From the IMG/VR virus record IMGVR_UViG_3300035492_000236: a stretch of DNA of 64,000 bases; one strand, 5' to 3'. Positions 1 through 64,000 of this stretch are shown in pieces (position 1 is the stretch's first letter; the number at the start of each line of letters is the position of its first letter). Source of the stretch: a virus (lineage: Duplodnaviria; Caudoviricetes). Below the pieces are notes generated by a model, which had not been told where the DNA came from, did not search any database, and was given only the letters and a program-made list of their open reading frames with translations. The translations under genes were made by a program, and so were the position numbers.

Positions 1-584
1 TCCATTTGTTCAGCAGTGGCATTACCGCCGCCGAGCATTTGCTTTTCAAGTTTACATTCGGTCAGAACCCGGTTGGCTTTCTCGGTGTCGAGAATGTCCA
101 GGTCGAGGAATTGGTCCAGGATCATGTCACTGCGAGCAGTGATCTTGTTGACATCGCCGTGGGTTGCCACCCAACCATATCCCTTCACGGCGTCGTAGCC
201 GTACTTGCCACGCAGGTCATCGATGATGGATTGCAGATACTGTCCGAACACCACATCGAACTCCCGCACCTTAAGGCGCTCAAAGCTCTGGGTGTCTTCA
301 TGTACCCACAGTTCGGTGTCGTCTGCCAGGAACACACACCACCAGACGTTGAAAGTGCGTGGGTGCTGACGCAGCAGACTGCGCACGATTTCTTCAAGTG
401 CGTCTGCCTCGTATTTTTCCCGCGTGTGTCGACGGATGCGTTCAATGCCTTCGACGGTGACGCCACGGACCACACTGCATCCCATATACGTGACACCTGA
501 GATAGTCAGGTCAATTGCCCGGCGGTAGTTCTTGATCAGGCGAGCTTCGTACTTCTGTGCTTTGGTCATTTGTTTTCCAGACAT
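1..584 (-). CDS. Hypothetical protein, running off the left edge (missing from the ORF track)
   Basis: ATG at 584 preceded by TATCTTGGAG; frame MSGKQMTKAQKYEARLIKNY... stays open to position 1. Confidence 0.75.
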   Translation of the reverse strand, partial: MSGKQMTKAQKYEARLIKNYRRAIDLTISGVTYMGCSVVRGVTVEGIERIRRHTREKYEADALEEIVRSLLRQHPRTFNVWWCVFLADDTELWVHEDTQSFERLKVREFDVVFGQYLQSIIDDLRGKYGYDAVKGYGWVATHGDVNKITARSDMILDQFLDLDILDTEKANRVLTECKLEKQMLGGGNATAEQM

Positions 585-612
585 GGGGTCTCCAAGATAA
601 TGAAAGCGTGGG

Positions 613-1041
613 TTATTTTCTAGCGGTAAGGTTCCGCAGTTGCAGGATGAAGCGGATCAGGTCGATGCCTTTATGTTGGTTGACTTTCAACCCCTCATCT
701 ATGAACGTGATCGGGTACTCCTTACGGTAACGCTCAATTACCGCTTGTTCATCCATCGATAGCCTGACCCACGAGAAACGCGGAGCGCCTTCGGTCAGGT
801 AGTAATTCTCAGCATGTGTGGTCGAAGTGTATTTCAGGCGGGTAATCCACTCGCCCAGAAGGGCATGGTAGTTCAGGGTGCGGAGCGTAGCGCGGGCTTC
901 CAATTTCAGCAGGAGCTCATTCGTGGTGTCGGTAAAGCCACAGTTCCAGGGCTGATGAAACACTCGCAGGTCTTCGAGGATAACTTCCATCGAGAGAACC
1001 TCATACTTACGTTCTACGGGATGTTTCAATACGTCGCTCAT
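613..1041 (-). CDS. Hypothetical protein
   Basis: Track ORF 613-1149; MSDVLKHP at 1041 has a GAGG SD and is the likelier start. Confidence 0.65.
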   Translation of the reverse strand: MSDVLKHPVERKYEVLSMEVILEDLRVFHQPWNCGFTDTTNELLLKLEARATLRTLNYHALLGEWITRLKYTSTTHAENYYLTEGAPRFSWVRLSMDEQAVIERYRKEYPITFIDEGLKVNQHKGIDLIRFILQLRNLTARK

Positions 1042-1240
1042 TATGAAACCTCTCAAAATAATCGTAAAGGAGGGGGGGGGGGCAATACCCCTATTAGAAC
1101 ATCCAATATTTAAATGTAACGGGATGTTTGTATGGTGTAAAATAATCACGCAACCTAAGTCACGTGATTAAATATACCTGACTTTTGTTAGACCTTGGGG
1201 TGGAAGTGATAGCGACAATAACGGTTTTCATTGAGGTTCC

Positions 1241-1591
1241 TTAAACTAAAGGCTTTGGGTGAAGGGTTCCGCGCGACATGGCGATGGCACAGCTCTTGGC
1301 CATGCCTGGATAATCGTGTTCACGTAACGACATCCCAGTCCCTGCTTTAACGTCATCGATCTCTATGTTTGCTTTGTGGGGATGTGTGATGTCGTCCCAG
1401 TGTTTCAACAGTTGAATACAAACCCAATCGTAGTCCGTGTCGGACATGATCGGCTCTTCTTCAGGGTGCAAGTAATACAAGTAGCTGGCAGTGAGGTATG
1501 CAGGTACCAGTAAGTTAGGTGACTTCTCAAGACCCTTTCGAGTCCAGCAAATGGGAGGATTCATAGTTGGGTTCTCCAGTGCAAGTAACAC
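1241..1591 (-). CDS. Stand-alone NAD+-dependent DNA ligase domain Ia (Nlig-Ia)-like protein
   Basis: SYLYYLHPEEEPIMSDTDYDWVCIQL...HP matches the Y-Y-x-P-x-SD-x-YD motif of LigA domain Ia; no adenylation domain follows. Confidence 0.65.
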   Translation of the reverse strand: MLLALENPTMNPPICWTRKGLEKSPNLLVPAYLTASYLYYLHPEEEPIMSDTDYDWVCIQLLKHWDDITHPHKANIEIDDVKAGTGMSLREHDYPGMAKSCAIAMSRGTLHPKPLV

Positions 1592-1658
1592 ATTAACACC
1601 AGTCCTGGTAAACTTTCACAAAAAAAAAGGAGGAGAGGCTGACCCCCCTCCTCGATCG

Positions 1659-2066
1659 TTAATGTGTGGTTAGTCGAATGATTTCTTTACACGCCGCGTG
1701 AAGCTTCTGTGCATCCTCCACCATAAGTCGCAAATACTCGTCCCATCGGGGCCGGTGGTGATGGTCTAAGTTGACCGCAAGATGATGCCTTAGCACTTCT
1801 TCTATTTTATCAAGGTCAGACCCAGCCATCAGTCCCATCACCACATAAGCACCGCCATGCGCTAGGGGCTCAACCGCATCCACAGGGACAGCAACGTCCT
1901 GTTCCAGCTTCTTGGCTAACGCTAACTGCATCAGGGCGATATAACACCATTCCCGATTCGGATACTGCGCTATCCAATACTTGCCGTTTTCAGGCAGTCC
2001 TAGTATCACGGCGTACTCGTTCAATATACGAGTCGATGTTTCAATAAACGGGTCAGGCCAACGCAT
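1659..2066 (-). CDS. Hypothetical protein
   Basis: 135-aa ORF in a tightly packed minus-strand run, followed by a terminator. Confidence 0.65.
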   Translation of the reverse strand: MRWPDPFIETSTRILNEYAVILGLPENGKYWIAQYPNREWCYIALMQLALAKKLEQDVAVPVDAVEPLAHGGAYVVMGLMAGSDLDKIEEVLRHHLAVNLDHHHRPRWDEYLRLMVEDAQKLHAACKEIIRLTTH

Positions 2067-2078
2067 ATCATCCCCACA

Positions 2079-2456
2079 TTAAATAAGATACAAATAGCGA
2101 CTGGCGAGTGCGTGAAACTCAGGACGGTTAGACAACACAACCCCGTCTAGGCTTTCGAGTTCCCACACGTCAGCGGTGAAGCCGATGTCGGTGACGTAAG
2201 TGTGGGTGTCTGTGGACAGTGCTCGCATTACAACATCGATGATTTTATCTTGCAGCTTGGTCGCCACATCACGATCGTTTTCAACGTAACGTCGATAAAC
2301 GTCGTTGCTGTACATTACCGCCACCGGAATATATGACTGTAAATAGGTGTCGCGACCCACGGCAGGAATCATCATCGAGACCATTTGGTGTTTACTGTCA
2401 TCGTTCAGGGGGAGGATGACCACCTCCAGGTATTCGTTGATTTTGATGTTACTCAT
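2079..2456 (-). CDS. Hypothetical protein
   Basis: Track ORF 2079-2522; MSNIK start with AGAGG SD at 2456. Confidence 0.65.
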   Translation of the reverse strand: MSNIKINEYLEVVILPLNDDSKHQMVSMMIPAVGRDTYLQSYIPVAVMYSNDVYRRYVENDRDVATKLQDKIIDVVMRALSTDTHTYVTDIGFTADVWELESLDGVVLSNRPEFHALASRYLYLI

Positions 2457-2694
2457 CACGATTCCTCTCTTTCCATGCGGCAATGTGCTCCAGCTCATCA
2501 TCGAGCTGTTTTGAGATCGCATCCAGTTTTTCCCTGAGGTTAAGGTGACGACCTTTAAGGTCTTTCAGATGTTTGGAAGTCAGGATCAAACTCCCGAGCA
2601 AGAACATGATCACAATCGCCAATGCAACGATAATGCCTTGCAATACAACAATACTCATTAGGTTATTTCCTTGTGGTCGTGGTTTCCAGATCAT
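2449..2694 (-). CDS. Small membrane-anchored coiled-coil protein
   Basis: Hydrophobic IVVLQGIIVALAIVIMFLLGSLIL followed by a heptad-like charged tail. Confidence 0.6.
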   Translation of the reverse strand: MIWKPRPQGNNLMSIVVLQGIIVALAIVIMFLLGSLILTSKHLKDLKGRHLNLREKLDAISKQLDDELEHIAAWKERNRDE

Positions 2695-2878
2695 ACATAC
2701 CCACGCCGCCGTGTTCTAGCCGGTGGAGGAGGTTTTGTTGATCACTCGGGAAGAAGCGCCTATATTCAGCAATGATTAAGCGCAATGCTTCTTCCTGCAT
2801 ACTCATGTCACCGATTGCGGACTTGCCTGTCCTGGGGCGCTGTGGCGGTAGTTGAAGATTAAACTGTGGGTGCTTCAT
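2663..2878 (-). CDS. Hypothetical protein
   Basis: 71-aa ORF overlapping the downstream gene. Confidence 0.5.
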   Translation of the reverse strand: MKHPQFNLQLPPQRPRTGKSAIGDMSMQEEALRLIIAEYRRFFPSDQQNLLHRLEHGGVGMYDLETTTTRK

Positions 2879-2991
2879 AGTTAGCGGTACTCGAAGGTGG
2901 CGTCGGTTAATGGGCGAGTTGAGTTAGTTATATACAATGTATCGGGAGGATGATGTTCCATTGATACTTACTCCAAATGTACGACAACGTA

Positions 2992-3417
2992 TCACACAAG
3001 GACATCTTCGCTTCGTATAACACAAATCACCACTGTATGGTGTTTCGATATCCGACGGCATGCTGAGATTTGGTCCCGCTCGATTAAAGCCCCGGCATCG
3101 TCCCCATTTCTGATGTATCTTGCTATGTTGTCTAACAACAAGTTACGGCAACGAGGTCCCAACATATCGAACGGAGTCGTTGTAGACGTTGTGCCGGTTC
3201 TGCCAGTGTATTGTTCTTCCTCTTCCATGTCGGCCATCACAGCTTCGATAAAGACGTTATTGACTTTTCCAGTTTCTCGGCAATGTCGGGTGATCGTGAC
3301 CATAACCGAGAAGCTGTCACCAAGGTCCTTGCGTTTGCGGACAGTAACTTTAGAAAACACAGGACGGTCTAGCAGAACATCGCGAAGCACTACCTTCAGG
3401 TGATTGATCAATTCCAA
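2992..3417 (-). CDS. Hypothetical protein (start uncertain; frame open to 3567)
   Basis: 141-aa ORF from a TTG; about 50 more sense codons upstream without ATG/GTG. Confidence 0.55.
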   Translation of the reverse strand: MELINHLKVVLRDVLLDRPVFSKVTVRKRKDLGDSFSVMVTITRHCRETGKVNNVFIEAVMADMEEEEQYTGRTGTTSTTTPFDMLGPRCRNLLLDNIARYIRNGDDAGALIERDQISACRRISKHHTVVICVIRSEDVLV

Positions 3418-3647
3418 AATCGTGGTGTTCTGCTCGTCCTCGAAGAGGTGGTCGATGACGCTATCCTCAATCAGACGAAACTGGACATCGATCGGTAAAA
3501 GTATCGCCGCATTGCCAATGTCGTATTCGTCCAGTTCTCCTTGATTTATTACTCGTGGAATTTGATGTTATTTAAAGCGTAGATCTATCTTATCATTTCG
3601 ATAAGGCTATCTTCAAAATAGAGCAAGTCAGTGAATGTTGATATTAA

Positions 3648-4106
3648 TTACTGGTCTTTAAAGGAGTAGATATGTGTTGTCAGTAGCTGTTCAAATTCGT
3701 GTTCTTTTCCGCACATTACTGCACGGTAATAACCAGTAATGTAAGTAACGTCACCTGCCAGCTCGAGCGCATTCAGAATATCCCTTCCAGTACGCGCCGA
3801 CTCGATCAACCGATGCATGTTGGAACGACGTTCTGCATCCATCGGCTCCCCACGCACATAAGTGCCGTATTCTAAACAAACCACCGAAGTTTCCTGGTCT
3901 AGACCGATGGGGGTCGTCAGCTTATCCAACTTGACCCCAAACTTAATGATTTTCGCATCATGATCACTCATCCGCCCCAACAACTTGCCGACGACTTCTC
4001 CGGGTATGTGTTTGGCGCCACCATAACGCCAGCAGTAATACTTAAAGCGAAGATCAAACCACCATTGATTGGCGTATTTAAATACGTAATGTATGATACG
4101 TTCCAT
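3648..4106 (-). CDS. Hypothetical protein
   Basis: 152-aa ORF with GGA SD. Confidence 0.6.
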   Translation of the reverse strand: MERIIHYVFKYANQWWFDLRFKYYCWRYGGAKHIPGEVVGKLLGRMSDHDAKIIKFGVKLDKLTTPIGLDQETSVVCLEYGTYVRGEPMDAERRSNMHRLIESARTGRDILNALELAGDVTYITGYYRAVMCGKEHEFEQLLTTHIYSFKDQ

Positions 4107-4129
4107 ATGTCCACCCTAGTAAGGAGCGA

Positions 4130-4711
4130 CTACTTGCTGCTGAATTCAAAACAGGTAATGACTGACCGTTGCGGTGAGGCACGTCGGATGATGGTGAACT
4201 TATTGCCAGCCCGGCCGAACCCAAGCTCACGGTGTCCGTAGCGATTAAAGATTCGTTCATCAAGCCATTCGTCAGCAGTTATGGACACCCACCGGTTCAG
4301 GAAGTCTCTACGCGTCGCCAGCTCATCTTCAGGGCGTTTGTACGTGGAGCCGGGCGGTGTGGAGATCAACGCGGTTTCAATTGCGACAGTGCGTCGAGAA
4401 TCGTCCATGTGCTGTAAGTCAATGCGGACATCGTACTGCCACTCGAGGTCTGATCTGGTACGGACCGTCACCTTAGACACGACGTTGGTATAGATTAACG
4501 CTTCGCCGAGAAAATGATTGAGGTGGTCTGCTAAGATCAGCAGATCTGGCTGATTAGATTCCAGATCGATGTGTTGCATCGCTAATCGTTCCAGTAGCCT
4601 CAGCTTGATGGGTAGTGGGACATAAGCCCCTGCATCACCAAGGTTGTATTCATCCTGGACAGTGATTCTAGCAGGCTTACTTGGGACTTTGAATTCAACT
4701 ACTTTAGTCAT
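4130..4711 (-). CDS. Hypothetical protein
   Basis: Track ORF 4130-4798; MTKVVEF at 4711 with GGAG SD overlaps the upstream stop. Confidence 0.6.
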   Translation of the reverse strand: MTKVVEFKVPSKPARITVQDEYNLGDAGAYVPLPIKLRLLERLAMQHIDLESNQPDLLILADHLNHFLGEALIYTNVVSKVTVRTRSDLEWQYDVRIDLQHMDDSRRTVAIETALISTPPGSTYKRPEDELATRRDFLNRWVSITADEWLDERIFNRYGHRELGFGRAGNKFTIIRRASPQRSVITCFEFSSK

Positions 4712-5978
4712 GGTGACTCCGTGATTGGGTTGTGATAATGTCTGAGATCTGGGCACCGTGGCGGGCTTCGACACCGCCATTAACTTTCGTGGCGGCAACC
4801 TCCCACTCCAACCTCACAGTCCCATCGGCATTGTAACGCCGATTTTTGTGTTCGCTACGGTCATGTGGGATCATTTTCCTACCAGTGTGTCTAGATAACG
4901 GCCCGCGGTATTGACCCAGCTTGGGGATAGCGCGACTGGTGGTGAGGTGCCAGGTAGTAGCTTGCTGTTTCTCGAGATCGGTAATGTACCAAATGACTGC
5001 CTCACGTTTCAGTTCTTGTTCCACCACTTTGCGTTTAACGGGCAATTGGGCAGCAATGGCCGCCTCATACGCATCAAGCCGCGCCTTAAATACCCCACCA
5101 CAACGGCCTAATAATAACTCGGCTAGACGATATTCGTCACTCCATGGTAAGACGAGGTGCGGCTCGGCATCTTCTGACGCGTAGCTGTAAAACGACTCGC
5201 TTGGGATGTGGTACATGTAGAAGGCGTCCTGAGCCAAACTGCTCCGCCAATCCTTAAGCAAAAATGCTTCTTCTCCTAATTTACCTTTAAAAGCTAGCAG
5301 ACTGTACGCTTCCAACTCGCCGCCGCCTTGTTCAATGACAATATTCCACGGCTGGAGACTACCATCGCCATACCGTGGCAGTAATGCCACACTGCTTCTG
5401 AGGTCGACCGTGTCGGGACCGTTGTCGGTTCGGTAAATCACGGCCTTATTGAAACTAGCCAGTAGCTTGAACACCATTTGTGAGCGCGGCGTCAGCTTAC
5501 TGAAAAACGCTTCCTTGGGCTTCATCGCCAATACCTGTTCCCGAGGGACTGGAGGGAACACACCAACCAAGACGTGGTAACTAGGTGCTCTAAACGGTGC
5601 CGGACGACCAGCGTCAGGACCGACCGCAGGGTTGGGGCGGCGATAGCCGAGAGCTGACTGTAATGCGTTCGCACTGGTTTGGTCAGTGTGACTGGTTGCG
5701 GCTCTCGCGGATGATGTCAGAGTTGTCGTAACTGCACTGTGGAAAATATCAGGGCCGATGTCTGTCATGCGACCCCGAGGACCAACAGACTGATCGAATT
5801 GGTGAGGGCTGACGATATCGCGTCCGAACGGGGAGGGCTTTGGTATAGATGGGTTATTCCGCATTTCGTTAACCGTTGCTATCAATCGATGTTTGCGTCC
5901 CATGTATTCGCTGGTATCCAGGTCCCGTGCTTCGGTTTCTCCATGTGCACGTAAGGGGACTTGCTTATACTTTTCCAT
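4704..5978 (-). CDS. Hypothetical 424-aa protein with disordered N-terminus and basic His/Arg C-terminal motif
   Basis: Long ORF with TTCTTGGAG SD and an early-type promoter motif at 6025-6040. Confidence 0.75.
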   Translation of the reverse strand: MEKYKQVPLRAHGETEARDLDTSEYMGRKHRLIATVNEMRNNPSIPKPSPFGRDIVSPHQFDQSVGPRGRMTDIGPDIFHSAVTTTLTSSARAATSHTDQTSANALQSALGYRRPNPAVGPDAGRPAPFRAPSYHVLVGVFPPVPREQVLAMKPKEAFFSKLTPRSQMVFKLLASFNKAVIYRTDNGPDTVDLRSSVALLPRYGDGSLQPWNIVIEQGGGELEAYSLLAFKGKLGEEAFLLKDWRSSLAQDAFYMYHIPSESFYSYASEDAEPHLVLPWSDEYRLAELLLGRCGGVFKARLDAYEAAIAAQLPVKRKVVEQELKREAVIWYITDLEKQQATTWHLTTSRAIPKLGQYRGPLSRHTGRKMIPHDRSEHKNRRYNADGTVRLEWEVAATKVNGGVEARHGAQISDIITTQSRSHHD

Positions 5979-6024
5979 GCGTTGATCTCCAAGAACTGGT
6001 TTGGTTAATGCTCAGATGCATTTG

Positions 6025-6040
6025 GATAACATATACCTGA
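6025..6040 (-). promoter_or_regulatory. Early-type phage promoter motif (A)TATAT(R/T)TYATC
   Basis: CAGGTATATGTTATC; related copies at 1166-1180, 29776-29792, 33033-33046, 37039-37054, 47497-47510, 50285-50298 and 55888-55903, all upstream of minus-strand genes; resembles the phiKZ early TATATTAC element. Confidence 0.6.
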
Positions 6041-6075
6041 AAAATGCTGGATGGTTGGCTATATGAATGATGGCG

Positions 6076-6112
6076 CAAATAAAAAGTTAGAGGGGCCGAA
6101 GCCCCCTCTAAC
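6076..6112 (-). terminator. Intrinsic terminator
   Basis: GTTAGAGGGGGC-TTCG-GCCCCTCTAAC-TTTTT after 6148-7272. Confidence 0.85.
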
Positions 6113-6147
6113 TGTTCGCTTATTACGTGAAAGCAATCTGCGTATTA

Positions 6148-7272
6148 CTACTGGATCCTAAGCCAGATGTAGAATGGAAGATTTCTGGCATATTGCGTGC
6201 CGCTGGTGATATCCTGACCAATAGACATGTCGTCTGGGTTGCCGTTCTTCATCACCTTAAAGGCAATGGCGCCCTTTCGCTCCAGCCAGAATCTGAAGTC
6301 ATTGCGTCCGTTTCGATCCCCACTATGTCCGAGCTCGACCATCATCAGTTCACGGCCGCCATGATACAGGTGTTCGTGGTAATGATGACCGTTCTGGACC
6401 CCGCGCACGCTCACGCCATGGTACGGAGTGACGCCGGCACCCCACGCTGGACTAGTACCAAAATACTTATAAACACACACCCATTTTTCAAACGGACGAA
6501 TAATGGCATATTCATCACGGGTCTTTGTCGGAGTACCTACAGTGTGACTTCCGGGCAGTGACCCATACCAGGCAGTCCGGTCGTGTGTGCGTATGTTTAC
6601 AGTGGACGAGGGAATGCTCGGACTGCCAAAGGCTGGCCCTATTCGGATAGGGTCGGTAGACACTACATATCCAGGGTTCCATCCACCCCCCACATCATGG
6701 AAGGCCTCATGCCCGTGGTATATTGTCGCCTTTAAATGGACGTTCTGGATGGCTTTTGGGTGTTTAATGGTGCGACTGGATCTCCAGACCGGGCCGCCTT
6801 CCCAACCGTTGATGTAATTAAACAGTGTCAGGTTTTGATGATATTTAGTTACGCCTCCATCTACATCCTTAACTGTGATGGCGTCAATACGCACCCAACC
6901 ACTTTGAGCGCCTTGATCAAGACCTTGGTGTGATCCGCGCAACACCTCGGCCACCAAACACACATAGCTGAACGTGTCGCTACGTCCCTCCATGCGATGG
7001 TCCATCATGTACTCCCAAACCTGATTCACATGTCCAGGGTACCGACCTAGTGTATGTACTAGTTCGCGCGACACCGCTTCTTTAGCGGGCTTTATTTCAG
7101 ACATCCAACCTGGCGCCGGGACAGACAGCGCCATGAGATCCACCACTCTTCCTGCATTGACGCCCCTCCACCCCCGATTCACCACCGTCGCCCAATTTGG
7201 GAACCCTTCTTGATCACGACCATCTTGAATGGCGAAGGCCACGCGAGATATCTGACCGTGTCTGTTAGCCAT
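6148..7272 (-). CDS. Putative late/virion protein, paralog of 25579-26403
   Basis: Own TATG promoter and terminator; shares RE-x-H-x-LGRYP, YIN-x-W, YHG and NPG-x-VV motifs with 25579-26403. Confidence 0.7.
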   Translation of the reverse strand: MANRHGQISRVAFAIQDGRDQEGFPNWATVVNRGWRGVNAGRVVDLMALSVPAPGWMSEIKPAKEAVSRELVHTLGRYPGHVNQVWEYMMDHRMEGRSDTFSYVCLVAEVLRGSHQGLDQGAQSGWVRIDAITVKDVDGGVTKYHQNLTLFNYINGWEGGPVWRSSRTIKHPKAIQNVHLKATIYHGHEAFHDVGGGWNPGYVVSTDPIRIGPAFGSPSIPSSTVNIRTHDRTAWYGSLPGSHTVGTPTKTRDEYAIIRPFEKWVCVYKYFGTSPAWGAGVTPYHGVSVRGVQNGHHYHEHLYHGGRELMMVELGHSGDRNGRNDFRFWLERKGAIAFKVMKNGNPDDMSIGQDITSGTQYARNLPFYIWLRIQ

Positions 7273-7349
7273 GATTAACTCCCATTATCGATAATCTAGT
7301 AACATAAGAAGGGTGGGTGGGGCACTGCCCCACCCACCTACGTTAACGG

Positions 7350-8237
7350 TTAATTTATCTTCAAAATGCTGTCTTTGTGCAAACCAAAATACAGCAGTGC
7401 TGTCATCGCCGGTCCATTCACCAACTTACCTTCACTGATCAAAGACAATGCCTCCGCCAATGGCATCACCTTAACCCGAATGTTTTCATTTTCGTGCTCA
7501 AGACCATGCACGCCGCCCACTTTCGTGGAGTCTACGAACCCCACGTATGTGTGGTTGCGATTGTCCGTGAATCCAGGCGACACATAATACGTCATGAGAT
7601 GCTGAATGTCGTACACAGTGGCTCCGGCTTCTTCTTTGGCTTCCCGGATAGCAGCGTCTTTAGGCGATTCTTCCTTACCCACACCACCACCAGCCAGACC
7701 GAGCAAGAACGGGTTGTCAGTAAAGGCTGCCCCCTGCCGGAATTCCTCTACCAGCACGACATGCTCGGTTTGCGGGTCATACAACAGTACAGATACACCA
7801 CTACTGCCGAACATCCCAACATGCTCATGGGGTTCAGACCACTCACCGTCAAAGCGTTGATAGCGCAGTTTCAGCCGTAGTAACTTAAACCAACCCTCGT
7901 AGAGAACTTCGCTCTCGAGGATGTCCGCTACTTCTGCCTTGAACTCTTCTGTAGCCACGTCTTCGTAGCGCAGGTTAGGGCCGGCAGTTCTACGACTGAG
8001 GATGTCAATGAGCAGCAATGCCATGTCTGGTTCGTCTTTCAGCAAGCTCACGAACTCGCTGTTGTTCCAGAGATGGTCCCGCAGTGACTTCCCGTCTGCC
8101 AGTTCTGGCCAGCTACGCTCTTGTACCGTCTCGTCATTTTCAAACACTAACTTCAGCGTTTGACCATCCTCATCCATGGAGATCTCCTCGATCTCCTTCA
8201 ACTTACCATACTTCGTCATAACGACTCCATTGGTCAA
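7350..8237 (-). CDS. nudF: ADP-ribose pyrophosphatase-like Nudix hydrolase with acidic N-terminal extension
   Basis: Nudix box GGVGKEESPKDAAIREAKEEAG; VLVEEFRQG, YVSPG and EHENENI motifs of the ADPRase subfamily. Confidence 0.85.
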   Translation of the reverse strand: MTNGVVMTKYGKLKEIEEISMDEDGQTLKLVFENDETVQERSWPELADGKSLRDHLWNNSEFVSLLKDEPDMALLLIDILSRRTAGPNLRYEDVATEEFKAEVADILESEVLYEGWFKLLRLKLRYQRFDGEWSEPHEHVGMFGSSGVSVLLYDPQTEHVVLVEEFRQGAAFTDNPFLLGLAGGGVGKEESPKDAAIREAKEEAGATVYDIQHLMTYYVSPGFTDNRNHTYVGFVDSTKVGGVHGLEHENENIRVKVMPLAEALSLISEGKLVNGPAMTALLYFGLHKDSILKIN

Positions 8238-8446
8238 TCTGCTATCTCATTAAAGATAGACAAAAACAACGACTCTTCCATCACCCACCGTTTTCCAGCA
8301 GGGCTGTCGAAGGTTGGTGTTAAGTTGGTGTAGTATATCATTCTAATGCTGCAATCCTGACCGTGCTGACACACATCCAGTATTTTACATGGTATCTTAG
8401 AACGGGAGTGATACACACTCCCGATTTTCGCCTCCAATATCGCCAT
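8234..8446 (-). CDS. DUF1653-like small protein
   Basis: G-x-Y-H...QH-x-QD...YY-x-NL...WV...F pattern. Confidence 0.5.
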   Translation of the reverse strand: MAILEAKIGSVYHSRSKIPCKILDVCQHGQDCSIRMIYYTNLTPTFDSPAGKRWVMEESLFLSIFNEIAD

Positions 8447-8733
8447 TAGCTCTCACTTGCGGGCGAAGCAGGGCCCTTCTCGACAAAGGTGTAACGCAAT
8501 GGTGCGTGAGCAGGAACAATGCGACCAACCATCACCCCACTGTCGGAGAACGCGACATTATCAACTACTGTTACCTTGTCGCCAATTTCCAATGTCGGAC
8601 AGGCAATGCCGGGCAACATGGTCAGTGTTGGACCAGTAATCTGCGATTTCAGGTAGTACTCCACCGTAGTGTTTCCTGCACGGGTAATTTCCATACTACC
8701 GTCGACATAACACGCCAATCTTTCACTACTCAT
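8446..8733 (-). CDS. Hypothetical protein
   Basis: 95-aa ORF overlapping the thyA stop and the next gene. Confidence 0.6.
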   Translation of the reverse strand: MSSERLACYVDGSMEITRAGNTTVEYYLKSQITGPTLTMLPGIACPTLEIGDKVTVVDNVAFSDSGVMVGRIVPAHAPLRYTFVEKGPASPASES

Positions 8734-9026
8734 TTTGCCACCTCAAATTTAATAGCTGGGTGATGTTGGTAGTTCACCAACTCGAAATCTTCGGGGTTGT
8801 AGTCGAACACCGTCGGTGCCAGACGCAGCATCTTCAGTTGCGGCAACGAATACGGTTCCCGTGACAACTGCTCTTTTAGCGGTTCGATTTGGTTTTCGTA
8901 GACGTGTGCGTCTGTCGCAGTCAGCCACAGCTCACCTACGTCCATGTCCACTTCGGCCGCCAGGATATGGGTCAGCAGTGCATAGAACATGATGTTCACT
9001 GGCGCGCCGGCCGGCCAATCGTTAGA
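8730..9026 (-). CDS. thyA: Thymidylate synthase, exon 2
   Basis: SNDWPAGAPVNIMFYALLTH...DAHVYENQ...P-x-L...Y-x-HHPAIKFEVAK is the ThyA C-terminal half; the Asn in PVNI indicates dUMP specificity. Confidence 0.92.
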   Translation of the reverse strand, partial: SNDWPAGAPVNIMFYALLTHILAAEVDMDVGELWLTATDAHVYENQIEPLKEQLSREPYSLPQLKMLRLAPTVFDYNPEDFELVNYQHHPAIKFEVAK

Positions 9027-10218
9027 CATTACCTTCAACTAGGCTCGCTAGGCCTAGCCCGTACATCTGGCCAGAATGTACTGCCCACCTCGCGATGGGA
9101 ATGAGGACAAATCACTATCTCAACCCACAAGTCACTGCACATGACTTTATATGTAAAGGTTGAGATACACTTACCGTTTCGACTACGCTCGTAGCCTACT
9201 CTACTCAGTTCACCTGACGGTGCCTTTCGATGTCCGTGGGGCATTTATACTCAAGCTATTTTCCATTCCGAGAATCTTGGGTTTTTCGACCTAACGCGAT
9301 GTCGAACCGTACCTCGACATATTCCTAACGCATCGGCGGCCCGCTGCATGGAATCATACGCAACGCCATTTATAACCACGCCAATTTCAGTCCCGTTTAG
9401 TCTTCCTAGGTTGGCTTCGCGCAAGCGTCTCTTGGTTTCGTCGCTATGAGTTCTACCGTAGAAGTGGTTGCGCTCACCTCGATAAAGATGTGCATTGTCG
9501 CGCATGCGTTTGCACATCTCCTCGTATTGGCGTTGTGGCATTGGCTTGCCTTTGTTTGGTGGGGTCGTTCCCAATATTCGCTGTCGCTGTCGCTCCTTAA
9601 CCTCGTCTGTATGTGTCCTACCATACATTGGGTTTTTGCATCCGCTAATGTCCCAGCGCTTTGCCTTCTGCTCTGGTGTCATCGCGGCGCATGTCTCAGA
9701 CAGCGTCTTGCTTCTACGTGAAATTACGTCTTCTCGGTTTGGGTTGTATGTCAAAGTGTCTTTAAAGCTATCGCCGGCAGCGACATTATAAAGCTTCCCA
9801 GTCGCTATAATGCGATTGACAAGAGCAGACTCTAATTGGAACGCCTCTTCATAGGTATCAAACGACTTTAGCGGCTTTATTCTAAAGATCCCACCGTTAT
9901 CGAAGTCTGCTTGTAAAGATTTACTATGATGTCGTCCGCCCATTAGCATTCCAATATGATCAGCCTTTCGCCTCTTGAAATTCCTGGTGCTTCCGTAATA
10001 CCTCTTTCCAGTACCAACCTCTAAAATGACATACACGTATGGTTTATCTTTAATCATACCCAAATCCAAATCATTAACAACACACTGATTAGATGGATTC
10101 GTTATGAATAACAGCTCGAGTAACTTAGCAACGGATTGACATGCCGGTCTTGCCGACAGCTTCCCCGTTTTAGGTAAGGTTTTCGACGTACGTCACCGTA
10201 CGAAGGCGCTCTCTCTTA
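9027..10218 (-). mobile_element. Group I intron (IA2/td-like, 1192 nt) in thyA
   Basis: 5' splice after CGU and terminal omega-G (...GUAAUG/UCU); P1 GCGU:GCGC, P10 UCU:AGA, P2 CGUACG-GUGA-CGUACG, P3 CUUACC:GGUAAG, P4 AACGG:CCGUU, P7 GGAC:GUCC, P9 with GCGA loop; splicing gives in-frame R-S-N-D. Confidence 0.93.
9251..10057 (-). CDS. Intron-encoded GIY-YIG homing endonuclease (I-TevI/I-BmoI-like)
   Basis: YVYVILEVGTGKRYYGSTRNFKRRKADH catalytic motif, two NUMOD3-like repeats (NPMYGRTHTDEVK; NHFYGRTHSDETK) and a C-terminal HTH; lies in the P6 loop. Confidence 0.92.
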   Translation of the reverse strand: MIKDKPYVYVILEVGTGKRYYGSTRNFKRRKADHIGMLMGGRHHSKSLQADFDNGGIFRIKPLKSFDTYEEAFQLESALVNRIIATGKLYNVAAGDSFKDTLTYNPNREDVISRRSKTLSETCAAMTPEQKAKRWDISGCKNPMYGRTHTDEVKERQRQRILGTTPPNKGKPMPQRQYEEMCKRMRDNAHLYRGERNHFYGRTHSDETKRRLREANLGRLNGTEIGVVINGVAYDSMQRAADALGICRGTVRHRVRSKNPRFSEWKIA

Positions 10219-11130
10219 ACGCAGACTAACATGCAGGTTCAGTCGGTACTTGGGCGCGTACTTCAACACGATGGCTTCCCGCTCTTCCTGGGAGATGCAT
10301 CCGCCCGTGACTTTCATCTCTGCCGCTATCACATACTTGGAGAAATCCGTCCACAACCTATGTTTGTGGTTCGCCAGCCGTTCTTCAGCCGACATCTCTT
10401 CCACTTTACACACGAAGTTCCAATGGCAGGGCGCCAGCGCCATCTTACCACGTGCCACGTTCTCCTGCGGCGACAGGCGCTCATCCGGCAGCAAGGCCGG
10501 GAACCAGGTAGAGACCACATGCCGACGAGAAGTGGGGTTCATCCGTAGACCATTCACCAGCTTTTGGATCTGGTCGGTGGTGGTACCGTCCCCGTTCGGG
10601 AAGGCGCGCCACATCTTGCCATACAGCGGACCCAGGTCACCGATGTCGCACGTCTTCACCCACTCTTCGGTTGTCCAGTTATGGTGTTTCAGGTAGAAGG
10701 TCGCCAGCTCCTGGTCAGAGGGGATGTACATGGGGTCTTTCCCAGCATGCTCTTTCCAGGTATCGTGGATTACCTTGATGGCATCCAGACCATACACGCC
10801 GTAGATGTCACCGATGCGGTCCATCGTGTCCGCAAACGTCAGCTTACGGGTGATGTAGCATTGCTCGTCGTTTTCAATCGCCCACTTGTTCCAGAACGTC
10901 ACCCCGTGGTCATTCAAGAACTTGACGTTGGTGTTGCCGGACAACATCCACAGCAGCTCCACCACAGCCCCCTTGAAATACCCCTGTTTCGTGGTCGGAG
11001 CGGGGAAGCCTTGGCGCAAGTCAAAGCGTACGCTTTCCCCAAAGGTGGAGACGGTATCGACACCAGTGCGGTTGTGGGCACGTACGCCGTTAGTAAGGAT
11101 GTTGTTGGCAACGTTGATGTACTGTTCCAT
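10219..11130 (-). CDS. thyA: Thymidylate synthase, exon 1
   Basis: NRTGVDT, FDLRQGFPAPTTK, ELLWMLSG, LGPLYG-x-MWR, PTSRRHVV and catalytic LAPCH; ends at LR, where the intron supplies an in-frame TAA. Confidence 0.93.
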
Positions 11131-11201
11131 GGCAGTTTCTTATGTTAGTTGGTTGATGATGAGTTACATAGCATGGCCCTAAAACCATGCTGAGTTATGG
11201 A

Positions 11202-12437
11202 TTAAGCAGCTTGCTTCAGTTGCTGATTATGGTATTTCATCAGCAGGTTTTTCGCGGTGATGTGACACGCCTTAGCGCGAAACACCACGTCGTGGATATC
11301 TTTAGCGGGCATGTCGACAAACACCACCTGTTCGACATCCATCTCAGGGTACAGCCGCTCGAAGTAGCGCTGCACTGTGACGGCATTAATGTAGGGCAGT
11401 TCGACGATGTGGTCGACACGACCAGGGCGTAGCAGAGCACTGTCCAAACGTTCCAGGTAGTTGGTGGTCATGAATACTACGTTACCACTCAGCGTTTGAA
11501 TGCCGTCCAGCGCGTTCAGTATTCCACTCAAGGTCAGGAAGTGGGTACCGTCTTTATCCGCGGTAAGGGACTTGCGGTCGTGGGTGGAGGTGGCAGCGTC
11601 AACATCTTCCAGTACGATGAAGGCGTTCTTAGGCGCTGTCAGCATGCTTTTAAGCAACGTTGCGTCTGACATATTACTCAGGTTCAGGATACACACCGAC
11701 ATGTTGTAGGTACCTGCCAGAGCGCGTATCATCGACGTTTTGCCGGTTCCTGGTTCGCCATGCAGCGCAATCGTCAGTTTGTGCGACAGGCCCAGTCGAT
11801 TAAAGGTGTCCGCCCCGTTAACGAACGCGTCCATTTCTGATTTGAAGAACTGGTAGGTCTCTGGGTTCAAGGCGATGTCATCCAGCGTGTTTTTACGGAT
11901 GTGGCTTTGCAAACGCCATTCTTCTTTGAAATCGTAGACGGCGATTTCGTCGGAATGGTCATGGTTACGCAAGTCCTCCACCAACGAGTCGAACAAACTG
12001 CGCGACCGGCCCAGCTTGATGACGGTGATTTGTTCCTTCAGCAAATCCCCGCCGGAGCTATCCAGGGTTTCCTTACGTACTAGTAACAACCTGCCGCGGT
12101 ACACGGTCAGGTGATTGCCGTACCCAATACCTAATGAAATCTTGAGCTTACCATTGTCGTCCCAGCGCGACAACACCGAGAACGTACGGGTGAAACCCGC
12201 GGCGGTGCCACTATGCATCAGCTCGTTCAACTGCAAGAACATAATGCGGTCCATGTACGTGGTGTTGTTCACGGTGAGGGAAGTCATCAGTTGTTTCTTG
12301 ATGAGTTCGAACAACTTCACTGGGAGGGTTTTCAACATGTACGTGGCGCTAACCGTTAGCGTGGTGACAATACCGGCAGTGGCGAATTGGTTGCCGCCTG
12401 TCACCACATCTAACCATTCAAACAGAGAAGCGAGCAT
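11202..12437 (-). CDS. BCS1-like AAA+ ATPase with N-terminal membrane segment
   Basis: Walker A GEPGTGKT, Walker B LEDVD, LSGILNALDG and SRH TTNYLERLDSALLRPGRVD; start MLASLF at 12437 has an AAGGA SD. Confidence 0.85.
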   Translation of the reverse strand: MLASLFEWLDVVTGGNQFATAGIVTTLTVSATYMLKTLPVKLFELIKKQLMTSLTVNNTTYMDRIMFLQLNELMHSGTAAGFTRTFSVLSRWDDNGKLKISLGIGYGNHLTVYRGRLLLVRKETLDSSGGDLLKEQITVIKLGRSRSLFDSLVEDLRNHDHSDEIAVYDFKEEWRLQSHIRKNTLDDIALNPETYQFFKSEMDAFVNGADTFNRLGLSHKLTIALHGEPGTGKTSMIRALAGTYNMSVCILNLSNMSDATLLKSMLTAPKNAFIVLEDVDAATSTHDRKSLTADKDGTHFLTLSGILNALDGIQTLSGNVVFMTTNYLERLDSALLRPGRVDHIVELPYINAVTVQRYFERLYPEMDVEQVVFVDMPAKDIHDVVFRAKACHITAKNLLMKYHNQQLKQAA

Positions 12438-12507
12438 ATTTACGTCCTTTTTAGTGGTGGTCAAATAACATACCATCTTCAAACTGGGTAGTTTTTTACC
12501 AAGACAC

Positions 12508-12534
12508 AAAAAAAAGGAGGGCCTAAGCCCTCCT
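12508..12534 (-). terminator. Intrinsic terminator
   Basis: AGGAGGGC-TTAG-GCCCTCCT-T8 after the first Kelch gene. Confidence 0.85.
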
Positions 12535-12540
12535 ACGTTG

Positions 12541-13854
12541 TTAGCTGTAAATGTAAACCTTGGTCGTGTTGCCACCCAACCACAGCAGTCGAGTACGTAC
12601 TTCATCAAACACGAACACGCCGCTGAAAACCGACGCTGGCAGTGGACTCCGCGCTGTCCAAACGTCTGTGACCGCGTCGTAGGTCAGCAATTGGTCGGTT
12701 GCACCGCCAGCCATGTAGAGTTTAGACCCTATGGCGCACATGTAATGGTTGATGTTGGGTTTCGGACCAATGCCATCGTCGAGCCAGGTTTCAGTGGCAG
12801 TATCGAAGCGAAGGAACTGGTCGTGTGCGGCAACGTCATAACCACCGTAAATGTACAATATCTGATCAATAGCAGCCATCGCAGGGCCCTGCGATGCCTT
12901 ACCGTGACCGCCATGATCAGTCACTGTCCCTTTCACGAAGTCATAACTGTAGAGTTTGTTCTGACGCGCACCATTATTAATCCAACCACCATAAAACCAC
13001 AATTTATTGCCGACTACGGCCGCGCCAGGCTGAACCAACGCCACCGGTAACGTCTTCACAACGGACCACACTCCTGTGGTAGGACTGTACTTAACCAGGC
13101 TGTTGTTGTCTGCGCCGAATCGCCCCCCTAAGAGGTACCAGTCACCGTTATACGCAACGGAGGCAAGGTGCAGACCTAACGATGGGGTGTTGGCAATAGC
13201 TTCCCACGTTTCACTGACCAAGTGGAAGCGATAACTCGAATTACCGCGACACATGTACACGTAGTCGCCAATCACCGCCCCGGTTGAACCTACACCTTGA
13301 ATGGGACTTACGACTACAGATTGGCTGGTGATCCAGACGTCGTCAAACGCGATTTCCTGCTGCATGTTAAAACCACTCAGCTCGCGGTCCTGCACACGGG
13401 TTTCGAGTGACGCTTCGACTACCAGGGGGCTGTAACCGATGAATGCCGGGTTGGCTGCCTTGGCATAAAAGACGTCTTGACCTTCAATCTGCTTGGTGCC
13501 GAAATGGCCGGTCTCGGTGTTGATGCCATATTTCCGCTGTACTTCTTGCAACACTAAGGCTTCGTCAAATGCCCCATCAGCCTTGATGTCAACTTCACGG
13601 AGTTTGACTTCAACGACACTAAACAGCGTGGCAATGTCGATCCGATTATAAAAGATGGTGGCGCCACTTACATCCGTCCCTTCAGGCAGGGGGTTGATGT
13701 CGATGTTTTGTGCGGTATTGTACGCTCCTTCTAGCGGCGTAGGTTGCCCTGTCAGGATTAAGTGATTAATATCATACGCTTCGGTGTTAAAGTGGTTAAA
13801 CAACTCCTTCACCAACTGCGCCTGTGGTTTGATCATGTCTACAACATAACTCAT
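12541..13854 (-). CDS. Virion adaptor domain plus Kelch beta-propeller
   Basis: N-terminal NRIDIATLFSVVEVKLREVDIKADG...ELSGF domain, then about six Kelch repeats (LYIYGGY, LWFYGGW, WYLLGGR, YD-x-x-x-x-x-W). Confidence 0.8.
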   Translation of the reverse strand: MSYVVDMIKPQAQLVKELFNHFNTEAYDINHLILTGQPTPLEGAYNTAQNIDINPLPEGTDVSGATIFYNRIDIATLFSVVEVKLREVDIKADGAFDEALVLQEVQRKYGINTETGHFGTKQIEGQDVFYAKAANPAFIGYSPLVVEASLETRVQDRELSGFNMQQEIAFDDVWITSQSVVVSPIQGVGSTGAVIGDYVYMCRGNSSYRFHLVSETWEAIANTPSLGLHLASVAYNGDWYLLGGRFGADNNSLVKYSPTTGVWSVVKTLPVALVQPGAAVVGNKLWFYGGWINNGARQNKLYSYDFVKGTVTDHGGHGKASQGPAMAAIDQILYIYGGYDVAAHDQFLRFDTATETWLDDGIGPKPNINHYMCAIGSKLYMAGGATDQLLTYDAVTDVWTARSPLPASVFSGVFVFDEVRTRLLWLGGNTTKVYIYS

Positions 13855-14004
13855 TTGGAACCTCTACAACTCGTCAGTTTGTTAAGAATAGGTACGCGTA
13901 CCCAAACTATTGAAAAGGATACCGCATGTTCATCTAATCACAATGCCGGCCAGGACCGCCGCAACGCAAAAAAAAAGTGAGTGGACCTTAGCCCACTCAG
14001 CATA

Positions 14005-14112
14005 CTATCTACTGCCCACCCGTCCAAGCATTCTACACTTACCATGTAGCACCAGCGCCGCGCCAATCAAACCCACATTCAAGGCAACGTACAAACCAAC
14101 TGCATAAATCAC
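14005..14112 (-). CDS. Unannotated 35-aa single-pass membrane peptide
   Basis: AAAGGAGG SD 9 nt before GTG; MIYAVGLYVALNVGLIGAALVLHGKCRMLGRVGSR; TATG upstream and a hairpin plus T8 downstream. Confidence 0.65.
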   Translation of the reverse strand: MIYAVGLYVALNVGLIGAALVLHGKCRMLGRVGSR

Positions 14113-14157
14113 TTAACACTTCCTCCTTTCTATTACATAATATTTGCCCTCACTGTC

Positions 14158-14181
14158 AAAAAAAGAGGGCCGAAGCCCTCT
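14158..14181 (-). terminator. Intrinsic terminator AGAGGGC-TTCG-GCCCTCT-T7
   Basis: GC stem with cUUCGg loop and T-tract; identical copies at about 26448-26471 and 45611-45634. Confidence 0.9.
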
Positions 14182-14196
14182 GTGAGATTCAAACTC

Positions 14197-15210
14197 TCAG
14201 AGCAACATTGTCGGCAGTTCAACTGTCGCCGTAGACTGCGTTGCAGTATGACTACTGCGATCTTTAGTGAGGTTAGACAGCAACTTACCATCCGTTAACT
14301 GGATGTATAACTCAACATCCACCTCCTGAGTTAGGTTGGGATGACCACGGTATTTACTCCGGTCGAATGTTACGAATTCTAGCGGGTGACTAACCACCAA
14401 CGTGCCGTCGTAGATAGCGATATTTCTCAGCGTCCGTATTGCCTGCTGGATATCGTGTTCTCCCGAAACCTTGGATAGGCAATTGCAATAGAAAACGGTG
14501 GTGCAATCTCCATCGTAAAGTGCTTCCCAGGTTTCTTTGAGATCACTGATCGGAGCGTCAGCATCGCTAAGTTTGATTACTTTCAGAAATATTCCTGTCT
14601 GCATACTGAAGTCATCTATGAACGCGGTGCGTGCATCGTCGTGTTCAAACTCGGGCAATGGACGCTCAGTGACTTGGAGGAACATGTCCGCGTAATAAGA
14701 TTTCACGTCTTCATCGGTGGCGTCGTAAGGCGCCACCCACACCAGCAACCGCGGGCCGCCGTCCACTGCGGCCACAATAATGTCACGTGCAGCCAGGCTG
14801 AGTGCAGCACGGTCTCCAAGTTCCGCATCTTCACAGCCGATCAACGTACACATGGGTGTGTTGTCGCGAGCCAGGTTAAGTTCGGCATATCCACTCCAAT
14901 CCTTAACGGTCAACCGTTTCAGTCGCGTCTCGAACACTTGCAAGGCTAATTGCTGCAACGTGGTGCGATCATCGACTCTTCGGTTAATGTACTCATTAGG
15001 GCGAGCATCCACCCAGGCCGTGGGATCTTCGGTCAGGTAAGTGTGGGTTGTCTCAGTAAGCTTCTCAGCCAACTCAATCGTTGCGTCCTGGCGTTCAATG
15101 ATATCAAGCAGTGCGCTTGCCTCGGCATCAGTAGGCGGATGAAGTTTGAACTGGTTGCGCAACGTACCCATGGGGTTTCGGATAATGGCTTGGGCATATT
15201 CTTTTAACAT
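14197..15210 (-). CDS. Degenerate DnaB-like (RecA-fold) paralog
   Basis: Four collinear blocks align by eye with the helicase at 53363-54877; Walker A and B appear altered. Confidence 0.6.
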   Translation of the reverse strand: MLKEYAQAIIRNPMGTLRNQFKLHPPTDAEASALLDIIERQDATIELAEKLTETTHTYLTEDPTAWVDARPNEYINRRVDDRTTLQQLALQVFETRLKRLTVKDWSGYAELNLARDNTPMCTLIGCEDAELGDRAALSLAARDIIVAAVDGGPRLLVWVAPYDATDEDVKSYYADMFLQVTERPLPEFEHDDARTAFIDDFSMQTGIFLKVIKLSDADAPISDLKETWEALYDGDCTTVFYCNCLSKVSGEHDIQQAIRTLRNIAIYDGTLVVSHPLEFVTFDRSKYRGHPNLTQEVDVELYIQLTDGKLLSNLTKDRSSHTATQSTATVELPTMLL

Positions 15211-15227
15211 GAGGATCTCCAGATAAA

Positions 15228-15716
15228 TTATTGAGTCAGTTCTTTTAACATGTCGCGCTGAAAGGCTTGTAAGTCAACCGTCCAGTGTACTAACATTTCA
15301 AGTGGTGCGCTGTCAATTACTTGATACAATTCAGATATGTCGTGCGCGTTGCAGTTATATAAAGCTGCAAGATACCGGACATGGTCTTTGAGTTTCTTGT
15401 ACGCGGTACCAAAGTCCTTAAGGTGACTGTGGTCGTAACAATCACTCGACGGTACAGACAGACCACCGAACGTGAACCAGAGGTTGCTCGGGTCCCACAC
15501 CAACCCTAACGGCACCCGCACGCAGTTTGGTCGATTTGGTATATCCGCGTACTGCGGCGAAATCAAGAATATGGAACTGGTGTCTTTCATATACCGGCGA
15601 AGGAAGGGCGTAGGTAGCACCCACTCCGTGGTAGGGACGTATACTTTGCCAGCGTATACATCGTACTCATCGCTGACAACTTTACAGCCAGTGTGGTTAT
15701 AGATAGAAATAGTCAT
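15228..15716 (-). CDS. Hypothetical protein
   Basis: 162-aa ORF with TATCTTGGAG SD. Confidence 0.65.
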   Translation of the reverse strand: MTISIYNHTGCKVVSDEYDVYAGKVYVPTTEWVLPTPFLRRYMKDTSSIFLISPQYADIPNRPNCVRVPLGLVWDPSNLWFTFGGLSVPSSDCYDHSHLKDFGTAYKKLKDHVRYLAALYNCNAHDISELYQVIDSAPLEMLVHWTVDLQAFQRDMLKELTQ

Positions 15717-15774
15717 CGCAGAACTCCAAGATAAAAAATAAGAAGGGTGGGTAGCGAACTACCCACCGTGATTG

Positions 15775-16182
15775 TTAGAAAGTTGCCAGCAGTCCCTCAA
15801 CGTCAGGCGTCAGGTCCCGTTCATTGGCCATGATCTCGAGCCGATAAATCACCTTACCATTATGTTCTGCTTCATACACGAAGCTGGCATTGACATCACC
15901 TTTGAGTCGGTCACGCTCGAACTGCAGGACGGCATTTTCGTGTGCCTTACACACCGCCACCGCCGCTGAATCGGCAATGGCCATGTTGTCCAACGGCACG
16001 ACGCTCACGTCATCGAGCAGTTCTGTCAGGCGATCGTAATAATCTTCCTCGCTCAGCGGGTACTGAGGTAGGTGGGTCAGATGCACACTCGCTTGCCAGC
16101 CGAGTTGGCCGGCAAGCTGGAAGTCGGCGACCGGGGAAGTGATTTTGATAATGACGACGGAGGGGTTATTGACGTTCAGCAT
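15775..16182 (-). CDS. Hypothetical protein
   Basis: 135-aa ORF followed by a terminator. Confidence 0.65.
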   Translation of the reverse strand: MLNVNNPSVVIIKITSPVADFQLAGQLGWQASVHLTHLPQYPLSEEDYYDRLTELLDDVSVVPLDNMAIADSAAVAVCKAHENAVLQFERDRLKGDVNASFVYEAEHNGKVIYRLEIMANERDLTPDVEGLLATF

Positions 16183-16320
16183 GGTCTAGTTATCCCTGTA
16201 CGTTGGGTGTGATAATGAATTTGCTAAGCTGGGCGGAGTTGCTGTTTCCCACGATGAAGCTAACGTACCCGTGTAAACGATGGCTGTTTCTGCGGTACTC
16301 AAGCACGGGCCCTTGCTTTG

Positions 16321-16929
16321 TTAATCGATGTTCATGCGATGATCATACTTGATAGCCGGGAGAGCGGCGTTCCAAACACCCGACGCGATGATGTAGCGAA
16401 GTTCTGCCGCCGTGATTTCACAACTACGGCCATCCACCAGCAAATGTACGCGGTTGGGCACACCACGTTCACGACCATCAAACTGATCAATCACCATCAC
16501 GGTTTTTCCTGCGATGTAATGAATAGACCCTACTTCAGGCAACGCTATAGTTTGTGCTTTCTTATAAGTCGCCATAATAGCGTTGGATGCTTCGATGGCA
16601 GTTTCTGTAGCCGTAGCGTGGGCGGCCGGCCTCATGTAAACGCGGCCGCGGATGCGCGTAAACTCACCATGCTGTTTAAGGTGTGGCTCGTCAGTAATAT
16701 CCACGTAGGTGTTGCGAACATAATCGACGAGTGCCTTAATGCCGACTTCAGCATATGCAGCGGCAACTTCCTCGGTAATGTCCAGCTCTACATCATCAAC
16801 CATATCCTCGGAAAAATAGCCACGGCGAGGAAGAATGTCTCTCTGCTCTTCAACTAGAATCAAGTTGAGTTCGCGGGCGGCATGGTAAAGTGCTTGATTG
16901 GTACGGTTGGTTACGGTAAGCTTATACAT
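16321..16929 (-). CDS. Hypothetical protein
   Basis: 202-aa ORF with AAGGA SD. Confidence 0.7.
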   Translation of the reverse strand: MYKLTVTNRTNQALYHAARELNLILVEEQRDILPRRGYFSEDMVDDVELDITEEVAAAYAEVGIKALVDYVRNTYVDITDEPHLKQHGEFTRIRGRVYMRPAAHATATETAIEASNAIMATYKKAQTIALPEVGSIHYIAGKTVMVIDQFDGRERGVPNRVHLLVDGRSCEITAAELRYIIASGVWNAALPAIKYDHRMNID

Positions 16930-16964
16930 GTCACTTTTCCTTTTTGTGTTGTTGGTTGTTATAC

Positions 16965-17432
16965 TTACAAGGCGTCGACCAGATCGATCAGACTCTTAGG
17001 ATCCACACTGATATCTTGGTGTACGTAAACCACTTCGTGGGAGTCCTTCGGCTCGTCCGTCACGTGTGTGCTAATGGTGGCGAAATAATGGATTGCGGAC
17101 TGCCCATGGCGACAATCGGGCATAGCGCCGTCAATATGCAGGCGGTGGCGCAGTTCATGGGCGTTGGTAGACGACTCAATCATCTGGCAGAACACAGCAT
17201 GCCAGCGGCCGAATTCCTGCACTGCCAGTTCCATACCGAACAGTTCCTGCGCGCTTACACCACGCACTTGCTCCAGTACGATGTCACGTATGTTGCTGAA
17301 CGGCTGCCAATCGCCAAACGTCAGCGTCAGCTCAATCCGGTCGTGAGTGGCGCCATTCATTGCAAAATCCACCAGGTCAGAAGCGATGGCCACTTTGACG
17401 ATAGTGCGCTGTGCGGTTTCGGAAGTAGTCAT
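16965..17432 (-). CDS. Hypothetical protein
   Basis: 155-aa ORF with TTGGAG SD. Confidence 0.65.
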   Translation of the reverse strand: MTTSETAQRTIVKVAIASDLVDFAMNGATHDRIELTLTFGDWQPFSNIRDIVLEQVRGVSAQELFGMELAVQEFGRWHAVFCQMIESSTNAHELRHRLHIDGAMPDCRHGQSAIHYFATISTHVTDEPKDSHEVVYVHQDISVDPKSLIDLVDAL

Positions 17433-17455
17433 AATCGAATCTCCAAATATTGTTA

Positions 17456-17914
17456 TTAGAACCAGACGTGCTGGTAGATGTTTGCGTGGTATTGGTTATG
17501 GTCATTTTGCCATAACTGTTTGACTAAGTGACACTGGTCGCTAGGGCGACTGAGGGTGAAGTGGGCATCTCCGTCTACCTCCGCTAGGATCTCAGTGTGA
17601 TAGAACATGTTCAAGTAAGGCTCGAACGCCCTCATCACTACACCTCCGCCAATGACGAAGATATCCGCTTGTTTAGCGGCCTCCACGACCGCTTGGATCT
17701 GGGCGTCGTAATCGCCCTTACTGCGACTGATAACCCACTCGGTGCGATTTGGGAGCGGTCCAGGCAGGGACGCCTTGGTGACGCTACCCATCACTATCGT
17801 GTGACCATCCGTCAGCGCTTTAAAGTAACGGAGGTCATCACGCATTCGCCAGGGCAATTTACCATTGTTGCCAATTACCCCATTGCGGTCCGTTGCCATT
17901 ACCCCGATCAGCAT
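17456..17914 (-). CDS. folA: Dihydrofolate reductase
   Basis: NGVIGNNGKLPWRMRDDLRYFKALTDGHTIVMG, PLPNR, IFVIGGG and GDAHF motifs. Confidence 0.93.
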   Translation of the reverse strand: MLIGVMATDRNGVIGNNGKLPWRMRDDLRYFKALTDGHTIVMGSVTKASLPGPLPNRTEWVISRSKGDYDAQIQAVVEAAKQADIFVIGGGVVMRAFEPYLNMFYHTEILAEVDGDAHFTLSRPSDQCHLVKQLWQNDHNQYHANIYQHVWF

Positions 17915-18735
17915 GCGTTAAACTCCTCCGGCCAGCCACGGCGGATGGCGGCGGCAGACGTAGTCCGCACACTGCCGTACGCAGCCACCACAACCTTGCC
18001 ACCAGGACGGCTATAGCGCACACCATCTTCTTTGACGTCGTAGCTTTCGATGACGTCAATCACCCGACCTATGCCAAACGGGCCATACACGACATCACCA
18101 GGACACACTGAATCAAACGGGGTGGCGTCAGGACAAATGCTCAGTTCCGCCTGGGTCTTGGCAGCTTGCAGGAGGCGCCGGTAGGTCTCGGCTGACACAT
18201 GCAAGCTGACGTAGTTCCGACCAGAACTGAACGGGGTCTTCGGCTGGCCCCATTGATATTCTGTCATATGCAACTTGGCGAAGTCGTCTTCGTCCAGAGT
18301 GTGCACTTCTTCGCAGTTATCACACACCACATATGCCTTGAACGGCCCGATGTCAATCACGTCATCGTTCAGCTGACAGGTCAGGCTGTAGTTGAAAATG
18401 GACGGCTCCAGCTTAACCATTTCTTGGTCCAGGACGGTGCGGTAATCTATCTTCGCGGTGAGGTCGGCTAACTTAGCGTACGTCTCGGCCCCACATTCGA
18501 AGATCATCTCTTCGCCGAGCAGTTCATTGGCCGGCAAGCTATGGCCATTGCGCAATATTACCACCGCAACATCCATATCTTCGGAGTTGCGAACCTCTTT
18601 AACGGCGATCGTTTTGCCGCTGTTGCGCTTCGGTAGTGTGATATGAACCGGGATGATTTCATCAGCGATAGCGCGAGTGGCCACTTGCAGAGTGATGCTA
18701 TTTACGTCGGTTTTGTAAACGGGTTGTGCAGTCAT
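17908..18735 (-). CDS. Hypothetical protein (contains CDNC)
   Basis: Track ORF 17908-18846; MTAQPV at 18735 has a TTGGAG SD. Confidence 0.65.
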   Translation of the reverse strand: MTAQPVYKTDVNSITLQVATRAIADEIIPVHITLPKRNSGKTIAVKEVRNSEDMDVAVVILRNGHSLPANELLGEEMIFECGAETYAKLADLTAKIDYRTVLDQEMVKLEPSIFNYSLTCQLNDDVIDIGPFKAYVVCDNCEEVHTLDEDDFAKLHMTEYQWGQPKTPFSSGRNYVSLHVSAETYRRLLQAAKTQAELSICPDATPFDSVCPGDVVYGPFGIGRVIDVIESYDVKEDGVRYSRPGGKVVVAAYGSVRTTSAAAIRRGWPEEFNAC

Positions 18736-18781
18736 TGGGTTCTCCAAAATGAGGGAAGTGTCATTGAGTACGATGCGTATC

Positions 18782-19126
18782 TCACGTGGATGAAATATAC
18801 TTGAAAAGGTTTTGATTGTGGGGGGTGAGAGTGGGAATGTCAGCAACGCCTAATCGCAGCTCATACATGAAGGGGTGGCCAGGCACTGCTTTCAAATTAC
18901 TTGTACCTCGTTCTAACTCCAGGTGCCACCTGGCCTGGTTGTGGGTGACTCCATGGAGGTCGTTATCTCCGGCAAACAGCGTGGATAGATAGCCGTGAAT
19001 GTAAGTATTGAGATGGTTGACAGTCTCTTCATTGAGCACGTCACCGTCAAGCAGCTCTAGGGCTTGGAATAACGGCGTCTCTACCAGAACCTTCCACAGG
19101 TCCTGCTGGTTAGTGATTATCGACAT
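18782..19126 (-). CDS. Hypothetical protein
   Basis: 114-aa ORF with AGGAG SD. Confidence 0.6.
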   Translation of the reverse strand: MSIITNQQDLWKVLVETPLFQALELLDGDVLNEETVNHLNTYIHGYLSTLFAGDNDLHGVTHNQARWHLELERGTSNLKAVPGHPFMYELRLGVADIPTLTPHNQNLFKYISST

Positions 19127-19268
19127 GCAATTAACTCCTATAACGGCTCCAAGATAATGCAGTCATCAATTATTTTCAACAGCAAGTCCAGTTATCACAT
19201 GGAGTCTGTCACCTCCACAAGACTTTCGTTACAATACTTATGTTGACAACCGTTGAAATGGAGCATGC

Positions 19269-21032
19269 ATGAACTACGTTGTGGAATTACATAAACCGTC
19301 CACGACTTTGGTTCGCGAACTTTTCAACTTTCACAATGGCTCAGACTTTACGGCGGAACAACTGTACGCAGATGGTCCACCACAGGTGCTGAGTGACGGA
19401 CTGTACAACACCAGTCAACGCATGATCGTGAATGACCCGGAACTGGGACCGATCTTGCCATGGGCAACGATCAAGTACAACCGGATCGATATCGCTACGT
19501 TATTTAGCGTGGTGGAGATCAAGTTACGTGAGGTGGACATCAAGGCTGATGGCACCTACGATCATGCCTTGGTGTTGGGTGAAATTGCCCGCAAGTACGG
19601 TCTGGATAACAGTGAAGGCAAGTTCGTTATCAAAGACGTGAATGGGCAAGAGTCACTGGTAGCGACGGCTGATAACCCGGCATTCGTTGGACACTCCCCC
19701 CTGGTGGTGGAGTTGTCGCTGGATAGTCGAATCAGTCTGAAGGTACTGAATGGCTTCTATGCCTTGTTGGGACCATTTGGTCCGGGCGGTACGGACATCA
19801 CCTTCGGGGATGCCGAGCTGGGGTTCATTAACACTGTCCCCAGTAATGAATTGGTGACCGGTACGCAGTTAGCCCATTTGGTGGGATTGACTGTCGGTAC
19901 ACCAATCTACGAGAATAACGACGTTAACTGGATCAAGTACACCTATAAAGGAAAGATCTGCTACGTTGCGCAAAAGCCCATTCGCCACTCTGTCAGTTAC
20001 AATGACCTGCTGGCAGTCGGTGTGGCTGGAGCTACTCCTAAGATCGTAGTGATCGGGGAAGATGTATTTCGTGTACGACTGATGCATGGTGTCGGGGACT
20101 CTGAATTGGGGTATAGCAGCCCAGGTACTGATAATCCAGCGACGCATGGCTCTGAATGGAACCAAGTGATGTATCGATTGAGTGCTGACACTGTCAGCAC
20201 TGCCTCGGAGCAGCCGTATGATCCTTGGCTTACCTTGAGCAATGGTGAATTGGGTACTGGTTACTGGTCACACATTGAAGGTTCGGTCGTTGGACATCCC
20301 TACCCAGCACTTTATCGAGGGTATGGGAGTATTGCTGGAAACTCCAGCAATACTCTAGCGTACAAGGCCACTACAGTAGCCTGGCGACCCGTCCTCGAGA
20401 TCGTCGACAAGTCGCTGATCTGGATGTCAGCTGAGATCACTCGAATTCGGTCTACGTTCCTGTATAAGCCTGGTGCTCTGACCACTCAATCGGAAGACCC
20501 CATCATCAACACCCTGATGGCTGCGTTTGATAACTACACCTACGTGGATGCGTTATTGAACCCGTACGGGACTGACAGTGTAGACCCTGAGCTGATGGTA
20601 GTGCCCTGCATACCAGAAGGTGAGTTCTGTGACAGCATCATCACGCCGACAGTCTTTGACTTGTCTAACGATGAGCCTACGCATGATCTCTACGTCATTG
20701 CGCCAGTTGCTGTAACGTACACTTACTACCAGCCCAGCATTGATCTGACCGTGTCTGAATCGGTGCCGTACATTCCTGGTGTCATCAGCTTGACTGAAGC
20801 CGACATCATCACACCTAGTACTTTTACTGGCACAGAAGTGTATGATCTGGATGCCATTTCACGCCCCTACAATCCGCTGATCAGTAGCTGGTTCTTCCTC
20901 CCAGTCGAGCTGGAGCTGTCGGCTGATGTAGAAGGCGAAATCACTCAAGTGAGTCAGCTGCTGTACGCCACCAGCGACTTCCTGCAACACCCCACTGAAC
21001 CTACTTACGTTTCTAATGAGGATACACCATGA
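19269..21032 (+). CDS. Virion adaptor plus lectin-like (WRPVLE) domain plus acidic P/T-rich tail; putative tail fibre or appendage
   Basis: Same N-terminal adaptor as the Kelch genes; central domain matches the second domain of 23005-24702; TATG promoter upstream. Confidence 0.75.
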   Translation: MNYVVELHKPSTTLVRELFNFHNGSDFTAEQLYADGPPQVLSDGLYNTSQRMIVNDPELGPILPWATIKYNRIDIATLFSVVEIKLREVDIKADGTYDHALVLGEIARKYGLDNSEGKFVIKDVNGQESLVATADNPAFVGHSPLVVELSLDSRISLKVLNGFYALLGPFGPGGTDITFGDAELGFINTVPSNELVTGTQLAHLVGLTVGTPIYENNDVNWIKYTYKGKICYVAQKPIRHSVSYNDLLAVGVAGATPKIVVIGEDVFRVRLMHGVGDSELGYSSPGTDNPATHGSEWNQVMYRLSADTVSTASEQPYDPWLTLSNGELGTGYWSHIEGSVVGHPYPALYRGYGSIAGNSSNTLAYKATTVAWRPVLEIVDKSLIWMSAEITRIRSTFLYKPGALTTQSEDPIINTLMAAFDNYTYVDALLNPYGTDSVDPELMVVPCIPEGEFCDSIITPTVFDLSNDEPTHDLYVIAPVAVTYTYYQPSIDLTVSESVPYIPGVISLTEADIITPSTFTGTEVYDLDAISRPYNPLISSWFFLPVELELSADVEGEITQVSQLLYATSDFLQHPTEPTYVSNEDTP

Positions 21033-21997
21033 AAGTTACCGTAAAATGGACCAACCGTAACGCTGCGGCTGAAGGTCACCGCATCTATAAGTCCACCGCT
21101 CCGATCGACCCCGATAACCTGCCAGCGGTACTGACCACTGTCGGACCTGCGGTCACTGAATATGTCGATACCGACGTGGTGCGCGGCACCCGCTACTACT
21201 ACCGCGTCGGCACTTTCCAAGGTACCGACTTCGCGCTGTCTACCGAGATGGAAGTAGAGGCGGTACCTTACACTGGACCTGGTGTCGCTGAACCGGTCTA
21301 CGGTGACTACGAGAACGGCTTCTTCGGCATCCTCGAAGCCTACGAACTGGTCTCCGGCCCTGAACTGAAGAGCCTGATCAATCACACCCTGTCTGCTGGC
21401 GATCCCGCCCAGCGCTGGGTGAAGGTCGCACATAAAGGCAAGATCCTGTTTGTGCCGATGGATGTGAGCTTCGGCCGACACACCTGGCAGCAGATTTACC
21501 AAAACGGTCTAATCTACGGCGTTGATGGCAACGGCCCGGCAGAAGCGGTCACTGCCAACGGTGAAGTTGGCGTCAACCAGCTGAAGACCTTCAGCAAGTT
21601 TGGTAGCACCTTTAAGGTGCGTAGCCTGAAAGGCCTGCCCGATACTGGCGTGTTTGGCTGGGATGGGAATCGTGCTGAGCGCCCTGCCGGGTTGGAGCTG
21701 TCTGAGTATAATCAGGTGATGACCCGGATCGCGTACGGCCTGTATGGTGAGGGTATGGGCATCTCCATCGACGGCCTGACTCCGATCACTATGAGTACCA
21801 CCAGCTATGGCGACGCTGCCAGCATCTGTCAGGAGCTGCTGAATGGCAACGCCATCCAACGTTCTCTCCGTTGGAACAACCTGGACGTGATGGGCGCTGC
21901 CCACAGCATTCCAGTGTCTAGTGGTAGCACTGGTACCGGTCTGCCCGGAACCACCTACGCGCGCTGGAAGCCGGTTCTGGAACTCATCGACAACTAA
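21029..21997 (+). CDS. Fn3-like domain plus lectin-like domain, paralog A
   Basis: W-x-N...GHRIYKS...YVD...YYYRV Fn3 pattern; domain from GDYENGFFG to WKPVLEL. Confidence 0.75.
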   Translation: MKVTVKWTNRNAAAEGHRIYKSTAPIDPDNLPAVLTTVGPAVTEYVDTDVVRGTRYYYRVGTFQGTDFALSTEMEVEAVPYTGPGVAEPVYGDYENGFFGILEAYELVSGPELKSLINHTLSAGDPAQRWVKVAHKGKILFVPMDVSFGRHTWQQIYQNGLIYGVDGNGPAEAVTANGEVGVNQLKTFSKFGSTFKVRSLKGLPDTGVFGWDGNRAERPAGLELSEYNQVMTRIAYGLYGEGMGISIDGLTPITMSTTSYGDAASICQELLNGNAIQRSLRWNNLDVMGAAHSIPVSSGSTGTGLPGTTYARWKPVLELIDN

Positions 21998-22606
21998 GCA
22001 CTAACGAGGCACGTACATGAAAATCACTGTAACTTGGGTGAACCGTAACGCGAATGCTGACGGTCACCACATCTACCGTTCCACGACTCCGATCAGTGCC
22101 GATGCGTTGCCGACCCCTCTGGCTAGCGTGCCTGGTTCCGCCACCCAGTACGTTGACACCAACGTCAAACGGGGCGATAAGTTCTACTATCGAGTCGGTA
22201 CATACAAGGGGGCGGACTTCGCCCTCTCCACCGAGATGCAAGGCACGGCGCTGCCGCATTCTGGACCCGGTCCTGCTGAATTGCTGTATGGGGATTATGA
22301 AGCGGGCTACTTTGGCGTATTGGAGGCCCATGAACTGGTCTCTGGCCCTGAGCTGAAAAACTTGCTGGGACACCAGCTTAATGCCGGCGCCGCCGATCAA
22401 AAATGGGCCAAAGTGGCCCATAAAGGCAAGATCCTGTACATTCCACTCGGTAGTGGCTTTGGCTACCCGACCTGGCAACAGCTCTACCAAAACGGTTTGG
22501 TGTACGGTACGGATGATGATGGTCCCGCCGCCGCAGTCTCTCTGAATGGCGTTGGCGTCAACCAGCTGAAGACCTTCAGCAAGTTTGGTAGCACCTTTAA
22601 GGTGCG
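21566..22606 (+). repeat. 56-bp perfect direct repeat (21566-21621 and 22551-22606)
   Basis: gttggcgtcaaccagctgaagaccttcagcaagtttggtagcacctttaaggtgcg is identical in paralogs A and B. Confidence 0.9.
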
Positions 22607-22994
22607 CTGTTTGAAGGGTGCGCCAGATGACGGCATCTTCGGCTACGTCGGCCCTAATGGTGACTGGGCGCCAGTTGGCCTCGAGGATTCCGAGTTCAAC
22701 CACACCATTCTCCGGATGGCGTTCGGCATCTACGAAGGCAAACACGGGATTGTCATCCCTGGCGTTACTGCTGCTGATATCGGTGCGCCTAACTACCAGT
22801 ACGGTACAGTACGCTGTCAAGAGTTGCTGGAGGGCGGCAGATCACTGGTCCGCGGTTTTTATAACTACGTGGGCGGTAATTTCCCCAACTTCGGTGCGGC
22901 CACCACCACTGCGTTCAACTCTGGCGTTGCTGCTGCCCTTGGAGGCACCACGTATGCGATGTGGCGACCGGTCCTGGAACTGATGGACAACTAA
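22017..22994 (+). CDS. Fn3-like domain plus lectin-like domain, paralog B
   Basis: Collinear with paralog A; ends WRPVLELMDN. Confidence 0.75.
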   Translation: MKITVTWVNRNANADGHHIYRSTTPISADALPTPLASVPGSATQYVDTNVKRGDKFYYRVGTYKGADFALSTEMQGTALPHSGPGPAELLYGDYEAGYFGVLEAHELVSGPELKNLLGHQLNAGAADQKWAKVAHKGKILYIPLGSGFGYPTWQQLYQNGLVYGTDDDGPAAAVSLNGVGVNQLKTFSKFGSTFKVRCLKGAPDDGIFGYVGPNGDWAPVGLEDSEFNHTILRMAFGIYEGKHGIVIPGVTAADIGAPNYQYGTVRCQELLEGGRSLVRGFYNYVGGNFPNFGAATTTAFNSGVAAALGGTTYAMWRPVLELMDN

Positions 22995-23004
22995 GAGGTA
23001 ATAA

Positions 23005-24702
23005 ATGCGAATCACGATTAGTTGGGTGAATCGCAACGCGTTTGCTGAAGGGCATCGAGTGTATCGGTCAACTGCACCTATCGATACCAATGCCCTTCCT
23101 GCGCCGATTGCGACCCTGGCGGCTGCGGCCGCCACTTATCACGACACCACCGTGGTTCGCGGTGAGACGTACTACTACCGTATCGGTACCTATAAAGGTA
23201 GCGAAATGGTATTCACCGCGAACATGAAAGCCATTGCACTACCAAACACCGGACCTGGTCCAAAAGACCTCGTGGCGGGTGACTTCAATGCAGGCTACTT
23301 CGGCATTCTGGAAGCACATCAGTTAGTTAGTGGTCCCGAGCTGAAAACACTGCTCGGACACACCCTGACCGCCGGTGCCACCGGACAACGATGGGCCAAG
23401 GTAGCCCACCAGGGTAAGATCCTGTTCGTACCGATAGGATATCAGTTCGGCTTTCACACTTGGCAGCAGCTGTATGCGCAGGGCTTGGTGTACGGAACGG
23501 ACAGCGTCGGTCCTGCTGAAGCGGTTGCTGCTAACGGCGGCGTTGGCGTCAATCAGTTGAAGACGTTCAGTAAAGACAACTTTACCTATAAGGTTAGGCT
23601 GCTTAAGGGTCTGCCTGAAGGTCCGTACAGTTGGAACGGGTCAGAAACTGTGAACCCTGACTTCGGTGACTCTGAATTCAACCAAGTCATGCTCCGACTG
23701 GCATACGGTATTTATGGCAACGAAATGGTTGGTAACCTAACAGGACTAACGCCGAGTACATTGACCTACTCGCAAACCAACTACGCTGCAACGCTCTGTC
23801 AGGACATACACACTAATGGTAAGGCGGTAATCCGCGCCCTACGTCGATACAACTCCGGATACGCCGGAAGTAGTCTGTACTACTATTGGTACGATGACAT
23901 CATGGGTGGAGCTACTACGGTCGCCACTAATGCGAGTAGTGTCAATGCGTTCTCCCACACCGCTTATACCGTCTGGCGTCCCATCCTAGAGTTGGTCCCG
24001 CCAGAACCTGTGACCGAGCCTGAGCCGGAGACACCGCCAGCTGGATCTAACCCTGACGGGGCAGGTAGCACTGTACTGGCTGCCGGCGATGTGCAGCTCG
24101 GTTACTACGAGACCTTGGCAGTCGAAAGTCTGGTTTCAGGTACTGAGTTGGCCAGTCTGGTCGGACTTACCGCTGGTGATCCGATCGTGGCTAATGATGA
24201 TGTTAACTGGATCAAGTACTCATTCGAAGGCAAGACCCGCTACGTGGCCCAAAAGCCGATCCGTAACAACTTGTCTGCCGACGAGTTGATTGCCGCTGGG
24301 CTGACTGGTGATGTTGAGACCACCGTCATCATCGGTGACAGCACGTATCGTGTGACGCTGATGGAGGGTGCCAACCCGACATTGACCGAGTACACAGGTG
24401 CTGGCAACGATACTGAATCCACTCATAACTCTGAGTGGAACCAGGTGATGTACCGTCTGTATTCTGGTAGCGACACTATTGCGTCGGAAGAACCACTCAC
24501 TCCGTGGGCTGCGTTGACCAACGCCGACCTTGACACCAACTACTACTGCTTCACTCGTGGTAAGGTATTTGGTCGTCCGGCGAACACCATGATCGCTCGC
24601 GGTTACGGTACGGTTTCGCATATCGCCAGTCTGCTGAACGAATCCAAGGTGCCTGCCAACGCCTGGCGTCCGGTACTGGAACTGGTGGTTCCTGAAGCAT
24701 AG
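23005..24702 (+). CDS. Fn3-like domain plus two lectin-like domains, paralog C
   Basis: Paralog A/B architecture, a PEP linker, then a second domain homologous to that in 19269-21032. Confidence 0.75.
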   Translation: MRITISWVNRNAFAEGHRVYRSTAPIDTNALPAPIATLAAAAATYHDTTVVRGETYYYRIGTYKGSEMVFTANMKAIALPNTGPGPKDLVAGDFNAGYFGILEAHQLVSGPELKTLLGHTLTAGATGQRWAKVAHQGKILFVPIGYQFGFHTWQQLYAQGLVYGTDSVGPAEAVAANGGVGVNQLKTFSKDNFTYKVRLLKGLPEGPYSWNGSETVNPDFGDSEFNQVMLRLAYGIYGNEMVGNLTGLTPSTLTYSQTNYAATLCQDIHTNGKAVIRALRRYNSGYAGSSLYYYWYDDIMGGATTVATNASSVNAFSHTAYTVWRPILELVPPEPVTEPEPETPPAGSNPDGAGSTVLAAGDVQLGYYETLAVESLVSGTELASLVGLTAGDPIVANDDVNWIKYSFEGKTRYVAQKPIRNNLSADELIAAGLTGDVETTVIIGDSTYRVTLMEGANPTLTEYTGAGNDTESTHNSEWNQVMYRLYSGSDTIASEEPLTPWAALTNADLDTNYYCFTRGKVFGRPANTMIARGYGTVSHIASLLNESKVPANAWRPVLELVVPEA

Positions 24703-24704
24703 CG

Positions 24705-24752
24705 CAAAAAAAAAGCATAGTACCAGGAGGGTGGCGCAAGCCACCCTCCTGC
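24705..24752. terminator. Terminator between convergent blocks
   Basis: CAGGAGGGTGGC-GCAA-GCCACCCTCCTG stem with a nearby A9 tract. Confidence 0.75.
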
Positions 24753-24763
24753 TTATGTGCCTG

Positions 24764-24853
24764 TCACAGTTCGTCAGCAATGATCGCCTGAGCACCCACA
24801 ATGCCTTCATCCAGTTGCTGCGGTTGGTTCAGGTGATATTCATTCAGTTGCAT
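24764..24853 (-). CDS. Possible 29-aa small ORF
   Basis: MQLNEYHLNQPQQLDEGIVGAQAIIADEL with AAGGA SD, overlapping the upstream stop. Confidence 0.35.
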   Translation of the reverse strand: MQLNEYHLNQPQQLDEGIVGAQAIIADEL

Positions 24854-25166
24854 GATTAGTTCCTTCTTGCGAGTTGGAGGTGTCGGCATGGTCCGGCACC
24901 AGCTTGGGTCCTTCAATGAGCCGGCTACTGGCATCAATGAAGTCGTAAATGTGGTCGGGCGACATTTCCTCTGTAGGTAATGTCAGATAAACGTCGTGGG
25001 CACTGCTCCCTTGTGACTCGCCACGGTACGTCAAATGTGGCCACTCACGTTTTTGCATGACGACGGACCCATCGCTCAGTTTGATAACAAGCAATTGAAT
25101 ACTGTCGTCATAATCGTCTTGACACACTTTGACGATCTGTCCTTTACCTACAGTACGTTCTGTCAT
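24840..25166 (-). CDS. Hypothetical protein
   Basis: MTERTV start at 25166 with GGAGG SD. Confidence 0.6.
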   Translation of the reverse strand: MTERTVGKGQIVKVCQDDYDDSIQLLVIKLSDGSVVMQKREWPHLTYRGESQGSSAHDVYLTLPTEEMSPDHIYDFIDASSRLIEGPKLVPDHADTSNSQEGTNHATE

Positions 25167-25191
25167 AACCCCTCCAAAAAACTTGGGTAGC

Positions 25192-25566
25192 TTATTCCAT
25201 GTAATGGTGGTACCAAGACTCGCGCACCAGGAAATACGTCCGATTAGGCCAGCGGACCCGCTGCGCAATAGTAACGCCGAGCGCATCCGTGTACTCAATG
25301 AGCAGCGGCTGATCAAAATGCAGGTTGGTGACGTTGTGGTTCAGGACCGGTTCGCACATGTCGAGAAAGTCTCTGAACTCGTCCTCATCCACCTCGATGT
25401 ACTCACCATCATCCAGCCGTGCTTTGACCCAGTCACCAACACGGAATTTATGCCAAGTGTAATAACCGAAAGTCATGAGGAGTGCGGCAAATGCCAACCA
25501 ACCAGATGATGCGTACATATAAGTCTCCTTAACGGGAATGGTTAATTCTACATATAATAGCACCAT
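25192..25566 (-). CDS. Membrane-anchored hypothetical protein
   Basis: TM segment GWLAFAALLMTFGYYTW. Confidence 0.6.
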   Translation of the reverse strand: MVLLYVELTIPVKETYMYASSGWLAFAALLMTFGYYTWHKFRVGDWVKARLDDGEYIEVDEDEFRDFLDMCEPVLNHNVTNLHFDQPLLIEYTDALGVTIAQRVRWPNRTYFLVRESWYHHYME

Positions 25567-25578
25567 CTTGGTTATTTT

Positions 25579-26403
25579 TTAGCCTATCTTGGTCCCTGCG
25601 GACCGGTCAGGGTGTGACGTCACTGCCGGTTTTGTGGTGTTTGGGATGGGGCTGGTCGGGTACGATGAAGGCTTCCTCAAATAGTCCGCATAACGGTCCA
25701 TCCACTGATTCACATAGCTGCGGGATACCGGGAACGGATACTGGTTGTAGTTGTAACCTACGTTAACTGCGCCATTAGCCACCACCAGTCCGGGATTATA
25801 CCACCAACCAGCGCTGTGACCATGCTCAACCGAGTCGCGAATTTCATCGCCATGATACACACTTAAATGAACTTCCACGGAGGCAAACCCGCGGTTGTCG
25901 TGCCATGTCCCGTCCCAGGCTTTAGTTCCTTGGTTCCATGAGTTGATATAAGAGATAACCTTACCATTTGATAGGAGTGTGCGACGAGTGCCGTCCTGCA
26001 TTACCCCCACCACAGTAGCCCAAATATCGCCACTAATTGCCCCACGGTCAGGTCCGGCAGGGCCGCCGCGACGTACGTCACATGACGTAATACGTACATA
26101 CGCAGTTCTTACCCCACCCATCTCTTCATGTACCATCGTGTAGTTCGTCGTGCGTCTAGGCTGACTCGGATACCTGCCGAGGATATGATGCATTTCTCTA
26201 GCACGGATACGCGTGGCACCATCCAGACTAGACAACCACGCACCATTGGGCTTGCTCAACACCGGCAAAAACTCCACCGATTTAAAGTTGCTGGACTTAC
26301 CCAGGACATCGCTACCTGCCCGCGTGACCCAGGCAGGCATACTCGTCCCCACTGTGACAGTCGACACTGCGGCGCCGATCTTCGAAAACTGACTCTCTGC
26401 CAT
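25579..26403 (-). CDS. Putative late/virion protein, paralog of 6148-7272
   Basis: MAESQ start with AAGGAG SD and TATG upstream; shared motifs with 6148-7272. Confidence 0.7.
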   Translation of the reverse strand: MAESQFSKIGAAVSTVTVGTSMPAWVTRAGSDVLGKSSNFKSVEFLPVLSKPNGAWLSSLDGATRIRAREMHHILGRYPSQPRRTTNYTMVHEEMGGVRTAYVRITSCDVRRGGPAGPDRGAISGDIWATVVGVMQDGTRRTLLSNGKVISYINSWNQGTKAWDGTWHDNRGFASVEVHLSVYHGDEIRDSVEHGHSAGWWYNPGLVVANGAVNVGYNYNQYPFPVSRSYVNQWMDRYADYLRKPSSYPTSPIPNTTKPAVTSHPDRSAGTKIG

Positions 26404-26477
26404 TGCAAACTCCTTCGTTGTAGGTCGATACCATACGATGTCACAAAAAAAAAAGAGGGCCGAAGCCCTCTTCTTAA

Positions 26478-27503
26478 TTAGTGTCGTGCCAAAGTGCCGT
26501 CTACGATAGCCGCATTTGGATGTTCGGCAAGGTATTGCTCCATGACAGCGTGGCAAGCTTTAGCCAAGTCGGCTGGCAGCTTCCGACAGGTAGCGTCGTC
26601 ATCAACAGAGTTCAGGCGATCGTGGACGCGACCTCGCAGCAGCATTGCTTGAATATCGCGAATCACCCTACGGGAGCCGCGGTTAAATTCAAAAGGACCT
26701 AAGCGACCTGTTAACATACAATGCAACGGCGTATGCGTCGTGTCGTCAAAGGACCAACCCGTCATCGAGATCGTGTTCCGATCGATTAATAGCGCGGCTA
26801 TTAATTCATCCGTTTCGGTTAACTTGGCCGACTTAAACGCAAAGTCCAACATCCGACCAATTTCACGGGCTGTGGCATACACATCGCCAGCCAACGTCAT
26901 GAATGTGGAGCTACACAAACCCAAATTCAACCCCGCCAGGTACCGATCGCCATATTTAAGGTAACTAGGCACGATTTGGCTGAGGATTGGTTTCTCTGTA
27001 ACCGCCACATCATGCAACAACGTGTGTGGGGTTCGCATTGCAACGAGACCGGCCTGAATTCCAGCCCAATGTCGAAACGGGACAGGATCCGCCTCGCGAC
27101 GTAACATAGCACCATAGACATACATACACCATGTCACATAACGAGCTGCTTCTTCTGGAGCGGTCACACTGTACCATGCATATACCTCGTTAAGTTGCTC
27201 GCGGAACGACTCCACACTTGCAGGGAACCTGGCATCGGTCACTTGGAGTGCAGTGACATACCCACGATCCTCAGACTCGTCGGCACGTACATACATAGCA
27301 GTGGGAATAAACGTTCTCAAGAACTGGTCGCGGTTACGGCGATGTGGCGTCATCATCGACACCCCAACGGTTTCGATCATGTTCTGCCAGCCAGTCCAGA
27401 GTCGTTCGGCAATAATGCCCTCGTACGACGTATCAAACTCACAGCGGTAAAATTGCTCAACCACTTCACGGACGTTGATAGTAATGCGGGTTTGTTTAGA
27501 CAT
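26478..27503 (-). CDS. Hypothetical protein, tandem paralog 1
   Basis: RITIN...GIIAERLWTGWQNMIET...TPHR...FIP matches 27590-28648. Confidence 0.75.
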   Translation of the reverse strand: MSKQTRITINVREVVEQFYRCEFDTSYEGIIAERLWTGWQNMIETVGVSMMTPHRRNRDQFLRTFIPTAMYVRADESEDRGYVTALQVTDARFPASVESFREQLNEVYAWYSVTAPEEAARYVTWCMYVYGAMLRREADPVPFRHWAGIQAGLVAMRTPHTLLHDVAVTEKPILSQIVPSYLKYGDRYLAGLNLGLCSSTFMTLAGDVYATAREIGRMLDFAFKSAKLTETDELIAALLIDRNTISMTGWSFDDTTHTPLHCMLTGRLGPFEFNRGSRRVIRDIQAMLLRGRVHDRLNSVDDDATCRKLPADLAKACHAVMEQYLAEHPNAAIVDGTLARH

Positions 27504-27589
27504 GGTAGTATTTCCTTTTTTAGGTTTGTGGTCGCCTATTATAGTCCCCGGCGACCGGCATGGGGAGACATAAATGTCAGTTGATCACA

Positions 27590-28648
27590 TCATGCGTTAC
27601 TGCGCGTAGTTACAATAACTCCTTGCTCAGACACATGGAGGTCTGGGAAGGTGGCGATAGCACGATCTACGGCGGTTGTCAGTAGCGGCAGCATCACGTT
27701 AAGGTTGTCAGGCTGAAGTTTGATATGGCGATTATCATAACCGTATTGCTCAGCCGCCACCATTAGTACTTCTTTACGAACTTCACGGAAGAACGGTACA
27801 GTCTCCGGATGTATTTGTGCTGTACCCAACTTGCCATGAATCAACCCTTTTAGCATGGGCATGATCGATTTAAAGAACGACCGGTTGTGTTCGAGTAACG
27901 CCATGCAGTTAAGCCTACAGGCCAGCATGTACCGCTCACGGGCGGTAAACCCACACACGTCTTTACAGAAGCGGAACATGTCGGCTATAGACATGGCGGT
28001 AATGAATCTCTGCTGCCCGCCAACTACCAGCGTCGAGTCCTGCGTATGACAGGGGAACGGCCGCCGCAGTCCTCGCAGGTAGTCGTCGCCAAACTCGACA
28101 AACCCCCTGGTAAATGTATAGTAATCCAGGCCATCAATGAGGTGCATGTCCCGCAGCAGCGTATTTGGTATCAGCGTGGCGATGTGCGCACAGTGGTACT
28201 TAATCCACATATACAGTGGGATCTTGGGCGGTTTGTAACCAAACGCACTGCGGTACGTGGTATTGCACCAGCTACGGTAATCATAGCTACGCAATGTCTC
28301 AGGAATGCCCTGATGTTCAAATTCATCAAAGCACTCTTCATCAAACTCAGTTTCGTTGAGGGGCAGGTGGCTACGTACTGCTTTCTCCAGTTCCGCCTTC
28401 CACACATCGCTGCCATCTTCCACGTCGGAGTCAACGTGCACGTACTTCGGTATGAAACCAGACAAGTAATGATCATACCCTTTGCGGTTCGGCGTATGCA
28501 TTTCAACGTTAAGTGTGGCAATCATGTTCTGCCACCCAGCCCACATTCGAGAAGCAATAACACCGTTGGCGGAGTCATCGAACTGTTGGCTATGGAATTG
28601 ATCTGCCACTTTCTTGGGGTCGATGCTAATGCGCTTTTTATTTTCCAT
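27590..28648 (-). CDS. Hypothetical protein, tandem paralog 2
   Basis: RISID...GVIASRMWAGWQNMIAT...TPNR...FIP; MENKK start with AAGGA SD. Confidence 0.75.
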   Translation of the reverse strand: MENKKRISIDPKKVADQFHSQQFDDSANGVIASRMWAGWQNMIATLNVEMHTPNRKGYDHYLSGFIPKYVHVDSDVEDGSDVWKAELEKAVRSHLPLNETEFDEECFDEFEHQGIPETLRSYDYRSWCNTTYRSAFGYKPPKIPLYMWIKYHCAHIATLIPNTLLRDMHLIDGLDYYTFTRGFVEFGDDYLRGLRRPFPCHTQDSTLVVGGQQRFITAMSIADMFRFCKDVCGFTARERYMLACRLNCMALLEHNRSFFKSIMPMLKGLIHGKLGTAQIHPETVPFFREVRKEVLMVAAEQYGYDNRHIKLQPDNLNVMLPLLTTAVDRAIATFPDLHVSEQGVIVTTRSNA

Positions 28649-28751
28649 GTGTTTGTTCCTTTGTTGGATCTGGTCCTCTATTATTTCCCCGAGGACCTTG
28701 AAGGGATACTTCGATAAAGGATGGATGCCAGTGTAATTAAAAAACGTCGAA

Positions 28752-28976
28752 TTACCGTATCGGACGCACCACACCAGAACTACACACCATCATCACTTTG
28801 TATGATGACTCCCGCTCAGGACGATACTCATACTCCTTCTTCATTCTGACACGGGTCGGGTCAATGCCCGACGTCACCATTCGATCTACCATAGCTTCGA
28901 TGGACTTCATATCGATAGACTCATTATCCAGTACATCATTCATGGTAGAGGTGCTCTTTTGCATTCGCTGCTCCAA
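28752..28976 (-). CDS. Hypothetical protein
   Basis: 74-aa ORF. Confidence 0.5.
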   Translation of the reverse strand: MEQRMQKSTSTMNDVLDNESIDMKSIEAMVDRMVTSGIDPTRVRMKKEYEYRPERESSYKVMMVCSSGVVRPIR

Positions 28977-28984
28977 AATTAAAC

Positions 28985-29114
28985 TTACAGTTGTTCGATG
29001 ATCTGATTGATAAGGTTGGCAGTTAGGGGCTTGGGAGGTAGGCCGCGATCAAGGATCGACCACGCGCCGGAAACGCGACCGCGAGATTTATACTGATGGA
29101 TATTTACATGTCAT
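28985..29114 (-). pseudogene. Possible frameshifted 42-aa ORF
   Basis: AAAGGA SD plus ATG at 29114; one extra base after ATG separates it from the open frame HVNIHQYKSRGRVSGAW...IIEQL*. Confidence 0.3.
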
Positions 29115-29126
29115 GAAACCGTTCCT

Positions 29127-29462
29127 TTAATCAATTGCTGAAGTTGCCAACAGCCGCATGGCGTTACGGACGGTGAAATTGTCACCGTCGAAGATAGGCA
29201 GACGAATACGTAACATATCGGGGACAGGAGGACCGCCCGGACGGCCCCGTACTGACATAAACACGTTACTATACATTGCCACGTTGTAGTGCAACCTGAC
29301 GTTCTCAAACCCAGGCACGCGACCATCAACGAAGCTGTCGGTGAAGTTGTAGACGATTTTGTCCCGACGGTCGATTACCGTATGGATATCGAACCGTTCC
29401 TCGTCGACCTGCATGCCGGTGATCGCGAAGTCATCAGCGTTGGCAAGTGGATGTTGCTTCAT
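29127..29462 (-). CDS. Hypothetical protein
   Basis: 111-aa ORF overlapping the HTH gene stop. Confidence 0.6.
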   Translation of the reverse strand: MKQHPLANADDFAITGMQVDEERFDIHTVIDRRDKIVYNFTDSFVDGRVPGFENVRLHYNVAMYSNVFMSVRGRPGGPPVPDMLRIRLPIFDGDNFTVRNAMRLLATSAID

Positions 29463-29746
29463 GAGATTCTCCCAATGCGGTCAGGATCCCCTTCCATCTC
29501 CGACACCACAGCCGGCTCTTCGTCAGTGTGACCCATCAGCCAATTTACCCAGGCACTGCCGAAGTATTTCGAGAGTGCGTAGAGATAAACGGCTTTGGGC
29601 TCGCGGTATCGCTGCTCGTAGTTTTTGATAGTAGTGTGTGGGATGTTGATTCGCACACCCATCTCACGACGGGACAACAAATGCACCAAGCGCATCCGAC
29701 GCAGGCGGTGCGCCAACTGTTCACTCCATTGAGCTTCTGTTAACAT
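29459..29746 (-). CDS. XRE/Cro-CI family helix-turn-helix protein
   Basis: RLRRMR...LSRREMG...IPHTTIKNYEQRYREP...L-x-ALSKYFG...WLMG. Confidence 0.8.
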   Translation of the reverse strand: MLTEAQWSEQLAHRLRRMRLVHLLSRREMGVRINIPHTTIKNYEQRYREPKAVYLYALSKYFGSAWVNWLMGHTDEEPAVVSEMEGDPDRIGRIS

Positions 29747-30756
29747 TCTCGTTTCTCCAATAATGTTGGTGTTGCACCTGATGATATATCTCTATCTTTA
29801 TTTCCATTACGTGCTAGGACGTCATAAACCTCACGCGGTGCAGCAAGGCCCCACTCAAGTGAGTTTACTTTCATCCGAAGTGTATCGGGCTGGGTCAATA
29901 GCGCGCTCCACTCCTCGTTTAGTTCATAATGACGGTTTTTAAAACCGTGTTTAATTGGCTGTCGGTGAACGGTGCCGTTGTACCTTACCGCCACGATGCT
30001 ATCGCCACCATCCATGTACCGGAAATGGCTGACGTTCTTTAACCAACGCGTGGCCTCTTCCGGACCCTCATAATCGCGGAAAGGGACATAGCCTAGATGG
30101 TAACTCTGCAACCGGTGTCGTTCGACAAGTAAACAGCTCGGACAGGCGCCGCACGCATGCGGTATGCCAGTGGAGATAACGTCGGGCCGCTCACAGGCCC
30201 AGTTCATCCACTTTAATGGCGTATTGCCAACGGCGGTTGCATTCAGGAAGCTCGCGAGATCCACTTTGTGTACCTTGGAGAACGGGAATTCGAGCCTGGT
30301 ACGTTTCGTGTTGCGACCCAATAGAGGGTGGTGGGCCGACCACCAACGTTGCAGTTCAGGTAAGAAGGAGATGGCATCATCACCCATGACATACGCCTGG
30401 AGCACCACGTCCACGTCCGGCTTGACGTGCAGCAGCGCCCCGCCCAGCAGCAACAGCGTCTGAGCCAACAATAACCGATCGGCTGTCGTGGTATTCCTTT
30501 CCAGGGTGATGGTGTTAAACGAACGGATACTACCTGGCACGTTACTGATGTACTTCCTGATCTCCCTTTTAAGGCGCTGGCGTGTCAAGTGCTCTACTTC
30601 CAGGTTAGGGATCTGTTCGCCCTCCACGCAGAGAAGATCGACCGCCGCCCCGGCCTGCAGCAGGCCATACAACAGTGTATTGGAGTCGAGTCCGCCCGAC
30701 CACAGCAGAGCCACATTTTTGTTTTTGTATTTGCGCAGCACCTGTTCAACAATCAT
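29740..30756 (-). CDS. queC: QueC-like PP-loop ATP pyrophosphatase with C-terminal extension
   Basis: LLWSGGLDS PP-loop and zinc site WACERP...CGACPSC. Confidence 0.75.
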   Translation of the reverse strand: MIVEQVLRKYKNKNVALLWSGGLDSNTLLYGLLQAGAAVDLLCVEGEQIPNLEVEHLTRQRLKREIRKYISNVPGSIRSFNTITLERNTTTADRLLLAQTLLLLGGALLHVKPDVDVVLQAYVMGDDAISFLPELQRWWSAHHPLLGRNTKRTRLEFPFSKVHKVDLASFLNATAVGNTPLKWMNWACERPDVISTGIPHACGACPSCLLVERHRLQSYHLGYVPFRDYEGPEEATRWLKNVSHFRYMDGGDSIVAVRYNGTVHRQPIKHGFKNRHYELNEEWSALLTQPDTLRMKVNSLEWGLAAPREVYDVLARNGNKDRDISSGATPTLLEKREC

Positions 30757-30947
30757 TGATTACCGTCCCATTTGATCACGTCCATTTTTCCGTTAAATAC
30801 TTGCCATGCCAACTTAACCCGCTCGCGCAGCGTCCTATGGTTTACTGGACGGGCCGGGATCCATCGTCCCCGGCACTGCGTAGCCGTACCTGCAATCGTG
30901 CCTACTGAACGAGGGGTGTATTCATTAATAGTCACATAACGTTTCAT
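30753..30947 (-). CDS. Hypothetical protein
   Basis: 64-aa ORF overlapping both neighbours. Confidence 0.6.
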   Translation of the reverse strand: MKRYVTINEYTPRSVGTIAGTATQCRGRWIPARPVNHRTLRERVKLAWQVFNGKMDVIKWDGNQ

Positions 30948-31525
30948 AGCGCTTCCCTTAGTTGGATTAGTTTTTTATCGATTTCATCAAAGCCGTCTTT
31001 GTCCAGCAAATTAATCACTGGTACGCCATGCATCTTGGCAATCTTAACAGCGGTGGCGGTTCCGCCTTTAACCACACCGCTACGCGTCGTGTAAGCACTG
31101 CAGAGAACAAACTCTACCGGTTCGTTGAGTTCCGGACCAAGGATCTGGTAGACATTACGTGCGTGCAATTGGCGCATGAACCGAGTTAGGTTATGCCAGC
31201 CACCATGGATGTCTCGTGCTAACCTGGCGGCCTCGTTGCGAATAGTCCTTTCTAACATGGCGTTACGACAGGCCCCGCCTAGATCGCCGTGGGCAAACCC
31301 ATTGAAATGGTGGTCTGGCAGCCAGATCGTGCCGAATTCGGCACCAGGATACCCTGTATCTACAGACATCCGATAGATAGCGTTAGATAATGCTGTGTCA
31401 GGTCCTGGAGCGCCGCCAGAGACACCATGATACCCTAAGGTGAGTAACTCTACCGCGTATTCTTCCAAGGCGTCACAGACGGTCTGAGGCGTCTTACGCG
31501 AACCTATGATTGCTACTTTTTTCAT
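30944..31525 (-). CDS. SLOG-superfamily (DprA/YpsA-like) Rossmannoid protein
   Basis: KVAIIGSR...SGGAPGPD...HARN...GGTATAVKIA...GVPVINL. Confidence 0.75.
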   Translation of the reverse strand: MKKVAIIGSRKTPQTVCDALEEYAVELLTLGYHGVSGGAPGPDTALSNAIYRMSVDTGYPGAEFGTIWLPDHHFNGFAHGDLGGACRNAMLERTIRNEAARLARDIHGGWHNLTRFMRQLHARNVYQILGPELNEPVEFVLCSAYTTRSGVVKGGTATAVKIAKMHGVPVINLLDKDGFDEIDKKLIQLREAL

Positions 31526-31590
31526 ACGTCCTCCATGATGATTAACGCAGCGGTAGAAAAAAAAGCGATGGGCCGAAGCCCACCGTGTAG

Positions 31591-32907
31591 TCAAGGTTTG
31601 CCCACCTTCAACTGTGCCATCAGTTGGTCTTTGTAATGCTGACTAACCCCCGACATCAGCAAGAACCGCATGACAGTGTCATCGTCCACATCGTCCAAGA
31701 TTCGCGCCACTACCAAGTCCAGGTCATCGTCACTGAAGTCCACGCCGGGACACTTAGCGATGATTTCCGATACAGAGATGGCATCCGCGTCCACATGTTC
31801 AATGCAATACAGCGCAGAACGCTTGTAGGCGCGCGGTGTCTGCAAGAAGAACATCATCGAGGGGTCATCCTTATACGTCAAGCAGAACTCGTTCAGCAGC
31901 TCCTTAGACGCATTCAGGATCAACTTGTCGAAGAGTTGTCGACGGAACGAGTCAATCCCTACCGCCACGGCGATTTCGGGATATACCGTTTCGCGCATGG
32001 CCGACGTCAGGTGGTCGTTCTCGTACAATGCAATCATGTCCACCGGCTTGCCGTGTTTGGCGATTGCGGCCATGATGTCGTGAATGGTGGATTTATCAAA
32101 CCGTCCCTTGGCTGCCAGGTATTTGATCGCTCGCGGATTGGTCGGTTGGCTGGAGAGCAGGTACTCGGTTTGCGTGACTGTGTCCGGCGACTTCAAGTTG
32201 GCGTAGAACTCATTGCTATTGAAGTGGTTTGACGTGGTCAGCAAGAGCTGCTCAGTCAGCTCTTCGTTGTACGTACTACAAGCCATCAGGATCAGTCGAG
32301 AGGTCAGGTAGTTCCAATCAGAACTCTCCGACAGTTCCATCAGTGCCGGGTCAACTAGCATGGTAGGGTGGTTAATCTGCTCCAGGTGCTTGATGATCGC
32401 AGGGCTGGCGTCAGTTAGGCTGTACCGTCGCAGATCCTCCGGCTGCGTGATGGGCAAGGTACCGTCTTGAAACGCCTGTTCAATCAGTGCCCGCTTGACC
32501 TCCACCGACACCGTGGGATTGTTCAACACGCTGTCTAGCCGCACGTTGTAATCGTGAGCTTCTTGCAATGTGATGTTATCGTAACACCGCACGAAGTACG
32601 ACGGCGGCAACGTATCACGAAACACGTCCACGGTGAACGCCAGGTGGTTGATCTTGGGGTTAGTGGTAACCGCCACCAGCTCATTACGAGCAAAGGTGTT
32701 AATGTCCATGGCCCGCACACGCTCAGGTGTCAGGCGTGTCCAAGCACGCAACATCTGTGCACGGGTTAGCGCCCCCTTACGCAGTAGAATATAAATGTCC
32801 TCCTCTGGCAGGTCTAGACGTGTGGACTCATACCGTTCCAACACCTCCGAGATACCACTGGAACGATTTGTAAAGAACTTCAGGTTGTCCTTATTAATGA
32901 CCAGCAT
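31591..32907 (-). CDS. Hypothetical 438-aa helical protein
   Basis: Long ORF with AGGAGG SD. Confidence 0.75.
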   Translation of the reverse strand: MLVINKDNLKFFTNRSSGISEVLERYESTRLDLPEEDIYILLRKGALTRAQMLRAWTRLTPERVRAMDINTFARNELVAVTTNPKINHLAFTVDVFRDTLPPSYFVRCYDNITLQEAHDYNVRLDSVLNNPTVSVEVKRALIEQAFQDGTLPITQPEDLRRYSLTDASPAIIKHLEQINHPTMLVDPALMELSESSDWNYLTSRLILMACSTYNEELTEQLLLTTSNHFNSNEFYANLKSPDTVTQTEYLLSSQPTNPRAIKYLAAKGRFDKSTIHDIMAAIAKHGKPVDMIALYENDHLTSAMRETVYPEIAVAVGIDSFRRQLFDKLILNASKELLNEFCLTYKDDPSMMFFLQTPRAYKRSALYCIEHVDADAISVSEIIAKCPGVDFSDDDLDLVVARILDDVDDDTVMRFLLMSGVSQHYKDQLMAQLKVGKP

Positions 32908-33118
32908 AGCTTATTCCTCCTGTCGTGTCTTCCTGACACGGGTATACAAAGTCCGTCTATCCCAAACGGTCCGTTGTGGCAGAACCTACTCCCCACCACA
33001 ACGGGAAGCTACATCACTGCCATGAAGCATGTGGATGATATATGTCCAACATGTTTTACAAGGCAGGTCACGGACGCACCCTCTCCTCCTAATACGTCAG
33101 GCGCTATGTATAATAAGA

Positions 33119-33877
33119 TTAATCGCCCCGCTCGATGTACGAGTCTATTATCGATACGATACGGTAATACGATTCCAGGCTAATTACCGTGAGCTTTTGC
33201 TGATCAGGTTTAAACGCACTTGCTGGCGCCTCCACTGCACACACTAGCACCCCCTCACTGTTCGGCAAACGAAACGCACCTGCCCCATTGGCCAATAGCT
33301 TAGCGGCCAAATCCCCATCTATCAGGTTTCTACTAATACTGTCCAGTGTGTTTACCAACCGGTAGATGCGGTAGCCTTCTAACTCCCACAGTCGCTCATC
33401 CATCTTGGCGGCCAGGTCATCCATCAGATAACGAGAACCCAACGCACGGTCGAACGTCGCACCGGCGGCCGTTTTATTGATCGCCTGTGCCACCACAAAC
33501 CCACCAGGCAGAGAGCTGAGACCGAGCAGCGCAGGAATACCTTGAACGTTGATGTCTGTGATATCCTTATTCGCCAACGTGTGGAGCTTATTGAGGTGAC
33601 TACTGTCGACCTTGCGGTAATCTTTCCATAATAACCCATATATAGGACGGCGAAGTAACGTCAGGGCTGCTATCCGTCCTTGCGGCAACATTTCGAAGAA
33701 GCTCTCTTTCATGTCTACCATTTTAGGATTATCAAAGTAATAAAGGTAGCGACCCTCCATCGGCACCGACAACAACACCGCAATCGAGCGGTCGGTGGCA
33801 GCAAACTGCGCACCGCGATCAAAGAACCGTGCGGTCTTTTTGATCCACTCAATCGGGTTATTCAACAACTCACTCAT
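33119..33877 (-). CDS. Hypothetical protein
   Basis: 252-aa ORF with GGAG SD. Confidence 0.7.
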   Translation of the reverse strand: MSELLNNPIEWIKKTARFFDRGAQFAATDRSIAVLLSVPMEGRYLYYFDNPKMVDMKESFFEMLPQGRIAALTLLRRPIYGLLWKDYRKVDSSHLNKLHTLANKDITDINVQGIPALLGLSSLPGGFVVAQAINKTAAGATFDRALGSRYLMDDLAAKMDERLWELEGYRIYRLVNTLDSISRNLIDGDLAAKLLANGAGAFRLPNSEGVLVCAVEAPASAFKPDQQKLTVISLESYYRIVSIIDSYIERGD

Positions 33878-33955
33878 ACAAGGTCTCCGTTAAAGGTCAC
33901 AATTCAATAGAATGCGGATGGAGGTAAGAATTAACAGGTGGTTGTTTTGACGCAC

Positions 33956-33984
33956 AAAAAAAAAGGAGGGGCCGAAGCCCCTCC
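33956..33984 (-). terminator. Intrinsic terminator
   Basis: GGAGGGGC-TTCG-GCCCCTCC-T9. Confidence 0.88.
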
Positions 33985-34004
33985 AATTACTTAGCAGTGG
34001 TCAC

Positions 34005-34538
34005 TTACGGAGCAGCGGGAGCCGGGGCTTCAAAGCCATTCAGCAGGTTGGTCGCTACACGGGTCGCCAGAGAGTCAACTACAGCGATGTCGAAGTGGTT
34101 GGTGTATGCCAGGTTCTCGGCTTTTGCAGAGACGCGCAGTACGCCAGCAGACTGGACAGCAACAGTGAAGTCAGCGTCAGTCATGGCCACGCCGAACTTA
34201 CGCAGGATCTCTGCGAAGAACACGGCGTTGTCTTCAGGCAGACCGTTCACGTTCAGGGGCACGTCAACTTCACGGAAGTTGGGGTTGATCACGCTGAACA
34301 GTTCGGTCAGGTCGATGCGCTTGTAGGTGAACTCAACGTAGTCGCCTTCCACTTCAGAAGGCATGGTCAGCAGGTCGATCTGGACAGAAGTATCCTGGAT
34401 GTCGCCCACTTCGCCCACGAAGGGCTGCGGAGGCAGGATAGCCACGTCGGCTTCAACCAGACCCAGGTTGTTGGCGTCGTTGAGCAGACCCAGCAGCATT
34501 TCGACCGGGCGCTTGGTCATATCAGTGATGTATGCCAT
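34005..34538 (-). CDS. Stand-alone virion adaptor-family protein
   Basis: KRIDLTELFSVI...REVDV...RKFG...NLAY...LLNGF is the adaptor with no C-terminal domain; strong codon bias. Confidence 0.7.
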   Translation of the reverse strand: MAYITDMTKRPVEMLLGLLNDANNLGLVEADVAILPPQPFVGEVGDIQDTSVQIDLLTMPSEVEGDYVEFTYKRIDLTELFSVINPNFREVDVPLNVNGLPEDNAVFFAEILRKFGVAMTDADFTVAVQSAGVLRVSAKAENLAYTNHFDIAVVDSLATRVATNLLNGFEAPAPAAP

Positions 34539-34613
34539 GGAGATTTTTCCTTTCTTGGGATTTGAGGATTAACGTAAGCAAACTCAGGCGGCAACTACGT
34601 CACCGCCAGACCA

Positions 34614-35186
34614 TTACTCAACTACGTCAGCTTCCTGAATCGGGCTGTAGATAAAGCCGTTCAGCTTAGTAGTGGTGATGGTTTCAGAGAAGTGCTTCGG
34701 CATCTGGAAAGAGACAGTGGGCTTGAAGACCATTGACTCAACGGTAAAGTCCAGGAAGTACCGGTTAGACACGCCATCCAGGCGACGGACCACGCTGACG
34801 GTTTCAGCAGCGGCGTTCAGATCGATACCGTCACGCAGGGCAGCAGCTTTAAACGCGGCGATGGCAGCGGTAACGGAGGCAACGGGATCCCATTCGTCGG
34901 GAGCGTACCAGTCGAAGTCGCCGTCTTCCAGGGTCATTGCAGTGACGTCAGCCAGCGCTACCTTGTTGAAGTACACTTCAACAGTATCGGGAGCGTAGTT
35001 GGCGTTTTGCAGGGTGACGGCGTACTCACGCGGAATGGCTTCTTCAGGAGCCACTTCACGCTCGTTCACCAGCAGAACATCTGCCAGAGTCAGCGCGGTA
35101 CCCACAGTGGCCACGTTGTCGTGGTTCACCAGCTCGATGAAGCTTTGCTTGTGGGCCTTAGTCATGTCAAGAACGTAGTTTGCCAT
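34614..35186 (-). CDS. Divergent adaptor-family virion protein
   Basis: YVLDMTK N-terminus and KLNGF C-terminus; TATG promoter; strong codon bias. Confidence 0.65.
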   Translation of the reverse strand: MANYVLDMTKAHKQSFIELVNHDNVATVGTALTLADVLLVNEREVAPEEAIPREYAVTLQNANYAPDTVEVYFNKVALADVTAMTLEDGDFDWYAPDEWDPVASVTAAIAAFKAAALRDGIDLNAAAETVSVVRRLDGVSNRYFLDFTVESMVFKPTVSFQMPKHFSETITTTKLNGFIYSPIQEADVVE

Positions 35187-35232
35187 GATTTTGTCCTTAT
35201 TGATGATGGGAAAGTGAGTGTAGACAAGTTTC

Positions 35233-35245
35233 TACATAGTATACA
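35233..35245 (-). promoter_or_regulatory. Late TATG promoter
   Basis: TATACTATGTAGA upstream of a virion gene; other intergenic TATG sites near 7303, 11166, 14135, 19240 (+), 26430, 38093, 40798 and 56062; TATG is the established phiKZ nvRNAP late consensus. Confidence 0.6.
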
Positions 35246-35314
35246 ATATCGGCAGTTTATATCCGAAGCGCATCGCCCCAGTGTTTATGCGGGTTTGCTG
35301 AGAAAAGTTTTATT

Positions 35315-36613
35315 TTAACCGTAAATTACGATGTCGCTGGTTTTATAGCCAGGCATGAATATTACTTTGTTTGTAACTGCCGCTATCCCATGTTGACTCC
35401 TAGTAGGTACCGGTCCGGTCAGCGTTGACCATTCACCTGTTATAGTGTTATACTTTTCGAAATTTGCGCTATTCGAGCTACTTATATACACGTTATTTCC
35501 ATGTGTTGTTACTGCGGCATATTGCCGTTTAACAAGTCCTCCTGGAATGTCCGTTAACTCGCCAGTAGTTAAGTCCAATTTTGAAAAGCCATCATGGTAA
35601 ACCAAGTACCAATCTTTTCCTATGGTTTTACCGCCAAAGTAATAACCGAGATCTCGCATCCCTCCAAAGGCCAACTCCCAGCTACCACTGACTGTGTCAA
35701 ATGCTGCAACTTGCGTCCCGAAGTAATAATAAACTTTCTTATTGTGGTACGCAATATTCGACGATACGCCAGATGCGAATTGTCCGGGCAACGACGGAAG
35801 CGCGACCCATACCCTTGAGGATAACGAATACCTTATAAATTGTCTTGCCGTCTGTCCCGCCCCCATGACGTACAGATATTCCCCATCTGTGCACATTGAA
35901 TGGTTTAGCGAAATCAGGGGCGACCCCAAGGATGTCCATGTGTTTGTCGAATAGTCGTATCTAAAAAAGGCGCTATTGGGCGTTGATGGGGACGCTCGCC
36001 GCCCACCGTGCATAAATACGACATCGCCCACGGCCACAGAAGCATATGCAAACCTATCATCTGCGTATGTTGGGTTGTTTATTTTAACATAGACGTCGTC
36101 TATAACGACCTCAGTCGTCAACTCAAATCCGTTCAGCTCACGATAGCCGATTCGACTGTCCAATGACAATTCAATCACGAGCGGACTGTATCCTACAAAA
36201 GCGGGGTTATTTACCTTCGCGAAGAACACGTCATGCCCTTCGATTTGTTTGACGCCAAACATCCCACTCTCAGTATTGATACCGTACTTCCTCGCCACCT
36301 CCTGAAGTACCAGCACCTCATCAAAGCTACCGTCTGCCTTAATATCGACTTCCCTGAGTTTGACCTCGACCACACTAAACAGCGTCGCCAAGTCAATTCG
36401 GTTAAAGTGGATTGACGCATACGGCACGTCTGCAGTTTCAGGGTGTCCCACCAACGTCACATCGACAACCGTGTTATATGGTTCCAATGGCGAAGGCTTA
36501 GGTTCCGACCCGACGGTCAGTTCAACTTCACTGTAGTTAGTGTCATTGAAATGGTTAAAGAGTTCACGCATCAGTGTACTAGGATGTTTATTCAACTCTA
36601 CAACATACGACAT
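35315..36613 (-). CDS. Virion adaptor plus Kelch beta-propeller (second copy)
   Basis: MSYVVELNK start (36613) with AAGGAG SD; adaptor highly similar to 12541-13854; Kelch repeats VFMHGG, YDYSTNTW. Confidence 0.8.
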   Translation of the reverse strand: MSYVVELNKHPSTLMRELFNHFNDTNYSEVELTVGSEPKPSPLEPYNTVVDVTLVGHPETADVPYASIHFNRIDLATLFSVVEVKLREVDIKADGSFDEVLVLQEVARKYGINTESGMFGVKQIEGHDVFFAKVNNPAFVGYSPLVIELSLDSRIGYRELNGFELTTEVVIDDVYVKINNPTYADDRFAYASVAVGDVVFMHGGRRASPSTPNSAFFRYDYSTNTWTSLGSPLISLNHSMCTDGEYLYVMGAGQTARQFIRYSLSSRVWVALPSLPGQFASGVSSNIAYHNKKVYYYFGTQVAAFDTVSGSWELAFGGMRDLGYYFGGKTIGKDWYLVYHDGFSKLDLTTGELTDIPGGLVKRQYAAVTTHGNNVYISSSNSANFEKYNTITGEWSTLTGPVPTRSQHGIAAVTNKVIFMPGYKTSDIVIYG

Positions 36614-36748
36614 CTCTAAGCTCCTTCCGATAAAAAAAATGTGCCTTATCAAAAGATGCAAAAAAAAAGAGGGCAGGCATAACGCCTGCCCCCCATAAAA
36701 CCACGGTCCGTCTTGCACACCGTCCCGTGGGCTTCCCTCTAACCTAAC

Positions 36749-36979
36749 TCAGTTTACAGAACAGTTCTTGGCAGAACCGTTCTCAAATTCCCAACCAAAG
36801 TCCGGATGGTAGTCTACTACCAGACTCGGATCGATTTGTTTGACGCCGTCTTGCAATACGCAAGACAGGACGGCTTCGCCAGATTGTACCTGTGCCAGCA
36901 GGTCGGCACTGGACAGGTTCAGGCCAACCAACAGAACAACGGCAACGACGATGGCGATAACAACATGATAACGTTTCAT
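36749..36979 (-). CDS. Small exported or membrane-anchored protein with two cysteines
   Basis: N-terminal hydrophobic segment; SC...GWEFENGSAKNC. Confidence 0.7.
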   Translation of the reverse strand: MKRYHVVIAIVVAVVLLVGLNLSSADLLAQVQSGEAVLSCVLQDGVKQIDPSLVVDYHPDFGWEFENGSAKNCSVN

Positions 36980-37068
36980 ACTCGAATCTCCTAGATATTA
37001 AAGTCGGTTAGTGCACGTTTAGTGTGCAACTTCACCTAGATGATATATATCTGAGATTTCTTTTATTG

Positions 37069-37560
37069 TCACCGTGGCTTATTAGCCTGCCCAACCCGCA
37101 CCGGCAGGACCTCCACTGCGTACACTGTGTCTACCAACTGTGCCACTGCTTCTCGCATTGGTTGGTTCATCGGCGGCGATGGCTTCAATCGCCCACTGTG
37201 GTATTCCAGCACATATCGTCGATCTCCCCACCCATGGCCAAAACCTACAATCTTGAACCCGCTCTTTAAGAACAGTTGCAATGCTGGCAGGTTATCGGTC
37301 TCTACACTGGCCCGCAGATGATCGTGGGTGTGCTTATCGATGGCATGCTGCAATAGTGTTTCACCATACCCTGAACGACGCATGTCGGTCGCCACATGAA
37401 CGTATTCTACCCGAGCGCCGTTATAAACAATGGCCCCCACACACTGCCCTTCGTCCACGTACCCCACTACTTTCAACCCGTCACGCTCAGCCACGTACTG
37501 AGCCAAGGCGGGAAACTTCTTCAAATGCTCTTCAGTAAACTCAATGATACGCATCACCAC
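37069..37560 (-). CDS. GNAT acetyltransferase
   Basis: VHVATDMRRSGYGETLL acetyl-CoA motif A; N-x-PALQLFLKSGF. Confidence 0.85.
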   Translation of the reverse strand: MVMRIIEFTEEHLKKFPALAQYVAERDGLKVVGYVDEGQCVGAIVYNGARVEYVHVATDMRRSGYGETLLQHAIDKHTHDHLRASVETDNLPALQLFLKSGFKIVGFGHGWGDRRYVLEYHSGRLKPSPPMNQPMREAVAQLVDTVYAVEVLPVRVGQANKPR

Positions 37561-38064
37561 TCACTCCACTTCAGGGTAATTCACATGACGGTCTTGTTCC
37601 AGATCAAAATGAATCAACCATCGCACACGACCTAAGATGCGCCACACCGTCACCTCGCTAAGGTAATGTTTAAACATGTCGCGCGGAATACCAATGTCGA
37701 GTTCGCGACATTGTTCATACGTGGTTTGATTCGGTAATTCCGACCCTGGACAACTTACGTATCGGTCGATCAGGGCATATACCGCATCCAGCGCCTGTTC
37801 CACATGCCGTTGGGTGTAAGTGTCTTTATGAGGGATTTCTACCCGCCGCAGGAACCGCTCTGCCGAATACTGCACCAATGCACGGCGGCGCTGTGCGCTG
37901 TATAGAGACAATCCCGCATGATGACACCGAAATCTGAAATAGTGACGCAGCGCCCTGGCCAGGAACGTCGTATCGCCGTAGTGCTTACCCAGGCAATGTG
38001 GTACGGTGAAGGCCCGTTGCAGCACGCTGATGTCGTAGGTGACGATTCGTTTCTTCGGACTCAT
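37561..38064 (-). CDS. Hypothetical protein
   Basis: 167-aa ORF with TATG promoter upstream. Confidence 0.6.
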   Translation of the reverse strand: MSPKKRIVTYDISVLQRAFTVPHCLGKHYGDTTFLARALRHYFRFRCHHAGLSLYSAQRRRALVQYSAERFLRRVEIPHKDTYTQRHVEQALDAVYALIDRYVSCPGSELPNQTTYEQCRELDIGIPRDMFKHYLSEVTVWRILGRVRWLIHFDLEQDRHVNYPEVE

Positions 38065-38158
38065 GCTCTTACCTTATAAATGCTGCAGTTAACATAGCAT
38101 TATTTCAACTGGTATTTTAATACAAATAAAAGCTAGGGATGCCGAAGCATCCCTAGAC

Positions 38159-38668
38159 TTAACGACGCTTTGCGATACGATGCAACAGGGCGTTCACCAC
38201 CAGCTCCTGCAGTGGACCTACCCGGATACCGAAGAAGCTCAGCAACGCCAACGACGGCACGCCAAAGACGATAAGCAGCTCTTCCACTGAAGGCATACGA
38301 CCATTTTCGAGGTATTGCTGACCCAGCATCGCACCAAAACCAGCGGACAGAAACACAATCACCACCGCAATCATCATCGCGATGTACGCGCGAGCACGAG
38401 AAGACGGTGTCTCTTCTTCCATGGTGGTTTTGAGTTCAGTCCAGGCGGTGAACTTCGCCAACTCGGAATCGATGGTTTTGTTCAGGAACTGGAGTTTCTG
38501 CTCGGCCGGCAGCGACTCGATCAGTCCGCCCAACTCTTCCCCGGTGAGGGTGTCTCGCGGCAGTTCTTTCCCCACTACCATCTCCGCGATGTCCATGATC
38601 ACACCGCCCAACGGCACTTCTTTCAACAGCGACTTACCGGTCGCTTTCAGGATCTTCCCGATGTTCAT
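38159..38668 (-). CDS. Membrane protein, holin candidate
   Basis: Amphipathic N-terminus, coiled coil, two hydrophobic segments, FFGIR motif and basic RIAKRR tail. Confidence 0.5.
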   Translation of the reverse strand: MNIGKILKATGKSLLKEVPLGGVIMDIAEMVVGKELPRDTLTGEELGGLIESLPAEQKLQFLNKTIDSELAKFTAWTELKTTMEEETPSSRARAYIAMMIAVVIVFLSAGFGAMLGQQYLENGRMPSVEELLIVFGVPSLALLSFFGIRVGPLQELVVNALLHRIAKRR

Positions 38669-39312
38669 GATGCTTTCCTCTTTTTGCGTCGTCTGGATTT
38701 TTTTGCGGTTTTGGGTTTCTTCATGGAGAATGACTCATCCAACAAAAACTTTCGCAGTACAGCATGATTTACTGCCGTGGCGTCGATAGCATGCTCGTCA
38801 AGCTCCAGAAGAGGTACCTCTTCCGCACAGGATTCCTGATAAAGCGTAAGAATTGCAGCGCGAACATCGTCCTTAGTGGTTTTGATGTGAGAAACACCAA
38901 CCGCGTTCTTCACAGTAATGGGGTCGATGCGACGCAAGTACAAGCTCGGACTGTAGTCCCAACACACCGCACGTAACATGGCATGACATTCCACCAACGC
39001 CGCAAATGCATCCACACGACCCCTGCCGAGGAACGGACTCTCAGCTGATACCAAGGTGGGGGTGGTGAGTCGCATCAGCTCATATAGCCGCTCATAGTGC
39101 GATACCAACCGAAGATCACGCCCACCTCTTAACTCTTCTGCCCAAGGGCGCCCGCGGATCTCTCTTGATGCCACGAACGTGTCAGCATACACCAAGGTCG
39201 GCTCGTAGGTATCAATCGACACGTCGGTGATCGCCACGCCTAAGGTATCGGTGCCTGGGTCAATTCCCAGCAGTCGGATCACATCATCTGCGGGACCCTC
39301 GGGGAACCTCAC
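38665..39312 (-). CDS. ruvC: RuvC-like Holliday junction resolvase
   Basis: LLGIDPGTDTLGVA, AESPF, P-x-x-VK-x-x-VG...K and EHAIDA acidic motifs. Confidence 0.85.
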   Translation of the reverse strand: MRFPEGPADDVIRLLGIDPGTDTLGVAITDVSIDTYEPTLVYADTFVASREIRGRPWAEELRGGRDLRLVSHYERLYELMRLTTPTLVSAESPFLGRGRVDAFAALVECHAMLRAVCWDYSPSLYLRRIDPITVKNAVGVSHIKTTKDDVRAAILTLYQESCAEEVPLLELDEHAIDATAVNHAVLRKFLLDESFSMKKPKTAKKSRRRKKRKAS

Positions 39313-40244
39313 AGCAACGTACCGCCGCTAGCGCTGCCGGTCTGCTGCGGCACCTGACCTGCAGCCAACACCATCGGCTCGGTCTGGCCAATGTTCAGTA
39401 CGTACGCCAGACTACGGTTAGCATAAGCCACGTTGGTGAAAGTGGTCAGGAACACGGCAACTTGTGCACCAATCACTTCGTTGTACTGGAACGGGGATCC
39501 CACCATGCTCTCACCCGTGGCTACAGTGTCAATGCCAGTGCAAAGGCAGAACTCAGACACCACCGCTTTGCGCGGGTCGCCGTACAACACCGTGGCCACG
39601 TTCAGCAGCTCTTGAATGTCGAACTGGTCCAGTGGGACAGTGGTTTCTGCCGATGTGTGGACGTAGTCGCCGTCACTGACTGCCAGTTTGTCATCGACTT
39701 CGTAATCGTAGTCAGGGGACGCAGGTGGTGTGGGGTACAGGTTGATGTCAGAGTATTCAAACTCCCGCACGCTCTTCTGGCCGTCACGGATACGAGTGTA
39801 GTAGTCCATGGTCCGCACACCACGGAAATCCAACCGCTTCATGTAGTATGCCCAATAACGACGGCCGCCATGCTCTTCGATGCGGCGCAGGGCGTATCGC
39901 TCCCGTACGTCATCACCCAGGTCTTTGTCTACCGGACGCAGCACTAGCGGGATGATGTTGTAGGGAGCAGCATCGGTCGGGTTGTGCTTGACTGGAATAG
40001 GTGTGGCCAGGTTATCGGTGGCGGTAACGATATGCCCACCATTACCCACGCACAGGAACCGTGCTTCCGGTTTCGCCAATGCTTCAGGTCGACGATCTGC
40101 CAGGATACCCAAGTGTTCGTTCAGGGTGGACTTTTCTTTATAGGTGATCGGCAGACCCAGGAAGATGGAGTTCTGCACGTTCAGCCCCGCCAGGGTGTTC
40201 GTAACATGCTTGCCGTCGTACGGCTTGGTTTCAATTGTACTCAC
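39309..40244 (-). CDS. Conserved phiKZ-like virion structural protein
   Basis: Synteny in the portal block; TLNE, GNGGH, HxPTDAAPY-x-x-IPLVLR and AYYMKRLDF motifs typical of this family. Confidence 0.65.
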   Translation of the reverse strand: MSTIETKPYDGKHVTNTLAGLNVQNSIFLGLPITYKEKSTLNEHLGILADRRPEALAKPEARFLCVGNGGHIVTATDNLATPIPVKHNPTDAAPYNIIPLVLRPVDKDLGDDVRERYALRRIEEHGGRRYWAYYMKRLDFRGVRTMDYYTRIRDGQKSVREFEYSDINLYPTPPASPDYDYEVDDKLAVSDGDYVHTSAETTVPLDQFDIQELLNVATVLYGDPRKAVVSEFCLCTGIDTVATGESMVGSPFQYNEVIGAQVAVFLTTFTNVAYANRSLAYVLNIGQTEPMVLAAGQVPQQTGSASGGTLL

Positions 40245-40744
40245 AATGGTACCTCAACTGAATTGGCGTAAAAGCCGTTCAACAATGTGTTTTGGAGTCG
40301 GTCGGTGAGGACCTCGACATATTTCAAATGGATGACGCCGGCATACACCAGCGACTGGCCAGAGATACGGAGCAAATCATCGACGGCGTCTATTGGCACC
40401 ACATCACTGATGATGTCGATTGGATCCAGGCGGATGCCTAGTTCCCGCAACACCACCGGTCGTGCATCGCCAGTAAAGGCCACCGGTGGCGGTACTAAGA
40501 CGCTGACCCCATCCAGGTACTTGGTGAGGTTAATGCGATTATAATAGATACGCACTGCCCCCGACCAACCAGTGTTGGGCCGGGCTCGGAGCACCACTGT
40601 CGTGTCACACCCACGGTAGTCTATCTTTGCCAATGTATCGCGGTCAAAATAAACGTCGTCCAATGAAAAGTTTTTGCCGTAGGATTCGTTGATCCTGCGG
40701 ATCAACACCTCGTCTGGAGGGAGTGATAAATCGATCGTTGCCAT
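40241..40744 (-). CDS. Core virion protein of the adaptor family
   Basis: IYYNRINL...SLVYAG...LLNGF; located in the core block. Confidence 0.65.
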   Translation of the reverse strand: MATIDLSLPPDEVLIRRINESYGKNFSLDDVYFDRDTLAKIDYRGCDTTVVLRARPNTGWSGAVRIYYNRINLTKYLDGVSVLVPPPVAFTGDARPVVLRELGIRLDPIDIISDVVPIDAVDDLLRISGQSLVYAGVIHLKYVEVLTDRLQNTLLNGFYANSVEVPL

Positions 40745-40824
40745 AACAATAAGTTTCCCGTAGTTGTATACTAAAAAATGTTATCTCCAAGAACAGTCAT
40801 AGGATACCTTACCCCTGTTAAACG

Positions 40825-42945
40825 TTATTGCACGATTTCTCGGTAGTCTTGAACTGTCGTGGCTGGTCGCACCACGGAAACTTCCAGCCGTTCACTGAGG
40901 TCGGTGCTGGCTTCCACGTAATGCGGCACGTCGTAAGTCAAGTCTTCCACTAGCTGATGATCGAGCAATTCAGGGTAATTTATCTGGATCTGACTGCCAT
41001 CGCGGATAGCCTGCTCGGCGCGCAGGATCGTCACGGGATGTCCTTGCAGATTCGCATCGCTGACCTCGTCGCCGTCGACGTGGCCCGGTATACCACCACG
41101 GGAGTTCGTGGCAATAACTTCACCGCCGATGATTTCTTCAATGAACTGAATGGTGTAGCTACTCAACCGGCGGAACAATCGCACCATCGCAGATTGGATT
41201 TCTTTGAGGCTGATCAAGTTGAGCTTGCTGAAGTCAGTCGCTGCATTGAGGGCAGCCATTGCCATGTCTTGCCACGCTTCCATCGACATCTTCTCGCGAT
41301 CCAACGCGATATAAAGGAAGAAGTCGTCATACGTTCGTATCGTGGGACTACGAATGTCACACACGTAATCAACGTAGTTGTAATCATACATCGCCCGCCG
41401 ACCGGCACGCTCTGTCCACCGATGGGGCTGGTAAACATACTGATGGCGTACCCGCTTACGCGCAGTGATGGTCTGACAAACTCGCATGAAGTCTTCCGGG
41501 ATGGCGATGTCGTCGTAGATTTCATAATGCGTCTTGGCAAAGAACTCCAGTTCGTCGTCCCACCCCTCGAAGTGATCGTGCTCCAAAATCGCCAAGTATT
41601 CCGAATCTGGAATCCATCGCTTACGCATCACGCCATACGCCAAGAACTCCGGGATGTCTTTCATCGCCACCCCATGGAATCCCTGGGCATGGGCATACGC
41701 AAACAGGATGAACAGCTCACGTGTGTCAAGACGAATATTGTCACCATTCAATGGGTTGATGATGTCAATGGCGGTCTCGTACATGCCGGCGGCGGCCATG
41801 TACAACCATTCGTTAATCAGGGTATCAATCAATTTGATCGGGTCGATGTTCTCCGGATCAATGGCCGATACTTCTAATACCTTAGTCGGCAGGTTGGACA
41901 TGGAACTGTGCTTGCCGGCAAACTCCGCCTCAGCAATGTAGTCGTTAAGAAACCGCGGGTTGTCTCGCGCCAAACCGCTTTCTTTATACAGGACGTCATC
42001 AACGTCCCATTCGCTCAGATCGCGCGACGTCAATCCGGTCTGTAGATTTAACTGGTTCTTCACGAAGACTGGTGTTGGTGATAACTCACCGGCGGCAATG
42101 TCCATGTCCTTCTGTCGCAGGGTGTAATCGTACAACGGCAGATACCTGGCGGTGAGCAAGTTCTCCACCAGCAGATCAAAGGTGTCTTGCAGTCCAGTAT
42201 GTCGTTCTATGTACAGTAGGTTGCGGTACAGGAACAGCATCTGGCCCAGAGTTAGGTAGGGTACGAATTCTTCTAGCCGTTGGTGTGAAGCCAAGTACGT
42301 TATGATATGAAAGCTGTGGGTTTTGGACGTCTTGATGTTCAATTCCCGCAGGTCGAGGATCTTGACCGGTAAGAACGCGTACATCTTCGCCACGATCACC
42401 GCCACGAACAACTCGTCCGTTTCCGCAAAGCTTTCCATCAGATAGCGGTACATGTACCCCCGCATCCAGTCTTCAAGGTCGAGAATCAATGACCGCTCTT
42501 GGATTTCGACTTTATCTGCATCGTGCCAAAGCACGGTGCAGTCTTTGGCTTCCACCGCACGTTCAATCGGAATGGGGCGCAATATCCCCCGGATCAGGTT
42601 AGACTGCTGTGGGTATCGTTCAATCAACCGATCGACATAACTGCGGTTGTAAAGATAAACCGAACGTGTTTTCTTATGTATCTTTAAATTTTTACCGTTG
42701 AATTCTATTTCAGACCCATCGTCCAATGAAGTGATGGTCATCGACGTGTCAAAAAAATGATACTGACCAGCGAGGTGCTGATAATAGCGCCATTCGTACC
42801 GGTTTTCGCTGACAGCAATACCGCTATCAGCCAGTTCACGGTTCATTGCGCGACCGATCCAGTCCAGCCGGATGATCATCGTACGCGCAAGCTCGAACGT
42901 GTTCCGTAGATAAATGTTGTACAATGAGTAGTTCATAAATGACAC
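40825..42945 (-). CDS. Conserved phiKZ-like virion structural protein divergent from the portal
   Basis: 706 aa; WRYYQHLAGQYH-x-x-D and TSKTHSFHI-x-x-YLASH motifs; synteny. Confidence 0.7.
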   Translation of the reverse strand: MSFMNYSLYNIYLRNTFELARTMIIRLDWIGRAMNRELADSGIAVSENRYEWRYYQHLAGQYHFFDTSMTITSLDDGSEIEFNGKNLKIHKKTRSVYLYNRSYVDRLIERYPQQSNLIRGILRPIPIERAVEAKDCTVLWHDADKVEIQERSLILDLEDWMRGYMYRYLMESFAETDELFVAVIVAKMYAFLPVKILDLRELNIKTSKTHSFHIITYLASHQRLEEFVPYLTLGQMLFLYRNLLYIERHTGLQDTFDLLVENLLTARYLPLYDYTLRQKDMDIAAGELSPTPVFVKNQLNLQTGLTSRDLSEWDVDDVLYKESGLARDNPRFLNDYIAEAEFAGKHSSMSNLPTKVLEVSAIDPENIDPIKLIDTLINEWLYMAAAGMYETAIDIINPLNGDNIRLDTRELFILFAYAHAQGFHGVAMKDIPEFLAYGVMRKRWIPDSEYLAILEHDHFEGWDDELEFFAKTHYEIYDDIAIPEDFMRVCQTITARKRVRHQYVYQPHRWTERAGRRAMYDYNYVDYVCDIRSPTIRTYDDFFLYIALDREKMSMEAWQDMAMAALNAATDFSKLNLISLKEIQSAMVRLFRRLSSYTIQFIEEIIGGEVIATNSRGGIPGHVDGDEVSDANLQGHPVTILRAEQAIRDGSQIQINYPELLDHQLVEDLTYDVPHYVEASTDLSERLEVSVVRPATTVQDYREIVQ

Positions 42946-42970
42946 CGGCTAATCTGTAGAGGTTTTTTAC

Positions 42971-45565
42971 ATGCAAACTAAAAGGAATGGGACGTCACCT
43001 ATCGATCGCCGCACACACAGCAGCACAGTAGGCGGTCGCGATGAAGTCGTCGACTCCATCGTACGTAAGCTAATCAAGCCGCGTAACGAATCGCAGTCGT
43101 CTCAAAGTGGCGCAAAAATACCGACGCAGCATGAGCTGGCGCCGATCATGCGAAATAACATCCAACGTGCCACGGATAACGACTACATCTTTGAAGTACT
43201 GCCGGACCTTGAGCTGGTGGCACAGGTGGCCATTTCCAGTATCCTGTCCAGCAAGGACATGGTGACCACCGCCATTAACTACGACTGTCAAAGCAATGAC
43301 CTCCCACTGGAGCTCAAGTCGGAAATGATTCGGTTGGTAAAAACCCATTTTGATGATGAGTATAAACTCCCAACATACCTTTATGACATTCTGTACGATG
43401 TCATGTTCAAGACCGGCTCGTATGCGGCCGCCATCATCCCCGAAACATCAGTCGATGCAATCATCAATGACGGCAATAACACGCGGGTAGGTACGGAAGA
43501 ATTTAAAGCGGAGCTACGTAAATCCTTCCGGCGGCGAGGACTGCTGGGACCCATTGATACGGAACGCACGTCGGGGGTTGGTCTTGAGGCATTGGGGTTG
43601 GATGGGCCTAAATCAGCGACCGATGACCAGATGATCATTCGGTTCGAAAATGAAAAACTGGCGCCCATCCATTTAACAGATAACCCCGACACCGTCAAAC
43701 TTCAGCGGATTCAGCAAACCCTCACCAAACGTCATGTGGCGGCCGCATATAATGTATCCGTTGAATCGGGTGGAGAGGTCGTGTATGACCGCAACAGCTT
43801 CAAGACGCCGCTGTATCGCACGAAGACCGTGGAAGACATGAAGCGCGCTGAAGATAGTGACCGTCCCTCCATCGGCCACCCGCTAATCATGCATCTGCCT
43901 TCCGAGTCGGTGATTCCAGTGCATGTGCCGGGCGACTTCAAAGTTCATGTCGGTTACCTGGTATTGCTCGATAACACCGGCAACCCAGTCAGCCGCCATG
44001 ACCTGATGAACAACACCACGGCGTGGGCGTGGATGAACGGTGACGCCTCCTCTCAGCTGATCAAAGACGCTGCTGAAGGCTTGGGTCTAGGTACAGATAA
44101 GCAAGAGCAGTGGACCATCAGCCACCTGAATAACTGTTACGCAGACCTGGTATCAGACAAGCTGATTCGGTCACTGAACAACGGTGTGTATGGTGACTCG
44201 GTGACGATCGCTCGTCCGCAGGAAGTGTACCGTATCATGATGGCGCGGAGTCTGGCCCGTAAGAACACGCAGATCTTGTACATCCCGTCTGAGCAGTTGA
44301 CCTACTTTGCATTGGACTACCACAAGGACGGCACCGGTCGTTCCATGACCGATAAGACGCGGGTGGTGGCCGCAGCACGATCGGCGATTGCCTTTGCCAC
44401 TATGCAGGGCTCTATCCTTAATGCCACGCGCAATTTGCAATACGACATCATCCTCGACCCAGACGATCGGGAACCGGAGAAGACCATTGACGACGTACAG
44501 TACCGGGTCAGTCAGGGGTTTGCGTCGCGGATCCCGTTTACTGGCAGTATCAAGGATGTGGAGTCTTACTTCGCTAATGCAGGTATCTCCTTCAACATCG
44601 AAGGGAACGCCCATTACCCCAGCTCCAAAACTGCGGTGTCGGACATCACGCCCGACTACAAGATCCCGGCCAAAGACATCTCCGATGACCTGGCGCGGCA
44701 ACATTACCGTGGGTTTGGTGCGGATCCTGATTTGATCATGACACCAGAGTCGATTGAGTTTGCCACGCAGGTGGTTTCCAAGGACTTAATCGCTACTAAG
44801 CAGATCTGCAAGAACCAGGAGAAGATCGCCCCCCACCTGACTCACTTTGTGAAAACCTACATCATTAGCTCCGGACCACTGCTGAAAAAACTGGCAGAGC
44901 TGATTAAGGAACACTACGAGTCTGGGGAAAGCAAGCTTCGTGAAGGGGAAACTGGCCACTATATCAACGACTTCCTTAGTAGCCTAACGGTGACTTTGCC
45001 GCCACCGGACATGTCCATGTTGGCGTCTCAGCTCAATGCCTTTGAAGACGAAGAGCAAGCCATTGATAAGATGGTGGACCTGTGGCTGGATGAGGAGTTG
45101 CTAGGTGAGTCAGTTGGCTTTGATGTGCGGCGGGCCAAGTCTGTGATCGCCAATCACCTGAAGCGGAACTGGTTGCGTAAGAACGCGGTGAAGGAAGACC
45201 TGATCGACCTGTTCGAAAACGAAGAGAACCGGGCTGAGCTAGTACAAATCATCGGTAACGAAAACGTGAAGATCACTGAAGTGGTCAGTATGATCATGAA
45301 GCGTGTTGACTCCCGCGTCAAGACCGTAGTTGAGAACATCGAGATGCCTGAAGGTGTCGGTGGTGGCGGTTTTGGCAGTGATGATTTTGGTGGCGATGAT
45401 GAGTTTGGTGGGAGTGGAGATGACGAATTCGGCGAAGGTGCCGATGAAGACTTCGGTGGAGATGACGGTGGGTTTGATGATGACGCAGACATGGACTTCG
45501 GTAGCGATACCGCAGACGGCGGCGCTGAAGAACCCGACGATGTAGATGATGAACCTTTAGCATAA
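42971..45565 (+). CDS. Portal protein (phiKZ gp129-like)
   Basis: 864 aa; LPDLELVAQVAISSILS-x-KDM and GHPLIMHLPSESVIPVHVPG motifs; synteny; G-x-E maturation sites. Confidence 0.75.
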   Translation: MQTKRNGTSPIDRRTHSSTVGGRDEVVDSIVRKLIKPRNESQSSQSGAKIPTQHELAPIMRNNIQRATDNDYIFEVLPDLELVAQVAISSILSSKDMVTTAINYDCQSNDLPLELKSEMIRLVKTHFDDEYKLPTYLYDILYDVMFKTGSYAAAIIPETSVDAIINDGNNTRVGTEEFKAELRKSFRRRGLLGPIDTERTSGVGLEALGLDGPKSATDDQMIIRFENEKLAPIHLTDNPDTVKLQRIQQTLTKRHVAAAYNVSVESGGEVVYDRNSFKTPLYRTKTVEDMKRAEDSDRPSIGHPLIMHLPSESVIPVHVPGDFKVHVGYLVLLDNTGNPVSRHDLMNNTTAWAWMNGDASSQLIKDAAEGLGLGTDKQEQWTISHLNNCYADLVSDKLIRSLNNGVYGDSVTIARPQEVYRIMMARSLARKNTQILYIPSEQLTYFALDYHKDGTGRSMTDKTRVVAAARSAIAFATMQGSILNATRNLQYDIILDPDDREPEKTIDDVQYRVSQGFASRIPFTGSIKDVESYFANAGISFNIEGNAHYPSSKTAVSDITPDYKIPAKDISDDLARQHYRGFGADPDLIMTPESIEFATQVVSKDLIATKQICKNQEKIAPHLTHFVKTYIISSGPLLKKLAELIKEHYESGESKLREGETGHYINDFLSSLTVTLPPPDMSMLASQLNAFEDEEQAIDKMVDLWLDEELLGESVGFDVRRAKSVIANHLKRNWLRKNAVKEDLIDLFENEENRAELVQIIGNENVKITEVVSMIMKRVDSRVKTVVENIEMPEGVGGGGFGSDDFGGDDEFGGSGDDEFGEGADEDFGGDDGGFDDDADMDFGSDTADGGAEEPDDVDDEPLA

Positions 45566-45648
45566 CTTGGTTGGGGCTTCGGCCCCAGCCCATTCTCTTT
45601 ATTTGCACAAAAAAAAAGAGGGCCGAAGCCCTCTACGTATTGGTTCAA

Positions 45649-47469
45649 TTACAGCTTACGAACCTTGATCGCGCCACCGGACTGATTACCTGCCAGTATC
45701 ATCAGCTGATTCCCTACAGAGTCGACAATGACGATGCCGGACATTTTCAGGGACCGGTTACGGTATGCGACCAGACGCTCACAAGCGCTGTAGAAATCCG
45801 GCGTGTACTTGAACTCTACGGCAGCGATGTGGTCCTTGTTAGAGAACTGCAGGCCGTCTGCCAACAGGTCACCGGCCGCGCGTACCACTACCAGATTAGT
45901 ACGGAACCAGCAATATTGGATTTCCGCAGTGTTCTCGATGATCGGGTACAGTACGCCTTCGCTTGCCAGCTTGGCCGCTTTTTCAAAATCCAGCATGGCG
46001 AAGTTATGGCGCAGGAATTCCCGTTCCAGCTCACACCACTTGGCGTACTCGTCAGCTTGTGCCGGCGACTTCAGGTATTTCATGCCTTCATGATAGTGCT
46101 GAATGAAGGAGTCAAGGCTAGCACTGTACGGCAGCACGATGGCCAGCAGATTGTTGAACAGGAACTGCAGGTTCTCCTCCAGGAATGACAGATAACCATT
46201 GGCCAGGAATGCGTCAGTGCGCGACATGGTAGGAATGGCGTCCTGGATTAAGGTCATGGTGTTGTGCCAGCTCTCGAAGGTACTGTACCGATCGGCCCCC
46301 GCCATCAGGCTAAGGATAGACTTAGGCACAGCAATCGGACGGTACTGATCGCCTTTGGCGATGGTGTAGTCAGCGTCAGTCAACAACTTACCTTCCAGAC
46401 CAACCATGCACAGGCGCCAATCAGTGTTGCAGAAGCTCACCGGCTGTACCTGCACGATCTTAGCAGCCACGGCCGCTTCTTCCGCTTCTGCAGTGCCCAC
46501 ATCTGGCAGTTTACGGAAATCCACCTGAGGCACAACCACACCACCTTGCTTGTCGGTGGAAACGTAGCTGCGTTTGATTTCGTGGTCCTTATACTCCTCC
46601 ACGTTATCCCCTTTCTCAAACACGGTTTCAAACACGCCCCGCTCGGTCCCAACATGCACAGTCACCTGTTCAGTGGGGTTGATCATCCAACTGTAGTTGG
46701 TGTTCGGTTCAAACTGAGGCACCACTTTGGATTTTTCTTTCAGTACGATCTTGGGCTGGGTGACGACAGTGGCGTCTTTCAGCTCAGTACGGCGTTTCGG
46801 CTCCACACGTTCCTCCTCGCGACGGGTGTCGCGGCGATCATCACCCCGTTGGGGCGACCGGTTGCCAGCATTGTAATTGGTCCGCACACTGGTGGTACCA
46901 CGACCACCACGACGACTGGTACCACGACCACGACCACGATCGTCCAAGCGGTCATCGCGGTCGCGGCGACTATCGCGACGATCGTCCCGGTCGCGACCAC
47001 GGTCGCGGCGGCTGGAACCACGGCGGTCATCGTAACGGTCGCGACCACCACGACCACGACTACGGCTACCGCCGCGGCGAATTGCAGAGACCAGCTTGGC
47101 ATGGGTGTCTGCCAGACGCTTAAAGTAATCAAAGTCACGGTCACTCAGAGTGTCCGAGATCTCACGATCTGCCAACGCGAACACTGCGATTGAGAAATCG
47201 TAAGCTTGCTTCAGTACCTTATCTAGGGCACGACGGTCGCCCAGAACATCGATACCTTCATCATCACCTTGCATGACGCCGTACGCAACCACATCAATAG
47301 CGGTCTGGAAGAAATCATCAGCGTCGCGGTTGTTGTAGTCGCCAGCGCAGATCACATCGCGAATGTCTTCTTCGACCACATCGCGCGTGTCTTCCAAGAA
47401 CTCGATCATGGTGTCGATTACTTCGCGAACGTCTTCCTCGATCAAAATTCCATGAGTGTTAAAAGCCAT
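45649..47469 (-). CDS. Protein with an RGG/RD-rich intrinsically disordered tract
   Basis: RRGGSRSRGRGGRDRYDDRRGSSRRDRGRDRDD...; sits between the RNAP subunit and the portal. Confidence 0.8.
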   Translation of the reverse strand: MAFNTHGILIEEDVREVIDTMIEFLEDTRDVVEEDIRDVICAGDYNNRDADDFFQTAIDVVAYGVMQGDDEGIDVLGDRRALDKVLKQAYDFSIAVFALADREISDTLSDRDFDYFKRLADTHAKLVSAIRRGGSRSRGRGGRDRYDDRRGSSRRDRGRDRDDRRDSRRDRDDRLDDRGRGRGTSRRGGRGTTSVRTNYNAGNRSPQRGDDRRDTRREEERVEPKRRTELKDATVVTQPKIVLKEKSKVVPQFEPNTNYSWMINPTEQVTVHVGTERGVFETVFEKGDNVEEYKDHEIKRSYVSTDKQGGVVVPQVDFRKLPDVGTAEAEEAAVAAKIVQVQPVSFCNTDWRLCMVGLEGKLLTDADYTIAKGDQYRPIAVPKSILSLMAGADRYSTFESWHNTMTLIQDAIPTMSRTDAFLANGYLSFLEENLQFLFNNLLAIVLPYSASLDSFIQHYHEGMKYLKSPAQADEYAKWCELEREFLRHNFAMLDFEKAAKLASEGVLYPIIENTAEIQYCWFRTNLVVVRAAGDLLADGLQFSNKDHIAAVEFKYTPDFYSACERLVAYRNRSLKMSGIVIVDSVGNQLMILAGNQSGGAIKVRKL

Positions 47470-47539
47470 TTGTTAATCTCCTGATATAGTGCATATGGAT
47501 AATATATGCTTGATGTGGTTTTTGTTATGGGCGGGTGCC

Positions 47540-49222
47540 TTAGCACCCTTTCTGACGGAGGTCGGCATGGACCCGATCCAAGTCATCGACATTTTCTTCT
47601 TTGCGCACAATCCGCCCCAACTCATTGATTTTCAAGTAGGGGTTAAGAATCGCCCACCCGAACGGGGACGACTTCGGCAAGTTAGCCACCGACCCCACTT
47701 CCAGGAAGCTGGCATGGATGTGCTTGGTTGGGTCATTTAGATCCACAACTTTTTTACCTGAGCCGGAAGCTTTGCGTGCATCGGTCTGATCAATCGCGCG
47801 TGAAGTAATCCCCACCAACATGTTGTCCGTGGTAACCAAAAACGGTGTTACTTCTCCGTGGTTGGTCACGATACGTTGAATGGTGTCTGTGTGAATGTTC
47901 CGGTGGATAATGGACGACACCTTCTGTCGGGAGACAGGTAGCCCAACTGCCCGTTTGTTGCCATCCATCCCTGCCCGTATCAGGTCCCATGCAGCTTTCT
48001 GAATGCCGTAACGGATTTGTGCAGTTACGTACTCAGAACACGTCAGATAACGGCCCCAGAGGTTCGCTAGGTTAGCTGTGCGACTTTCATCCATGCGAGT
48101 GGTCTGGTCTGCGATGTAGAACAGGAACTCGTAGATATCACCACACTCGATCCCTTCCATCAACAACTCTTGGCGGAACACGTCATCGATCATCTGTTCC
48201 ACGTTACCCAGGTGGGTATCGATCTCTGCGATGATGTGCTGGTCACCATGCTTACCACTGCCAAAGATGGAGTAGCCTAACATGATCATCCACAACGAGG
48301 GATCGTCCAGGTATTCCTTCACCAAGCGGTTACCGAAGAAGCTGGCCACGTAGAACATGGTCCCGATAAAGATCATGGCGGTGGGTGTCAGCTGTTCCTT
48401 CGGCAGTACCACTGCGAACTGTGACCGCGTTTCCTTCTTATATGGCAAGGGAGCCCGACACACCGCAAACTCATTCGTGTCCAACGTCTGCAACTTTGGA
48501 TCGTTGTCGTGGTACACCTGCACGTCAATGTTCAAGAACTGTGCAAAAGTATTGGTGATGCCGTACCGTGCAAACAGCCATCCGATCAGTGGCGGTTTGA
48601 ACTTGGCGTTGCCGTCTTTCTTGCCACGATGCAGTTCCGTAGTAACGGGAATGTACACATGCTCAGTGTTACCGTTAACCAGGAAGCTGCGAGGCGTCCG
48701 TTCAAAGTTCACCCGGTTACTGGGGAATTCGACGAAATACCCTTTCGGTGTAACCGACAGGCCTTTGGTCTTGATCACTGGCATGATGGAGTATTTCACG
48801 TTGCGGATGTGCATGACGCCACCGCGACGTACGAATGGGATCTCGATGTATTTGGGAAACTCTTCCCCACCGTTGACGAAGTTGTACTTCACCAGGTAGG
48901 TGTCCGTGATGGAGTGTTGATACCCCGCACTTTTATCCGAAGGTTGGCGCCGTACTTTACCATCGGCTTGTACGCGATATTCCTCTTCCACCGGGATTAA
49001 CTCCATCCCGACGTAGTCAAACCCCTCAGGCAGGCGCGGGTTGTTTTCACGCCGCAGCAAAATGCGCATCAGCTGATCAATCTTTTTATGCAGGTTGACT
49101 AACTGATGGTAACTGAACCCCTCCCCGATGATTGGATTGATCTTTGGAATCGCGCCACTCTCGTAGATAAAATCAAGAGCATCTCTCTGCATTACTTTAT
49201 GCCTTTGCTTTGTACATGCCAA
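47540..49222 (-). CDS. Non-virion RNA polymerase beta-like subunit (phiKZ gp123-like)
   Basis: IEIPFVRRGGVMHIRNVKYSIMPV and IHASFLEVGSVANLPKSSPFG resemble RpoB conserved regions; synteny with MCP and DnaB. Confidence 0.8.
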   Translation of the reverse strand: MACTKQRHKVMQRDALDFIYESGAIPKINPIIGEGFSYHQLVNLHKKIDQLMRILLRRENNPRLPEGFDYVGMELIPVEEEYRVQADGKVRRQPSDKSAGYQHSITDTYLVKYNFVNGGEEFPKYIEIPFVRRGGVMHIRNVKYSIMPVIKTKGLSVTPKGYFVEFPSNRVNFERTPRSFLVNGNTEHVYIPVTTELHRGKKDGNAKFKPPLIGWLFARYGITNTFAQFLNIDVQVYHDNDPKLQTLDTNEFAVCRAPLPYKKETRSQFAVVLPKEQLTPTAMIFIGTMFYVASFFGNRLVKEYLDDPSLWMIMLGYSIFGSGKHGDQHIIAEIDTHLGNVEQMIDDVFRQELLMEGIECGDIYEFLFYIADQTTRMDESRTANLANLWGRYLTCSEYVTAQIRYGIQKAAWDLIRAGMDGNKRAVGLPVSRQKVSSIIHRNIHTDTIQRIVTNHGEVTPFLVTTDNMLVGITSRAIDQTDARKASGSGKKVVDLNDPTKHIHASFLEVGSVANLPKSSPFGWAILNPYLKINELGRIVRKEENVDDLDRVHADLRQKGC

Positions 49223-50261
49223 AAGCTAACCCGGCAAACCCCAGAATGGAAGGGACGATCTTAAGCCACTCGGAGGTGTTCTTCCGAACGGCAGACTGTT
49301 CTTCGTATTGGTGTTTGATGTCAGCCTCCCTGATTTTGTGGTTGGTTTCTTTCACCTTACGCAGGTGCTCCAACTCCTTCTCGCGTTCTGCCAACTGTGC
49401 CTCCATGCGTTTGTTACCCGCTTCGAGCAATTGGATCTCTCGCTTGTGCTCGACTTCCATTTGACTTTTCCCTGCCGACAGCTCCAATTCTTGTAGCTTC
49501 AGTGCATGCTTGCGCATCTCAAAGTCATGTTTCGCAACCTCCAACTCATCGCCATGAGCCGCAGCCTCACTGCGCGAGTACCAGAACCGTATAGGGCAAT
49601 TGTCACTATCCAGCTCATATCGGGTCGCGTCTGCGACCTTGGCCGTGGAGTACGCCACATAGACCCCGTCTGGCATGATCGGTGACTGCACGGTTGGAAC
49701 TTCGATCACCTCCCCGCCTAGGTTGATGTATCGTCGTCCGAACAGATGGTGTTTGTCTACCACCACGATGCGGTAATTGATCATCCCGGTCTGAGCTTCA
49801 GGAATCAGCGCTTCGGTCACACTGGTGCTTGAGCGCGGGTGTTTCGGAACCTCCTCATTACGTTTCTCGGTGAACACCAGATCCAGCACGTCATGATACA
49901 CCCCACGACAGCCTTCCAATTCCTCGAAAGGAATCTGATACGCCACCGTTAGGGTGTTGCCTTTTCTAGTGCCTCGTGCCATCGCCTCCTCAAACAACCG
50001 ACGTTCTGTCCCGTCAAACTCAAAGGTTTGCGGCAGACTGTTGAAATGCGTGTCGCTGTTAAAGGTATAGGTGACCAATACTGTAAAGATGCCGCTGGCG
50101 TTAGTATCAAGCATCGGGTGCAGGACGGCATTCTGACCGTTCTTCCAAACGACCGTAATAGTCCGACCTGTGCGATTGATGAATGCCAACGACATGGTAA
50201 GTTGGGGTCGCAAATTCCCAGGTGGTGGGCTGGATGCCCGTGTGTTAATCGTCTTTAGCAT
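49197..50261 (-). CDS. Conserved core protein with C-terminal coiled coil and hydrophobic end
   Basis: 354 aa between MCP and the RNAP subunit, as in phiKZ-like phages. Confidence 0.7.
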   Translation of the reverse strand: MLKTINTRASSPPPGNLRPQLTMSLAFINRTGRTITVVWKNGQNAVLHPMLDTNASGIFTVLVTYTFNSDTHFNSLPQTFEFDGTERRLFEEAMARGTRKGNTLTVAYQIPFEELEGCRGVYHDVLDLVFTEKRNEEVPKHPRSSTSVTEALIPEAQTGMINYRIVVVDKHHLFGRRYINLGGEVIEVPTVQSPIMPDGVYVAYSTAKVADATRYELDSDNCPIRFWYSRSEAAAHGDELEVAKHDFEMRKHALKLQELELSAGKSQMEVEHKREIQLLEAGNKRMEAQLAEREKELEHLRKVKETNHKIREADIKHQYEEQSAVRKNTSEWLKIVPSILGFAGLAFGMYKAKA

Positions 50262-50393
50262 AAATCACCTCGTTGTGCAGGTTGATAAAATATATCTTTA
50301 TCAACTTTCACTCGAAGGGTCATGCATAACATCGACCTTGCAGTAAAAAAACACGGCCTTGATTATTTTTTAGGGCATTTCTTCACGACGCAC

Positions 50394-50427
50394 AAAAAGA
50401 AAAGAGGTGGGCCGAAGCCCACCTCTC
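50394..50427 (-). terminator. MCP terminator
   Basis: AGAGGTGGGC-TTCG-GCCCACCTCT-TTTCTTTTT. Confidence 0.88.
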
Positions 50428-50455
50428 ATGCTTTGGTTCTGTCACCTATCAATGA

Positions 50456-52705
50456 TCAGGGTACCAGGTCACCAATTACCAGGTCGTCACCGCTACCAGT
50501 ACCGCCGGCCAGTTCGCCGGTGAATACCATACCTTGAACCGGACGAGACTGGATGAACTCGCGCAGGCCGCGCGGGATGATCACGCCAGTGATCGGGCAG
50601 TGTACCACGTGGGTGTTACGGGTCTGCACGGTGATCTCGTTGGCGGTGCCTTCGTTACGGGTCAGGTTGGTATCGGTGATGAGCTCAGGTACCCAGATGT
50701 GGTTACCGAAGTTCAGCGGGTTGATGCCGTTGGTGCCGTCGGACACGTTGAAGAACCACTGGATGCGACCTTTCCAACGATTGTCGGCGGTGGTCACGAT
50801 TTCGTACTCGAACTGGTCACCCAGGGTCGGACGATTGGACTTGCGATCAATCCAGTTGGCGATCACGATGTCGGTCGCGATAATCACCTTGGGCTTGGTC
50901 ATGGTGTAACCGGACAGCATTTCCAGCGCAGGCTGGAAGCGGGATTCCTGCATGGCACGAACCACTTGCTCGCGGATCAGGCCCACGATGGTGGCAGCCA
51001 GGTTCTCATCCACGTCCTGAGAGTCTTTGGTGGACACCAGGTTGGCCACGTCGAACTCGAAGCGATCGAACCAAGGACGCACGTAGTGACGACCCACACC
51101 CTCGATCGGCAGTACGTCGTATTCGTTTTCCTTGGTAATACCCTTCACCACTTCTTCCAGCACGTCAGTCACGTTCAGGATCTTGGTGATACACTGAGAG
51201 CTGGTGCGGATACGGGAAGCGGTGATCAGTCGCTCAATAGCAGCGCCCTTGTCTTCACGGCCGATCGGCTTACGAGAAGTGATCGGGGAGCCCAGTTGGA
51301 TCTTGTAACGCTCGCGCTCAACTACGCCGTCCAGCAGCAGGCCTTTGGTACGACGGTTGGAGTTGTCACGGGTCATCTTGTACTCGTAACCTACGGGTAC
51401 GATTTCCAGCGCATCAACTACGGTCTTGCCGGCACCTTTGGTGTGGTCGATGCGGTCGCCGTCTTCGTTGGACAGTTCCAGGTACTCTACCGGAGAATGC
51501 ATGGACGATTCAACGCCGGTCTGCAGGTTCAGCTTGTTGTGCACGTCGATGGTGAAGCGCAGCTGGTAGCCGGCTGACTTCAGTTCGTCGAACGCAGTCA
51601 CGGGCTGACCGGCACGGTCAGTGCTGTCGCCAGACACGAGGAAAGCAGCACCGGAGAAGGACAGTTCCATGCCCATACCGTCGCCTTCCTGGCTCTTGTT
51701 GAAGGTAGAGCGCGGCAGGTTGGCGGTGTTCATCACCAGCACTTGGCGGGTGGTGTCAGCAGCGCCTTTCTTCTTCACGGTGAAGTACAGCTTGGCCAGT
51801 TCCACGCGACCGTTGATTTCGTCAGACTCATCCAGTACGCCGGAGGTAACCAGCTTGGGATGAGCAGACAGCTCCAGCATGTTCTTTTTCTTACCGGAGA
51901 AAGCCAGCGGGTTGGTCCGTACGCTGTAGTCACCGACCATCACGTGGTGCGGAGTTACCAGGCTGGCGTCAACGAAGTTCTCGGCGTTGTCGCCATCTTC
52001 CAACATGTAGGGAACGATGTCGATGGAACGGTCTTCCAGGACGGTGTGGTCAGACACGGCATCCAGGATGTTACGGCGCTGGAACGGTACGCTGTCTTTG
52101 GAGCGTACGGCATGACGTACGGCGCGGTGCACCATGGACTTGTTGATTTCCATCAGCAGACCAGCATCAGTGGGGTCAGCCACAACGGTGGGCATGATAG
52201 TTTCAGCGAAGTTGTCCTGACGGGCGGCCTGTACGTTGAAGGTAAAGGAAGCGGCCAGGTGCTTGTCCAGAGCTTGTTCGGTGAAGTATTCCAGGGCGAT
52301 GCTTTCAGCACCTTGGTCGCTCAGGCCGTGGGCACCGGCCAGGATGGCAGGGCCATCAACGTCGCCAGATTCCAGCGCAGGGAAATCAGTACGCATGGCG
52401 GCATGAGCGTAACCGACCAGGTCACCTTTGGCCATGGCGATGATAGCACCGGCTTGTTTCTGAGCTTCGGTCAGTTCGACATGGCTCTCGGCAGCGATAG
52501 CTTGAGCCAGTTGGTCACCCAGCTTCTCTTCGAGGTTGGCACGGTGAGTCATGCTCACACCGTCCATGTGGGATTCCAGGCCGATCACGTTACCAACGGC
52601 CTTGCCGTCGCGCAGTTCGGTTTCGTTGGTGGCGAGCAGGTTCTCAGCAGCAGAATACATCTTGCTGAAGCCGACGCTAGCCTGACCTTTATTGAGTTTT
52701 GCCAT
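50456..52705 (-). CDS. Major capsid protein precursor (phiKZ gp120-like)
   Basis: 749 aa, strongest codon bias in the window, N-terminal propeptide with ALE/GLE sites, FNVQAARQD-x-F-x-E and PLNFG-x-H-x-W-x-PEL motifs. Confidence 0.88.
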   Translation of the reverse strand: MAKLNKGQASVGFSKMYSAAENLLATNETELRDGKAVGNVIGLESHMDGVSMTHRANLEEKLGDQLAQAIAAESHVELTEAQKQAGAIIAMAKGDLVGYAHAAMRTDFPALESGDVDGPAILAGAHGLSDQGAESIALEYFTEQALDKHLAASFTFNVQAARQDNFAETIMPTVVADPTDAGLLMEINKSMVHRAVRHAVRSKDSVPFQRRNILDAVSDHTVLEDRSIDIVPYMLEDGDNAENFVDASLVTPHHVMVGDYSVRTNPLAFSGKKKNMLELSAHPKLVTSGVLDESDEINGRVELAKLYFTVKKKGAADTTRQVLVMNTANLPRSTFNKSQEGDGMGMELSFSGAAFLVSGDSTDRAGQPVTAFDELKSAGYQLRFTIDVHNKLNLQTGVESSMHSPVEYLELSNEDGDRIDHTKGAGKTVVDALEIVPVGYEYKMTRDNSNRRTKGLLLDGVVERERYKIQLGSPITSRKPIGREDKGAAIERLITASRIRTSSQCITKILNVTDVLEEVVKGITKENEYDVLPIEGVGRHYVRPWFDRFEFDVANLVSTKDSQDVDENLAATIVGLIREQVVRAMQESRFQPALEMLSGYTMTKPKVIIATDIVIANWIDRKSNRPTLGDQFEYEIVTTADNRWKGRIQWFFNVSDGTNGINPLNFGNHIWVPELITDTNLTRNEGTANEITVQTRNTHVVHCPITGVIIPRGLREFIQSRPVQGMVFTGELAGGTGSGDDLVIGDLVP

Positions 52706-52773
52706 TGTGACTTTTCCTTAATTGTTTTACATGTAAAAACAAACAGTACAAATTTCGCGATGCTAGCGACATG

Positions 52774-53325
52774 TTAGCACGGAATACTTTCCACATACAA
52801 TGTGGTCAGCGACGGATTGTCCCGGAAGACCGAGGATTTGTCCACCGCCCCATTTTGGATACGCAAGCGGTTATGCATAACAGCCAACATATCAGTGATC
52901 ACAGTATAGCGTTTGTCAACACCATCTTGCGTCTGATGCTCGCCACATCCCCCTATAATATAGATGGATGCGCCTTCAGACTGTGTGTCCACGGTAAAGG
53001 TGATTTGTGCGAACTCGCCCACGCCAGACGCCAACAACCCAGGGTTCGGTTCTCGATCCCGACCTTGCTGCAAATATGCTTCAAGTTCCGGCATATCGGG
53101 AAGTGGGTGGGCAAACAACGAGTTGTACATAAGATACAGTTCCGGGCCGTATTCCTTACCCCTGGTTAAAAAATTAAAGAACTCTATCTGGGCTTTGTGG
53201 TAATTAATAACATCAACTTGAGATACTATAGTCGACGTCAGGTTCTCATCAAGTACAGCGAACGACGTGCCCGTGGATTGCAGGTCCTCACGGAGCCAGT
53301 CGGGAATGAACACTAACTTGGCCAT
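52774..53325 (-). CDS. Conserved virion-associated protein upstream of MCP
   Basis: KLVFIPDWL N-terminus; synteny. Confidence 0.65.
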   Translation of the reverse strand: MAKLVFIPDWLREDLQSTGTSFAVLDENLTSTIVSQVDVINYHKAQIEFFNFLTRGKEYGPELYLMYNSLFAHPLPDMPELEAYLQQGRDREPNPGLLASGVGEFAQITFTVDTQSEGASIYIIGGCGEHQTQDGVDKRYTVITDMLAVMHNRLRIQNGAVDKSSVFRDNPSLTTLYVESIPC

Positions 53326-53362
53326 TACTTATTTCCTCATTTGAATTTTTTTCAGGGGCAGC

Positions 53363-54877
53363 ATGGAACAGAAAATTGCACTCGTGAATAGTCTTGCGTT
53401 GATCTATCACGAAAGTAAACTCGGTGAGCGCGGCCGCTATAACGCTCTTATTAAGAAAGTCATAGCCAGTATTAAAACCCCCGAACTGATGGCTGACGGG
53501 GACAGTCAAGCTGCACTGGCTGGCGTTAAGTCCATCGTTAAGGACTTGGTAGAGGACGACCTGGTCTTTGATCGCAAAGCGATCCTACAAAAGATTCGGA
53601 TTTATTGCTCTTTAGACCAATCATTTTACAAAAATATCGAGCATGCGCTGTCAGACGATGAAGACTCTGTAGATGATGTTAAGAAAACCATTGCCAGTTA
53701 CGCGTCGCAGCTGAGCCTGTACAGTAACCGCAGTGAAATGCGGAGATTGATCTCACGAGCATCGTTTGCCGTGAATAATGACGCAGAAGCCAACCTGAAA
53801 GAAGTGGCGCAAGAACTCCAGCATGAGCTGTCCAAACTCAATCGCCATGGTGGGAATGCGGCACGACCTAGTTTGGTGGCCTCAGTTGGGACAGACAACC
53901 CGGAAGGGTTCGAAAAGATCTTTGAGAACACCAAACGTCAGCTTGAAGGTAATGTCCTTAAGACCGGCTGGAAGTTCCTGAACCGCATGATGGGCATCAA
54001 CAACGGCATCGTCCCTGGTGAGCTGTGGCTAATGCCAGCGCTCCCCCACAACGCCAAGACCACGTTCTCACTGATGCTGTCGCTGAGCCTGGGATTGTTT
54101 AACGACCCAGCACCATTCGTCCCTGAAGGTAAGAAGGCCATGATCCTCGATCTCTCTTTTGAGAACGAGTTGGAAACTAACTTGCCGATTGCGTACAAGG
54201 CCATCAAGGAGAACCTGGAAGGGGTACCGGTCAACATCAAAGACATTGATCCTGCAGAGGCTTCTAAGTACGTTTGTGACAAGCTCCGGGAGCGCGGTTG
54301 GGAATACAAGTTCGAGCGACACATCAACTCGGCTTTTGAGATCTCGGCGCTAGAAGAGACCTTTGCGCTGTACGAGTCACAGGGCTACCATATCGTGGTG
54401 TGTCGTGCAGACTATCTTGGCACTATTAATCGAGCAGGGCTGGGTAATGGTACTATTGGCAGTGACGTGCGTGAGTTGTACCGCCTGGCACGTAACGTTT
54501 GCGCGCCTCGTAAGTGTGCCTTGTTGGCTCCACATCAATTGTCTCCTAAAGCCAAGGAACTGAAGTCCATTGATCCAATGAAGTACGTTCGGTTACTGCC
54601 AGGTAAGGGCTACTACGACGGCTGTACCACGGTGGATAACGAGGCTGACGGTGAACTGTACTTCGGTATTACAGAAGTGAACGAGCAGTCGTTCCTGGAA
54701 GTGCAGCGTGGCAAGCACCGGACACTGGTGGATACACCGGTGGCACACCGCTACCGTGTCATCCCTTTCAGCGATATGGGCACCTTACCGTGGGATGTGC
54801 ACCTTGATAAAGACAACAGCATTAAATCGGTGAACACCAACTCTATACTGGGTGAGATGGACGGCCTCTTCGGATAA
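53363..54877 (+). CDS. dnaB: Replicative DnaB-like helicase (phiKZ gp118-like)
   Basis: KTGWKFLNRM, variant Walker A ALPHNAKT, SFENE, Walker B ADYL, HQLS, DNEAD and GKHR arginine finger. Confidence 0.88.
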   Translation: MEQKIALVNSLALIYHESKLGERGRYNALIKKVIASIKTPELMADGDSQAALAGVKSIVKDLVEDDLVFDRKAILQKIRIYCSLDQSFYKNIEHALSDDEDSVDDVKKTIASYASQLSLYSNRSEMRRLISRASFAVNNDAEANLKEVAQELQHELSKLNRHGGNAARPSLVASVGTDNPEGFEKIFENTKRQLEGNVLKTGWKFLNRMMGINNGIVPGELWLMPALPHNAKTTFSLMLSLSLGLFNDPAPFVPEGKKAMILDLSFENELETNLPIAYKAIKENLEGVPVNIKDIDPAEASKYVCDKLRERGWEYKFERHINSAFEISALEETFALYESQGYHIVVCRADYLGTINRAGLGNGTIGSDVRELYRLARNVCAPRKCALLAPHQLSPKAKELKSIDPMKYVRLLPGKGYYDGCTTVDNEADGELYFGITEVNEQSFLEVQRGKHRTLVDTPVAHRYRVIPFSDMGTLPWDVHLDKDNSIKSVNTNSILGEMDGLFG

Positions 54878-54920
54878 AAAAAAAAACAAAAAAAAAAAAG
54901 GAGGGGCTAAGCCCCTCCCA
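54876..54920 (-). terminator. Terminator with an unusually long T-tract between convergent genes
   Basis: GGAGGGGC-TTAG-CCCCTCC followed by about 23 T interrupted by one G. Confidence 0.8.
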
Positions 54921-54921
54921 G

Positions 54922-55431
54922 TTATTTTCTTTTTTGCCGCATGACGGATTTAATCGTCGGGGCGGCGTTGATTTCTTTCAGGAAGGTGAGGTAAAGCTGA
55001 CGCATGCGTTGGTACGCATCCTTGCGCTCTTGCTGATTATCTGCGGTGGTGAGTACTGCACGTTGGAATGCCACCTGCTGCTTCAGCTCCTTCCGGCAGA
55101 CGTCAGGAATCACCCGTTTACCCTCGGCTTTGCTCAGTGCCAACAACACCGAGGAGTCCATTAGGAAAGCATCGCGATCGAACAGCTTTAAGAGTTCGTC
55201 CTCCTCAGGCTTACAGGTGGGTTTGTTGTTCTTCACTGGCTTAGTAAAGTCAAGCGTCGCAATGCTAACGTTGACATCCACCAACTCAGTGACCTGTTCA
55301 CGGGGAAGTGGCAAACCACAAACCACGATAGTGTCTTTATCTACCACCACATCGTCGGTAAATCCCTCGAACCACTCCTTGGCGCAGAATGGACCAACTT
55401 TGTTAATCTGGTAACCCTTAACGTATTTCAT
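54922..55431 (-). CDS. Hypothetical protein
   Basis: 169-aa ORF with GGAG SD. Confidence 0.65.
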   Translation of the reverse strand: MKYVKGYQINKVGPFCAKEWFEGFTDDVVVDKDTIVVCGLPLPREQVTELVDVNVSIATLDFTKPVKNNKPTCKPEEDELLKLFDRDAFLMDSSVLLALSKAEGKRVIPDVCRKELKQQVAFQRAVLTTADNQQERKDAYQRMRQLYLTFLKEINAAPTIKSVMRQKRK

Positions 55432-55453
55432 CTGAACTCCATTATTGTTATTT

Positions 55454-55855
55454 TTATTGATAGGCGCGCACAGTCTCGTACAATCTACCGCGGAGATTAT
55501 CTACGTCCACGGTACCTTTAGTGGCAACGGTCATCCTGAATTCTTTCATTAACACATCAGCCTCACGCTGGAAACGTTCGATGATGTCTGCGCTTTTGTT
55601 ATTAGCGATAACACAGGCGGCAATCGCGCGAGTGCTGTCAGATACCCGCGTCACGAAGTCGACGTAAGCGGCATCGCCTGCTAACTCATCCTCAACCCGA
55701 ATGAGTGAGGACGCTTCAATGGGAATCCCGCCGTAACTGAGATATTCACCAGAGATACGTAAATGTTTCAGTGGCACCACGTATTGTACCGGCTTGGTGG
55801 TCAGTTTGCCACCAACAGACACTTCGGTGACCAGACCTTTCAGAATGTACAGCAT
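55454..55855 (-). CDS. Hypothetical protein
   Basis: MLYILK at 55855 with TTGGAG SD; early-type promoter upstream. Confidence 0.65.
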   Translation of the reverse strand: MLYILKGLVTEVSVGGKLTTKPVQYVVPLKHLRISGEYLSYGGIPIEASSLIRVEDELAGDAAYVDFVTRVSDSTRAIAACVIANNKSADIIERFQREADVLMKEFRMTVATKGTVDVDNLRGRLYETVRAYQ

Positions 55856-55923
55856 GCTAAACTCCAAGTATGGTTGTTGGTTCACCTCGATAATATATAT
55901 CTGAAGATTTTTTTATACGGCAC

Positions 55924-55951
55924 AAAAAAGAGGAGAGGCCGAAGCCTCTCC
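55924..55951 (-). terminator. Intrinsic terminator
   Basis: GGAGAGGC-TTCG-GCCTCTCC-TCTTTTTT. Confidence 0.85.
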
Positions 55952-56062
55952 AAAAATCAGGATTCAATGACTAACAACAACTAACCCCGCGCAAGTACAG
56001 GTGAACGTAACCCACGCATCGTAAACACTCAGAGTTCGCAACTTTACCCAGAGGTTGTCTAC
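55924..56062 (-). ncRNA. Candidate ~140-nt late small RNA
   Basis: TATACTATGTAGA promoter (same 13-mer as before 34614-35186), then no SD-supported ORF, then a cUUCGg terminator. Confidence 0.4.
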
Positions 56063-56080
56063 ATAGTATAACGGTTTGTT

Positions 56081-56809
56081 TTAGTTAGCCTTAACACAAC
56101 CCATTACGTCGGCCCGATACCGGTCGCCGTTGTAGCTCACGGTGGCGGTAACACCGCTCTGCTCCACCACCGCAGTACCTAGACTGCGATAGATAACTGC
56201 CCCACACACTGTCGGTCCAAACTCGTCGTCCTTTTTCAAGGACTGGCGAGTGACGTTATGCGGTACAGTAACCGCGGCATTCAGTGCAAGATAACGCCCT
56301 ACCACTAACACCGGGTACACAACCGGCACTCGCTCTACCGGCTGAGGCCCCACCCACACCGCATCTTCCATCAGTACGTCAGTCATGCAGACCACACCAT
56401 GCTCCCGCCACCGGGTGATGTGGTCAACACGGTACGCGCTGAACGGCACGTGCTCCATCTCAGTCTCGACCATTGCCGGAGTAATGTCGTGGACCAATTC
56501 CAACTCACCGCAGCCGAAGGCAACACCGAGCTTGGTAGCAACTGTCTCGATGAACTCCCAACTCTGATACGGTAGGGCAGTACGCAGAACCGCAGGCAGG
56601 GTGTACAATCCGATTGCAGCCTTGATCAAGTCTTCTTCTACCTTGGCTTCAACGGTAACTTCTTTGCTGTCGATGGTCACAGTGGACATTACCGGGTTGA
56701 TGGACACCGATGTTGGGTTGGTCACCGCCTGTCCGAGCAGCTGCATCACATACTCGTTAAACGCAGGTGAGTACAAAGTTGGATCAACGTTGACGATCTT
56801 GGAAGACAT
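56081..56809 (-). CDS. Hypothetical protein
   Basis: 242-aa ORF with AAGGA SD. Confidence 0.7.
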   Translation of the reverse strand: MSSKIVNVDPTLYSPAFNEYVMQLLGQAVTNPTSVSINPVMSTVTIDSKEVTVEAKVEEDLIKAAIGLYTLPAVLRTALPYQSWEFIETVATKLGVAFGCGELELVHDITPAMVETEMEHVPFSAYRVDHITRWREHGVVCMTDVLMEDAVWVGPQPVERVPVVYPVLVVGRYLALNAAVTVPHNVTRQSLKKDDEFGPTVCGAVIYRSLGTAVVEQSGVTATVSYNGDRYRADVMGCVKAN

Positions 56810-56843
56810 AAAGTATCCTTTTCTAGTGCATGTAATGGTTATT

Positions 56844-58166
56844 TCACATCATGCCATCATCCTTTAAAAATAACGACAAACGTACTACGTTGCGGTGCTC
56901 TGGTTCGATGAAGCCTTTCTGCGGGATCGACGAAACCAGCTCTGCCGAAAGCAATGTGCCATAACGTTGCTTCAGCACTCCATTCGCCCCGTAATAGAAA
57001 GTGGTGGGCATGCCTGGCCGTAACGGCTCCAAGGTTCCATGTAACCAAGTCACGTCCACTACCTCACCGCCACGTTGGGCCATTACTGACGCAATGACCA
57101 GTGGGTTGTCTGAAAACCGGGTTGATGACGTCACCGTGTTCTGAATGTCTTTAAGGTGTCGACTGCCACGATACTCCGTCATGTATTGTTCTGGCAGGCG
57201 CTCTGGATCAACCGTAGGGTCCGAGGTGGATGTGTTACCATTAATAGACCGCATGTCCGCATACCGCACTCCCGTCCCGCCGTTCAGCGCATCCTCGTCA
57301 CTATATCGTCGGTGCTTGGTTTCCCCTGTCGCGATCACTGTCACGGTCTTACCTACGATATGAAAGTTCTTAGGCACGTCCCGATAACGCGCCGGAGGCG
57401 CGTTAAACACCACCAACCGAGGGATGTCGTAATCACGCTTGGTGATATTGAACGGCGCAAAGATGTGCCACTCTAGCCCGCGAAGGAAGCAGCCCAGCCC
57501 TTGGGCATATATCCCATACTCACGTTGCAGGTAGTCAGGGAACGCCATGAATCGCGTCCCTTCCGGTATTTTAATCGGATTGAACTTTCGCTGAGACGCG
57601 CCAGGTTCAACCGTAACTGTGGCCACGGCTTCGGTTTGGCTGAGTCGGTCATGTAGCCTGGTTTTAGCCAAATAATGCCGTAGCACATCTACTGCGCAGC
57701 AGTTTGGATAGATGGCACCGATTTCCCGTAGGCGAAGATCAAAGGCTGCCGAGGTGATCAGCTGGAACGTGATCACTGAGAACGTCGTCAAGTCCAGCGC
57801 GCCAGGCTCTGCGACGTCGGTGATGTTACCATCACGCTTACCGTCTTGGTGACTGATAATCACCGCATGGTACTCTTTAGTGTACGGCGTACCTCCCTCA
57901 TAAGGTCGCTGTGTCAGTTTCATGGTCATGTCTTCGTGGCCGTGCAACACCAACTCGGTGTAATGCGACGCTTGCATTGCCACCGTCACTTGAATATCTT
58001 CAAACAAGTTCTCCAAATAAAGGTGACGCTCCGTCAGGGCGGTAACCGCCACCGACTTAAACCGCATGCCAGAAACCGAAACCTCCGCATCATAGCGAAA
58101 CGACGGCAGCGACACCGCCCGCGTTAGCTGGCGGTTGATGGCATTGATGAACGGATCTACACTCAC
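56844..58166 (-). CDS. Putative baseplate hub-like virion protein
   Basis: 440-aa beta-rich protein in the conserved tail block; FRLREIG-x-IY and YGIY-x-x-GLGCF motifs. Confidence 0.6.
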   Translation of the reverse strand: MSVDPFINAINRQLTRAVSLPSFRYDAEVSVSGMRFKSVAVTALTERHLYLENLFEDIQVTVAMQASHYTELVLHGHEDMTMKLTQRPYEGGTPYTKEYHAVIISHQDGKRDGNITDVAEPGALDLTTFSVITFQLITSAAFDLRLREIGAIYPNCCAVDVLRHYLAKTRLHDRLSQTEAVATVTVEPGASQRKFNPIKIPEGTRFMAFPDYLQREYGIYAQGLGCFLRGLEWHIFAPFNITKRDYDIPRLVVFNAPPARYRDVPKNFHIVGKTVTVIATGETKHRRYSDEDALNGGTGVRYADMRSINGNTSTSDPTVDPERLPEQYMTEYRGSRHLKDIQNTVTSSTRFSDNPLVIASVMAQRGGEVVDVTWLHGTLEPLRPGMPTTFYYGANGVLKQRYGTLLSAELVSSIPQKGFIEPEHRNVVRLSLFLKDDGMM

Positions 58167-58720
58167 GACCTGCCTCCTAACCGGTGACGTATGGTGGCCT
58201 GTTGATGGATTTCGGCAAAGATGGATTCATCATGTTCGAAGTCCTTCAACTGGATCGGTGCCACGAAGCCGGAGGAGAACGTCCGGTGATGTCGCTTCTG
58301 CTCGCTGGGGATCTCCAGTTCCACCAAACCGTGACGTCGGCCTATTTTGGCCATTTGTCTCGCTAAGTCGTTGAACTCCCGCAGCCCTTTCAGCGGCACC
58401 GCCTTGCGACGAATCGCCCCCTGCGTCACGACACGATGCCAATCATTAAGGTGATCTGCCAGCATCCGGTAAATCACTACTGCGTCTTTGGGATCGTGGA
58501 TATCAACCCGCACTTTCCGGCCAGCGAACTCTGCTGCTTCCGCAGGTGTCATGTACACTGGCTCCATGGCTGATGCCAATTGCAGATCCCACGCTTCATT
58601 ACCAGTGGAGACCCTGCCGAAATACTCGGTGTCGTTTTCATCAAACGTTTCGTTTCGTGGGACGTAAAACATGTAAGGGTAATGGAACAGCTTATATGCT
58701 GCGGAATGTTCTTCTTTCAT
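58163..58720 (-). CDS. Conserved phiKZ-like hypothetical protein
   Basis: KLFHY...G-x-VSTGN...D...IY-x-x-L-x-x-HL-x-DW; synteny. Confidence 0.65.
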   Translation of the reverse strand: MKEEHSAAYKLFHYPYMFYVPRNETFDENDTEYFGRVSTGNEAWDLQLASAMEPVYMTPAEAAEFAGRKVRVDIHDPKDAVVIYRMLADHLNDWHRVVTQGAIRRKAVPLKGLREFNDLARQMAKIGRRHGLVELEIPSEQKRHHRTFSSGFVAPIQLKDFEHDESIFAEIHQQATIRHRLGGRS

Positions 58721-60088
58721 TTAGTCACCTCGACGGCAATAATGAATTAGGACCAGCAGAATCGGCATATAGTAATACTGGTGTTGGCGCGGTTCGAGGA
58801 AGATCGACTCACACAGCCACTGTACGAGCTCACCACTGACACGTTCGCCTTGCAGCATCCGATACGACAACAGCTCCAGCACTGACATCTGGACCGGGTC
58901 TTCATCGTAGAATGCGCTTGAGAGCACGTAGGACGTTCCTGACAGTGTCGGGAACACGGGCCGATCAATCAGTTGATGTTTCTCCGCCAGGGCGTCAGGG
59001 AGCATCTGAGGGGTTGTAATAGCGTCATTGTCGGAGAAGTCGACCCATGCAGTGCACACTCGGATGGCGTCCGGGTAATCCGGCACACCGCCGTCTGGGT
59101 AAATGGCCTGACTATAAGGCGACCATGTCACCCCACGGTACGCGGCAATCCCCCCGAACGCTTTGACAGACGTCCCTCCTAGTTTCCGACAAGCATCCAT
59201 CATGGGCCAGAATGCCATCTCCCGGAACGCATCCCATAGCGTGGGAATGTCCTCAGCATCCACCGTACCGTATCGGTACAAGTCAATGGGACGCAAGACA
59301 TCACCTAACCCCACGTGTTGACAGAACGCCGCATGGAACCCATCGTACGTCAACGTTGGTAAGTTGGGTAGTGCAATAGAGTTCACCGCCCGTGACCAAA
59401 AACGGTCCATGAACTGCTGGCGGATGCGAACATCATATTCGTTCAAGCTCAGCAACCGTCGGTGGGCTTCTTTCGACATGAACGGACTGTCGTGCAGCTC
59501 CACCATGCTGGTTTCAAACACCACAGATTCCACTACCTTGGCTTCCAGGTCAGTTTCCCATACCGTGGTGTATTCACTCACCAACTGATAACGAATGCGG
59601 TAGGTGGCCGATTTGGTGTCGATCAGTCGCTCACTGGAGGTGATGAGAAACAACCCGGTTCTGCCAGAGCCAATGTCCGCAACGAACATGTCACCCGTGT
59701 TCGGGATGAGACCATACTCGATCGCTCCCTCACCAGTGACAGTGAACTCCTTAGTCTGAGTGTCTTGCACTGGCTCCAGTGCCTGGTCAACCTTGATGAC
59801 CATCCCTTCTACTTTCAGGTATTGCTGATGAGCTGGGAGAGTACCACGTTGCAAGGGCTGCAAAACATCGTCCAGTCCCAATTGTTGGCGATAATAATCG
59901 ACTGTCCAGCCATCGCCGCCGGTGTGAATGATCAAGTGACTGACAGGGGCATATTCGGTATCCACTATCGCTTTGCGGTCGGCAACATCAGTCACTACAG
60001 GTTTATGTTCTACCACGCCATCCAAGGACGTCTGTGGATTACTGCCGACGGGTGGCTTGGGGGTTGGTTTACGCGCTGCGAGTGCCAT
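58721..60088 (-). CDS. Virion (tail/baseplate) structural protein
   Basis: W-x-VDYYRQ-x-L...QQY...PNTGDMFVADIG-x-GR-x-GLF...YYYMPILL family motifs. Confidence 0.7.
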   Translation of the reverse strand: MALAARKPTPKPPVGSNPQTSLDGVVEHKPVVTDVADRKAIVDTEYAPVSHLIIHTGGDGWTVDYYRQQLGLDDVLQPLQRGTLPAHQQYLKVEGMVIKVDQALEPVQDTQTKEFTVTGEGAIEYGLIPNTGDMFVADIGSGRTGLFLITSSERLIDTKSATYRIRYQLVSEYTTVWETDLEAKVVESVVFETSMVELHDSPFMSKEAHRRLLSLNEYDVRIRQQFMDRFWSRAVNSIALPNLPTLTYDGFHAAFCQHVGLGDVLRPIDLYRYGTVDAEDIPTLWDAFREMAFWPMMDACRKLGGTSVKAFGGIAAYRGVTWSPYSQAIYPDGGVPDYPDAIRVCTAWVDFSDNDAITTPQMLPDALAEKHQLIDRPVFPTLSGTSYVLSSAFYDEDPVQMSVLELLSYRMLQGERVSGELVQWLCESIFLEPRQHQYYYMPILLVLIHYCRRGD

Positions 60089-61694
60089 ATCTCGGATCCA
60101 GGTAAGTAAAGAGGCGACTGTTCATCACCGTAATCATGATACGAATGGATTTGCCCCAAGGACCCATGTTCGGATGGGTGGGACGTAATCCGCCATTGCC
60201 GGCATTGGTGATGCCGTTCCCGCCAATCAAGTCGATGACTTTATCGAGATTGTGCGTGGGGTAGGTTTTTCCCGTCTCCGGTTCAATAGCCGGCCGCAGG
60301 TACGGGAAGAAAGTGTCAATCACAGCATCCACGAACTCCGGGTGTCGTCGAATGCTGTCGTATTGACAATCACTGAGGATGGTCCAGTCAGTTTGCAGGG
60401 CGATGGCAAACTGGTAGTTCTTGGTTAAGTCAGGCAGGTAGTCCAGCCACACCTCATTGGTTGCGCAGTCCACTCCGACCAGGTCCATGTCTAGCGGTAC
60501 ACCGTCTTCATAGACGATGATTTTCATCACCGAACACTTACCATTCTTCCCACTGCAGTATGCATCGCGCAAATACGCCAGCGTGCTATCATCAAGGTCT
60601 ACGCCAGGAATTCCGTCAAGTGGAAACAGGAACGCAGGCTTAGTGATTTCGTCTTTATCAAACACCAACTGTCCGATGATGATCGGTACATACCCGCCAA
60701 TGGACGGCAGGTTCAAGTTAGGGTAATCGCAGGCTGGGACGTAAATGGGGAGTGTAACCTCAGCAGGCGGCGTCAATTGATTACCGGCGTTGACGTGGAC
60801 GTTACTACTGGCATCATCTTCAAAGCTCATGCCTGGGTGTGTTTGGTCGACCCACCACTCTTCTGGCAACAAAGTGTTATTGAGTATCACCGGGTAGCGC
60901 AACACCACAGCTTCGGGCCGGGTGTAACTAAAGCGGTACTGGTATTCCCCCACCCAACTGACTTGGTTATCGTCGCGGACCTGCTGCGGACCATCACCGG
61001 TAATCACCCCCACCACCCGACATGCTGTATGGCGCATTGCGTACTCTTGGCCCTGCCCTGCCATGTTACTGATCAACGTAACGGCTTTGCTGAAGTTCCA
61101 GCGTAGATATTCCAGTAGGGACTTACCGGATGGAACGTTAGTCTCCATCGCACGGTAGCAGGCAGCGGCCAGATTCAGGCAAGCGGGGGGGATGACGTAG
61201 TGGAAGTCAAACTGCGTAACCATCACAGCACGGTCTTGATCGAGAATACGCTGGATGGCATTACACCAGTTGGCGACAATCGCACGAGATGGTGCGCGCC
61301 GACGAACTGTAACCGTCACGTCGTAACGCACTTGCGTGGGCGTCATTGAGATACGGTTGTCAGTGTCTTTGAAAAACGGCAATTCGAAATCAGCACCGGG
61401 AGCCCGCTCTATCCGGTTCATGACATCACGCTGCTCATCGTAGTCGATCACAACCCGGTCGGTGTTGCCGTAGGACAGCGTACGCTGCTCGCCCACGGTG
61501 GAGTCAGGCTGCGCCACCTCGCGACCCTCACTGCCCTCGTAAACAATGTCGGCACCCTCCAGCCCCAAATAGCGCAGTAAGTTGCGACTCACACTGTCGT
61601 GGATGTTCTTTTGGATAGTGTTATTCACATCCGGAATTTCAACAATTTTGATTGGCATATTGTTAGCCCTCCTACATGATGTCTGAGAACGCAC
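60069..61694 (-). CDS. Virion (tail/baseplate) structural protein
   Basis: 541 aa; F-x-Y-x-RPE...YPV-x-x-NN motifs; synteny. Confidence 0.65.
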   Translation of the reverse strand: MRSQTSCRRANNMPIKIVEIPDVNNTIQKNIHDSVSRNLLRYLGLEGADIVYEGSEGREVAQPDSTVGEQRTLSYGNTDRVVIDYDEQRDVMNRIERAPGADFELPFFKDTDNRISMTPTQVRYDVTVTVRRRAPSRAIVANWCNAIQRILDQDRAVMVTQFDFHYVIPPACLNLAAACYRAMETNVPSGKSLLEYLRWNFSKAVTLISNMAGQGQEYAMRHTACRVVGVITGDGPQQVRDDNQVSWVGEYQYRFSYTRPEAVVLRYPVILNNTLLPEEWWVDQTHPGMSFEDDASSNVHVNAGNQLTPPAEVTLPIYVPACDYPNLNLPSIGGYVPIIIGQLVFDKDEITKPAFLFPLDGIPGVDLDDSTLAYLRDAYCSGKNGKCSVMKIIVYEDGVPLDMDLVGVDCATNEVWLDYLPDLTKNYQFAIALQTDWTILSDCQYDSIRRHPEFVDAVIDTFFPYLRPAIEPETGKTYPTHNLDKVIDLIGGNGITNAGNGGLRPTHPNMGPWGKSIRIMITVMNSRLFTYLDPRYGTRSA

Positions 61695-61729
61695 AAAAAA
61701 CCAACAGCAGGGGCCGAAGCCCCCGCTGT
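61695..61729 (-). terminator. Inner-head gene terminator
   Basis: CAGCGGGGGC-TTCG-GCCCCTGCTG then TTGGTTTTTT. Confidence 0.8.
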
Positions 61730-61753
61730 CGATTCAACTAGCTAAGGGTAACC

Positions 61754-62998
61754 TTAGGCAGCTTTGTAAGCACCGATAGACGCGGCGATGTAGCCAGCGA
61801 TACCGGCACCGGCGTTCTTCAGACCGGTAATCACAGCACGCTCTTGGGCCTTGGCGTTGCCAACCACTTGACGGGCCTTGGCCAGGTCGGCTTTGGCTTT
61901 ACGCTCCTTGTCAGAGTCGCTGTCCTTCTTGGCGTCTTTAACAGCCTTGGCAGCTTCACCCACTGCCTTGGCCAGCTCTTCCATGGCGGCATTGGCGTCA
62001 CGGAAACCTTTCAGTTTGGTTTCCAGAGCGTCGCCGATGGCGTACAGGGCCTCAACACCAGCTTTACACTTGGCAGCGTCCAGGGGCTGGATCTTTTCTT
62101 TACCGGCCGGCTTGTCCGGGGCGGCTACGAAACGGGTGTAAGCGATGTCGTTATGGGTGTAATCGACCACGTAAGCATTGCCAGGCAGCGCGCGAACGTT
62201 CAGGTTGGTAGCGCCCTGAGGAACGATGGCCAGCTTCTTGGAAACTTTCTTACCGAACTCGGTAGTGGCGGTTTTGGCACCATCGCCCACGGGAGAGCCA
62301 CCGCGAACCAGTTTGTTGGCGTCGCTAACAGAAGCTGCAACTTTGGTGGCCAGTTTGTCCAGCGAGGCGCTGTCTTTACCCAGACCCACGCAGAAGTCGT
62401 AGTTGAAAGCTTCGTCCACGGTAAGCTGTTTAACCCAGCCACCATCAACTTCTTTCTTGTCCTGCACGCCCAGACCCTTGTTCAGACGGGCTTCCAGTTT
62501 CTCGGCGCGCTTCTTCAGCGACTTACCGGCGTTGGTCAGCTTCAGCAGCTGGTCTTTGGCCTTGGCGATCAGCTCTTTCAGCCACTTAACGAAAGTGTCC
62601 CACATGTTAGCGGCAGCGTCTTTCAGGGACTCTACAGCCACCTGGGTGGCACGACGACGGCCATCGGCAGAGGAGAAGGATTCCAGGCCAACTTTCTGGC
62701 GCTTCACGCCCCACTTGGCGGTGAAGGCTTCGGCGGCGATTTCGGTGGCGCGGGCGGCAGTTTCATCCATGCCGTCTTCTTCCAGAGAAGCTTCGGCGTT
62801 GTCGGTCAGGGCGTCCAGTTGCTCCTGGTCATGCTCCAGTTCTTCACCGTCAGCGATCAGGCTTTCGATGTCCTTGTCCTGGCCTTCGATTTCCACCAGG
62901 TCGGCTTCCAGAGTTTCGGAAGGCACTTCCATCAGGTCGGCGTTTTCTACGTTCTCGTCGAACTCTTCAACCGCAACCCAGCTTTTACGATAAGACAT
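61754..62998 (-). CDS. Abundant inner-head/ejection protein precursor (phiKZ gp93 / SPN3US gp53-54 family)
   Basis: Highly acidic propeptide ending KVGLE-SF, then AVESLKD...W-x-x-F-x-x-WL; very strong codon bias; MSYRK start with AAGGA SD. Confidence 0.75.
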   Translation of the reverse strand: MSYRKSWVAVEEFDENVENADLMEVPSETLEADLVEIEGQDKDIESLIADGEELEHDQEQLDALTDNAEASLEEDGMDETAARATEIAAEAFTAKWGVKRQKVGLESFSSADGRRRATQVAVESLKDAAANMWDTFVKWLKELIAKAKDQLLKLTNAGKSLKKRAEKLEARLNKGLGVQDKKEVDGGWVKQLTVDEAFNYDFCVGLGKDSASLDKLATKVAASVSDANKLVRGGSPVGDGAKTATTEFGKKVSKKLAIVPQGATNLNVRALPGNAYVVDYTHNDIAYTRFVAAPDKPAGKEKIQPLDAAKCKAGVEALYAIGDALETKLKGFRDANAAMEELAKAVGEAAKAVKDAKKDSDSDKERKAKADLAKARQVVGNAKAQERAVITGLKNAGAGIAGYIAASIGAYKAA

Positions 62999-63100
62999 GT
63001 GTATTTTCCTTTTATGGTTAACCATTACAACAAACTAAACCTACACAATATAGGTCGATTTGGAAATAGGGCCCGTTCAAGGTGAACAGGGGGTTGCCCC

Positions 63101-63649
63101 TCACAAAGAGGGGCGATGATCCATCACTGCGTAAATCTTCGACAGCGCTGTCAGAGTTTGCAGCATATCATCGATGCCGTTTTTACGGAGTAACCACATA
63201 TGCAGGATGTCTCGGTGTGCATATGATAGTAACTCTTTACGCACATGGCCTTGTCCAAAGGATGGTGCCGTGACCCGATTGTCGCCTTTGAAGCGCGCAA
63301 ACTGTTGTCCGGTGATACTGCCTTTGTTACCGACCAGTCCTTCTTTAGGAGTGTCATAGATATCGTTAATGATACCAGCCCACAGTTCCAGCCGGATAGG
63401 CCGACCTTCACCCAGGATGAAACCCACAGACTCATTATAGAAACGACGCACAGTGTCGCTGTCATACAATGCACCTGTGACCGGCGGTTTGGCTGCAAAG
63501 CCAGACATCAGCGGAATCAACGTTGCACATACTTCGATCACACTATGGATTGTTTCAAACCGACGAGCTTGCATCGGGTTCGCTTGAAACAGCGTCCACA
63601 GGTCATCGAGCTGCACAATCGAGGCCTTAACTCGGTCGATTGAGACCAT
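63101..63649 (-). CDS. Conserved phiKZ-like head-block protein
   Basis: 182 aa; W-x-x-R-x-NG-x-DDM-x-x-TL-x-x-L motif; synteny. Confidence 0.6.
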   Translation of the reverse strand: MVSIDRVKASIVQLDDLWTLFQANPMQARRFETIHSVIEVCATLIPLMSGFAAKPPVTGALYDSDTVRRFYNESVGFILGEGRPIRLELWAGIINDIYDTPKEGLVGNKGSITGQQFARFKGDNRVTAPSFGQGHVRKELLSYAHRDILHMWLLRKNGIDDMLQTLTALSKIYAVMDHRPSL

Positions 63650-64000
63650 ACTTCTTCTCCATCTTCTCGATCTTCTGCTTGATGAGGTTGAGACGTTCTT
63701 CTTCGTCTTTCAGGCGTCGCTCCAATGCCGCATCACCTTTACCTTGCTCCAGTCGCTGCTTGATCAGGATGGTCCGGTACTCCAAAGCACGAGCGTCCGC
63801 CTTAGCTTGATCGTAGCGGGCCAACTGACGCTCCGCCCAGATCATACCAATACGGTAACTAAAGGACAGCGGGAAGGGCAGGTTGGCCATGTGGAACGGG
63901 TCCATGCGACCACTCCCCACCACGACCCGCATGTCGGCTTCGGCGGTGGCATCGATCAACATGTCGGGAATCTTACCCAGATCGCTTTCCAGTTGCTTGG
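63627..64000 (-). CDS. Virion protein, 5'-truncated by the window edge
   Basis: Frame is open beyond the ATG at 63962 to the edge (KQLESDLGKIPDM...); C-terminal coiled coil. Confidence 0.7.
   Translation of the reverse strand, partial: KQLESDLGKIPDMLIDATAEADMRVVVGSGRMDPFHMANLPFPLSFSYRIGMIWAERQLARYDQAKADARALEYRTILIKQRLEQGKGDAALERRLKDEEERLNLIKQKIEKMEKKYGLNRPS

Follow-up and report, generated by a model that had tools for sequence, protein, structure and literature searches.

In other systems, active RecA-type enzymes are regulated by pseudo-ATPase relatives of the same fold. As an example, the Rad51 paralogs Csm2-Psy3 of the yeast Shu complex possess RecA folds without Walker motifs and regulate their active relative, and the alpha subunit of the F1-ATPase is a non-hydrolysing RecA-type ring subunit that gives an interface residue to the site of the catalytic beta subunit, being itself still able to bind nucleotide and acting as an obligate, universally conserved partner. 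The domains PF03796, PF13481 and PF06745, found in other ATPases of this fold, normally come with intact Walker motifs, and in DnaB the linker helix holds neighbouring subunits together. In the literature searched, no phage was described as having a DnaB-like paralog devoid of catalytic activity. In nucleus-forming phages, the divergent DnaB helicase (divDNAB, PF20307) is a core gene, and in chimalliviruses the helicase acts within the phage nucleus (PMC10299810). This helicase has been judged catalytically active despite a modified motif (PMC7824862), and for chimallivirus replication a primase, a helicase loader and a canonical clamp have yet to be identified (PMC13648687, PMC7824862). Indeed, the divDNAB P-loop takes the unusual form ‘PALPHNAKT’.

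The DNA analysed here (64,000 nucleotides, hereafter the window) comes from an uncultured phiKZ-like (chimallivirus-type) jumbo phage, and its right half holds a phiKZ-like core block with the major head protein (phrog_3231, E 3e-208), a polymerase (phrog_2943) and the replicative helicase, named P0002. The latter matches divDNAB in Pfam (PF20307, E 4.4e-125), phrog_3213 (E 1.4e-162) and 290 jumbo-phage records, the closest being the Vibrio phages pVa-21 and pVp-JHP1101 (65% identity), and its family profile matches the Geobacillus DnaB 2r6a at Walker A, Walker B and H3. A previous sequence-only reading of the window had proposed that a second open reading frame, 38 kb away from the helicase and here named P0001, encodes a hidden and apparently catalytically dead second DnaB. 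Both genes were found where this reading had placed them (Table 1), with 38.2 kb between them, and the term ‘hidden’ is justified, as neither PHROGs, NCBIfam and PADLOC nor Pfam gave any match to P0001, the last even at E <= 10 and for the full length as well as for the C-terminal part. A PDB sequence search with the P0001 protein and with the family profile returned noise only.

Table 1. Coordinates of the P0001 gene, its signals and protein regions, and the helicase gene of the same phage (positions in the window)
Feature	Position	Strand	Basis
P0001 gene, 337 aa, stop codon included	14197..15210	-	ORF list and translation
GGAG Shine-Dalgarno, 6 nt 5' of the P0001 ATG	15217..15220	-	Read from the sequence
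Intrinsic terminator directly 3' of the P0001 stop (GC-rich hairpin, then T run)	14164..14181	-	Sequence and terminator scan
162-aa gene 5' of P0001, function not assigned	15228..15716	-	ORF list
N-terminal helical region of P0001, residues 1-103, best-conserved part of the family	14902..15210	-	42% identity to P0086 over 1-125
Degenerate RecA/DnaB-C-like core of P0001, residues 104-337	14200..14901	-	Atlas model, hhalign, BLASTP to P0082
Strongest segment common to P0001 and the helicase, residues 284-328 (H4-like E-x-D-x-E-L-Y strand and following hairpin)	14227..14361	-	hhalign
P0002, 504-aa divergent DnaB replicative helicase, proposed parent or partner	53363..54877	+	PF20307, phrog_3213

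P0001 is a real gene, because it has its own Shine-Dalgarno sequence and terminator, a GC content typical of the phage (GC and GC3 both correspond to those of the window) and a full-length syntenic ortholog. The 162-aa gene ends 17 nt before P0001 and is probably co-transcribed with it; the terminator scan also gave a terminator-like hairpin upstream of the 162-aa gene (15746-15767). The P0001 gene is located in a variable, accessory part of the genome, with unannotated genes near a DHFR gene, a split thyA, a Nudix gene and a BCS1-like AAA gene. The exact P0001 protein is encoded on several metagenomic contigs (the longest of 385,734 bp), and the window DNA is present in tar-pit metagenome runs, with no RNA run among those listed. 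The metagenomic contigs over the locus are identical to the window, and thus display no population variation. Three runs with a word share of 0.23 gave only one identical contig of 270 bp.

The sequence-only reading had also called for a phyletic survey, which brought one syntenic ortholog and otherwise no relative. Using phmmer against 1.84 billion cluster representatives, we identified a single true relative, P0086 (322 aa, E 7.6e-41, 31–33% identity, full length), and no further one was obtained among about 15 billion proteins. The second phmmer match, P0087, was discarded as a tandem-repeat artefact in which a weak match of 21% recurs many times. Word-indexed searches with the P0001 protein and with the alignment added nothing new, scanning viral and metagenome contigs for patterns returned no P0001 relatives, and tblastn of P0001 found nothing in 50,697 phage genomes. 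P0086 belongs to a second metagenomic phage and lies on a 5.9-kb contig in the order 269-aa gene, DHFR, 154-, 207- and 135-aa genes, P0086 and a DUF7941-type gene. Synteny is therefore conserved, both genes being located after DHFR and three common small genes, while the 162-aa gene has no counterpart at the P0086 locus (L004, locus comparison). The neighbouring ortholog pairs are 40–71% identical, and P0001/P0086, with 31%, a divergence at which synonymous sites are saturated, is the most diverged pair of the block. The protein start is conserved (MLKEY in P0001, MEKEF in P0086), and the identity is unevenly distributed, with 42% over residues 1-125 and 25% over residues 126-337, the most conserved stretch of the family (52% identity) being residues 101-125, which consist of a predicted helix followed by ‘RLTVxDWS’. 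An open reading frame that remains intact and collinear at such divergence, with its own Shine-Dalgarno sequence and terminator, speaks for a functional gene that is under the strongest constraint in its N-terminal part. Since the family is known in two phages only, P0001 is not a general chimallivirus replication factor.

Is P0001 related to the helicase? Taken alone, its similarity to the helicase of its own phage is marginal. BLASTP aligned residues 221-321 of P0001 with residues 327-452 of P0002 (24% identity over 127 aa, E 0.003), the Smith-Waterman score of the pair was 55 as compared to 36.1 +/- 5.0 for shuffled sequences (4 of 1000 shuffles reached 55), and P0002 was the top match to P0001 among the 599 ORFs of the window, yet with an E-value of 0.37. 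A significant signal came from the divDNAB family. The best sequence match was a distant divDNAB member, P0082, of which residues 282-471 were aligned by BLASTP with residues 173-336 of P0001 (26% identity over 191 aa, pairwise E 2e-6, and E 1.8e-4 within a set of 84 helicases). Over these 84 helicases, the maximum Smith-Waterman score reached 85, versus 52.8 +/- 5.3 for shuffles, none of 150 shuffles attaining it (z about 6), and the median score was also raised (43 versus 35.7 +/- 1.6). Moreover, about 30 helicases aligned with P0001 in one register, and when the 599 ORFs and the 84 helicases were mixed (683 proteins), the ten best non-self matches of P0001 were all helicases.

These observations must be weighed against the alternative that the resemblance results from chance or convergence, P0001 being either an unrelated alpha/beta protein or a RecA-superfamily protein without specific descent from the helicase (e.g., a KaiC/RadA/Sak4-like recombination mediator). 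In favor of this alternative, the family-profile searches were negative: with an HMM built from 46 divDNAB helicases, P0001 obtained an E-value of 1.7 and ranked 4 of 599 ORFs, so it was not picked out. Likewise, P0086 alone displayed no BLAST or other sequence similarity to helicases. With hhalign, residues 104-334 of P0001 were aligned to residues 202-469 of P0002 with an E-value of 0.011, not far below the 0.067–0.38 of reversed and wrong-domain controls, and the probabilities obtained against the helicase remained low (19%, 1.8% and 3.9%, i.e., at most 19%), and global hhalign of the two gave no meaningful alignment. Against it stand the z value of about 6 obtained with shuffles, the single consistent register shared by tens of helicases, and the mixed database in which helicases alone filled the top ranks. 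The local content of the alignment points in the same direction, since an ungapped 45-column hhalign core couples residues 284-328 of P0001 with residues 415-459 of P0002, and places E296, D298 and E300 of the E-x-D-x-E-L-Y strand on E427, D429 and E431, respectively, the first being conserved at 90% or more in the helicase family and the other two invariant. We consider the alternative unlikely, and the link between P0001 and divDNAB real, but at the limit of detection.

A structure search had been suggested as a check of the sequence-only reading, and it gave RecA-type neighbours with divDNAB in first place, although only with a model of moderate confidence. Indeed, the ESM Atlas holds a model of the exact P0001 protein (single-sequence ESMFold, pTM 0.63, pLDDT 0.61), for which the best structural neighbour was a divDNAB cluster (TM 0.55, residues 100-337). 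Among the ten structural neighbours of P0001 in the Atlas, nine were RecA-type ATPase clusters and one was a cluster without a named family; besides divDNAB, the other eight were DnaB_C, KaiC-type or RadA clusters. A KaiC-type cluster and the unnamed cluster, both of 234 aa, reached TM values of 0.68–0.69 when normalised on the target. Note that the values for divDNAB (0.55), classical DnaB_C (0.53) and KaiC-type (0.50) clusters are too close to discriminate between these families, which leaves room for a RecA-type protein that does not specifically derive from the helicase. In contrast, P0001 and P0086 each independently obtained DnaB_C-type neighbours in the language-model feature search (for P0086, DnaB_C, AAA_25 and divDNAB clusters with values of 0.90–0.91), which speaks against chance; it should be noticed, however, that the ESMFold model of P0001 is not independent of this feature search. 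AlphaFold2 run on the two-sequence alignment yielded unusable models, with a pLDDT of 35.5 for the full length and 33.4 for the C-terminal part. Overall, residues ~104-337 of P0001 probably form a RecA-type core that is most closely related to these helicases. Compared with divDNAB, which is both the best sequence neighbour and the best predicted-structure neighbour of this region, the core keeps the elements in the same order, from the ‘GW’ element through the RecA-core strands and helices to the H4-like strand with its hairpin. In contrast, P0001 is shorter by ~70 residues, the gaps falling behind Walker B, at H3 and at the C-terminus, and it has no profile match, no P-loop Lys-Thr, no Walker B Asp-Tyr and no ‘HQLS’; moreover, the helicase is a core gene whereas the P0001 family is found in two phages. 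The N-terminal region is unrelated, as previously proposed, since the N-terminal regions of P0001 and P0002 showed no similarity (hhalign E 0.38), and residues 1-118 of P0001 gave no fold or feature match.

The sequence-only reading had paired P0001 with the helicase through four successive blocks. Three of them, namely block 2 (GIFLKV...ISDLKETWEALYDGDCTTVFYCNCL), block 3 (DIQQAIRTLRNI...LVVSHPL) and block 4 (KYRGHPNLTQEVDVELYIQL...), were recovered in order by both BLASTP and hhalign. In contrast, no aligner returned the pairing of block 1, in which PRLLVWVAPYDATDEDVKS was taken as a P-loop with an acidic insertion, and this segment more likely corresponds to the next strand. On the collinear hhalign path, W105 lies on the near-invariant W203, residues 120-134 on the P-loop strand and loop, and residues 153-163 on residues 257-266 of P0002, i.e., on the strand that follows the P-loop and carries the invariant E267 in ‘FENE’, which we take to be the counterpart of DnaB H1a. 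Regardless of the register, P0001 lacks a Walker A P-loop with Lys-Ser/Thr (P-A-L-P-H-N-x-K-T in divDNAB), because the protein contains no G/A-K-[ST] motif and because residues 105-172, in which the P-loop must lie, contain no Lys conserved between P0001 and P0086. Three candidate registers put G/D, R or V-K-S at the position of the Lys, and ungapped scoring of the segment 150-172 gave similar scores for registers 255 and 217. The alignment with P0082 anchors Y173 on the Tyr equivalent to Y278 of P0002, which is located 46 residues after the P-loop K232, whereas K170 of P0001, the candidate of the sequence-only reading, is only 3 residues before Y173. Walker B is similarly altered, and the replacement of DY by NC was confirmed: hhalign places N243-C244 on the invariant D350-Y351, and the strand formed by residues 236-246 (CTTVFYCNCLS) contains neither Asp nor Glu. 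In addition, the 10-residue loop after Walker B is missing from P0001 in the BLASTP alignment, hhalign deletes a 14-residue helicase segment (‘PHQLSPKAKELKSI’) that holds the invariant H3 sensor Q392 (‘HQLS’), and BLAST sets P276 opposite Q392. With the residues for NTP binding and hydrolysis gone and the loops after Walker B and at H3 deleted, P0001 cannot be a translocating helicase.

The description of P0001 as catalytically dead holds for P0001 itself, which is without P-loop motif, acidic Walker B residue and sensor Gln, but it extends less easily to its ortholog, since P0086 keeps A-K-R and C-E-D at the positions of G-D-R and C-N-C, respectively, in P0001. The loss of catalytic-type residues is therefore more evident for P0001 itself than for its family overall. 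One may then ask whether the family still binds nucleotide at a non-canonical site, as an enzyme or a switch, in which case P0001 would be a variant and not a dead member. Such a site could use the ‘LAKR’ and ‘LYCED’ of P0086 at the candidate Walker A and Walker B positions, or the ‘VKS’ at 169-171 of P0001, and the odd divDNAB P-loop belongs to a helicase that was judged active all the same (PMC7824862). However, P0001 and P0086 have none of these residues in common, the substitutions of A-K-R by G-D-R and of E-D by N-C run against it, and the segment with the sensor Gln is missing from P0001. We regard this explanation as very unlikely.

The sequence-only reading had further stated that a K-x-R arginine-finger motif is kept, a statement that the alignments did not support in this form, since it needs a 4-residue shift against the optimal alignments and since the ortholog P0086 reads K-F-K where P0001 has K316-x-R318. 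In both BLAST alignments and in the hhalign core, R318 is aligned with R449 (conserved at 90% or more) and H321 with H452, while S320 and T322 face K451 and R453 of the invariant G450-K451-x-R453, which P0001 thus does not match in the optimal register. A basic pair is conserved on the last hairpin, as a candidate counterpart of the finger. This point matters for the mechanism first suggested, in which P0001 enters mixed DnaB-type hexamers (with its own helicase, that of a competitor or that of the host), lends a basic finger in trans while binding no ATP itself, and so would act as a tuner or a poison of unwinding. Such hexamers would agree with a helicase-derived core, with K316-x-R318 being kept as K-x-K on the last hairpin of P0086, and with the position of the most conserved stretch (101-125) just before the core, where hhalign aligns it with ‘KTGWK’, the element of the helicase that comes next after the linker helix. 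However, the optimal alignments do not set K316 and R318 on K451 and R453, and the gene, known from two phages only, belongs to the variable portion of the genome and diverges faster than any other gene of its block (31% versus 40–71%). In addition, the chimallivirus helicase acts inside the phage nucleus (PMC10299810), to which P0001 would have to be imported. Altogether, mixed hexamers of this kind seem unlikely.

The explanation that we favor, with some confidence, is that P0001 is a lineage-restricted, non-catalytic pseudo-ATPase made of a decayed helicase-derived core and a family-specific N-terminal region. Homology at the limit of detection, loss of motifs, and a gene kept intact in diverged genomes (31–33% identity between its orthologs, 40–71% between those of the neighbouring genes) occur together here, as in a pseudo-ATPase. 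The closest detectable relatives of the core are the divDNAB helicases, and the most likely origin is therefore a helicase duplicate; the core of P0001 would thus derive from a duplicated divDNAB gene. The N-terminal helical region of ~100 residues, confined to the two-member family, would carry the specific function, and the decayed RecA core of ~235 residues may serve as a binding or oligomerisation scaffold. The conserved stretch before the core would fit retained subunit contacts, either of P0001 with itself or with the helicase. A related but improbable proposal would make P0001 a phage helicase decoy, which either inserts into the DnaB-type hexamers of a relative or of the host or caps the helicase of its own phage. 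Such a decoy would have lost ATP binding and the DNA-binding loops and kept the ring-forming surfaces, and, in a nucleus-forming jumbo phage, it could act as a weapon in phage-phage competition or serve to time replication.

As a pseudo-ATPase, P0001 may be compared with the systems described above. It resembles Csm2-Psy3, by analogy only, in a RecA-type core that is devoid of NTPase motifs and would be kept as a binding module, although the yeast proteins are eukaryotic and related to recombination. The F1-ATPase alpha subunit offers a precedent for the ring arrangement proposed by the sequence-only reading, but P0001 is rare and accessory. Finally, the short phage ATPase clusters of DnaB_C, AAA_25 and KaiC type (257–349 aa), mostly from tailed phages, are similar to P0001 in size and in language-model features (0.87–0.91); however, they carry the Pfam-detectable domains PF03796, PF13481 and PF06745, whereas P0001 has no Pfam domain and no intact Walker motifs.

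Chimallivirus replication is still poorly understood, and in this context a non-catalytic paralog derived from the helicase would represent a natural probe of the helicase subunit interfaces. If P0001 binds the helicase, it would be a first example of a phage that tunes or sabotages a replicative helicase by means of a decoy subunit. For now, P0001 would illustrate how, within the variable genome region of a jumbo phage, a duplicated core enzyme decays to a pseudoenzyme.

The 162-aa gene that adjoins P0001 (the 337-aa protein, probably a decayed helicase core) immediately on its upstream side has no counterpart at L004, the contig carrying the P0001 ortholog, where other genes are present instead: the upstream neighbour there encodes 112 aa, and two genes of 61 and 132 aa lie downstream. 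This difference in gene content marks the block around P0001 as an indel hotspot. In addition, since a terminator-like hairpin separates the 135-aa gene from the 162-aa gene, the latter and P0001 may form a unit of their own. On the other side, the short ORF is preceded by a confirmed SD (AAAGGAGG) and has its own terminator (13978-13999); the presence of both this terminator and that of P0001 was confirmed.

Coordinates of features in the window
Feature	Position	Strand	Remark
Split thymidylate synthase gene	9251-11130		Pfam; on L001, 10466-12866
AAA ATPase, 411 aa	11202-12437	-	Pfam and phrog_7485
DUF7941-type module gene, 437 aa	12541-13854	-	
Short ORF	13967-14140	-	directly 3' of P0001's terminator
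162-aa gene	15228-15716	-	upstream side of P0001
Terminator-like hairpin	15746-15767		
DUF7941-type module gene	19269-19508	+	
DUF7941-type module gene	36374-36613	-	

A DUF7941-type N-terminal module is common to at least three genes of the window, and these modules display 42-62% identity to L004 fragments. In the 437-aa copy, the module runs on into a Kelch beta-propeller, and this copy has matches among PHROGs that carry a virion structural protein annotation. The AAA ATPase matches phrog_7485 (E 5e-95), with a BCS1_N-like N-terminal region for which the Pfam match is weak, and tblastn matched it to 272 phage records (top: Shewanella phage KASIA, 40%). Within the split thymidylate synthase gene, two distinct ORFs each give a ThyA match, and a GIY-YIG/NUMOD3 homing-endonuclease ORF sits between them, a pattern that corresponds to an intron or intein-like insertion. 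Note that P0061, a divDNAB helicase from a JGI record homologous to the phage's own (P0002), bears the source name 'CRISPR/Cas system CSM-associated protein Csm2 small subunit', which looks like a mis-annotation.

Finally, a 270-bp contig from within the P0001 gene (14873-15142) was found, identical in sequence, in three further runs (one 2013 hydrocarbon metagenome and two 2015 aquatic metagenomes), so that either this phage or a set of contaminating reads is present beyond the tar-pit samples.
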